This document shows positions 1 through 29,236 of a DNA stretch of 29,236 bases, piece after piece. Numbering within the stretch: position 1 is the stretch's first letter; the number at the start of each line of letters is the position of its first letter. Source of the stretch: an uncultured Tepidisphaeraceae bacterium. GTDB lineage: Bacteria > Planctomycetota > Phycisphaerae > Tepidisphaerales > Tepidisphaeraceae. The stretch is from the NCBI GenBank assembly GCA_964420285.1, contig CAYQTE010000062.1, forward strand, positions 1-29,236, written 5' to 3'. The position numbers were made by a program, and so were the translations under genes. The notes beneath the pieces are model-generated. The model worked only from the letters and a program-made list of their open reading frames with translations, made no database searches and was not told the DNA's origin.

Positions 1-242
1 TCGGACTCGGCCGGGCAAAGTTCAGACTATTTCAGCACATCTTCGAACTTTTTCGAGACATTTGGAGCGTTTTTTCGTCGCGGTTGGGAGGCGAAACCGC
101 GATATTCGGCTGGAAATGAGGGTGCGGCCAAAGCGGTGCGGCGTCGCGGTTTCTGCCTAAGCGACGGTGTGGCAATGAGTTATCGGAAAGCGGACGCGAT
201 CCCATGGGCGGGCGACAGGGGCCGCCGCTTGGAGAGATCGTG

Positions 243-683
243 CTACTTCACGATGGCCAACTGGTCGGGTGCGTTGATGATGATTTCAGGCCGGCCGCGG
301 TAGAGGACCACGTTGCCCGTCACGCGCACCGTTTTGCCGGTGATCGCCTTGGCGATGTCGTTGTTGTAGGCGGCCAGGACGGAATCGCGGCCGCTGCTGA
401 GGATGACGGCGTAGAACTGGGAATCGGCGGTGTCCTTGAAGTTGAGTGTGATAACGCTGTCGGCGACGGTGACGTTATCGATGACGCCGACGACCATGAC
501 GGTGGGCATGGCGGCCTGGATGCCGGATTTGTCGGAGGCGTTGATGGTCATCATGCTGGGGGCCGTGGTGGCGGCGGCCTGCGTGGTGGGCGCGGTTGTC
601 GGCGCGGCGGCGGTGACAATTGCGAAGGCGCAAAGGACCGTGGCCAGCAGTGGCAGGGCGAGAATGATTGTCGAACGACGCAT
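243..683 (-). CDS. Secreted hypothetical protein (signal peptide; possibly OB-fold/BOF-like)
   Basis: ORF 243..779 minus. The internal Met at 683 gives MRRSTIILALPLLATVLCAFA, a typical Sec signal peptide, with GGAG 5 nt upstream of that ATG. The mature part is Thr/Ala-rich followed by a beta-rich C-terminus. Confidence 0.55.
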   Translation of the reverse strand: MRRSTIILALPLLATVLCAFAIVTAAAPTTAPTTQAAATTAPSMMTINASDKSGIQAAMPTVMVVGVIDNVTVADSVITLNFKDTADSQFYAVILSSGRDSVLAAYNNDIAKAITGKTVRVTGNVVLYRGRPEIIINAPDQLAIVK

Positions 684-1012
684 TGGGACTCCTTCTTTTG
701 ATATCACGGCGGTCGATAGTGCGTGGAAATGCACGCGGCGCTCGCGACACGGCCGTACAACCGAAGCGCTGAAGGGCATTCATATCCGCCGTTCATTGGC
801 GCCGCGTTAAGCTGCGGAGAAGAAGATGTTGGTGGACAGTGCCGACCGGTCAGATCGAGATCGCGGTTTGCGCCGCCGGGACGGGCGCGGGCGGGCTTGC
901 CGGGATGGGCGTGCCGCATTCCGGACAGACGCGGGATTGGAGCATCAGCAGCGAATAGCCGCAGGTGGCGCACTTGGGTTCTTCGACTTGGATTTGGATC
1001 AGCACGTGACCG

Positions 1013-2101
1013 TCAATCCAGCAACTTGAGTTGACGCGGGAAGTAGTCCTGTTTCATGGCCTGCTTGGCAAGTTGCAGGGTTTCCTCGGCGACGGCGTTG
1101 GCGCGGGCGGTGCCGGATTTGAGGATGGCCAGGACATCGTCGGGGCGGCGGTCGAATTGCTCGCGGCGGGCGCGAATCGGCTGCAGGAGAGTGTTGAGCA
1201 CGTCCACCAGCCGTTGCTTGATGATCACGTCGCCGACCTTTCCGGCCCGATAGGCGTCCTGCTGCTGGCGAATCCAATCGGTGTCGGGGTTGAACGTTTC
1301 ATGGAAGATCCAGAGCGGATTGTTCTCGACCGTGCCGGGATCGGTGGCGCGGAGCCGCTTGGGATCGGTGTACATGGACATGACTTTCTTGCGGACGGCG
1401 TCGGCGTCGTCGGACAGGAAAATGGCGTTATTGAGCGACTTGCTCATCTTGAGCAGATTGCCATCCGGGCCGGGCCCGCCGGTGCCGACGAGGCGGCGCA
1501 CGCGGCCGAGCTTGGGCTCGATGACCGGGAACAGGCCGCCGGATTTGACGTAGTCGGCATCCTCCGTGTGCGGATCGACGCCGCAGTACATTTGATCGAA
1601 TCGCCGGGCGACCTCGCGCGACATTTCCAGGTGGGGCAACTGGTCTTCGCCGACGGGCACGACGGCCGGGCGGAATGCCAGGATGTCGGCGCATTGGCCA
1701 ACGGCGTAGAGCGGGAAACCGAAGGAGTAATTGTCGCCCAGGCCCTTGTCGCGGATTTCGTCTTTGAGGGTGGGGTTTCGCATGACGCGCGGATAGGGAA
1801 TGAGCATCGCGAAGAAGAATGTCAGTTCGTCGATGGCCGGGACTTCGCTCTGGATGAAGATGGTGCTGCGGGCCGGATCGATGCCGGCGGCGAGATAGTC
1901 GGTGGCGATATCCAGGACGCTTTGGCGGATATCTGCGGGTTTGTCGGCGCGGGTGGTGAAGGCATGTTTGTTGGCGATGATGAAATAGCAGTCGTATTGA
2001 TCCTGCAACGCCACGCGGTTTTCGACGCTGCCAACCCAGTGGCCGAGGTGGAGCTTTCCGGTCGGCGTGTCGCCGGTGAGAAGTCGGGGTTTGTGGGACA
2101 T
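1013..2101 (-). CDS. trpS: Tryptophan--tRNA ligase (class I aaRS)
   Basis: HIGH-type motif TGKLHLGHW near the N-terminus, KMSKS motif (LLKMSKSLNNAIF), and a TrpRS-like block DCYFIIANKHAFTT. The plus-strand ORF 1031..2173 is an antisense artefact. Confidence 0.85.
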   Translation of the reverse strand: MSHKPRLLTGDTPTGKLHLGHWVGSVENRVALQDQYDCYFIIANKHAFTTRADKPADIRQSVLDIATDYLAAGIDPARSTIFIQSEVPAIDELTFFFAMLIPYPRVMRNPTLKDEIRDKGLGDNYSFGFPLYAVGQCADILAFRPAVVPVGEDQLPHLEMSREVARRFDQMYCGVDPHTEDADYVKSGGLFPVIEPKLGRVRRLVGTGGPGPDGNLLKMSKSLNNAIFLSDDADAVRKKVMSMYTDPKRLRATDPGTVENNPLWIFHETFNPDTDWIRQQQDAYRAGKVGDVIIKQRLVDVLNTLLQPIRARREQFDRRPDDVLAILKSGTARANAVAEETLQLAKQAMKQDYFPRQLKLLD

Positions 2102-2255
2102 GGCATCTTCTTAACGACTTTGGCCGGTGGAGACAATTCCCCGCGTGCCTTGCGTGCTGGAATGTCTGGATGATCGGCAAAGACGGGATTCGATCGGGCT
2201 GATATTTTGTGACCGGAAACTTGCCAATCGGGCAAAGCGGAGATATGAATTTGCC

Positions 2256-2840
2256 ATGCCACGACTACGAGCTCCACAACGACGTGCCCAACTGATGGAA
2301 GTAGCGACGCGATTGTTCGCCCGTTGGGGTTTTACCGCAACCACCACAGCCGCGATTGCCGAGGAGGCCGGAATCACCGAGCCGATCCTTTATCGCCACT
2401 TTGAGACCAAGCACGAACTGTTTGTTGCCATCGTGCGCGACATGAGCCGCAAGACGTTGGATCACTGGCGGGAGTTGATCGCCCGGTCGACCAATCCCAG
2501 CGAGCAAATCCGCAATATCGCGCGCGAATTTCCCGACCATCTCAAGCACCTCGGCTATGCCTATCAGGTGCTGCACGGCGCCCTGAGCACCAGCCGGGAA
2601 CGCAAGGTCGTTGCCGTCCTGCGCGAGCATTACAACGAAGTCGAGCGGTTCTTCGTGGGGATCATCACGGCGGGGCAGAAATCCGGCGAATTCCGCGGCG
2701 ATGTCGATCCGAAAGTGCCGGCCTGGATTCTGATCAACCTGGGAATCGGCTACGCGATGATCGCGCTGAATCTGAATCGCCGCAACCACTTCTCGATCGA
2801 ACAGGCCGTTGAGTTTGTTCTGCGCGGCCTCAAGAGTTGA
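2256..2840 (+). CDS. TetR/AcrR family transcriptional regulator
   Basis: N-terminal TetR HTH: RAQLMEVATRLFARWGFTATTTAAIAEEAGITEPILYRHFETKHELF. Start taken at the internal ATG (MPRLRAP) with GGAG upstream. Divergent from trpS. Confidence 0.8.
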   Translation: MPRLRAPQRRAQLMEVATRLFARWGFTATTTAAIAEEAGITEPILYRHFETKHELFVAIVRDMSRKTLDHWRELIARSTNPSEQIRNIAREFPDHLKHLGYAYQVLHGALSTSRERKVVAVLREHYNEVERFFVGIITAGQKSGEFRGDVDPKVPAWILINLGIGYAMIALNLNRRNHFSIEQAVEFVLRGLKS

Positions 2841-2867
2841 AGGCTCGCGGCTGGTGCGGCGCATCGA

Positions 2868-3113
2868 TCAAACTGACCGGCCGCAGCGAGGGCAATATCG
2901 CGCGTGCCTCAGGTGCAGCGCGCCGCAATTGCGGCAGATGCGACGAAGGCGATTCTTGTATTGGTCAAAGCGTGGCGGGCGGCGCTGCAGCAGGGCCCGA
3001 AGCAGAAGGGCGATGCCCGCGAGCATGGCCAGCCAGATCAAAACGAGGAACCACGCGATGCCGGCGGCGCCGGGCGCGTAAACTTGCCAATATTCGCTGA
3101 CCGCTGTCGTCAT
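2868..3113 (-). CDS. Small membrane protein with C-terminal zinc-ribbon (CxxC..CxxC)
   Basis: 81 aa. One hydrophobic helix (IAWFLVLIWLAMLAGIALLL), then a basic stretch and CRNCG...CPRCG. No clear RBS. Confidence 0.4.
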   Translation of the reverse strand: MTTAVSEYWQVYAPGAAGIAWFLVLIWLAMLAGIALLLRALLQRRPPRFDQYKNRLRRICRNCGALHLRHARYCPRCGRSV

Positions 3114-3174
3114 ATATCGCTATCCGGCTGGCGCAACGGTATAGTATACCAACTCGTTAAGCCGGTCACGTTGC

Positions 3175-3762
3175 ATGGAATTCTCGGCCGCAAATCGTCA
3201 GGCGTTGATCCACTTGGCCGCCGACATTATTCGCTTTCGGCTGGCCGGTCCGTTGGGTGGGGTTCCCGTGCCGCAGTTTCCGGGCGTGCAGGAGCCGGTC
3301 TATCAGCAATTGGCGGGGTGTTTCACGACGTTGCACGACAGGTTCACACATGAACTTCGCGGGTGCGTGGGACGGCTGGATGCGTCGGTGCCGGTGTGGA
3401 TTGCGGTGCGGGATTCGGCCAATTCGTGCCTCTCGGACCCGCGATTTGCGGGCAGGCCGGTGACGACGGCGGAAATTCCTCGTTTGGAGTTGGAACTGAG
3501 CGTTCTCTCGCCCCTTTCGCCGCGAGGCAATCCGCTTGAATTCGATCCGGCGCGAGAGGGAATCTACCTGACCATCGCCGGGCGGAGCGGATGTTTTCTT
3601 CCGCAAGTGGCGAGGGAAACTGGCTGGACGCGCGAGCAGCTTCTGGATCGGCTTTGTACCGAAAAAATCGGAATGCCCGCCGGCGCCTGGCGAATGGGAG
3701 CGGCCATGCTCTCGATATTCACGGCCGAGATTCTGGGGCCCAGCCCACTTGCCACGGCGTGA
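3175..3762 (+). CDS. AMMECR1 domain protein
   Basis: Contains the AMMECR1 signature blocks GCFTTL and LRGCVG with conserved spacing. Confidence 0.75.
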   Translation: MEFSAANRQALIHLAADIIRFRLAGPLGGVPVPQFPGVQEPVYQQLAGCFTTLHDRFTHELRGCVGRLDASVPVWIAVRDSANSCLSDPRFAGRPVTTAEIPRLELELSVLSPLSPRGNPLEFDPAREGIYLTIAGRSGCFLPQVARETGWTREQLLDRLCTEKIGMPAGAWRMGAAMLSIFTAEILGPSPLATA

Positions 3763-3771
3763 GGACGGCTC

Positions 3772-4542
3772 ATGGCCAGCGCAAGATCATGGGCGAGTTG
3801 GCCGGGCCGGTGCTTCGGGGAAATTCTCGATCTGGTCTATCCCAGCCGATGCGCTGCGTGTCATCGGGCGTGCGAATCCGGCCAGCGATTTTGCGGAACA
3901 TGCGCGGCGGGGCTGAACGAATTGGCCGCACAATCTCGATGTGATCACTGCGCGGTGCCGACGGCGCAATCCCTGGGCCATTGTCCGTATTGCCAGGGCA
4001 GGGGGATATATCCATTTCGGCGGGTGGTGTCGCTGGGCAAGTTTGCGTCGCCGCTTCGAGACATGATTCACCGGATGAAATACCACGGCCGATGGGATCT
4101 GGCCGAGGCCCTGGCGGATCGGATGTGGGATTGTTCGGCTGTGCGGGAGGTCTTGGCGTGGTCGGAGTGTCTGGTGCCGGTGCCGTTGCATTGGGCGCGG
4201 CAGATTGAACGTGGTTTCGACCAGTCGGACATCATCGCTGGGCGACTTGGCCGGCGAGCGGGAATCAAATCACGTGCGGCGGCAATGCGAATTCGAGCGA
4301 CTGGGACGCAGACGGGCCTGGGGGCGGAGTGGAAACGGCGGGAAAACGTGCGCGGGGCGTTTGCCCTGACCCATGCGAACTGGATTCGCGGCAGGCGAAT
4401 CACGATTGTCGATGATGTTCTTACGACAGGCGCAACGGCCCGATCGCTGGCAGCGGCGGTGCGGCAGGGCGAGCCGGCGGCGATATCGCTGCTGGTCGTG
4501 GCCGTTGCCGACCCGCGGCGGACGGAATTTGAAACTATTTAG
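3772..4542 (+). CDS. comF: ComF/GntX family phosphoribosyltransferase-domain protein
   Basis: N-terminal Cys-rich zinc-finger region (CAAC...CGTC...CDHC...CPYC). C-terminal PRTase fold with the PRPP motif IVDDVLTTGAT. GAGGA lies 8 nt upstream of the ATG. Confidence 0.8.
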   Translation: MASARSWASWPGRCFGEILDLVYPSRCAACHRACESGQRFCGTCAAGLNELAAQSRCDHCAVPTAQSLGHCPYCQGRGIYPFRRVVSLGKFASPLRDMIHRMKYHGRWDLAEALADRMWDCSAVREVLAWSECLVPVPLHWARQIERGFDQSDIIAGRLGRRAGIKSRAAAMRIRATGTQTGLGAEWKRRENVRGAFALTHANWIRGRRITIVDDVLTTGATARSLAAAVRQGEPAAISLLVVAVADPRRTEFETI

Positions 4543-4639
4543 CCGCACGAGAGTTACGATCAAGGCGGCAGGCTCAAGTAGGGCGTCAATATGTGCCGAT
4601 GAACCATTCTCGGTCGTGATGCGTATTGACGAGGTTAGC

Positions 4640-4696
4640 GCATTGCAAAAATTTCTTTGCAAAGGGTCTTGACGGGAAGAGTGGGTTGAGTATGAT
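4640..4696 (+). promoter_or_regulatory. Putative rRNA operon promoter: AT-rich palindromic UP-like element, -35 TTGACG (4669-4674), 16-nt spacer, -10 TATGAT (4691-4696)
   Basis: Near-consensus sigma70 hexamers read directly from the sequence. Upstream palindrome TTGCAAA-N-TTTGCAA at 4643-4662. Lies ~620 nt upstream of the 23S 5' end. Confidence 0.45.
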
Positions 4697-5016
4697 CTAC
4701 CTCCCGGCTCACATAACGGTGAGCGTATTGAAGTGGTCGAACGGAAGTAATTGAACAGGGCGAGAGAGACGATTGAGCACACGGCAACTCGAAGCTTGGC
4801 ATCATCTTCCCTCGAGGTGACCCCGTCTTAAAACCCGGTCACCGAGTGGAACGGTGACGGCTGACCAGGAATCGCAAAAGCGATTCCCGGAGATGTATCG
4901 GCTGAATTCGGATCAGCTTACCCCTGCGGGGATAAGCTCACCCGCGTTTGGCGGGCCGTTTTGTGGTGTTTTCCGGACTGAGGCGAAAGCTGAGGTATGG
5001 AAGGATCGCGCGGCGG

Positions 5017-5028
5017 GCTCTTTGACAA
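5017..5028 (+). promoter_or_regulatory. boxA-like antitermination element in the rRNA leader (GCTCTTTGACAA)
   Basis: Matches the rRNA boxA consensus TGCTCTTTAACAA at about 10 of 12 positions. Located in the leader between the promoter and 23S. Confidence 0.4.
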
Positions 5029-5316
5029 GAGAAGATTGAGGTTCAAGGTCTCAATATAAGTGTAGACCTCCGCGATTCCTGCCCGTTTGGTTTTGGTTTT
5101 TCCGTCTGGCCGGAAGAGCGTCTCCGCATCGGGGACGTTTTGTACGGTGGGCAGGAATCGGTCGAGCATCTTTTTTGGCGAACGATTACAGTATCGATCG
5201 TATGTTCCGTTGCCGGCACGCCCGCCGGCGGTTTCGGCCAAGACGCAAGTCGAGGCTGGGGCCTGGGATCCAGGCGAAGCGAAGCTGGGTCTGAGAAGAC
5301 GGTGATCGATAAATGT

Positions 5317-8200
<2,884 letters not shown>

Positions 8201-8353
8201 TTTATCGATCAACGTCGGCACATTCCCCCCAGGCTCGAAAGACCCGGGAAGTGTGCGGACTCCAAAGAAGTTCTCGACTTGATATGTCGCGGACAACCTC
8301 AATTTTTTCCTGTCGAATTTCAGTCCCGACGCCGGGAAACCGTCGTCGGGGCT

Positions 8354-8466
8354 TTCGTTGGTGGCTATATCGGTAGGGTCACACCCGTTCCCATTCCGAA
8401 CACGGTCGTTAAGCCTGCCGAGCCGATGATACTGCTTCAGCGGGAAAGTAGGTCACTGCCAGCGTT
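8354..8466 (+). rRNA. rrf: 5S ribosomal RNA
   Basis: Conserved 5S core (CCCGTTCCCATTCCGAACACGG...GTAGGTCACTGCCAGCG). The terminal helix pairs CGTTGGTGG with CTGCCAGCG. Exact ends are uncertain by a few nt. Confidence 0.85.
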
Positions 8467-8470
8467 AAAC

Positions 8471-8512
8471 AAGAACCCCGGCCCCTTCAACAAGGGCCGG
8501 GGTTCTTTTTTG
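8471..8512 (+). terminator. Rho-independent terminator of the rrl-rrf operon
   Basis: Perfect 14-bp stem AAGAACCCCGGCCC / GGGCCGGGGTTCTT with a 9-nt loop, followed by TTTTT. Confidence 0.85.
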
Positions 8513-8551
8513 CGCCGGCGGTCAGGTATAATCCCATCGACGGCCGTGCGT

Positions 8552-9049
8552 ATGGAAAAAAGCAGCGTTGAAGCCATCGTCCGCGCGCTGAATCAACACC
8601 AGGTTCGATACCTGATCGTCGGCGGCCTTGCCGTCGTTGCCCACGGCTATATGCGCTTTACCGCCGACATTGATCTGGTACTGGCCGTCGACCGCGACAA
8701 CCTCACCAGGGCGGTTGAGGCGATCAAATCGCTCGATTATCTCCCGCGCGTGCCCGTTGCATTCGAGGAGTTCATTGAACCGGCAAATCGGCGGCGATGG
8801 GCGTCTGAAAGGAACATGCTAGTGTTTTCTTTGTATTCGACGAAGCACCAAACGACGGCCATCGACCTGTTTCTCGACCCGCCTGTGGATTTCGACGCCG
8901 CCTATTCAAGAGCCGTCCCGCTTGACGTGGCGTCGGGCATTGTGGCCACCTTTTGTTCGCTGGAAGACCTCATCACGATGAAGACCTTCGCCGGCCGGCC
9001 AAGAGATCTGGAAGACATTGCACACCTTCGCGAACGGAAGAGACCATGA
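8552..9049 (+). CDS. Minimal nucleotidyltransferase (Pol-beta superfamily) protein
   Basis: 165 aa. NTase signature hG[GS]-x(9-13)-DhD present as GGLAVVAHGYMRFTADIDL. The stop TGA overlaps the ATG of the next gene (ATGA). Paralog of the CDS at 14871..15347. Confidence 0.7.
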   Translation: MEKSSVEAIVRALNQHQVRYLIVGGLAVVAHGYMRFTADIDLVLAVDRDNLTRAVEAIKSLDYLPRVPVAFEEFIEPANRRRWASERNMLVFSLYSTKHQTTAIDLFLDPPVDFDAAYSRAVPLDVASGIVATFCSLEDLITMKTFAGRPRDLEDIAHLRERKRP

Positions 9050-10143
9050 GCAAACAACCAAAACTACCTTCCGATCAAGCGTGGCCGCGGGGTTTCGAAG
9101 GGCACGAGGCGGACCAGCAAGCGCGGTTAGCCGAGTTGCCTTTGTCCGAAAAGCTGGCGTGGCTGGAAGAGGCGCATCGCCTGGCACTGCACCTCCAAGA
9201 AGGCGCCGGACGGGCAGACGATTCGACCTCGGTGGAAGACTTGACCCTTCCGGGCGTTGACCGCGGCATACCGGCGGATTATGTGACACAAGTTTTTACT
9301 GCCGACGATTTGGCGCGCCTAGCGAACAAGACAGGGAAATATTTCCGCAGATGGCTGCGAGCCGAGCTAGAGCGGGGCAATACGCTTGTCGTGGATCACA
9401 CCCATGGAGAGCGCTGGCGTTTTTCCAAGGATGAGGCTGAGCAGTTGTTGAGGATGTTCCGTTCCAGCGCAAACTCTTCTTCGTCGAGGAAAAGGACTAC
9501 GCCAATGTCATTTGATTGTCACACTGGCACACTGGCGGGGAGCTTAGGAGCGGAGGCTGATCGCCTTTTGCCGGCTTTCGATAGATCGGTTCGGCCGCAA
9601 GCTCTTGATGAATTGCCGACCGATCCTGGAGTCTATTCCTTTTGGACTGCTGGCCCCAGGGCCATTTGTGATTTGGGATTGGATGACATGGAAGGCGAGA
9701 AATCGCTCCTTGTCCGTCCACTTTATATCGGCAAGGCGGAGGATTCCATCGCCAAGAGAATTCCAACGCAACATTTCAAGACAGGGAAAACCGGATGGTC
9801 GACGGCGCGCCGAACATTTGCTGCACTTCTTGGATTTAGGAGCTGTCTACGACCGACAAAAATGAAGGCACCGACTTCGAAGCAGTTGCGAATTCTGATC
9901 GCGAATTATGGCGTTGTCCCGGCAGATGAGGCAAAATTGACCGAATGGATGATGTCGAATCTTCTCATCCGCGCGGCGGCATCCCGATGGACTCCTCTGG
10001 AGGCTTTGGAGAACGAGTTAATGTTGCGCCTGCGACCGCCACTAAACCTCTTCAAGGCGAACTGGTCGAATCCATGGCGCGATCGAATCGAGCGAGCGCG
10101 ATCCATGATGAGAGAAAACGCCAGGGGTGCGGCGGTGATGTGA
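9046..10143 (+). CDS. Fusion protein: excisionase/MerR-type HTH (HTH_17-like) plus GIY-YIG-like nuclease domain
   Basis: 365 aa. Acidic N-terminus. The HTH_17-like segment is DDLARLANKTGKYFRRWLRAEL...GERWRFSKDEAEQLL. The GIY-YIG-like segment is PGVYSFW...LYIGKAEDSIAKRIPTQHF, then a conserved Arg (STARRTF) and LENE...N. The GIY to YIG spacing is longer than canonical. Translationally coupled to the upstream NTase. Confidence 0.65.
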   Translation: MSKQPKLPSDQAWPRGFEGHEADQQARLAELPLSEKLAWLEEAHRLALHLQEGAGRADDSTSVEDLTLPGVDRGIPADYVTQVFTADDLARLANKTGKYFRRWLRAELERGNTLVVDHTHGERWRFSKDEAEQLLRMFRSSANSSSSRKRTTPMSFDCHTGTLAGSLGAEADRLLPAFDRSVRPQALDELPTDPGVYSFWTAGPRAICDLGLDDMEGEKSLLVRPLYIGKAEDSIAKRIPTQHFKTGKTGWSTARRTFAALLGFRSCLRPTKMKAPTSKQLRILIANYGVVPADEAKLTEWMMSNLLIRAAASRWTPLEALENELMLRLRPPLNLFKANWSNPWRDRIERARSMMRENARGAAVM

Positions 10144-10219
10144 CGATCGCTGAGAGCAATCCGTAACGCCCGAGCATAGCGTCAAGTCTGCCAGGGTAAT
10201 GGCGGGGCGCGAAGGGAGA

Positions 10220-10756
10220 CTACACGATCATATGCGGCGACTTGGGCGGCCAGGGGTGAGTGCCGCCGGATTTTTCGAGCAGGCGGATGCCAGTGATCGT
10301 CATGCCGTGGTCAATGGCCTTGCACATGTCGTAGATCGTCAATGCCGCGACGGCCACGGCGGTCAGGGCCTCCATCTCGACGCCGGTGCGCGCGGAAATG
10401 GTGGCCGTGGCGCGGATGCGGAGTTTGACTTCGCCTGGATTGCCGGGCCGGCCTTCCGGCTCGTCAAACTCGACATGCACGGTGTCGATCGGCAGGGGAT
10501 GGCACAGCGGGATCAGTTCGCCGCATCGCTTGGCCGCCATGATGCCGGCGACGCGGGCCGTGTTCAGAACCTCGCCCTTGGGGACTTTGCCGAACGCGAT
10601 GGCCTGCAACGTTGCGTGGGCCATGGAGATGAATCCCACGGCCGTAGCGGTGCGACGCGTGACCGGCTTGCCCGATACGTCCACCATGCGGGCGTTGCCC
10701 GATTCGTCCAGATGCGTGAGTTTCGGTTGGGATTTGTCAGCGGATTTACGCGGCAT
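10220..10756 (-). CDS. moaC: Cyclic pyranopterin monophosphate synthase MoaC
   Basis: Full-length MoaC similarity ([18 protein letters not shown]...LIPLCHPLP...[10 protein letters not shown]). Confidence 0.9.
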
Positions 10757-10780
10757 AAATTCCCCTTTGGCACGATCGCC

Positions 10781-11602
10781 TCAAGCGGGCCATGTCTTCC
10801 TGAGATCGACAAGCTGCCGAACCTGCTCAAGCAGCGGCTGGATGGAATCCAAAGGCAACATCGACGCCGCATCGCTCTTGGCGCTGGCGGGATCGGGATG
10901 CGTTTCCAGGAAAAGTCCATCGACACCGGCAACCACGGCCGCCCGCGCCAGCAGGGGCGAGAATTTCGGATTTCCGCCGCTTTGCGTGCCCAGCCCGGCC
11001 GGTTGCTGCGTCGAATGGGTGATATCGAAAATCACCGGGCAGCCGGTTTCCTTCATGATCGAAAGCCCCGTGAAATCGTTGACCAGCCGGTTATAGCCGA
11101 AGAATGTGCCACGCTCGGTCAGGAGGATGCGCTGGTTGCCGGTGGATCGGATTTTCGCCGCCGCGTTGGCCATTTCCGCCGGGGCCATGAACTGGCCTTT
11201 CTTGACGTTGACCCAGCGCCCGGTCTCGCCGGCGGCCACAAGCAGATCGGTCTGCCGCGCCAGAAATGCTGGAATCTGCAACACATCCACAACGGCTGCC
11301 GCCGCCTGCGCCTGGTGGGTTTCGTGGATATCAGTCAGCACGGCCACGCCGATCTCGTCTTTCACTCGCTTAAGCACGGCCAGACCGTCGCACAATCCCG
11401 GCCCGCGAAAGCTCGAATTGGCCGAGCGATTGGCCTTGTCAAAGCTGGCCTTGAAGACGTACCGAAACCCCAGCCGGTCGCAGTACGTTTTCAAACGTCT
11501 GGCGACGGTGAGGCACAGTTCCAGCGATTCGATGACGCAGGGTCCGCCGATGATCAGCAAACCGGCCCCGGAACTGTCGAAAAGGTCAGGCGTCGTATTC
11601 AT
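10781..11602 (-). CDS. kdsA: 3-deoxy-8-phosphooctulonate synthase
   Basis: KdsA/DAHP-synthase family blocks (LLIIGGPCVIES, FKASFDKANRSS, QIPAFLARQTDLL, VIFDITHS). Start chosen at the MNTTPD ATG at 11602. Confidence 0.88.
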   Translation of the reverse strand: MNTTPDLFDSSGAGLLIIGGPCVIESLELCLTVARRLKTYCDRLGFRYVFKASFDKANRSANSSFRGPGLCDGLAVLKRVKDEIGVAVLTDIHETHQAQAAAAVVDVLQIPAFLARQTDLLVAAGETGRWVNVKKGQFMAPAEMANAAAKIRSTGNQRILLTERGTFFGYNRLVNDFTGLSIMKETGCPVIFDITHSTQQPAGLGTQSGGNPKFSPLLARAAVVAGVDGLFLETHPDPASAKSDAASMLPLDSIQPLLEQVRQLVDLRKTWPA

Positions 11603-11636
11603 GTTTGTTGCGGCCGGATGGTGTCGGGAAGGGTGC

Positions 11637-12524
11637 TCACAGGTTGGCCGGCAGGATAAGAGGCAGGCGCACGGGAAGCAAGTGGACTTCCAGCGGCGTA
11701 TTTCCAGCCGCGTCGCCATCGACCTGAACGGCCACCGGTTCGACCGATTCGATCTGGACGCGCTGCCCTTTGACGTAGCGGACGCCTTCGACGGTCAGAT
11801 GTTCGCCCGCCGCCGCGTACAGGGCTATTTCCGCCAGTTGCGCCGGCGACGCGCAGGGCATGGCGCAGACATCGAGCAGCCCGTCATCCGGCCGGGCGTC
11901 CGGCAGGACCGGGAATCCCGTCCCGTATTCCGGCACGTTGCCGATGAAGGCCAAAGCCGGCTCATCGCGCAGAATAACCTGTCCGTCCACTTTCACCGTC
12001 AGTGGCGGATAGGTGAACCGCGACAGGGCCAAGGCCGCCGGCAGGACGTAAGCCTGCTTGCCGATCGGGCCGGTGCGAAGGCGAGCCAATTCGTGAACAA
12101 CCTCGCCATCGATGCCGACACCGGCCACCAGGAGCATGATGCGTCCGTTGGCGGATGCGACATCAACGGCCCGCATGCGTCCCGCTTTGAAGGCGGCCAG
12201 GACGCCGGATTCCGGATGTGGGTCATTGGCTCTAAAGCCCAGGTGCTGCCCCATGAGATTGGCTGTGCCGCGCGGGACGAGCAGAATCGGGGGCGAGCCT
12301 CCCATTTCGCGATAGTACCGGCCCACAACTTCGCCGAGCGTGCCGTCGCCGCCGATGACGATCGCCGCCTGGGCGTCGGCGGGCAGGGGTTCGGGCGATG
12401 TCGATCGGCCGGGAAGGAGCACGGTTTCATAGCCGGCGTTGGTCAGCGCCCGTTCCAGCCGTAGCGCCATGTCGCCGGACTGGCCGCTGCCCGCTATCGG
12501 ATTGGCGAAAATGAGAACTGCCAT
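11637..12524 (-). CDS. Diacylglycerol/lipid kinase catalytic domain protein (YegS/BmrU-like)
   Basis: N-terminus ...IFANPIAGSGQ and GGDGT motif (IVIGGDGTLGEVV), typical of the DAGK_cat family. Same strand as and adjacent to kdsA and moaC. The track ORF begins at GTG 12539; the first ATG is at 12524. Confidence 0.8.
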   Translation of the reverse strand: MAVLIFANPIAGSGQSGDMALRLERALTNAGYETVLLPGRSTSPEPLPADAQAAIVIGGDGTLGEVVGRYYREMGGSPPILLVPRGTANLMGQHLGFRANDPHPESGVLAAFKAGRMRAVDVASANGRIMLLVAGVGIDGEVVHELARLRTGPIGKQAYVLPAALALSRFTYPPLTVKVDGQVILRDEPALAFIGNVPEYGTGFPVLPDARPDDGLLDVCAMPCASPAQLAEIALYAAAGEHLTVEGVRYVKGQRVQIESVEPVAVQVDGDAAGNTPLEVHLLPVRLPLILPANL

Positions 12525-12651
12525 GTGCCAGGACCGCACAGTCCAAAAGGAAAGCTGGCCGCCACCGGCGACACTCCGGTTTGACAGCCGACGATCTTGC
12601 TACTATCAATATACGGGAGTTTCAGCGTCTTAACCAAGCGAATAGCGAAAT

Positions 12652-13554
12652 ATGAGCGATACCAGCGTTACGACAATCAATGAGAAGGCTGCCGAAGAAT
12701 ACTTCCGCCGGGCCCGCGAGGCCGAGGAACAGGGTCTGCACGAGAAGGCGGTCGAGTTTTACGAGCGGGCTCTGAGCGAGAACAGCGACCACGAAATGGC
12801 TGCATTCCGGCTGGCGATCCTGTACGACCGCCGGGCGGAGGACGCCAAGGCGATCGAGCTTCTGGAGCGCATCTGCACCAGCCCGCCGGTCCATCTCAAC
12901 GCACTGATGAATCTGGCGGTGCTGTACGAGGACAACAACCATTACGACGAGGCACATCGCTGCCTGGACGCGATCCTGCGCACGAATCCAAACCATGAGC
13001 GGGCCCGCCTGTATATGCGCGATGTGGAATCCGCGCGGCGGATGTATTTCGATGACGATGAGCAGCGCTCCGACCGCCGCAACGCCATCCTCGATGTGCC
13101 GGTCACCGATTTTGAATTGTCCGTCCGCAGCCGCAATTGCCTCAAGAAAATGAACATCCGCACGCTGGGCGATCTGCTGCGAACCAGCGAGCAGGAATTA
13201 CTCAGCTACAAGAACTTTGGCGAGACCAGCCTCAGCGAGATCAAGGCTCTCCTGGCGCAAAAAGGACTGCGCCTCGGCCAGAACGCCGAAGAAGGCAAGT
13301 CGCCGCTTCAACGGCCGGCCAATCCGGTTGGCAACGTACCACCCGAAATCCTTTCCAAGAGCGTGGCCGATCTCGAACTCTCGGTGCGCAGCCGCAAGGC
13401 GCTGCAGCGGCTGACGATCAACACCGTCGGCGAACTGGCATCGCGCACGGAAGATGAGCTCCTGGGCTGCAAGAACTTCGGCCAGACAAGCCTCAACGAG
13501 ATCAAGCAACAGCTCAGCCAGTTCGGCATGGCGCTGCGCAAACTCGAGGAGTGA
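12652..13554 (+). CDS. TPR-repeat protein with two tandem RNA polymerase alpha-CTD-like domains
   Basis: N-terminal TPR-like helices (EEYFRRAREAEEQGLHEKAVEFYERAL...). Two repeats, LSVRSRNCLKKMNIRTLGDLLRTSEQELLSYKNFGETSLSEIKALL and LSVRSRKALQRLTINTVGELASRTEDELLGCKNFGQTSLNEIKQQL, match the RpoA C-terminal (HhH) domain signature. Confidence 0.75.
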   Translation: MSDTSVTTINEKAAEEYFRRAREAEEQGLHEKAVEFYERALSENSDHEMAAFRLAILYDRRAEDAKAIELLERICTSPPVHLNALMNLAVLYEDNNHYDEAHRCLDAILRTNPNHERARLYMRDVESARRMYFDDDEQRSDRRNAILDVPVTDFELSVRSRNCLKKMNIRTLGDLLRTSEQELLSYKNFGETSLSEIKALLAQKGLRLGQNAEEGKSPLQRPANPVGNVPPEILSKSVADLELSVRSRKALQRLTINTVGELASRTEDELLGCKNFGQTSLNEIKQQLSQFGMALRKLEE

Positions 13555-13581
13555 TCGCTTTTACAACAGGGCAAGGATGCC

Positions 13582-14850
13582 ATGTCACACTGCAGCCGAC
13601 GCACCGTTCTCAAGGGGCTGGCGCTGGGCGCCGGTTCGTTCCTGCTGGGATGCAGCAACCAGAATGACGTGACAGTTGCGCCGTCGAGCGTGCGCCGCGT
13701 GCGCGTGCGCCTGGTGCAGGATCAGACCCAGGTGATGCTGGGGGCGTCGGCCAATCCGATGGTCTCCACCGCCTCGGCGCCCACGCCCCGCGGTCTGCAT
13801 TTTCTTGACCGCTCCGGCGCTGCCGTGACCCTCTCGCCGGCCGGTTGGAACATCGGATCGGTGTCGTTCGGCATTGGTGATCTGGTCATTCAGCCGGCCA
13901 CGGAAGGATCGCTCAGCGTCAACGGCCAATTTTATCGCGGCAGCCTGCGTCTGGTGGCGCTCTCGGCCGATCACTTCGATGTCATCAATGAGAATCTCGA
14001 CGTCGAGGGCTATCTCAAGGGCGTTTTGCCTCGCGAGTTGTATCCCCATTGGAGTCTTGAAACCTACCGGGCCCAGGCGATCGTGGCGCGAACCTACGCG
14101 CTATACGAGGTGCAAACCGCCGGACGCAACCGCTATTGGGATCTGTATCCCGATCAGCGCAGCCAGGTCTACGGCGGCGTCGGCGCCGAGACGGCCATCT
14201 CGCGGCAGGCCGTTGACGATACGGCCGGCATCGTGCTGGCCTACGGCCCGGCCGACAGGGAAACCATCTTTAAGGCGTATTTCAGTTCATGCTGCGGCGG
14301 CGTGACGCAGGCGGCCAGCGATGCCTTCGGCGATCCGCCCCTTGCGCCGCTGTCGGAGCAGAACGTCGGGCCGGTGTGCAACGCCTGCACCAAGTTCAAC
14401 TGGAACCCGGTGGAATTGAAAAAGGACGAGTTGACGCGCCGATTTCACACCTGGGCCAGACGCAAGGCCGAGCAGGAGGGCAAGGCTCGGGCGGAGGAGT
14501 CGATGGCGGCCATCGACCGGGTGGAGATCATCCTGCTCAACCGCTTCGGGCGTCCTTCGCGTTTCCGCGTCACCGATGTCGCCAACAAGCAATACGTACT
14601 TTTCAGCGAGGAATTCCGCTCCGCCGCCAATTCGGTCGATTCCGCCGGCGAGCCGACCCTCTCCAGCAGCTTCCTGAAAATCGACAGCCGCCCCGGCTCG
14701 GACGTCGTGCGTTTTGTTGAAGGCCACGGCTACGGCCACGGCGTGGGCCTGTGCCAATGGTGTGCCCAAGCCCGCGCCGAGCGCGGCATGCGCCACGAAG
14801 ACATCCTCGCCGCCGCCTATCCCAGGGCCCGGCTGGTCAGGGCGTATTGA
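13582..14850 (+). CDS. SpoIID/LytB domain lipoprotein
   Basis: Signal peptide with lipobox LLGCSN. SpoIID-family blocks (EGYLKGVLPRELYPHWSLETYRAQAIVARTYAL...QVYGG...KAYFSSCCGGVT). Lies 27 nt after the previous gene. Confidence 0.8.
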   Translation: MSHCSRRTVLKGLALGAGSFLLGCSNQNDVTVAPSSVRRVRVRLVQDQTQVMLGASANPMVSTASAPTPRGLHFLDRSGAAVTLSPAGWNIGSVSFGIGDLVIQPATEGSLSVNGQFYRGSLRLVALSADHFDVINENLDVEGYLKGVLPRELYPHWSLETYRAQAIVARTYALYEVQTAGRNRYWDLYPDQRSQVYGGVGAETAISRQAVDDTAGIVLAYGPADRETIFKAYFSSCCGGVTQAASDAFGDPPLAPLSEQNVGPVCNACTKFNWNPVELKKDELTRRFHTWARRKAEQEGKARAEESMAAIDRVEIILLNRFGRPSRFRVTDVANKQYVLFSEEFRSAANSVDSAGEPTLSSSFLKIDSRPGSDVVRFVEGHGYGHGVGLCQWCAQARAERGMRHEDILAAAYPRARLVRAY

Positions 14851-14870
14851 GCGGCGAGCACGCCGATGTG

Positions 14871-15347
14871 TTATTCGGGCAGATTGGCCAGATCAATTTG
14901 ATCCTTGGCCCGTCCCGACGCTTGCTTCATCTTGCGCAACCAATTGAGCGATGCATAGCGCAGGCCGGCGGACTCGATGCTTGATGCACGAAGGTGTGCG
15001 ACGTCCTCATCCGGGAAACCAGGGACGTAGTCGAACAGGTCAAGGAACCCGTATCTAGTCGTCAACATCATCAGGTGGCTGGCCTGCACGAAGGCAAGCG
15101 TGACCGGATAGGTGCGCTCGATGCCCGTGGCTGGATCGAGTTCCTTGCCGATGTAACGAGCGTCCAGTTCCGTCAGCGCGCGCAAGAGTGCCAATTCTGA
15201 GTCGCCAGAGCGAACCCAGACAATATCCGTGTCTTCGGTGGCTCGTCCGTACCCGTGGAAGTTCACGGCGTGCCCGCCGATGATGAAAAACGGCACCCCG
15301 TGACGGCCCAGCACCTCAAGAAGTTTGCGATCATCCAGCGTGGCCAT
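14871..15347 (-). CDS. Minimal nucleotidyltransferase, paralog of 8552..9049
   Basis: GGHAVNFHGYGRATEDTDIV (NTase motif) and C-terminal MKQASGRAKDQIDLANL. This aligns with NTase1 (GGLAVVAHGYMRFTADIDL ... MKTFAGRPRDLEDIAHL). Start chosen at MATLDD by alignment with NTase1. Confidence 0.65.
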   Translation of the reverse strand: MATLDDRKLLEVLGRHGVPFFIIGGHAVNFHGYGRATEDTDIVWVRSGDSELALLRALTELDARYIGKELDPATGIERTYPVTLAFVQASHLMMLTTRYGFLDLFDYVPGFPDEDVAHLRASSIESAGLRYASLNWLRKMKQASGRAKDQIDLANLPE

Positions 15348-15552
15348 CGGAAAAACCCGCGACATCAATCGCCCGCGCCTTGTAATTACGGCGAAGGAAA
15401 TGGGCATAGCCTACAGGTGACTGACTGAGCGTCGTCCACATTCTCTGCTGCATGCGGGCCATGTCCGCCATCCGCTCCTCGGGCGTCTTTTGCAATGCCA
15501 GATGGCGCCGATAGCGATCACGCCGGGCAAGTTGTTCGGCAATTTCGTTCAT
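15331..15552 (-). CDS. Small hypothetical helical protein overlapping the NTase start (possible partner or antitoxin-like)
   Basis: 73-aa ORF with a true ATG. Its stop lies 17 nt inside the NTase2 start. No recognisable motif and no clear RBS. Confidence 0.35.
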   Translation of the reverse strand: MNEIAEQLARRDRYRRHLALQKTPEERMADMARMQQRMWTTLSQSPVGYAHFLRRNYKARAIDVAGFSDGHAG

Positions 15553-15614
15553 GGCGGCTCAGATTGTACATGGTAAGACGGATATCGGCATCGGCTGTTG
15601 CGTGCAATTTCGGA

Positions 15615-16094
15615 TCATGCTGACGCGCAAGGCGGCAGGGGCTGCGGCCAGACTTTGCGTATCATGAACGGCACCAGGAAAAGGAGAACCAAAGACACGG
15701 CCAGCATGGCGAATGAGACAATGAGGCAAATGACGGATCCCAGCCACAATGAGATGGCAGAATCGACCCGCACATCATCGGGGTTCATGGGATCATAGCG
15801 CAACGCGATCGAATCCCCGACCGAATAGCCGGGTGGGTTGGATGATATGTCTGACTGGCTGCGATGCGACACGCCCGCGGCGTCGGAAAACGTGAAGACC
15901 GGGGAATACATGGTCCCGTTGTCGCCGGACACGCTTTTTAACTCGACGACCTGCCCACGGCACGCAACGGCAGTTTCGAGGAACTTCCTCGTGGAGCGGT
16001 AGAAATAGCCGCCGCCCGCGAGAGCACCAACTGTCGGCAGCAGGAACAACAGCCCGATGATCCGGGACACCGGGATGAAGCCGTGGACATTCAT
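15615..16094 (-). CDS. DUF3592-like membrane protein
   Basis: N-terminal TM helix, beta-rich middle with MYSPVFTF (the DUF3592 YxP motif), and a C-terminal TM helix. The start is ambiguous (ATG at 16094 or 16136). Confidence 0.55.
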   Translation of the reverse strand: MNVHGFIPVSRIIGLLFLLPTVGALAGGGYFYRSTRKFLETAVACRGQVVELKSVSGDNGTMYSPVFTFSDAAGVSHRSQSDISSNPPGYSVGDSIALRYDPMNPDDVRVDSAISLWLGSVICLIVSFAMLAVSLVLLFLVPFMIRKVWPQPLPPCASA

Positions 16095-16191
16095 GGCCGC
16101 TGATCCTACTACGACCACCGCGCATGACAAAGCCAACCTTCAAGCGGTGAATGCTGACGTTCAATTTGTCGCTGGCTCGGGGACGTTGGGT

Positions 16192-16665
16192 CTACCGCGA
16201 TCGTTTTTCCGCCGCCGTCTTGATGTTTGGCAGCAGCTTCTTCCATGCGCCGTGGATACGCTCCTCCAGATCCGCATCGCCGAATCCAAACGTCCGCTGG
16301 CCCAGGCGCAGCAGCGTCGCCTTGCCGGCCTTTTGCGGCTGAAGCTCGAAAATAAACACGTTGCTCACCGGCAGGTGGGTCATGCCGATCTGGCCGATCA
16401 GCCGCAGCAGTTTCCCCGGTTCGATGTACGTGACCGTCGCCAGAATGAACGTCGTTCCGTCCTTGGCCGTGGAAATCCACTTCCCGCCGGGCGTCACGTC
16501 CATCGTGTGCTTGTTCCACTTCTTCGGGTCTGGATCAAAGCCGAACCATTTGCCTGGATTGGTAACGGCGGCCCAGACCTTTTTGGGGTTGGCGTCGATG
16601 TGGATTTCCTCAATGAACTGAAAACCCGTGGCTTTGAGTTTCAGCAGCTTCAGCGGATTGGCCAT
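16192..16665 (-). CDS. SRPBCC (AHSA1/polyketide-cyclase-like) superfamily protein
   Basis: 157 aa with an Aha1/BPI-like pattern (ANPKKVWAAVTNPGKW...). GAGGA-like RBS upstream of MANPLKL. Confidence 0.7.
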   Translation of the reverse strand: MANPLKLLKLKATGFQFIEEIHIDANPKKVWAAVTNPGKWFGFDPDPKKWNKHTMDVTPGGKWISTAKDGTTFILATVTYIEPGKLLRLIGQIGMTHLPVSNVFIFELQPQKAGKATLLRLGQRTFGFGDADLEERIHGAWKKLLPNIKTAAEKRSR

Positions 16666-16904
16666 GTGTCAGTCCTCTATAGGTCTCGATGCACGAACGC
16701 GGGCTCGATATCCGATCGGGCCGGCTGGAATTCTACCGGATTGTACTACCCGGCAAAAGTGGACATTCCACCGGTTGTCCAGACCCGGTGAGCGTTACAA
16801 AGAACCCGAGATGTTGTAGTGCCCGGCCACTGTTGTTGTGCGGCCGGCGCGGTACGATATGGGCGCGGTTAGAAACCATATCGGATGACCCGAAGGAGGT
16901 CGTT

Positions 16905-19139
16905 ATGACGGGGTTGGCAACAATCGTGTTGGCGGCGCAGGCGGTGTTGGCGGATGCGGGCACGGACGCGATGGTCTTTATTGGGATTGGCCTGCTCGTA
17001 CTGATTGTGGCCGCGATCGTCGTCGTGGCGATTGTCGGGATTCGCTACATCCCCAACAATCGCGTCGGCATCGTGGAAAAGCTCTGGTCGCATCACGGCT
17101 CGGTCGGGCAGGGGCAGATCATCGCTCTGCACGGCGAAGCCGGTTATCAGGCCGATCTGCTCCGCGGCGGCGTGCATCTGGGTTTGCGCCCGTGGCAGTA
17201 TCGCATCCACAAAGTGCCGCTGGTCACGATACCACAGGGGAAGATCGGTTATGTCTACGCGCGCGACGGCCAATCGCTGGCGCCCAGCCAGACGCTGGGC
17301 CGCGTCGTCGATTCCAACAATTTCCAGGATGCCCGCAAATACCTGACCGGCGATCCGAACCTGTGCGGCCAGCGCGGCCGGCAACGCGCCATCCTGCGCG
17401 AAGGCGTCTATGCCATCAATCTGGCGATGTTCGTCGTTGTGACCGAGGACGCGATCTTCCGGCTGGATGTCAACGGCCGGCAGGAGTTGGCGACCGTCAT
17501 CGGCTGGCAGAAGGAACTGGCCGACGTGCATGGATTCGATCCGGTGCTGATCGGCGGAGCGATCCAGATTGCCGACCCGCTGAATCCCGGCAAGGCGATC
17601 ACGGTGGACAGCATCGGCATCGTGACGGTACAGGACGGCCCCAGCGTCGCCCCCGGCGAGATCATCGCGCCGTCGGTCGGAAACGACGCGGGCGATCCCA
17701 ATTATCACAACAATTTCCAGGATCCCGAAGCCTTCCTGCGGGCCGGCGGCCGGCGCGGGCGGCAGTATGTGCCGCTCACCGACGGAACCTATTTCATCAA
17801 CCGCTGGTTCGCGACCGTCGAGCCGATCGGGAAAACCGTCGTGCCCATCGGATACGTCGGCGTGGTGGTCAGCTATTACGGCCCGATCGGCACGGATGTG
17901 TCGGGAGATGCATTCCGGCACGGCGAGCGCGTGGCCCGCGGCGAGCGCGGCGTCTGGGAAAAGCCGCTGGGGCCGGGCAAGTATCCGTTCAACACCTTCG
18001 CCGGCACGATCATCTTCGTGCCGACAACCAACTTCGTGCTCAACTGGGTGACGGGCAAGACCGAATCGCATCGCTATGACGAGGGGCTGAATTCGGTGGA
18101 CCTGGTCACGCTCGACGGCTACGAGCCGAAGCTGCCGTTGTCGGTGGTGGTACACATCGACTACCAGCGGGCGCCCAACGTCATTCAGCGGTTTGGCGAT
18201 GTGAAGAAACTCATCACGCAGACGCTCGACCCGCTGCTCAGCGCCTATTTCCGCGACGTGGCGCATAAGAAGACGATGCTCGAACTTCTGCACAGCCGCG
18301 ATCAGATTCAGGCCGAGGCCAGGGCCGAGTTGCAAAGGCGGTTCCGGGAATTTGATATCGAATGCGTGGACGTTTTGATCGGCAAGGTGGACACGGCCGA
18401 GCCGGGTGGCAAGATCGAAGTGCTGCTCGATCAGCTTCGCCAGCGACAGCTCAGCATCGAACAGGTCGAGACGTTCGATCGGCAGCGCATCGCGGCTGAC
18501 AAATTGCGGACTCTCAGCGAGGCGCAGGCGATCGCGGCCAAGCAGACGGAATTGACCAATTCACAGGTCCAGATCAGCATTGCCGAAAACCAGGGCAATG
18601 CCGATTTGGCACGGGCGAGAAAACAGGCCGAACAGACGATCGTGGTGGCCGAGGCGGAATTGGCGCGATCGCGCCGTGCCGCCGAGCAGACGATCGTCAC
18701 CGCCCAGGCCGAAAGCCAGCAGCGCATGCTGGCGGGCAAGGGCGAAAGCACGCAGAAACTCCAGGTTGGCTTGGCCGAGGCGTCGGTGCTTCTGCGGAAG
18801 ATCAGCAGCTTCGGCGATCCGCGTTTGTATGCACTATCGCTGGTGTCCGAGCACCTGTCGCACAGCGCCCAGCCGCTGGTTCCCGAGCGCGTGTTCATGG
18901 CCGGATCGAGCAACGGCGACGGCGGCTCACAGGGCAATCCCGGCACGGGCATGCTGGGTATGCTCATCAGCCTCATGGTGGCGGAAAAATCCGGCTTCCA
19001 GCTTGGCAGCGCGGAGGACATGGCATCCATGAAGGAACTGGCCGACCGCATGACCCGCCAGGCGATGGACGCCATGACCGGCGACCCGGCGACTATCGAC
19101 GCAACCCTGGCCAAACCGGCCGCTATCGCCAAGTCGTGA
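16905..19139 (+). CDS. Flotillin-like SPFH/band-7 protein (YqiK family)
   Basis: Strong RBS AAGGAGG 7 nt before the ATG at 16905. N-terminal TM (MVFIGIGLLVLIVAAIVVVAIV), SPFH domain, and a C-terminal coiled-coil rich in EA/AEQ repeats (flotillin domain). The 72 codons upstream in the track ORF are not coding. Confidence 0.85.
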   Translation: MTGLATIVLAAQAVLADAGTDAMVFIGIGLLVLIVAAIVVVAIVGIRYIPNNRVGIVEKLWSHHGSVGQGQIIALHGEAGYQADLLRGGVHLGLRPWQYRIHKVPLVTIPQGKIGYVYARDGQSLAPSQTLGRVVDSNNFQDARKYLTGDPNLCGQRGRQRAILREGVYAINLAMFVVVTEDAIFRLDVNGRQELATVIGWQKELADVHGFDPVLIGGAIQIADPLNPGKAITVDSIGIVTVQDGPSVAPGEIIAPSVGNDAGDPNYHNNFQDPEAFLRAGGRRGRQYVPLTDGTYFINRWFATVEPIGKTVVPIGYVGVVVSYYGPIGTDVSGDAFRHGERVARGERGVWEKPLGPGKYPFNTFAGTIIFVPTTNFVLNWVTGKTESHRYDEGLNSVDLVTLDGYEPKLPLSVVVHIDYQRAPNVIQRFGDVKKLITQTLDPLLSAYFRDVAHKKTMLELLHSRDQIQAEARAELQRRFREFDIECVDVLIGKVDTAEPGGKIEVLLDQLRQRQLSIEQVETFDRQRIAADKLRTLSEAQAIAAKQTELTNSQVQISIAENQGNADLARARKQAEQTIVVAEAELARSRRAAEQTIVTAQAESQQRMLAGKGESTQKLQVGLAEASVLLRKISSFGDPRLYALSLVSEHLSHSAQPLVPERVFMAGSSNGDGGSQGNPGTGMLGMLISLMVAEKSGFQLGSAEDMASMKELADRMTRQAMDAMTGDPATIDATLAKPAAIAKS

Positions 19140-19205
19140 TACGAGAGGGCATTCTCGCATTCTGTATCGAGCAGATGGCCGACGGACATCTGAGCCCCAT
19201 TGCGT

Positions 19206-19427
19206 TCATGCCCCGCGGCGCGTCCGCTTGGGCGCCGTCGATGTGCCGCCGGCGGCCTTGACCTGCTTCCACCAATGGCCCAATTTTCCCTCCCGGGCGC
19301 ACTTCGCGAAATAACCAATCTCCTGCGCCGGAGTCATGTTCCTGACGATCCGGTAGATGTCCTCCTGCGCCTGCCGCTTGAAAGCCACGCAGTCGAAAGT
19401 CTTGTTAGTCCCGATTTTTCTCTTCAT
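19206..19427 (-). CDS. Small basic hypothetical protein
   Basis: ORF with protein-like composition (MKRKIGTNKTFDCVAFKRQAQEDIYRIVRNMTPAQEIGYF...). No motif and a weak RBS. Could be non-coding. Confidence 0.3.
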   Translation of the reverse strand: MKRKIGTNKTFDCVAFKRQAQEDIYRIVRNMTPAQEIGYFAKCAREGKLGHWWKQVKAAGGTSTAPKRTRRGA

Positions 19428-19546
19428 ATGCCACCACGGTCGGCGTTGCGATGGTAAGTTCACCGTAACCGAGCATCCGATTCACCCGATTATACGCTTT
19501 CATGCGATCGAGTCGAACGATGTGCCTGAAGTGTCCTGCCCCGATT

Positions 19547-19573
19547 ATTCACCGCGTTCACTTCGCGGTGAAT
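19547..19573 (-). terminator. Candidate efp terminator hairpin (10-bp stem ATTCACCGCG/CGCGGTGAAT, 7-nt loop)
   Basis: Perfect inverted repeat 7 nt downstream of the efp stop. No U-tract, which is common in high-GC genomes. An adjacent AATCCGGATT palindrome is also present. Confidence 0.4.
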
Positions 19574-19579
19574 CCGGAT

Positions 19580-20134
19580 TTACGCCCGGCTCTGGTATTC
19601 GCCGGTTTCGGTGTTGATGCGGATGGTTTCGCCGATGACGATGAAGCCGGGGACGCGGGTTTTCAGGCCGGTTTCCAGTTCGGCTTCCTTGAGCTGATTG
19701 GTGGCCGTCGCGCCTTTGATGATGGGGGGCGTGTCGACAATTTTCAGATCGACGGTCTTGGGCATCTCGTAGCTGACGATCACGCCGTCGTGGAACATCG
19801 CCGTGAGCTGCGTGTTGGGCTTGAGGTAGAGGATGTCGTCGCCGAACAGTTCCTTGGGCACCGTCGTCTGGTCGTAGGTCTCGATGTCCATCAGAACATG
19901 GCCGTCGGCGTCGGAATAGAGGTATTCGACCTTCCGGCTGTCGAGGGTGGTGGTCTCGATATCGTCGGTGGCGCCGACGCGCTTGTCGATGATGGTGCCC
20001 TTGCCCACGTCGCGCAGCTTGAACTGCACCTTGGCGCGCAGGTTGCCCGGCGTGTTGTGATCGGCGTTGGTCACGACATACAGCTTGCCGTCCACGATGA
20101 CCGCCGTACCGCGTCGAATATCACTTGCCCGCAT
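19580..20134 (-). CDS. efp: Elongation factor P
   Basis: Full-length EF-P similarity, including the KOW-like N-terminus (VIVDGKLYVV) and OB domains. Confidence 0.9.
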   Translation of the reverse strand: MRASDIRRGTAVIVDGKLYVVTNADHNTPGNLRAKVQFKLRDVGKGTIIDKRVGATDDIETTTLDSRKVEYLYSDADGHVLMDIETYDQTTVPKELFGDDILYLKPNTQLTAMFHDGVIVSYEMPKTVDLKIVDTPPIIKGATATNQLKEAELETGLKTRVPGFIVIGETIRINTETGEYQSRA

Positions 20135-20415
20135 AACTCACCATCCTGGTCAGGAAACGAATTCTCACCGCAATGACGCGGAGACAACGCCGCACCGATG
20201 GAACGGATGCAAGTGGCTCAGCCTCGAATACCAGCCACGGCCGCGTCTCAGACAATCATATTTCATCGCATCCGCTTTTTTCTCTGCGGCCTATGCGCCT
20301 CCGCGGTGAAGCATGACTCATCCGCCTGGAGGGCCAGAAAATCTAGCCGCCAGCGGCCGGAACGTCAAATATGGGGCTGTGCGTTTCGATCTGTCAAATT
20401 GGCCGGAATGCGTCA

Positions 20416-21531
20416 TCATCCCCGCCCGCCGCCTGGGGCTGCCGGTGCGGTTGCCGGCCCGCCGCGCCCGCCGCGAGGTGCGCCGCCGCCGCGAGCGCCC
20501 GGCGGCGTGTTGATTTGAACCGGCTTCCCCCCGGCGCCCAGCGGCTCGTGGTCGATCCAGTCGGCCGGGTCATCGGACGTCAGGGCGTAATCGCGCCATA
20601 GCCATCGGAGCATTTCCGGCATGAGCGCGCCGCCGGGCTTATTGCTGTGGGTGCCCAGGCCGAAGGAATAGTTCACATCGTAATGCCTTGCGGTAAGTGC
20701 CTGGACCATCTTGATGTTCTGGGCATGCCAATCGCGTGCGGCGCTGTAGGTGCCGCCGACAAGTTTTCCGGTGGCGGCATCGAATGTGAATCCGCTGAGC
20801 CCGCGGGCGTCCATGTCGTTCAGGCCATCCTGCATGAAGATGCGAATGGGCTTGGCATCGGCGTCGGCGATCATTTTCGGATAGGCATCGCCGCCACGTA
20901 TTGCGGTGAAGCTGCCGATCGTGGTAATGACCTTATGGAACGCGTCCGGCCGGTGCCAGGCCACCGTGAACGCGGCGATCGCGCCGGAACTGGCGCCGCA
21001 CAGCGCATGGTCATCGGGATTGTCCGAGATGCTGTAGGCCTTCTTCAGTTCCGGCATCAACTCGTCCATGATGACGTGACAGTAGCGGTCGTCCAGCACG
21101 TTGTATTCCTCAGGGCGGTTGCTGTCGGCGTCCCAGTTGGACGCACTGAAATCCGGCTGCGTCGCGGAATGGCCGGGATTGATGAAGACCCCAATCGTCA
21201 CCGGCATTTCCCTGCGGTAGATGAGGTTGTCCAGGACATAGGGGATGCGATATTCCCCGGCCGGATCGGCAAACGCATGGCCGTCCTGGAAGATCATCAG
21301 GGCCGCCGGCTTGGCTGGGTCGTATTGGGCCGGAACATAGACTGTGTACATGTGCGATGTGCCGGGAAACACCTTGCTGGCGATGGTGGCCGGCTGGGTG
21401 ACTTTGCCCTGCGGCACGCCCGCGTGCGGCGCCGAATCCGGCCCGAGCTGGTAGAGATTATCCGTGTTGGCGGCGTACAATGCGGATGCGAAAAGCAAGA
21501 CAGTGCCCATGCAGACAGCGGGGAACTTCAT
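20416..21531 (-). CDS. Secreted esterase (putative esterase/enterochelin-esterase-like alpha/beta hydrolase) with Gly/Pro/Arg-rich C-terminal tail
   Basis: GGAGGA RBS before MKFPAVCMGTVLLFASALYA (signal peptide). Esterase-family blocks with a GxSxG-type nucleophile (CGASSGA). C-terminal low-complexity PPGARGGGAPRGGRGGPATAPAAPGGGRG. Confidence 0.72.
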   Translation of the reverse strand: MKFPAVCMGTVLLFASALYAANTDNLYQLGPDSAPHAGVPQGKVTQPATIASKVFPGTSHMYTVYVPAQYDPAKPAALMIFQDGHAFADPAGEYRIPYVLDNLIYRREMPVTIGVFINPGHSATQPDFSASNWDADSNRPEEYNVLDDRYCHVIMDELMPELKKAYSISDNPDDHALCGASSGAIAAFTVAWHRPDAFHKVITTIGSFTAIRGGDAYPKMIADADAKPIRIFMQDGLNDMDARGLSGFTFDAATGKLVGGTYSAARDWHAQNIKMVQALTARHYDVNYSFGLGTHSNKPGGALMPEMLRWLWRDYALTSDDPADWIDHEPLGAGGKPVQINTPPGARGGGAPRGGRGGPATAPAAPGGGRG

Positions 21532-21643
21532 GACCCAATCCTCCACAAATGCCGTAATGGGAGACAAGATGTCCGAACGCGGACAGCCGCAGTAATGTTA
21601 GGCCGGGGATTTGGCGATTACGCAGGAAATTATTGGGCGGTGT

Positions 21644-22429
21644 TCAGCGGGCCTCCGTGGCCTTCACGGAGAGAGTATCGTCGTCTTTCAGGTGAATATC
21701 GAATGTGCCGTGGAAGGCCGGATGAGGCGAGTCATCGACATAGTCGATCGTGAGATGGGAAGAATCCTCGGGATCGGCGACGCCGGGTTTGAGCGAGACA
21801 CATGTGAGCACGCCGCTGTCCACATAGGGAAGGGAGTCGTCCTTAAGAATTACCGGCCCGCTCCCCATGAACGATGTGGGCTCAACAACCCAAGTATCAT
21901 TGTCAGGCTGGCATTCAAATCCTTGCAAATCGACGTCAGCGAGCGGAACCACAACCAATCGCCGATGTCCCGCCGGGCTCGTACGTTCGCCCATGAAGGC
22001 GATCGCGGTTCCCGGACAGGGAATGTAAACTTGCGGGTCCGTGCTCAAGAGGCCCCGAAACTCTCTGGGACAGTAGATGGCCGTTGGCGGCAGGGGCGGA
22101 ACCTTGCTTGGATCCTTCAAGAGGGCCGCATCGTACGATATCGCCTGCACGTAGTCCGGGTTGGTCGCCAGCAATTTTGCCGCCTTGGCCGGGTCGTCTT
22201 CTTCCAACACGGTCCCCTGCGGGGTGACGTGGTGCATGCACTCGTACAGCCAATACGCCCGCCGGGTGCGCAGCCAGAGTTCGGTTCGGAACATGAACAC
22301 CATGACGCCGACGGCCAGAGCCAGCGTCCACAGCACAATCCGGCGGACCAGTCGCCACCGCCGCCGGCGCGGGTTGGCCGGTTCGTAATCCAGGGGATGA
22401 ATAGGCCCGGAGGGACCGGCGTTTCCCAT
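21644..22429 (-). CDS. Single-pass membrane protein, tandem paralog A (unknown function)
   Basis: N-terminal cytoplasmic PANPRRRRWRLVRRIVLW, then a TM helix, then a periplasmic domain. 261 aa. C-terminal ~55 aa and N-terminal ~120 aa nearly identical to paralog B. Confidence 0.65.
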   Translation of the reverse strand: MGNAGPSGPIHPLDYEPANPRRRRWRLVRRIVLWTLALAVGVMVFMFRTELWLRTRRAYWLYECMHHVTPQGTVLEEDDPAKAAKLLATNPDYVQAISYDAALLKDPSKVPPLPPTAIYCPREFRGLLSTDPQVYIPCPGTAIAFMGERTSPAGHRRLVVVPLADVDLQGFECQPDNDTWVVEPTSFMGSGPVILKDDSLPYVDSGVLTCVSLKPGVADPEDSSHLTIDYVDDSPHPAFHGTFDIHLKDDDTLSVKATEAR

Positions 22430-22438
22430 GTCGCACCT

Positions 22439-23230
22439 TCAGTGGGCCTCGATGGCCTTCACGGAGAGAGTATCGTCGTCTTTCAGGTGAATATCGAATG
22501 TGCCGTGGAAGGCCGGATGAGGCGAGTCATCGACATAGTCGATCGTGAAATGGGAAGAATCCTTGGGATCGGCGACGCCAGGTTTGAGGGACACCGGAAC
22601 GAATCCCCAGCTATGCCCGAGCATGTAGGTGCCGAGGCCGGCGCTCCAATTCGCCGGTCCGCTTCCCAGAAACGAGGTCGGCGCGATGACCCAAGAAAAG
22701 TTGTCGGGTACGCTCTCAAAGTCATGCCAGTCAAGACCGGTATGCGGGATTACAATTAGCCGACGATGCCCGGCCGGGCTGGTCCGTTCGCCCATGAAGG
22801 CGATCGCGTCTCCGGGAAGAGGTGCGTAATGCTTCGGGTCCGTGCTCAAAAGACCCCGAAACGCCTTGGGACAATAGACGGCCGTTGGCGGCAGGGGCGG
22901 AACCTTGCTTGGATCCTTTAGGATGAGCGCATCGTACGATACCTCCTGCACATAATCCGGGTTGGCCGCCAGCAATTTTGCCGCCTTGGCCGGGTCGTCT
23001 TCTTCCAACACGGTCCCCGGCGGGGTGACGTGATGCATACACTCGTACAGCCAATACGCCCGCCGGGTACGTAGCCAGAGTTCGGTGCGGAACACGAACA
23101 CCGCACCCCCGACGGCCAGAACCAGTGCCCACAACACAATCCGCCGCACCAGTCGCCACCGGCGTCGCCGCGGGTTGGCCGGTTCGTAATTCAGCGGATG
23201 GATAGGCCCCGGTGGGCCGGCGTCTGTCAT
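22439..23230 (-). CDS. Single-pass membrane protein, tandem paralog B (unknown function)
   Basis: 263 aa. Its ATG is 3 nt after the M16 peptidase stop (TGA TTC ATG). Its stop is 9 nt before the paralog A start. Confidence 0.65.
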   Translation of the reverse strand: MTDAGPPGPIHPLNYEPANPRRRRWRLVRRIVLWALVLAVGGAVFVFRTELWLRTRRAYWLYECMHHVTPPGTVLEEDDPAKAAKLLAANPDYVQEVSYDALILKDPSKVPPLPPTAVYCPKAFRGLLSTDPKHYAPLPGDAIAFMGERTSPAGHRRLIVIPHTGLDWHDFESVPDNFSWVIAPTSFLGSGPANWSAGLGTYMLGHSWGFVPVSLKPGVADPKDSSHFTIDYVDDSPHPAFHGTFDIHLKDDDTLSVKAIEAH

Positions 23231-23233
23231 GAA

Positions 23234-24451
23234 TCACGGCCCCAGTGTGACGATGGTCATCGGGTCCATGGGGAACTGGTCCATCAGTTCGACCAGGGAC
23301 GCGGTTGTTACCGATTCCAGCGTGGCCATGTCCTGTTCCAGCGAGCGGTATTCGTGATTGTACACCCATTGGCTGCCGATCGAGCGCATGCGGCCCATGG
23401 GCACCTCGCCGGACAGGACAAGCTGGCTGGCGATCTTATTTCTGGCGCGGACGACCTCTTCATCGTTCAGATCGGTCCGGGCCTTTTTCAGTTCCGATAG
23501 GGCGATATCCAGGGCCTTTTCGCCGCGATCGGGTTCGGTGGTCAGGGCCAGATAGAAACTGCCGCAGCCGTCGTGCGGATAGAATCCGAATTCCGCGTCC
23601 TCGGCGATGGCGTTTTCGACCAGTGCCCAATAGAGCCGGCTGCCATCGGAATCGCCCAGCACGTCGGCCAGCACCTTGGCGGCGAAGCGGCGCTGGTCCT
23701 GGGCGCTGGGGCCGGGTGTCATCGCCATCGTGTAACGCCGATTCAGCTTGGCATCGACGATGTCCTTGCGCGCGGAATGGATCGACGGCGTGGATTGAAT
23801 GCGCGGAGCATCGGCCGGTTCCCAGTCGCCGCAATACTTCCTGGCCATCTCGACGACGCGATCGAATTCGAGCCGGCCGGTGACGGAGAGGACCATGTTG
23901 CCCGGCCCATAGCGGCGATGGAAATAGTCGGCCATCTCGTCGCGTTTCAGTCGCTCGACGGCGCTGGCGGCGCCCAGCACGCTCATCGCCAGCGGATGCC
24001 CGGCGAAATGCGCCTCCATTAGCGCCTCGTACAGCCGATGGCCCGGCTCGTCGAGATACATGGCGATCTCTTCGAGAATGACCTTCTTCTCCGTGTCAAA
24101 ATCCTTGTTGCGGATCGCCGGCCGGAGAAGATGCGACAGGTGCTCGATCGCCCGCTCCGTGAATTCCGGCAGGACATTGGCGTAATAGGCGGTCATTTCC
24201 TGGGTGGTGAAGGCGTTATAGCGGGCGCCGATCTCGTCGAAGATGCGGTTGACATCCTCCCAGGTGTACTTCGTGCTGCCCTTGAACATCATGTGTTCCA
24301 GGAAATGGCTCACGCCGTTGATCTGCATGGTCTCATCGCGCGAGCCGGTCTTGACGAACAGGCCGGCGGCGAACGAATAGCTGTCCGGGTTCTCCTCGGC
24401 CACAATGTCCAGCCCGTTGGCCAGCGTCGCTTGTTGGAATCGCAGGGGCAT
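23234..24451 (-). CDS. M16 family zinc metallopeptidase (active, HxxEH motif)
   Basis: Inverted zincin motif HFLEHMMFKG. Start at the MPLRFQQATLANGL ATG with GGAG 6 nt upstream. Confidence 0.85.
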   Translation of the reverse strand: MPLRFQQATLANGLDIVAEENPDSYSFAAGLFVKTGSRDETMQINGVSHFLEHMMFKGSTKYTWEDVNRIFDEIGARYNAFTTQEMTAYYANVLPEFTERAIEHLSHLLRPAIRNKDFDTEKKVILEEIAMYLDEPGHRLYEALMEAHFAGHPLAMSVLGAASAVERLKRDEMADYFHRRYGPGNMVLSVTGRLEFDRVVEMARKYCGDWEPADAPRIQSTPSIHSARKDIVDAKLNRRYTMAMTPGPSAQDQRRFAAKVLADVLGDSDGSRLYWALVENAIAEDAEFGFYPHDGCGSFYLALTTEPDRGEKALDIALSELKKARTDLNDEEVVRARNKIASQLVLSGEVPMGRMRSIGSQWVYNHEYRSLEQDMATLESVTTASLVELMDQFPMDPMTIVTLGP

Positions 24452-24488
24452 CTTGTCTCCGTGTGATTGTCTTGTCGCAAATCCAATC

Positions 24489-24554
24489 GTAGGGTCCGCA
24501 TCGCGGACCATCATTCGGTCGATCGAAAATCGCGGTCCGCGGTGCGGACCCTAC
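24489..24554. promoter_or_regulatory. 66-nt near-perfect palindrome between the two M16 cistrons
   Basis: Outer arms GTAGGGTCCGCA / TGCGGACCCTAC. Nested GGTCCGC-NNN-GCGGACC hairpins at 24493-24509 and 24534-24550. The 3' arm overlaps the stop codon of the upstream M16 gene. Confidence 0.6.
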
Positions 24555-25810
24555 CGCACTTCCGGCGGTTTGAGCGCATTGGGCCCGACGATGACGATGG
24601 TGAACGGGCCGGGACGGTGGCGGTTCAGATAGTTGTTCACCTGATCGACGGTAACGGCGTCGAGTTTTTCCTTGATCTCTTCGAGCGTGCGGATTCGGCC
24701 GCGCATAAAAAAGTCGTGGGCAATGGCGCCGCAGCGGGCGCTGGTGGATTCACCCTGCATGATCATGTTGGCCTTGACGCCGGTCTTGGCCCGGTCCAGT
24801 TCCGAGGCCGTGACGCCGTCGCACAGGCGGAAAAGTTCGGCGACAAAACAATCCAGCGTGGCCTGAGCCCGGTCGTTGCTGGTGCCGGCATATCCCATGA
24901 TGCTGCCGCTTTCTTTCAGCGACGTGTAACCCGCCCACACCGAATAGACCAGGGCACGCTTCTCGCGGATTTCCGTGAACAGCCGGCCGCTCATCCCGCC
25001 GGCCAGAATTTCCACCGCCAGGCGGACCGTGTAGTAATCGTCATCCGTTTCCTTCACGGATGGCCAGGCCAGGCCGATGTGGGTCTGCTCGCTCTTTTGC
25101 GGCTGATGAATAAACGAGACCGGCGGCGTGGGCTGTATCGGGACGTCTGTCGTGCTCCCGGCGAACGAACCAAAATGCGTCTCGACGGCCCGCCTCGCCT
25201 CGTCAAAATCAACCCGGCCCGCCATCGCCAAAATCGCGCCCCGCGCCACATATCGCGACTGGAAATCCCTCTTCGCCTCGGCCAGCGTCAGCGACTTCAG
25301 GTCGGCCACTTCACCCATCGGATTGCGGCCGTAGGGATAGGGATAATGCTTTTCCCGCAGCGTGATCAGGAGTTTTTGCCGGGGCTCATCCTCGATGCCG
25401 GCCAGATTTTGCAAGGCCAGATCGCGGGCCGCGTCGAAGCCGCTTTCGGGGAGCATCGGCCGGCGCACGATATCGGAGTAGACTCCCAGCGATTCCATGA
25501 CTCGCTCGGCCGGGGCGGCGGCGGAGAATCGCGTGTGATAGACACCGACGCTGCTGGATCGCTGCAAGCCGAGGAAGTCGAGATAGTCGGTCAATTGGCG
25601 GCTGTCGCGTTTTCCGGCCCCGCGCAGGACCAGTTCCGAAAGCACGGTGGCCGACCCGGACCGATGGGCCGGATCGCCCGCGCTGCCGGCCGGCAGGATC
25701 AGGGTCATCGCCGCCGACTGCACGCCCACCATCGTCTCGCACAGGAGCGTCAGGCCGTTGGGGAAGGTGTATTGATAGAACCGCTGGGTGGACGTTTGTT
25801 GATTGCTCAC
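24551..25810 (-). CDS. M16 family peptidase-like protein, probably non-catalytic (no HxxEH)
   Basis: M16 N-terminal pattern YTFPNGLTLL, but the HxxEH position reads SATVLSELVLRG. Probable GTG start at 25810. Confidence 0.78.
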   Translation of the reverse strand: MSNQQTSTQRFYQYTFPNGLTLLCETMVGVQSAAMTLILPAGSAGDPAHRSGSATVLSELVLRGAGKRDSRQLTDYLDFLGLQRSSSVGVYHTRFSAAAPAERVMESLGVYSDIVRRPMLPESGFDAARDLALQNLAGIEDEPRQKLLITLREKHYPYPYGRNPMGEVADLKSLTLAEAKRDFQSRYVARGAILAMAGRVDFDEARRAVETHFGSFAGSTTDVPIQPTPPVSFIHQPQKSEQTHIGLAWPSVKETDDDYYTVRLAVEILAGGMSGRLFTEIREKRALVYSVWAGYTSLKESGSIMGYAGTSNDRAQATLDCFVAELFRLCDGVTASELDRAKTGVKANMIMQGESTSARCGAIAHDFFMRGRIRTLEEIKEKLDAVTVDQVNNYLNRHRPGPFTIVIVGPNALKPPEVR

Positions 25811-25869
25811 AGGCCGGGATTATAGGCATTTCATCGGCGGACGCATCAGCGCGGAAGGGGATTGGTTCA

Positions 25870-26679
25870 TCACGGCATCGCCGGCGAGTCCGGCGGGGGA
25901 TCGATGGGAGTGGTCTTGACCCCGCGCGGCCGGAGGCTTTGGCAGCGGCGATAGAGGAGAATAAACACGGCCGGGCCAAAGGCCAGGAGCATGACGGCGG
26001 CGCCGGCGGCGATTCCTGTCAGGGTGATGACCGTCGCGCAACAGTCGCCTCGGTTGCGGACAATCACATGGGCCGATATGGCGACGAGCAATTCCAACAC
26101 GCTGCCGTTAATCAGGTATTCCTGCATGCGATAGGTGATCGAGAGCGGATCGCGCTGCCGGCCGGCCACGAGGAAGAAGACCGCCCATCCGATCCAGATC
26201 GCCACGGCCGTCGCCAGGGCTATCCAAATCCAGACGTCGGCAGGGCTGTTGTCTTTCTTCCATGCTGCGATGCTCGCCCATATGCCGGCATAGAAAAGCA
26301 GTGCGATCAGAAATCCGCCCGCAATCACGCCCGGCCACATCGAGCGTCGCGTGACCGGCCGGCGCGTCGCGACGCGCACGGGAATGAATAGCATCGCTGC
26401 CTCGCTCAAGACCATCGCCGCCACGATCGAAATCAGAAAGATCAACGTCGGTTTGTCATTCTCGTCGGTCAGTCCCATGCCCACCCAAACGACAAGCCCC
26501 GCCATTGCCAGCACCAGCAAGAGCCACAATCCGGCGATCCAGAACGCCCAGCGAGTCGCCTTTTCCGAGATGATCTCCCTCTGTCGCGGCGATATCCCCA
26601 ATCCCCACTGGCCGTGCGTCGGCGTCGCGTAATTCAGCACCGGCACAGGCGCATTGTTTGGTGTTGGTTCCCCGGCCAT
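25870..26679 (-). CDS. Multi-pass integral membrane protein (unknown function)
   Basis: At least 6 hydrophobic helices. GGGAGGA RBS 7 nt upstream of the ATG at 26679. The track ORF begins at TTG 26685. Confidence 0.6.
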   Translation of the reverse strand: MAGEPTPNNAPVPVLNYATPTHGQWGLGISPRQREIISEKATRWAFWIAGLWLLLVLAMAGLVVWVGMGLTDENDKPTLIFLISIVAAMVLSEAAMLFIPVRVATRRPVTRRSMWPGVIAGGFLIALLFYAGIWASIAAWKKDNSPADVWIWIALATAVAIWIGWAVFFLVAGRQRDPLSITYRMQEYLINGSVLELLVAISAHVIVRNRGDCCATVITLTGIAAGAAVMLLAFGPAVFILLYRRCQSLRPRGVKTTPIDPPPDSPAMP

Positions 26680-26722
26680 GAACAAATCCTCCCTGCGGCG
26701 GCGTACTTCGGACGAATTCCCG

Positions 26723-28036
26723 CTATTCGTACGTCAGCGGATTGATCAGCATCCCCGTGGCCAGCTTGGGCACGAAATAGGTGCTCTTCTGCGGCATCAC
26801 TTCGTTGGTCTTGCCCAAATCCTCCAGCGCCCGCAATGGCGTGGACTTGAGCAAGAACGCGATCTGAAACGTATTGCCATCCATTTGCGGCAGCACTTCG
26901 GCGGCATTGGCGGTATATCCCTTTTTCAATTCGCCAACCGCAAAATGCGGCGTCAGGATCTCCTCGACGAGATATCGCTGCAAGATCGCCACATCCAGCT
27001 TCCGCCAGGCCGGGCTGTGGTTCGGTTCGAGATTCTTCAGCATGTCCGGATCGCGCGGGCGGATCTCATACAGCTTTCGCGTGGCCGCATCGTACAGGCC
27101 CATCGTGTGCGGCGCGGTCTTGGGAAGATGCTCATCGGTGAATTCGACCAGCTTTTCGGCCGGCAGCGTTGCTTCGGCCACCTCGAATTGATCCGCGATC
27201 AACCGGATCAGCGACTCGACCGTGAATGACCTGAGTCCGCCGATGAGTCGATGCGTGGGAAGGATGAGCAGCCCGTCGTCCTGGAACGGGACCAGCACAA
27301 ACATGCAGAAATTGGCCGGATGATTGGCCGGCAGCGGCTTGCCGCCGTTGGCAGCCACCGCCTGCGCCTGGTATTCGACGGCCGTTGTGTAGCGATGGTG
27401 CCCGTCGGCGATGTAGATCGGCTTGTGGTTCAGTTGATCGATGACCTGGTTTTGAATCTGTGTGTCGCTGATGCTCCAGAGATCGTTGCGGACGCCATCG
27501 AGCGTGGCGGAAACTTCCGGCCGGCTGGCGTTGCGATAGAGGAGATTGTTCGCCTCACCGCGAGGGTCGTTGAAGAGGCCAAAGATCGGCGAGAGTTGCG
27601 CCCGCGTGGCGGTCATGAGCTTGAGCCGATCGACGATCGCCTCTTTGTAGGTTTTCTCATGGGGCACGACATCGCCAGCGCCGAAGGGCGTGATGCGAAC
27701 CAGGGCGACGAATCCGCGCCGATGAAATTCGCGATCGCCGACGGAATAGATCTGCGTGTATGGATAGAACGACGGCCGATGGTCCCGCTCGAGGATTCCC
27801 GCGCTCTGCCAGGCGCTGAAGGTGACGGCGGCGCGAGCGTAGGCCTCATCCGGCCCGACGGTCTTGGCCGGCAGATGCGGCAGATCGACGGCGACGATGT
27901 TGTTGGGACTGCGCGCGGTCAGAGCGGCTTTGCCGGCGGCGTCCAGAACATCGAACGGCGGGGCGATGAGCCGGGAAAGATCCAGATCCCGCGACCGCGA
28001 ATAGCGAAGTGCGGTAAACGGCCGAATTTGTGGCAA
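26723..28036 (-). CDS. DUF1015 family protein
   Basis: 437 aa with the hallmark motif IYIADGHHR and DUF1015-like overall length. Confidence 0.78.
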   Translation of the reverse strand: MPQIRPFTALRYSRSRDLDLSRLIAPPFDVLDAAGKAALTARSPNNIVAVDLPHLPAKTVGPDEAYARAAVTFSAWQSAGILERDHRPSFYPYTQIYSVGDREFHRRGFVALVRITPFGAGDVVPHEKTYKEAIVDRLKLMTATRAQLSPIFGLFNDPRGEANNLLYRNASRPEVSATLDGVRNDLWSISDTQIQNQVIDQLNHKPIYIADGHHRYTTAVEYQAQAVAANGGKPLPANHPANFCMFVLVPFQDDGLLILPTHRLIGGLRSFTVESLIRLIADQFEVAEATLPAEKLVEFTDEHLPKTAPHTMGLYDAATRKLYEIRPRDPDMLKNLEPNHSPAWRKLDVAILQRYLVEEILTPHFAVGELKKGYTANAAEVLPQMDGNTFQIAFLLKSTPLRALEDLGKTNEVMPQKSTYFVPKLATGMLINPLTYE

Positions 28037-28118
28037 GCGGCCTCCTTTGGCGTTGACAGCAAGGTTAAGCGAAGGGCCGGAAAGTTCAAGCGGGGAGCGA
28101 ATTGTGCCGCGGCGATGG

Positions 28119-28380
28119 CTAGAGTCCCCGGTAGACCTCCCGGCGGTGGGCCACGTCGATCACCAGCACGACCAACTCGGCGTCGCGGATTTGATAGATG
28201 ATTCGCCAATCGCCGACGCGCACGCGCCACAGGCCTTAACCTGAACCGGGGGATGGCACCGATGGGCCTGGGATTGTCGGCCAAACCCAGGATGTGCGCG
28301 TCGACGCGGCGACGGTCTCCCTTGGGCAAGCGAAACAAGGCGTGCTCCGCGGAACTCTTCACGAGCAAGCGGTAGCTCAT
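28119..28380 (-). pseudogene. ParE/RelE-family toxin gene disrupted by a frameshift
   Basis: N-terminal MSYRLLVKSSAEHALFRLPKGDRRRVDAHILGLADNPRP in the frame starting 28380. The conserved C-terminal half LWRVRVGDWRIIYQIRDAELVVLVIDVAHRREVY is in a different frame (28232 down to the stop at 28119-28121). An in-frame TAA sits just upstream of the second frame. One indel near 28233-28240 would restore a ~85-aa toxin. Confidence 0.6.
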
Positions 28381-28616
28381 GCCAGTCCAAGCCGCTTGCG
28401 CGCCTGGGCGTATGGGATTTCGCGGTCGGTGGGATCGTTCAGCCGCCGCAGAGCAACGGCAACGTCGCCTTTGTCTTGCGCGCTGGCCCGACGCGACTTG
28501 GCGGCGGACTTGAAGGCGATGCTCGCGTCACGCTCCAATTTCCGGTAGTGCGACTTGGGAACAATAACAAACTCGCGTCCGGCCAACTTCACTGTTTGAA
28601 CAGTCATGGTCTTCAC
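28377..28616 (-). CDS. Type II antitoxin (Phd/YefM- or AbrB-like; family not resolved)
   Basis: 79 aa. VKLAGREFVIVPKSHYRKLE resembles the antitoxin N-terminus. The stop overlaps the toxin ATG (ATGA). GTG start. Confidence 0.55.
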   Translation of the reverse strand: MKTMTVQTVKLAGREFVIVPKSHYRKLERDASIAFKSAAKSRRASAQDKGDVAVALRRLNDPTDREIPYAQARKRLGLA

Positions 28617-28764
28617 CTATCCGTTCGACTGCGCCTATTCTACGACGTGGGCCGCCATTGTCCCGCATGTCTCGCCGCCGTCGCACTGGCCGGGAGTTTG
28701 ACAGCGCTGATGGGTGGAATAGAGTGCTCGCCGTGCGGCCCGGTCATTCGCTTCAGGAGATTCC

Positions 28765-29184
28765 ATGGCCAAGATCACTCGGTTTGCCGTGTCCCTGGAA
28801 GAATCGCTGTTTCGGAAGCTTGAACAGTTGGTCAGCAAGCATCAGTATACGAATCGGTCCGAATACATCCGCGACCTGGTCCGGGCCGAGCTGGTCGAGG
28901 ACCAATGGGCCAATGAAAACGCGATCGTCTTGGGCACGCTGACACTGATCTATGACCACCACACCTATGAATTGACCAAGAAGCTGACCGACTTGCAGCA
29001 CCATCACCACCAGACAGTCCTGGCCACGACCCATGTGCATCTAGACGCGCATTTGTGCTGCGAGATGATCATGCTCAAGGGGCATCCCTCGGACCTGCGA
29101 TACATCGCCGATCTGGCCGGCCAGCAAAAGGGCGTCCTGCATTCCACGCTGTCGCTGAGTTCGGTGGGGAAAGACCTGCATTAG
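28765..29184 (+). CDS. nikR: Nickel-responsive regulator NikR
   Basis: N-terminal ribbon-helix-helix (RFAVSLEESLFRKLEQLVSKHQYTNRSEYIRDLVR). C-terminal nickel-binding domain with the HVHLDAHLCCE (H-x-H...C) motif. AGGAG RBS. Confidence 0.85.
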   Translation: MAKITRFAVSLEESLFRKLEQLVSKHQYTNRSEYIRDLVRAELVEDQWANENAIVLGTLTLIYDHHTYELTKKLTDLQHHHHQTVLATTHVHLDAHLCCEMIMLKGHPSDLRYIADLAGQQKGVLHSTLSLSSVGKDLH

Positions 29185-29236
29185 GCCTTAAACAAGCGAA
29201 TCCCCCGATAGTCTGAATCGGTGGTAGTGCGGACGC

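Follow-up and report, generated by a model that had tools for sequence, protein, structure and literature searches.

Minimal nucleotidyltransferases (NTases) of the Pol-beta type recur in two-gene mobile defence or toxin-antitoxin (TA) modules, such as AbiE (AbiEi/AbiEii) and the type VII system MNT/HEPN, in which the NTase is the antitoxin. In MenAT1 of Mycobacterium tuberculosis, which belongs to the AbiEii/DUF1814 NTase superfamily, residues T39, D41, K137 and D152 of MenT1 have been functionally tested (PMC11375011), and MenA1 is a 68-aa two-helix antitoxin whose disordered tail is dispensable (PMC10435456). GIY-YIG nucleases include homing endonucleases (I-TevI, I-BmoI and the T4 Seg proteins) and restriction endonucleases of the R.Eco29kI type. 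The window analyzed here, a stretch of 29,236 nucleotides from an uncultured Tepidisphaeraceae bacterium, brings members of both groups together directly behind an rRNA operon (Table 1).

An earlier note on this DNA had described a Pol-beta-type minimal NTase of 165 aa that is translationally coupled to a 365-aa HTH/GIY-YIG fusion, and had proposed that the two form a TA or defence module. Much of this description is borne out. The stop of ORF1 and the start of ORF2 share an ATGA at 9046-9049, and the ATG of ORF1 lies 40 nt past the T-run of the rrf terminator, a hairpin of -30.6 kcal/mol (z -5.0; inverted repeat I1) that none of 200 shuffles equaled. The GC3 of the NTase (0.67), of the partner part of ORF2 (0.65) and of the nuclease core (0.57) is below that of the three downstream genes (0.75 to 0.82), in agreement with the lower GC and the horizontal acquisition that had been suggested. 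What does not hold is the two-gene system itself. Our results make it highly probable that two independent, horizontally acquired cassettes are stacked 3' of the 5S terminator and that there is no NTase/GIY-YIG pair.

Table 1. Features of the locus in window coordinates
Feature	Position	Strand	Remarks
23S rRNA gene	5317-8199		
5S rRNA gene (rrf)	8357-8464	+	Rfam RF00001, 76.9 bits; end of the 23S-5S operon
Intrinsic terminator of the rRNA operon	8467-8512	+	14-18 bp GC-rich stem, then T6 run
Leader of the NTase cassette	8513-8551	+	sequence read directly
ORF1, MenT1-like minimal nucleotidyltransferase, putative toxin	8552-9049	+	165 aa; DUF6036 NTase (PF19502); MenT1 profile and fold matches
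ORF2	9046-10143	+	365 aa; nuclease domain C-terminal
Small partner, putative antitoxin	9046-9202	+	ORF2 aa 1-~52; ATGA-coupled to the NTase
Decayed copy of the 5S 3' half	9203-9262	+	corresponds to 8411-8470; codes for ORF2 aa 53-73
In-frame open spacer	9263-9282	+	aa 73-79; from 5S relic to ancestral nuclease start
Excisionase-like wHTH + GIY-YIG nuclease gene	9283-10143	+	286 codons from GTG 9283; stand-alone type
wHTH	9292-9483	+	aa 83-146
Disordered linker			aa 147-160
GIY-YIG domain	9532-10137	+	aa 163-364
Possible second 5S relic	10170-10192	+	CCGAGCATAGCGTCAAGTCTGCC vs 5S CCGAACACGGTCGTTAAGCCTGCC; position of the L001/L002 copies

ORF1 matches Pfam family PF19502 (DUF6036) above its gathering score (E 2e-10) and falls just under that of AbiEii (PF08843/DUF1814; 20.4 bits, cut-off 22.5). 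Its NTase motif reads G24G25-x13-D39xD41, that is, GG-x13-DIDL and not GG-x11-DIDL as previously stated, and this GG/DxD motif is invariant in 46 NTase homologs, as are T37, D39, K144 and D152. In total, 469 homologs were collected, the best 120 of which span 56 to 73% identity. MenT1 (8AN4) is the sole PDB relative detectable by sequence (profile E 5e-9; phmmer E 5.9e-5); its residues T39, D41, K137 and D152 align with T37, D39, K144 and D152 of ORF1, so that all four tested residues are kept, and its RFTRDVD segment corresponds to RFTaDvD. The structural model of ORF1 (pLDDT 90.7) also has MenAT1/MenT1 as its best Foldseek match (E 4e-7, TM 0.70). ORF1 can thus be classified as a MenT1-like NTase with a putative role as toxin, and in this respect the TA flavor of the earlier proposal persists. 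Upstream of the gene, the leader carries a perfect TATAAT at 8527-8532, 20 nt 5' of the ATG, which is a candidate promoter. In addition, leader positions 8513-8529 are complementary at 17/17 nucleotides to 8608-8624 within the NTase gene (inverted repeat I2), a match reached by none of 500 shuffles; the pairing amounts to 14/17 at the same offset in L011, and nothing over chance was found at six other loci tested.

The protein coupled to this NTase through the ATGA is, on the evidence of its homologs, a helical protein of ~65 aa that forms the head of ORF2, and not ORF2 as a whole. Free-standing partners align with ORF2 aa 1-63 only. At 9/9 other close-homolog loci (L009, L010, L011, L012, L013, L043, L044, L046 and L047), which represent 7 distinct contexts, a separate partner gene of 63 to 74 aa lies directly 3' of the NTase gene. 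In L009, L010 and L011, an ORF of 66 to 74 aa overlaps the end of the NTase homolog (70 to 73% identity) by ATGA; the partner segment of ORF2 is 43 to 58% identical to stand-alone genes overlapping the NTase stop codon in these three loci and in L043, L046 and L047, and the same overlap is seen in L012 and L013. The pair recurs in unrelated neighborhoods (L043-L050), and L012 and L013 place it in other phyla as well. The partner family comprises 194 representatives, nearly all of 54 to 95 aa. In P0233, NTase and partner are fused into one chain; independently of this, P0188 joins the partner to an alpha/beta hydrolase. The model of the partner consists of two helices (aa 20-29 and aa 33-53), with pLDDT values of 83 to 91 for aa 21-50. 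Searches of the partner against Pfam, NCBIfam and PADLOC gave no family match, and the PDB gave no sequence match; no HEPN family (RX4-6H) matched ORF2 or its partner segment, and no sequence similarity to MenA1 was detectable. The TA analogy is drawn through the toxin only, since the partner does not resemble MenA1 and is encoded 3' of the NTase gene, the reverse of the usual position of menA1. The dispensable tail of MenA1 (PMC10435456) fits with a partner that tolerates a C-terminal extension.

These neighborhoods largely refute the view that the NTase and the HTH-GIY-YIG protein are a true two-component TA or defence system, in which the NTase would AMPylate or otherwise control the nuclease, or the reverse. 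That view draws on the ATGA coupling and the shared orientation in the window, and on the presence of some NTase near 2/3 of the rrn-linked nuclease loci; L001, for instance, has another NTase-like pair (DUF2204/DUF6036-like) ~500 nt from its nuclease gene, on the opposite strand. However, it is the small-partner segment that carries the coupling, and this segment is a gene of its own at every other NTase-family locus checked. The nearest nuclease homologs (P0002, P0003 and P0140 among them) have no NTase gene upstream: the nuclease gene comes directly behind the terminator in L001 and L002, behind a Peptidase_M78/IrrE gene in L051 and behind a 148-aa ORF without Pfam match in L052. The NTase family, in turn, is found in many contexts devoid of any GIY-YIG gene. 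A scan of genome contigs with the single NTase protein returned 3 loci, its search patterns being too specific. The co-occurrence that the earlier note had asked for was thus found in one species only, and we regard a dedicated pairing as highly improbable.

How the partner became part of a 365-aa protein is explained by a decayed copy of the 5S 3' half within ORF2. The relic at 9203-9262 shares 34/60 ungapped identities (57%) with the 5S gene, a value that 0/5000 shuffles reached, the best shuffle scoring 33. With 57% identity against a best shuffle of 33/60, the relic is recognized largely through its colinearity with L011: it aligns without gaps to L011 1492-1551, a 97%-identical 5S copy, and L011 1501-1572 (72 nt) matches the 5S 3' half at 97%. 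In L011, this copy encodes the last nine codons of the partner, ADDTASAGK, as well as its TAG stop. The ancestral stop lies within the 5S sequence GGGAAAGTAGGTC, and in the gap-free alignment of window and L011 DNA, the TAG stands opposite TTG (Leu66) at 9241-9243 of the window. The spacer that follows the relic has no counterpart in P0002 or P0003. The window lacks the terminator copy found behind the 5S relic of L011, and the genes are therefore probably co-transcribed. In the ORF2 model, three folded modules are separated by disordered linkers, and the relic-encoded part is itself disordered (pLDDT <50). ORF2 is thus a three-part chimera: both domain calls of the earlier note stand, its single uniform protein does not, and stop-codon loss explains an NTase/GIY-YIG adjacency that is confined to one species. 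Together, these comparisons establish the architecture and the evolutionary origin of the locus.

To give the fusion functional weight would be to infer that it is an innovation whose open frame is kept by selection, in which, for example, the wHTH would autoregulate the operon or release of the NTase toxin would be tied to the state of the nuclease. DNA-binding domains are frequent in type II antitoxins, co-transcription is probable as discussed above, and nine contigs from several metagenomes carry the identical 365-aa ORF; all nine are one sequence, though, and therefore provide no test of selection. The seemingly different downstream gene of L007 comes from another gene call on the same sequence. 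A stop-free, in-frame join of 14 codons has a chance of about 1 in 6, so that a neutral accident is plausible, and the partner-hydrolase fusion P0188 suggests that read-through fusions arise sporadically. As the linker is also predicted to be disordered and derives from rRNA, we consider a selected innovation improbable.

The remainder of ORF2 corresponds to a stand-alone nuclease gene. Its closest homologs, P0002 (57% identity), P0003 (49%) and P0140 (47%), lack the N-terminal ~80 aa of ORF2 and start at the residue aligned to V80, encoded by GTG 9283. Residues 225-353 match PF20815 (GIY_YIG_2; E 9.6e-15, 55.3 bits, cut-off 22.4), as do all 19 aligned nuclease homologs, in which the catalytic set Y197, Y227, R238, H243, E322 and N334 is invariant, including the Arg and the E/N residues pointed out previously. 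The motifs quoted at that time, GERWRFSKDEAEQLL at aa 121-135 and YIGKAEDSIAKRIPTQHF at aa 227-244, are present. The GIY-to-YIG spacer (Y197 to Y227) is long, as had been noticed, and this length is shared by all 19 aligned members rather than peculiar to ORF2. Structure prediction gave the C-terminal domain the alpha/beta fold of GIY-YIG nucleases, resembling I-TevI and T4 EndoII. The excisionase/MerR-type HTH was recovered as a PHROG excisionase family match (E 2e-4) with a MerR/RacA/BldC-like fold; HMM searches, which returned Pfam families for the NTase and the nuclease, gave no Pfam or NCBIfam match for the wHTH. Most likely, the gene encodes a selfish homing-type or defence-type DNase. 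A literature search retrieved nothing specific on PF20815 or DUF6036.

We infer the targets of this nuclease under two readings. In the first, it is a free-standing homing-type endonuclease acting on the 5S rDNA/terminator region, whose breaks would promote copying of the cassette and, as a by-product, give rise to partial 5S duplications and to a landing pad for further cassettes. Such an activity would agree with a nuclease flexibly tethered to a DNA-binding domain and with its I-TevI/T4 EndoII-like fold, as well as with the low GC3, the flanking 5S copies and a position right beside a highly conserved gene in three genomes that are otherwise flanked differently. In L001 and L002, the nuclease gene likewise follows 5S and terminator with no NTase gene between them, and among the five genomes compared it is present at this site in the window, L001 and L002 and absent in L009 and L011, among relatives with 93 to 97% identical 23S 3' ends. 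In the wider GIY_YIG_2 family, a tRNA gene lies within 1.3 kb at 6/28 loci, and truncated copies adjoin tRNA genes; the partial tRNA duplications beside these tRNA-linked genes were uninformative. On the other hand, target duplication is not normal for homing endonucleases, the NTase cassette of L011 has 5S-copy borders without a GIY-YIG gene, other members reside in defence-island-like contexts (IrrE/M78, CBASS and HTH neighbors), and vertical inheritance of a single ancestral insertion could account for the rrn linkage. We hold the homing reading as a tentative possibility.

The second reading, to which we attach the same tentative weight, is a single-gene anti-phage nuclease, for example of a type IV-restriction-like kind, that simply happens to be housed in an integration hotspot. 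The neighbors of P0147 include CBASS and HTH-M78 genes, and P0140 is coupled to an IrrE-like gene. PADLOC yielded a weak mad1 match on the wHTH (E 0.0035), but no significant family match for the nuclease; no methyltransferase domain was found among the called genes within 10 kb and no other defence partner in the window neighborhood, and this reading leaves the rrn linkage with its 5S-copy borders unexplained. On the bacterial chromosome, the gene is placed between rrf and moaC. The searches yielded only five wHTH/GIY-YIG subfamily members, three of them rrn-linked, and these three may descend from one ancestral event. A scan of metagenome contigs with the nuclease alignment retrieved distant GIY_YIG_2 members only, with no new rrn-linked ones.

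Taken as a whole, the rrn 3' flank looks like a hotspot for selfish cassettes in this clade, as judged from the genomes compared. The 5S gene forms its anchor. Clear 5S copies lie 3' of the nuclease gene in L001 and L002 (0/1000 shuffles each); they begin near 5S position 20-26 and extend through a terminator copy. The left borders of the 5S copies differ between cassettes, at ~52-58 for the NTase cassette vs ~20-26 for the nuclease cassette. At the corresponding place in the window (10170-10192), the local alignment with 5S is insignificant (67/1000 shuffles as good), and no significant 5S relic follows the L009 cassette. Relatives carry further TA modules here: in L009, a Gp49/HigB-HTH_3 module lies between 5S and the NTase gene, and L001 has the second NTase-like pair mentioned above. 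Both window cassettes are also low in GC3. No integrase family was detected in the cassettes of the window, L001, L009 or L011, and no transposase in any cassette; around the window NTase cassette, the search for target-site duplications returned just short chance repeats. A paper on rRNA insertions in CPR bacteria reports none in 5S genes, and our literature search turned up no described example of 5S-targeted islands.

The 5S copies could instead be the remains of a tandem 5S duplication or of unequal crossing-over, with unrelated genes caught between them by chance. The stretch of 5S covered by the relics of L001 and L002 would fit a second 5S gene that has decayed, and the cassettes carry neither integrase nor transposase. 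Yet two unrelated cassettes have their own 5S copies with the differing left boundaries given above, both are compositionally foreign, and in L011 a truncated partner gene continues in frame into the 5S copy, a sign of a recombination junction. We thus find this origin unlikely. We judge equally unlikely, at the other extreme, that the 5S 3' end is a dedicated capture site in this planctomycete clade, occupied by small selfish modules (MenT-like and HigB-like TA pairs and a GIY-YIG nuclease) that are each bracketed by a copy of the 5S 3' half with its terminator, and that the wHTH-GIY-YIG protein is the site-specific endonuclease opening it. If it were, cassettes could be gained by homologous recombination through universally conserved rRNA and lost by recombination between repeats, and the site would be a 5S-anchored, integrase-free analog of a tRNA island or integron array.

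Our working model for the two stacked cassettes is the following. Cassette 1 (8552-~9262) is a TA-like module composed of the MenT1-type NTase and its ATGA-coupled two-helix partner of ~65 aa. By analogy with MenT1/MenA1, the NTase may nucleotidylate tRNA 3' ends and so stop translation, and the partner may neutralize it through binding. Cassette 2 (9283-10143) consists of the wHTH tethered by a flexible linker to a catalytically intact GIY-YIG nuclease, and the right border of each cassette would be a partial 5S copy. The partner gene once ran into such a copy and took its internal TAG as stop. In the window species, the copy has since decayed, with the TAG changed to TTG, and the partner frame reads 14 codons further, in frame, into the nuclease gene. 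The outcome is a chimera of antitoxin-like head, disordered linker, wHTH and GIY-YIG, and GTG 9283 could still yield the short nuclease.

This analysis removes a false lead, given that the apparent NTase/GIY-YIG defence pair is an annotation-level artifact of stop-codon loss. It brings out in its place a real module, made up of a widespread DUF6036 MenT1-like NTase and a previously unnamed partner of ~65 aa, which is distributed over Planctomycetota, a Candidatus Eisenbacteria MAG and at least one Acidobacteriota MAG (469 NTase homologs, 194 partner clusters). The module is a candidate new branch of MenAT, whose antitoxin would be of a new type and whose genes stand in the opposite order. The locus also records an unusual event, in which a coding gene drew its C-terminus and stop from a duplicated rRNA fragment and later merged with its neighbor, and it points to an rrn 3' flank that, with its 5S half-copies, would gather selfish cassettes in the clade.

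Among described systems, MenAT1 is similar in the shared RFTxDxD motif, Lys and distal Asp of its NTase, in the adjacency and coupling of its two genes and in a very short two-helix partner with a disordered tail. It differs in that the window NTase has 165 instead of 196 aa and belongs to DUF6036, just below AbiEii gathering, and in that the window partner is unlike MenA1, follows the NTase and is fused to a nuclease. With AbiE and MNT/HEPN, the locus shares a minimal Pol-beta NTase in a two-gene mobile module, but no COG5340/AbiEi wHTH antitoxin lies upstream of the window NTase, neither window ORF contains HEPN, and the window NTase resembles the MenT toxins, whereas that of MNT/HEPN is an antitoxin. 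The nuclease has in common with the GIY-YIG homing endonucleases the catalytic pattern Y...Y-x10-R-x4-H...E-x11-N, a flexible tether to a DNA-binding module of the helix-turn-helix type, a free-standing gene beside conserved stable-RNA genes (as SegB among the T4 tRNA genes) and presence or absence at a fixed site in related genomes. Unlike in I-TevI, its DNA-binding domain is N-terminal; it further differs by 29 extra residues inserted between its GIY and YIG strands, by its location on a bacterial chromosome rather than in a phage, intron or intein, and by flanking partial duplicates of the neighboring gene. From R.Eco29kI-type restriction endonucleases, the window nuclease differs in its identity of only 15%, its N-terminal wHTH and the lack of a nearby cognate methyltransferase. 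Finally, the locus recalls the integrase-mediated islets with att repeats at tRNA genes, where cassettes also stack on the 3' side of a stable-RNA gene that a direct repeat of its 3' part keeps intact; here, by contrast, the target is 5S rRNA, no integrase is present at any locus, the cassettes measure only 0.8 to 1 kb, and one junction lies inside a coding sequence.

The gene pair that the earlier note had placed directly past the rrf terminator, a minimal nucleotidyltransferase (NTase; ORF1) and an overlapping 365-aa protein (ORF2) with HTH and GIY-YIG domains, is confirmed by its coordinates, domain matches, motifs, and GC3. The TGA of ORF1 and the ATG of ORF2 share an ATGA. In Pfam, ORF1 matches DUF6036 (E = 2e-10), with AbiEii scoring just under the threshold, and the quoted motifs are present, except that the NTase spacing is GG-x13-DxD rather than GG-x11. 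The GC content is indeed lower than that of the neighbors, GC3 being 0.67 in the NTase, 0.65 in the partner part of ORF2, and 0.57 in the nuclease core, against 0.75-0.82 in the next three genes. The earlier reading was right about the domains and the toxin-antitoxin flavor but wrong about the pairing: the NTase is accompanied by a small gene in nine loci, and the nuclease lacks an upstream NTase in loci L001 and L002, which argues against an NTase/GIY-YIG two-gene system.

Coordinates of the features in the window, in ORF2, and in the related locus L011
Feature	Position	Strand	Remarks
23S rRNA gene	5317-8199	+	Rfam
5S rRNA gene	8357-8464	+	Rfam
Terminator (strong hairpin, then T-run)	8467-8512		fold energy -30.6 kcal/mol, z -5.0
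ORF1, NTase, 165 aa	8552-9049	+	begins 40 nt past the terminator T-run
ORF2, 365 aa	9046-10143	+	aa 225-353 match GIY_YIG_2, E 1e-14
Two helices	ORF2 aa 20-53		AlphaFold model
Disordered	ORF2 aa 54-80		AlphaFold model
Winged helix, beta-alpha-alpha-beta-alpha	ORF2 aa 83-146		AlphaFold model
Disordered	ORF2 aa 147-160		AlphaFold model
GIY-YIG domain, confident	ORF2 aa 163-364		AlphaFold model
L011 5S, followed by terminator	L011 638-745
L011 NTase	L011 832-1338
L011 partner	L011 1335-1535

The rRNA operon of the window (1-8464) is split, with 23S and 5S genes and no 16S gene found by Rfam anywhere in the 29 kb, nor did ARAGORN find a tRNA gene there; such an arrangement agrees with planctomycetes, in which rRNA genes are known to be unlinked. 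Tepidisphaeraceae MAGs are the closest named relatives of this locus. A 17-nt inverted repeat (17/17 pairing; 0/500 shuffles as good) has one arm (8513-8529) spanning the leader and the TATAAT box and the other (8608-8624) in NTase codons 19 to 25. It recurs at the same offset in L011 (14/17) and at none of the other six NTase loci compared, and it may act in cis as a regulatory structure, of RNA or DNA, that is particular to the rrn-linked copies.

Homologs of the NTase number in the hundreds, the best-scoring ones sharing 56-73% identity. Its sole relative by sequence in the PDB is the Mycobacterium tuberculosis toxin MenT1 (8AN4; phmmer E = 5.9e-5, profile E = 5e-9), which is also the best fold match of the NTase model (pLDDT 90.7; E = 4e-7, TM 0.70). 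The MenT1 residues T39, D41, K137, and D152, which have been tested experimentally (PMC11375011), align with T37, D39, K144, and D152 of the NTase, and the latter four are invariant in 46 homologs.

We inspected the flanks of nine NTase-homolog loci. In L009, L010, and L011, and likewise in L043, L044, L046, and L047, the stop codon of the NTase overlaps a small ORF, 63-74 aa long, and a small partner ORF is present too in L012 (Tepidisphaeraceae) and L013 ("Ca. Eisenbacteria"). Residues 1 to 63 of ORF2 are 43-58% identical to these partners (for example, ...SDQTWEQGWDGHEREQRRRLANLPLAEKLAWLEEAQKVATHLQQ...), and an exhaustive search with residues 1 to 65 returned 194 cluster representatives, nearly all of 54-95 aa. 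The homologous protein P0233 (208 aa) is a Rosetta-stone fusion that carries NTase and partner in one polypeptide. In P0188 (326 aa; four contigs of up to 133 kb), the partner is joined to an unrelated alpha/beta hydrolase, another read-through fusion of the small gene to its downstream neighbor.

ORF2 itself is a chimera. It has few homologs (the first search gave 19), and the closest, P0002 (57% identity) and P0003 (49%), are each about 281 aa long and span just its last 77%, their alignments starting exactly at V80, the codon of which is GTG (9283-9285). The AlphaFold model (pLDDT 81) separates a helical N terminus from the winged helix and nuclease by a disordered stretch. In the nuclease, all six catalytic residues (Y197, Y227, R238, H243, E322, and N334) are invariant, and its N-terminal domain matches a PHROG excisionase family (E = 2e-4) as well as winged helices of the MerR/RacA/BldC type.

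The nuclease cassette is independent of the NTase and is rrn-linked too. In L001, of which the 23S is 87.7% identical over its full length, the 5S and its terminator are followed after 33 nt by the nuclease gene; the L002 contig opens with the 3' end of 5S plus the terminator, and the nuclease gene starts 25 nt beyond. In both, clear copies of 5S and terminator follow the nuclease gene (0/1,000 shuffles as good, each); for their counterpart in the window (10170-10192), similarity to 5S falls short of significance. The flanking genes outside the rRNA differ in each of the three loci. Other members of the nuclease subfamily and family have no visible rrn linkage: the gene for P0140 forms a coupled pair with one for Peptidase_M78/IrrE, that for P0147 adjoins CBASS genes, and that for P0141, a subfamily member lacking the winged helix, is ATGA-coupled to an upstream 148-aa ORF (L052:330-776). 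This ORF has no Pfam match, but a pattern resembling GIY-YIG can be read in it by eye (VYVIV...VAYVGTT...R...E...N), and L052 may hold a tandem pair of GIY-YIG proteins. In 6 of 28 distant GIY_YIG_2 loci, a tRNA gene lies no more than 1.3 kb away. Truncated GIY_YIG_2 fragments (L039:773-976, L040:428-631, and L041:130-333) stop just past an HF-x-GxTG-x-ST-RR motif; convergent genes for tRNA-Asp or tRNA-Arg are 170-360 nt away, and an HNH-like ORF is found upstream. These fragments resemble borders of islands at tRNA genes that have since decayed.

How partner and nuclease came to be joined is indicated by additional partial 5S copies, which blastn with the window's 5S gene detected on the right-hand side of cassettes at related loci. 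In L011, a Tepidisphaeraceae MAG with a 23S 3' end 94% identical to that of the window, positions 1501-1572 repeat the 3' half of 5S at 97% identity, with a terminator-like hairpin after them, and the last nine codons and stop of the partner are 5S sequence (GCC GAT GAT ACT GCT TCA GCG GGA AAG TAG). The window aligns with L011 DNA through this segment without gaps, the L011 TAG lying opposite TTG 9241-9243 (Leu66). Window 9203-9262 is identical to 5S 8411-8470 at 34 of 60 positions (0/5,000 shuffles as high; best shuffle, 33); as a putative 5S relic it is borderline alone and convincing with the L011 bridge. Together, the bridge and this identity indicate that the partner's stop codon derives from a duplicated rRNA fragment. 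The tail of P0164, the best partner match (C-terminal AADGLDAAGK), looks like a further variant of this 5S-derived tail. In the window, the 5S-derived stop has decayed, and the partner frame goes on for 14 codons, in phase, into the nuclease gene. A neutral accident probably accounts for the fusion, but it may have a functional role.

The site behind the 5S holds other modules in relatives. L009 (23S 3' end 97% identical) and L011 carry the NTase cassette there and no nuclease. In L009, the 5S terminator is separated from this cassette by a toxin-antitoxin module of a third kind for the rrn-3' site (2177-2844), composed of a Gp49/HigB-like toxin (E = 5e-9) with an HTH_3/HTH_31 antitoxin. L001 has, on the minus strand (8985-9855), another NTase, divergent and DUF2204/DUF6036-like (175 aa), followed by an overlapping 121-aa partner for which Pfam gave no match; this pair, just past the 5S relic, runs convergently to the GIY-YIG gene. 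The 23S gene of L009, a related planctomycete, is itself split by an insertion of ∼650 nt (163-812) near the equivalent of window 23S nt ∼1913, which is absent from the window's 23S; it encodes a LAGLIDADG_1 protein (ORF 349-813), presumably an intron-borne homing endonuclease.

By analogy, the NTase-partner cassette most likely serves as a toxin-antitoxin or abortive-infection module in the manner of MenAT1: the NTase would add nucleotides to the 3' ends of tRNAs, and the coupled partner would sequester it, possibly inducing autophosphorylation at T37. The second cassette would be a nuclease that targets DNA and has a reader domain tethered to it; its role is about equally likely to be of the homing type, at the 5S flank, or in defense. 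The 5S half-copies would provide homology on either side of each cassette, so that a double crossover within rRNA sequence could bring a cassette in and recombination between repeats could remove it, in keeping with the patchy distribution of cassettes among relatives. That these cassettes form a 5S-anchored array, which the GIY-YIG enzyme opens, strikes us as rather unlikely. In the literature, we found no description of 5S-bounded cassette stacking or of an rRNA-donated stop codon.

MenA1 is a two-helix antitoxin of 68 aa with a disordered and dispensable C-terminal tail (PMC10435456). The partner has the same general shape but no sequence similarity to it, and lies downstream of the NTase. 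The NTase-partner pair is a new MenAT variant, with the features of the toxin, a new type of putative antitoxin, and a reversed gene order, and the nuclease adds to GIY_YIG_2 a new member with an excisionase-like head.

What the first reader, a model, noticed from the sequence alone, without database searches (positions are those of the whole stretch)
21644..26679. Tightly packed operon: membrane protein, inactive M16, active M16 and two duplicated membrane-anchored proteins
Five minus-strand genes have intercistronic gaps of 3 to 100 nt. A catalytic/non-catalytic M16 peptidase pair is typical of heterodimeric processing peptidases (for example PqqF/G-like, YmxG-type or RiPP leader peptidases). 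Here the pair is bracketed by a polytopic membrane protein upstream and two single-pass membrane proteins of unknown family downstream. The ATG of the first of these is only 3 nt after the active M16 stop. This arrangement suggests a dedicated processing, secretion or quality-control module. The duplicated proteins could be the substrates or regulators, like an anti-sigma factor. I cannot place them in a described pathway.
Basis: partly seen in the sequence, partly recalled or inferred. Interest (0 to 1): 0.6.

Follow-up and report, generated by a model that had tools for sequence, protein, structure and literature searches.

The report
Ordinary M16 peptidase pair with hitchhikers
The five genes are real and tightly packed, but only the two-subunit zinc peptidase is a conserved unit; the membrane-protein genes around it are recent, lineage-specific neighbours from two uncharacterised families, not a dedicated processing module.

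Summary
Five minus-strand genes have gaps of 59, 99, 3 and 9 nt: a 6-TM membrane protein, an M16 subunit without HxxEH, an M16 subunit with HFLEH, and two 77%-identical single-pass membrane proteins.

The M16 pair is a standard M16B heterodimer. The two subunits match chains A and B of the solved Thermus TTHA1264/TTHA1265 complex (E 1e-90 and 5e-85), with complementary catalytic and R/Y motifs.

- 10 orthologous M16 loci have readable downstream DNA, and none carries a paralog.
- 80 genome loci carry the membrane protein, and none has an M16 gene.
- 9 independent contexts of paralog-family members lack M16.
- Relatives often have unrelated genes (Uma2, IVP, PD-(D/E)XK, BNR) inserted between the two M16 genes.
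- Both peptidase subunits lack signal peptides, while the bulk of each paralog is predicted to lie outside the cytoplasm.

The paralogs belong to a large, unannotated family: 3,483 cluster representatives, no Pfam match and no fold match. Members share a conserved N-terminal L-x-Y motif and polar motifs. The local array varies in copy number (2 versus 3) and is a recombination mosaic under purifying selection.

Overall this is an ordinary peptidase operon with neighbours of unknown function, and interest is low to moderate.

The parts
25870..26679 (-). Polytopic membrane protein (269 aa from the ATG at 26679), uncharacterised family, with the N-terminal motif PVLNYATP
24551..25810 (-). Non-catalytic M16B subunit (419 aa), TTHA1265-like
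   Evidence: Peptidase_M16 plus M16_C. No HxxEH, but the R/Y pair REKRALVY is retained. Best PDB matches are 5HXK and 7V4Y chain B, E 3e-86 and 5e-85. Directly upstream of M16a in 15 of 17 orthologous loci that have upstream sequence.
24452..24550 (-). M16i-M16a spacer with two palindromes (24493-24509 and 24534-24550) that fold into one long hairpin starting at the M16i stop codon
   Evidence: The pattern occurs only here in the window. RNA fold -53.5 kcal/mol, z -4.65, 0 of 200 shuffles fold as well. Identical in L001 and L011 but absent from the 88% relative L097, so it is strain-specific.
23234..24451 (-). Catalytic M16B subunit (405 aa), TTHA1264-like
   Evidence: Peptidase_M16 plus M16_C. 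HFLEH at 49-53 and the distal ILEEI; no R/Y pair; no signal peptide. Best PDB matches are 3EOQ and 7V4Y chain A, E 1.5e-92 and 1e-90. The GGAG-ATG start at 24451 is conserved in L097.
22439..23230 (-). Paralog A (263 aa): single-pass membrane protein of a large unannotated family; its ATG is 3 nt after the M16a stop
21644..22429 (-). Paralog B (261 aa), tandem copy 77% identical to A; starts 9 nt after the A stop, with an AGGTG SD-like sequence
   Evidence: Mosaic identity to A: the last 45 codons are 97-100% identical at DNA level, while the centre is 52-65% identical with saturated dS.
21570..21585 (-). Weak terminator-like hairpin after paralog B; a possible 3' end of the transcription unit
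   Evidence: Consensus scan only. The surrounding fold is no more stable than shuffles, z 0.23, so support is weak.

Best explanation
The conserved functional unit is only the two middle genes. They encode a cytoplasmic heterodimeric M16B zinc peptidase of the Thermus TTHA1264/TTHA1265 type. M16a supplies the HxxEH zinc site. M16i supplies the R/Y substrate-binding pair that closes the clam-shell chamber. The most likely role is the general one proposed for prokaryotic M16B enzymes, degrading or trimming oligopeptides in the cytoplasm.

The genes around the pair are lineage-specific neighbours. Upstream lies a 6-TM protein from a family found in Planctomycetota, Verrucomicrobiota and Acidobacteriota, which is never M16-linked elsewhere. 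Downstream lies a tandem array of a large uncharacterised family. Its members are probably single-pass proteins with the N-terminus inside. They have a cytoplasmic L-x-Y-x-x-P tail, an Arg-rich stretch, one TM helix and a ~200-aa alpha/beta ectodomain with a conserved polar constellation (E148, R149, R157, D221, D224, H227, D246, D251). I infer that this ectodomain is a binding or hydrolytic site facing the envelope.

In this population the array has landed directly behind M16a, with a 3-nt gap that suggests translational coupling, so it probably rides on the peptidase transcript. The array changes by recombination between its conserved 5' and 3' ends: 2 versus 3 copies, mosaic tracts and a frameshifted copy.

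Shown: gene identities, motifs, non-conservation of the neighbourhood, array mosaicism and purifying selection. Inferred: heterodimer formation, cytoplasmic location, topology, co-transcription and the functions of the flanking proteins.
For: M16 pair:
- Both domains are present in both proteins.
- Each subunit's best solved relative is a different chain of the same heterodimer, 7V4Y.
- HFLEH is only in M16a and REKRALVY only in M16i; neither has a signal peptide.
- The M16i-to-M16a order is kept in 15 of 17 orthologous loci.
- A review states that physiological substrates of TTHA1264/65 are unknown and that prokaryotic M16B enzymes fit a 'peptidasome' role (PMC12731061).

Non-conserved flanks:
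- 0 of 80 membrane-protein loci have M16, DUF1015 or a paralog within 10 kb. The tblastn used detects even the 23% identity between M16a and M16i.
- 0 of 80 M16a loci hold a paralog-family member by tblastn or HMM, and only L097 holds the membrane protein.
- Downstream of M16a the orthologs have unrelated, often convergent genes.
- Unrelated genes (Uma2, 23S_rRNA_IVP, PDDEXK_3, BNR) sit between M16i and M16a in L099, L139, L143, L113, L107 and L121.
- Nine non-clade contexts of the paralog family lack M16 and share no neighbour.
- The upstream DUF1015 has been proposed to be a serine-metabolism enzyme, SerBK (bioRxiv 10.1101/2024.10.14.618325).

Array dynamics:
- L011 has a 100% identical M16a but three copies behind the same TGATTCATG junction, and the third is frameshifted.
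- Mosaic identity and clustered differences are seen between copies and strains.
- dN/dS is 0.1-0.5.

Family definition.
Against: - In this population the 3-nt and 9-nt gaps tie paralog expression to M16a, so a local functional link cannot be excluded.
- Both flanking membrane-protein families carry the same rare N-terminal L-x-Y-x-x-P motif. Among 374 ORFs with an early TM helix in 2 Mb, only these two families have it. That hints at a shared cytoplasmic partner.
- The closest relative L097 (88%) ends inside M16a, so it is unknown how far back the M16-paralog junction goes.
- Absence of gene linkage elsewhere does not exclude action in trans.
- No expression or biochemical data exist.
- Metagenome assembly of near-identical tandem repeats can create artificial mosaics.
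Confidence: 0.7

Rival explanations
1. One reading: a dedicated processing or quality-control module. The M16 heterodimer would cleave, mature or regulate the two paralogs (and perhaps the upstream membrane protein), which would be its substrates or regulators.
For: Tight spacing and an ATG 3 nt after the M16a stop. The same junction occurs in strains L001 and L011. Both flanking families share an N-terminal L-x-Y-x-x-P motif followed by Arg-rich residues. From my own knowledge, that tail loosely recalls the basic presequences preferred by MPP-type M16B enzymes.
Against: The linkage is confined to one population: 0/10, 0/80, 0/80 and 0/9 in the tests. The M16 subunits lack signal peptides, while the paralog bulk domain is predicted to lie outside. 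Relatives tolerate unrelated insertions inside the M16 pair.
Confidence: 0.1
2. The paralogs are anti-sigma-factor-like or other transmembrane signalling proteins, and the M16 pair acts as their site-specific protease.
For: They have single-pass topology with a short cytoplasmic tail and a larger outside domain.
Against: No sigma factor gene lies in the cluster; the adjacent genes are DUF1015, an esterase and EF-P. No ECF sigma is adjacent in eight of the nine other contexts; L010 has a sigma-70-type gene about 4 kb away, not adjacent. No anti-sigma domain is detected in Pfam or NCBIfam. The cytoplasmic tail is only about 25 residues, too short for a sigma-binding domain.
Confidence: 0.04
3. 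The M16 pair is a pathway-specific peptidase: a RiPP or PQQ leader peptidase (AlbE/F or PqqF/G type), or the EF-P-modification-associated YfmF/YfmH pair, given that EF-P lies 3 kb downstream.
For: There are weak NCBIfam hits to YfmH, YfmF and PqqF, and EF-P lies at 19580-20134 on the same strand.
Against: Scores are far below the curated cutoffs: 111 versus 250, 62 versus 285, and 75 versus 320. EF-P is absent from all 80 M16a loci. This EF-P has Asn31, not Lys, at the modified loop tip. No precursor peptide, radical-SAM or pqq genes lie among the neighbours.
Confidence: 0.02
4. The paralog array is a diversifying surface or immunity locus, such as phage-receptor masking or toxin immunity, and its position behind M16a is irrelevant to its function.
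For: Copy number varies between near-identical strains, and the copies have a variable central cassette with homogenised ends. Some distant homologs sit among toxin-antitoxin genes in L004 and L013.
Against: dN/dS is below 1 everywhere, so no positive selection is detected. There are no PADLOC or PHROG hits and no members in IMG/VR. Most family members are single-copy, stand-alone genes in housekeeping surroundings.
Confidence: 0.1

Closest known systems
Thermus thermophilus TTHA1264/TTHA1265 M16B heterodimer (PDB 7V4Y, 3EOQ, 5HXK)
   Same: Two adjacent genes of about 410 aa each. One subunit has HFLEH plus a distal Glu, and the other lacks it. The subunits match at E 1e-90 and 5e-85 to the respective chains. 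The R/Y pair lies in the non-catalytic subunit.
   Different: About 300 bits of similarity does not establish orthology. Here there is a 99-nt spacer with a strain-specific hairpin, plus lineage-specific membrane-protein neighbours. The physiological substrate is unknown for both (PMC12731061).
Sphingomonas sp. A1 SPH2681/SPH2682 and Bacillus halodurans BH2405 (M16B; PDB 3AMJ, 3AMI, 3HDI)
   Same: The same clam-shell M16B family; weaker matches at E 1e-35 to 1e-39. SPH2681/2682 is also an active/inactive heterodimer.
   Different: More distant in sequence. BH2405 is a homodimer with two active sites.
Mitochondrial processing peptidase alpha/beta
   Same: An M16B heterodimer with one catalytic subunit. 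M16a matches MPP-beta at E 4e-34.
   Different: According to the review, MPP-alpha uses a glycine-rich loop instead of the R/Y pair, whereas M16i here keeps R/Y. There is no evidence here for presequence processing.
Bacillus YfmF/YfmH (EF-P 5-aminopentanol-associated M16 pair) and PqqF
   Same: Generic similarity in the M16 domains.
   Different: Far below the curated cutoffs. The EF-P linkage is not conserved, and this EF-P lacks the Lys at the modified position.

Membership tests
M16B heterodimeric peptidase (TTHA1264/1265 type) | Both subunits carry the Peptidase_M16 (N) and Peptidase_M16_C domains at about 400-450 aa | tested here: met
   both domains are above the gathering score in both proteins (419 and 405 aa).
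M16B heterodimeric peptidase (TTHA1264/1265 type) | HxxEH zinc motif plus a distal Glu in exactly one subunit | tested here: met
   HFLEH at 49-53 and ILEEI about 70 residues downstream in M16a; there is no HxxEH in M16i (ATVLSEL at the aligned place).
M16B heterodimeric peptidase (TTHA1264/1265 type) | R/Y substrate-binding pair supplied by the non-catalytic subunit | tested here: met
   M16i REKRALVY aligns to TTHA1265 REKRGLVY. M16a has VENAIAE at that place.
M16B heterodimeric peptidase (TTHA1264/1265 type) | The two subunits are encoded by neighbouring genes and each matches a different chain of a solved heterodimer | tested here: met
   7V4Y_A at 1e-90 and 7V4Y_B at 5e-85. The pair is conserved in 15 of 17 orthologous loci.
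M16B heterodimeric peptidase (TTHA1264/1265 type) | Stable heterodimer with zinc-dependent peptidase activity | not testable with these tools
   Needs co-expression, SEC-MALS and peptide cleavage assays.
YfmF/YfmH EF-P 5-aminopentanol-associated pair (NF047422 / NF047421) | Score above the NCBIfam equivalog cutoff | tested here: not met
   61.9 versus 285 bits, and 111 versus 250 bits.
YfmF/YfmH EF-P 5-aminopentanol-associated pair (NF047422 / NF047421) | An EF-P with a modifiable Lys at the loop tip, and conserved linkage to it | tested here: not met
   Asn31 aligns to the tip Lys of solved EF-Ps. EF-P is in 0 of 80 M16a loci.
PqqF (TIGR02110) / RiPP leader peptidase (AlbE/AlbF type) | Family score above cutoff, with precursor and maturation genes in the cluster | tested here: not met
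   74.8 versus 320 bits. The neighbours are DUF1015, a membrane protein, an esterase and EF-P; no radical-SAM or pqq genes are adjacent.
Anti-sigma factor (for the paralogs) | Recognisable anti-sigma domain and an adjacent ECF sigma gene | tested here: not met
   no such domain; no sigma gene lies in the cluster or adjacent to family members elsewhere.
Any described protein family or fold (for the paralogs) | Significant match in Pfam, NCBIfam, PADLOC, PHROGs, PDB sequences or PDB folds | tested here: not met

The most novel reading that the evidence does not exclude
The rare N-terminal tail shared by both flanking membrane-protein families (L-x-Y-x-x-P followed by an Arg-rich stretch just before the first TM helix) could be a presequence-like or degron-like signal read by the cytoplasmic MPP-like M16B heterodimer. 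In this lineage the cluster would then be a protease together with its membrane-protein clients, which would give a first physiological substrate class for TTHA1264/65-type bacterial M16B enzymes.
Probability: 0.06. Interest if true: 0.65.

Novelty: new member of a known kind. Interest (0 to 1): 0.25.

Why it matters
There is little here for peptidase biology. The pair is one more TTHA1264/65-type M16B heterodimer, and its neighbourhood gives no reliable clue to the still-unknown physiological substrates of these enzymes. The result is mainly a caution that very tight gene spacing in a single genome is not evidence of a functional module.

One by-product is modestly useful. The paralogs define a large family (about 3,500 clusters at 50% identity) that is not in Pfam or NCBIfam and has no fold match in the PDB libraries searched. 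It has a strongly conserved cytoplasmic L-x-Y motif and a conserved polar site, which makes it a candidate for a new domain-family entry and for experimental study in Planctomycetota-like bacteria.

Tried and rejected
- **Paralog family size.** The word-indexed homology search found only 21 relatives, and I first took the family to be tiny. The exhaustive profile search corrected this to 3,483.
- **Defence or phage link.** PADLOC, PHROGs and IMG/VR were all negative.
- **EF-P/YfmFH lead.** Rejected. A literature search for YfmH/YfmF with EF-P found no papers in the library.
- **Positive selection on the variable cassette.** Not seen, though dS is saturated there, so the test is weak.
- **Spacer hairpin as a conserved regulatory element.** Rejected, because it is absent from L097. 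Rfam found no known RNA in the cluster.
- **Terminator after paralog B.** It is a consensus match only, and the fold is no better than shuffles.
- **Exact look-up of paralog A.** Not on record.
- **CU044_5270 NCBIfam hit.** At E 0.009 it covers only the Arg-rich/TM segment, so I dismissed it.


Full report
**1. Observation**

The five minus-strand ORFs are present as described:
- a membrane protein at 25870-26679;
- an M16 protein without HxxEH at 24551-25810 (M16i);
- an M16 protein with HFLEH at 23234-24451 (M16a);
- two paralogs at 22439-23230 (parA) and 21644-22429 (parB).

The gaps are 59, 99, 3 and 9 nt. The 99-nt value assumes that M16a starts at the GGAG-ATG at 24451. That start and its SD are conserved in the 88% relative L097, whereas the upstream in-frame ATG at 24514 lies inside a strain-specific hairpin.

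Pfam finds both M16 domains in the two middle proteins and nothing in the other three. parA and parB are 77% identical. The same-strand run is longer than the finding. DUF1015 (26723-28036) lies 43 nt upstream, and an esterase and EF-P follow downstream.

**2. The M16 pair**

M16a's best solved relatives are 3EOQ and 7V4Y chain A (E 1.5e-92 and 1e-90). M16i's are 5HXK and 7V4Y chain B (3e-86 and 5e-85). These are the two chains of the Thermus thermophilus TTHA1264/TTHA1265 heterodimer. A 2025 review describes it as a stable M16B heterodimer with no known physiological function or substrate (PMC12731061).

The motifs are complementary. HFLEH49-53 and the distal ILEEI are only in M16a. The R/Y pair (REKRALVY, aligned to TTHA1265 REKRGLVY) is only in M16i. 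Neither N-terminus has a hydrophobic signal-like segment, so I infer that the enzyme is cytoplasmic.

The hits to YfmF/YfmH and PqqF are generic M16 similarity, far below the curated cutoffs.

**3. Is the neighbourhood conserved?**

I tested this from each side.

(a) *From the paralogs.*
- The nearly identical strains L001, L002 and L003 have the same arrangement.
- L011 and L012 are also near-identical (M16a 100% at the protein level) but have three copies behind the same TGATTCATG junction.
- Every homolog at or below about 45% identity that sits on a readable contig lies elsewhere. Its neighbours include ParE and PIN toxin-antitoxin genes, MMPL and PGK, PGK alone, TPR proteins, an AP endonuclease, and an aldo-keto reductase.
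- Three further diverse members also lie elsewhere, next to IF3/L35/L20, a hydrolase with a histidine phosphatase, and GFO_IDH with GT87.
- That makes nine independent contexts. None has an M16 gene, and no neighbour recurs across them except PGK in two related loci.

(b) *From the membrane protein.* I fetched 80 species-genome loci from Tepidisphaeraceae, Phycisphaerae, Verrucomicrobiota and Acidobacteriota, at up to 43% identity. None has M16, DUF1015 or a paralog within 10 kb. The tblastn used is sensitive enough to detect the 23% identity between M16a and M16i.

(c) *From M16a.*
- I fetched 80 metagenomic loci at 41-88% identity.
- M16i is directly upstream in 15 of 17 orthologous loci (at least 66% identity) that have upstream sequence.
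- The membrane protein occurs only in L097.
- DUF1015 occurs only in L097, L105 and L108.
- Paralogs, the esterase and EF-P occur in none.
- Ten orthologous loci have at least 800 nt downstream of M16a. All carry unrelated, often convergent genes there.
- In six relatives, unrelated genes sit between M16i and M16a: Uma2 in L099, L139 and L143; a 23S-rRNA-IVS protein in L113; a PD-(D/E)XK fragment in L107; and a BNR protein in L121. The locus clearly tolerates insertions.

DUF1015 has recently been proposed to be a serine kinase/phosphatase substitute, SerBK (bioRxiv 10.1101/2024.10.14.618325), which has nothing to do with proteolysis.

**4. The paralog family**

The word-indexed search found only 21 relatives. 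The exhaustive profile search found 3,483 cluster representatives at E<=1e-3 and 2,458 at E<=1e-10. Most are 230-300 aa, and a few are double length.

No member I examined has a match in any library:
- Pfam.
- NCBIfam.
- PADLOC.
- PHROGs.
- IMG/VR: none found.

Conservation across 145 diverse members:

| Feature | Conservation |
|---|---|
| N-terminal L-x-Y motif | L13 77%, Y15 88% |
| Early TM helix after an Arg-rich stretch | 124 of 145 members |
| N-side flank more positive than C-side | 92 of 124 members |
| Cys just after the TM helix | C64 93% |
| Polar motif F..ER.SP.G.RRLV | G154 97%, R157 93% |
| Polar motif G..DP.D.SHFTI | D221 98%, D224 95%, H227 91% |
| Polar motif D..L.DDD | D246 93% |

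I infer an N-in single-pass protein with an extracytoplasmic alpha/beta domain that carries a conserved polar site. The function is unknown.

**5. Array dynamics**

parA and parB are a mosaic:
- The last 45 codons are 97-100% identical at DNA level, including synonymous sites.
- Codons 61-90 are 95-97% identical.
- Codons 150-215 are 52-65% identical, with saturated dS.

dN/dS is 0.1-0.5 wherever it can be measured. Both copies are therefore under purifying selection, and there is no sign of positive selection.

Comparisons between strains show the same patchwork:
- Window parA is 100% identical to L011 copy 2 over nt 270-790, but only 80-95% identical over the first 270 nt.
- Window parA differs from L001 parA by 13 substitutions, all clustered in nt 654-741, although every other gene is identical.
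- L011 copy 3 is frameshifted.

This pattern fits unequal crossing-over and gene conversion through the conserved ends. One caveat is that metagenome assemblers can also produce such mosaics.

**6. Other features**

The M16i-M16a spacer folds into a 21-bp-class hairpin (-53.5 kcal/mol, z -4.65). It is built from two GGTCCGC-N3-GCGGACC palindromes found nowhere else in the window. It is absent from L097, so it is not a conserved regulator.

No sigma-70-like promoter is predicted inside the cluster. Only a weak terminator-like hairpin follows parB. Rfam finds nothing in the cluster.

**7. A residual link**

Both flanking membrane-protein families carry an N-terminal L-x-Y-x-x-P motif: PVLNYATP in the membrane protein and PLNYEPANP in the paralogs. 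Among 374 ORFs with an early TM helix in the 2 Mb I sampled, only these two families have it. This is the one observation that could connect them to each other, or to a common cytoplasmic partner. It underlies the low-probability novel reading.

**8. Verdict**

The cluster is an ordinary TTHA1264/65-type M16B peptidase gene pair with lineage-specific neighbours. The dedicated-module interpretation is not supported, although the heterodimer inference is. The main by-product is the definition of a large, unannotated membrane-protein family.

Noticed in passing
window 5317-8199 (+) and 8357-8464 (+): A complete 23S rRNA and a 5S rRNA gene are present, but no 16S rRNA gene was found anywhere in the 29-kb window. 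This indicates a 16S-unlinked rRNA arrangement. From my own knowledge, that is common in Planctomycetota.
   Followed up: no
window 19580-20134 (-): This EF-P has the loop sequence PGNLRA. Asn31 aligns to the tip Lys that is modified in solved EF-Ps (PGKGSA), and an Arg lies two residues later. It is therefore neither a Lys-type EF-P nor one with a tip Arg at the modified position.
   Followed up: partly
window 24452-24550 (-): The M16i-M16a spacer holds two copies of the palindrome GGTCCGC-N3-GCGGACC, which pair into one very stable hairpin (-53.5 kcal/mol, z -4.65) overlapping the M16i stop codon. It is identical in strains L001 and L011 and absent in the 88% relative L097. It could be a footprint of a small mobile element or an mRNA-stability element.
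   Followed up: partly
L099:709-1347, L139:1590-2210, L143:1278-1895, L113:3694-4077, L107:7707-7949, L121:2560-3690: In orthologous loci, unrelated genes (Uma2 endonuclease, 23S-rRNA-IVS/bAvd-like protein, a PD-(D/E)XK fragment, a BNR-repeat protein) are inserted between the two M16 subunit genes. The intersubunit spacer looks like an insertion hot spot.
   Followed up: partly
window 26635-26658 (membrane protein residues 8-15 region) and 23180-23200 (parA residues 11-17); family-wide in A1: Two otherwise unrelated membrane-protein families share an N-terminal cytoplasmic L-x-Y-x-x-P motif ahead of the first TM helix. Y15 is conserved in 88% of 145 paralog-family members. The motif is also seen in 6 of 32 membrane-family members and in no other early-TM ORF in 2 Mb. 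Its meaning is unknown.
   Followed up: partly
L011:10355-11063 and L013:360-964: The third paralog copy in L011 has a 1-base frameshift after AFMGE. In the distant locus L013, partial family fragments lie just upstream of the intact gene. Tandem duplication and decay therefore recur in this family.
   Followed up: partly
P0184 (480 aa), P0196 (469 aa), P0220 (482 aa): Some family members are double length and match the profile in two stretches. They may be fusions of tandem copies.
   Followed up: no
window 25870-26679 (-); alignment A2: The membrane-protein family has an invariant motif, S..ELLVA...H...R.R..CCA, in its fifth and sixth helices, with conserved E, H, two R and a Cys-Cys pair. 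This suggests a catalytic or metal-binding site inside the membrane. Source annotations such as BioY or NuoK look spurious.
   Followed up: no
window 16689-19139 (+): An 816-aa protein carries an SPFH/Band 7 domain. The ORF as listed begins well upstream of the 744-aa gene call in the near-identical contig L001, so the true start is probably later.
   Followed up: no
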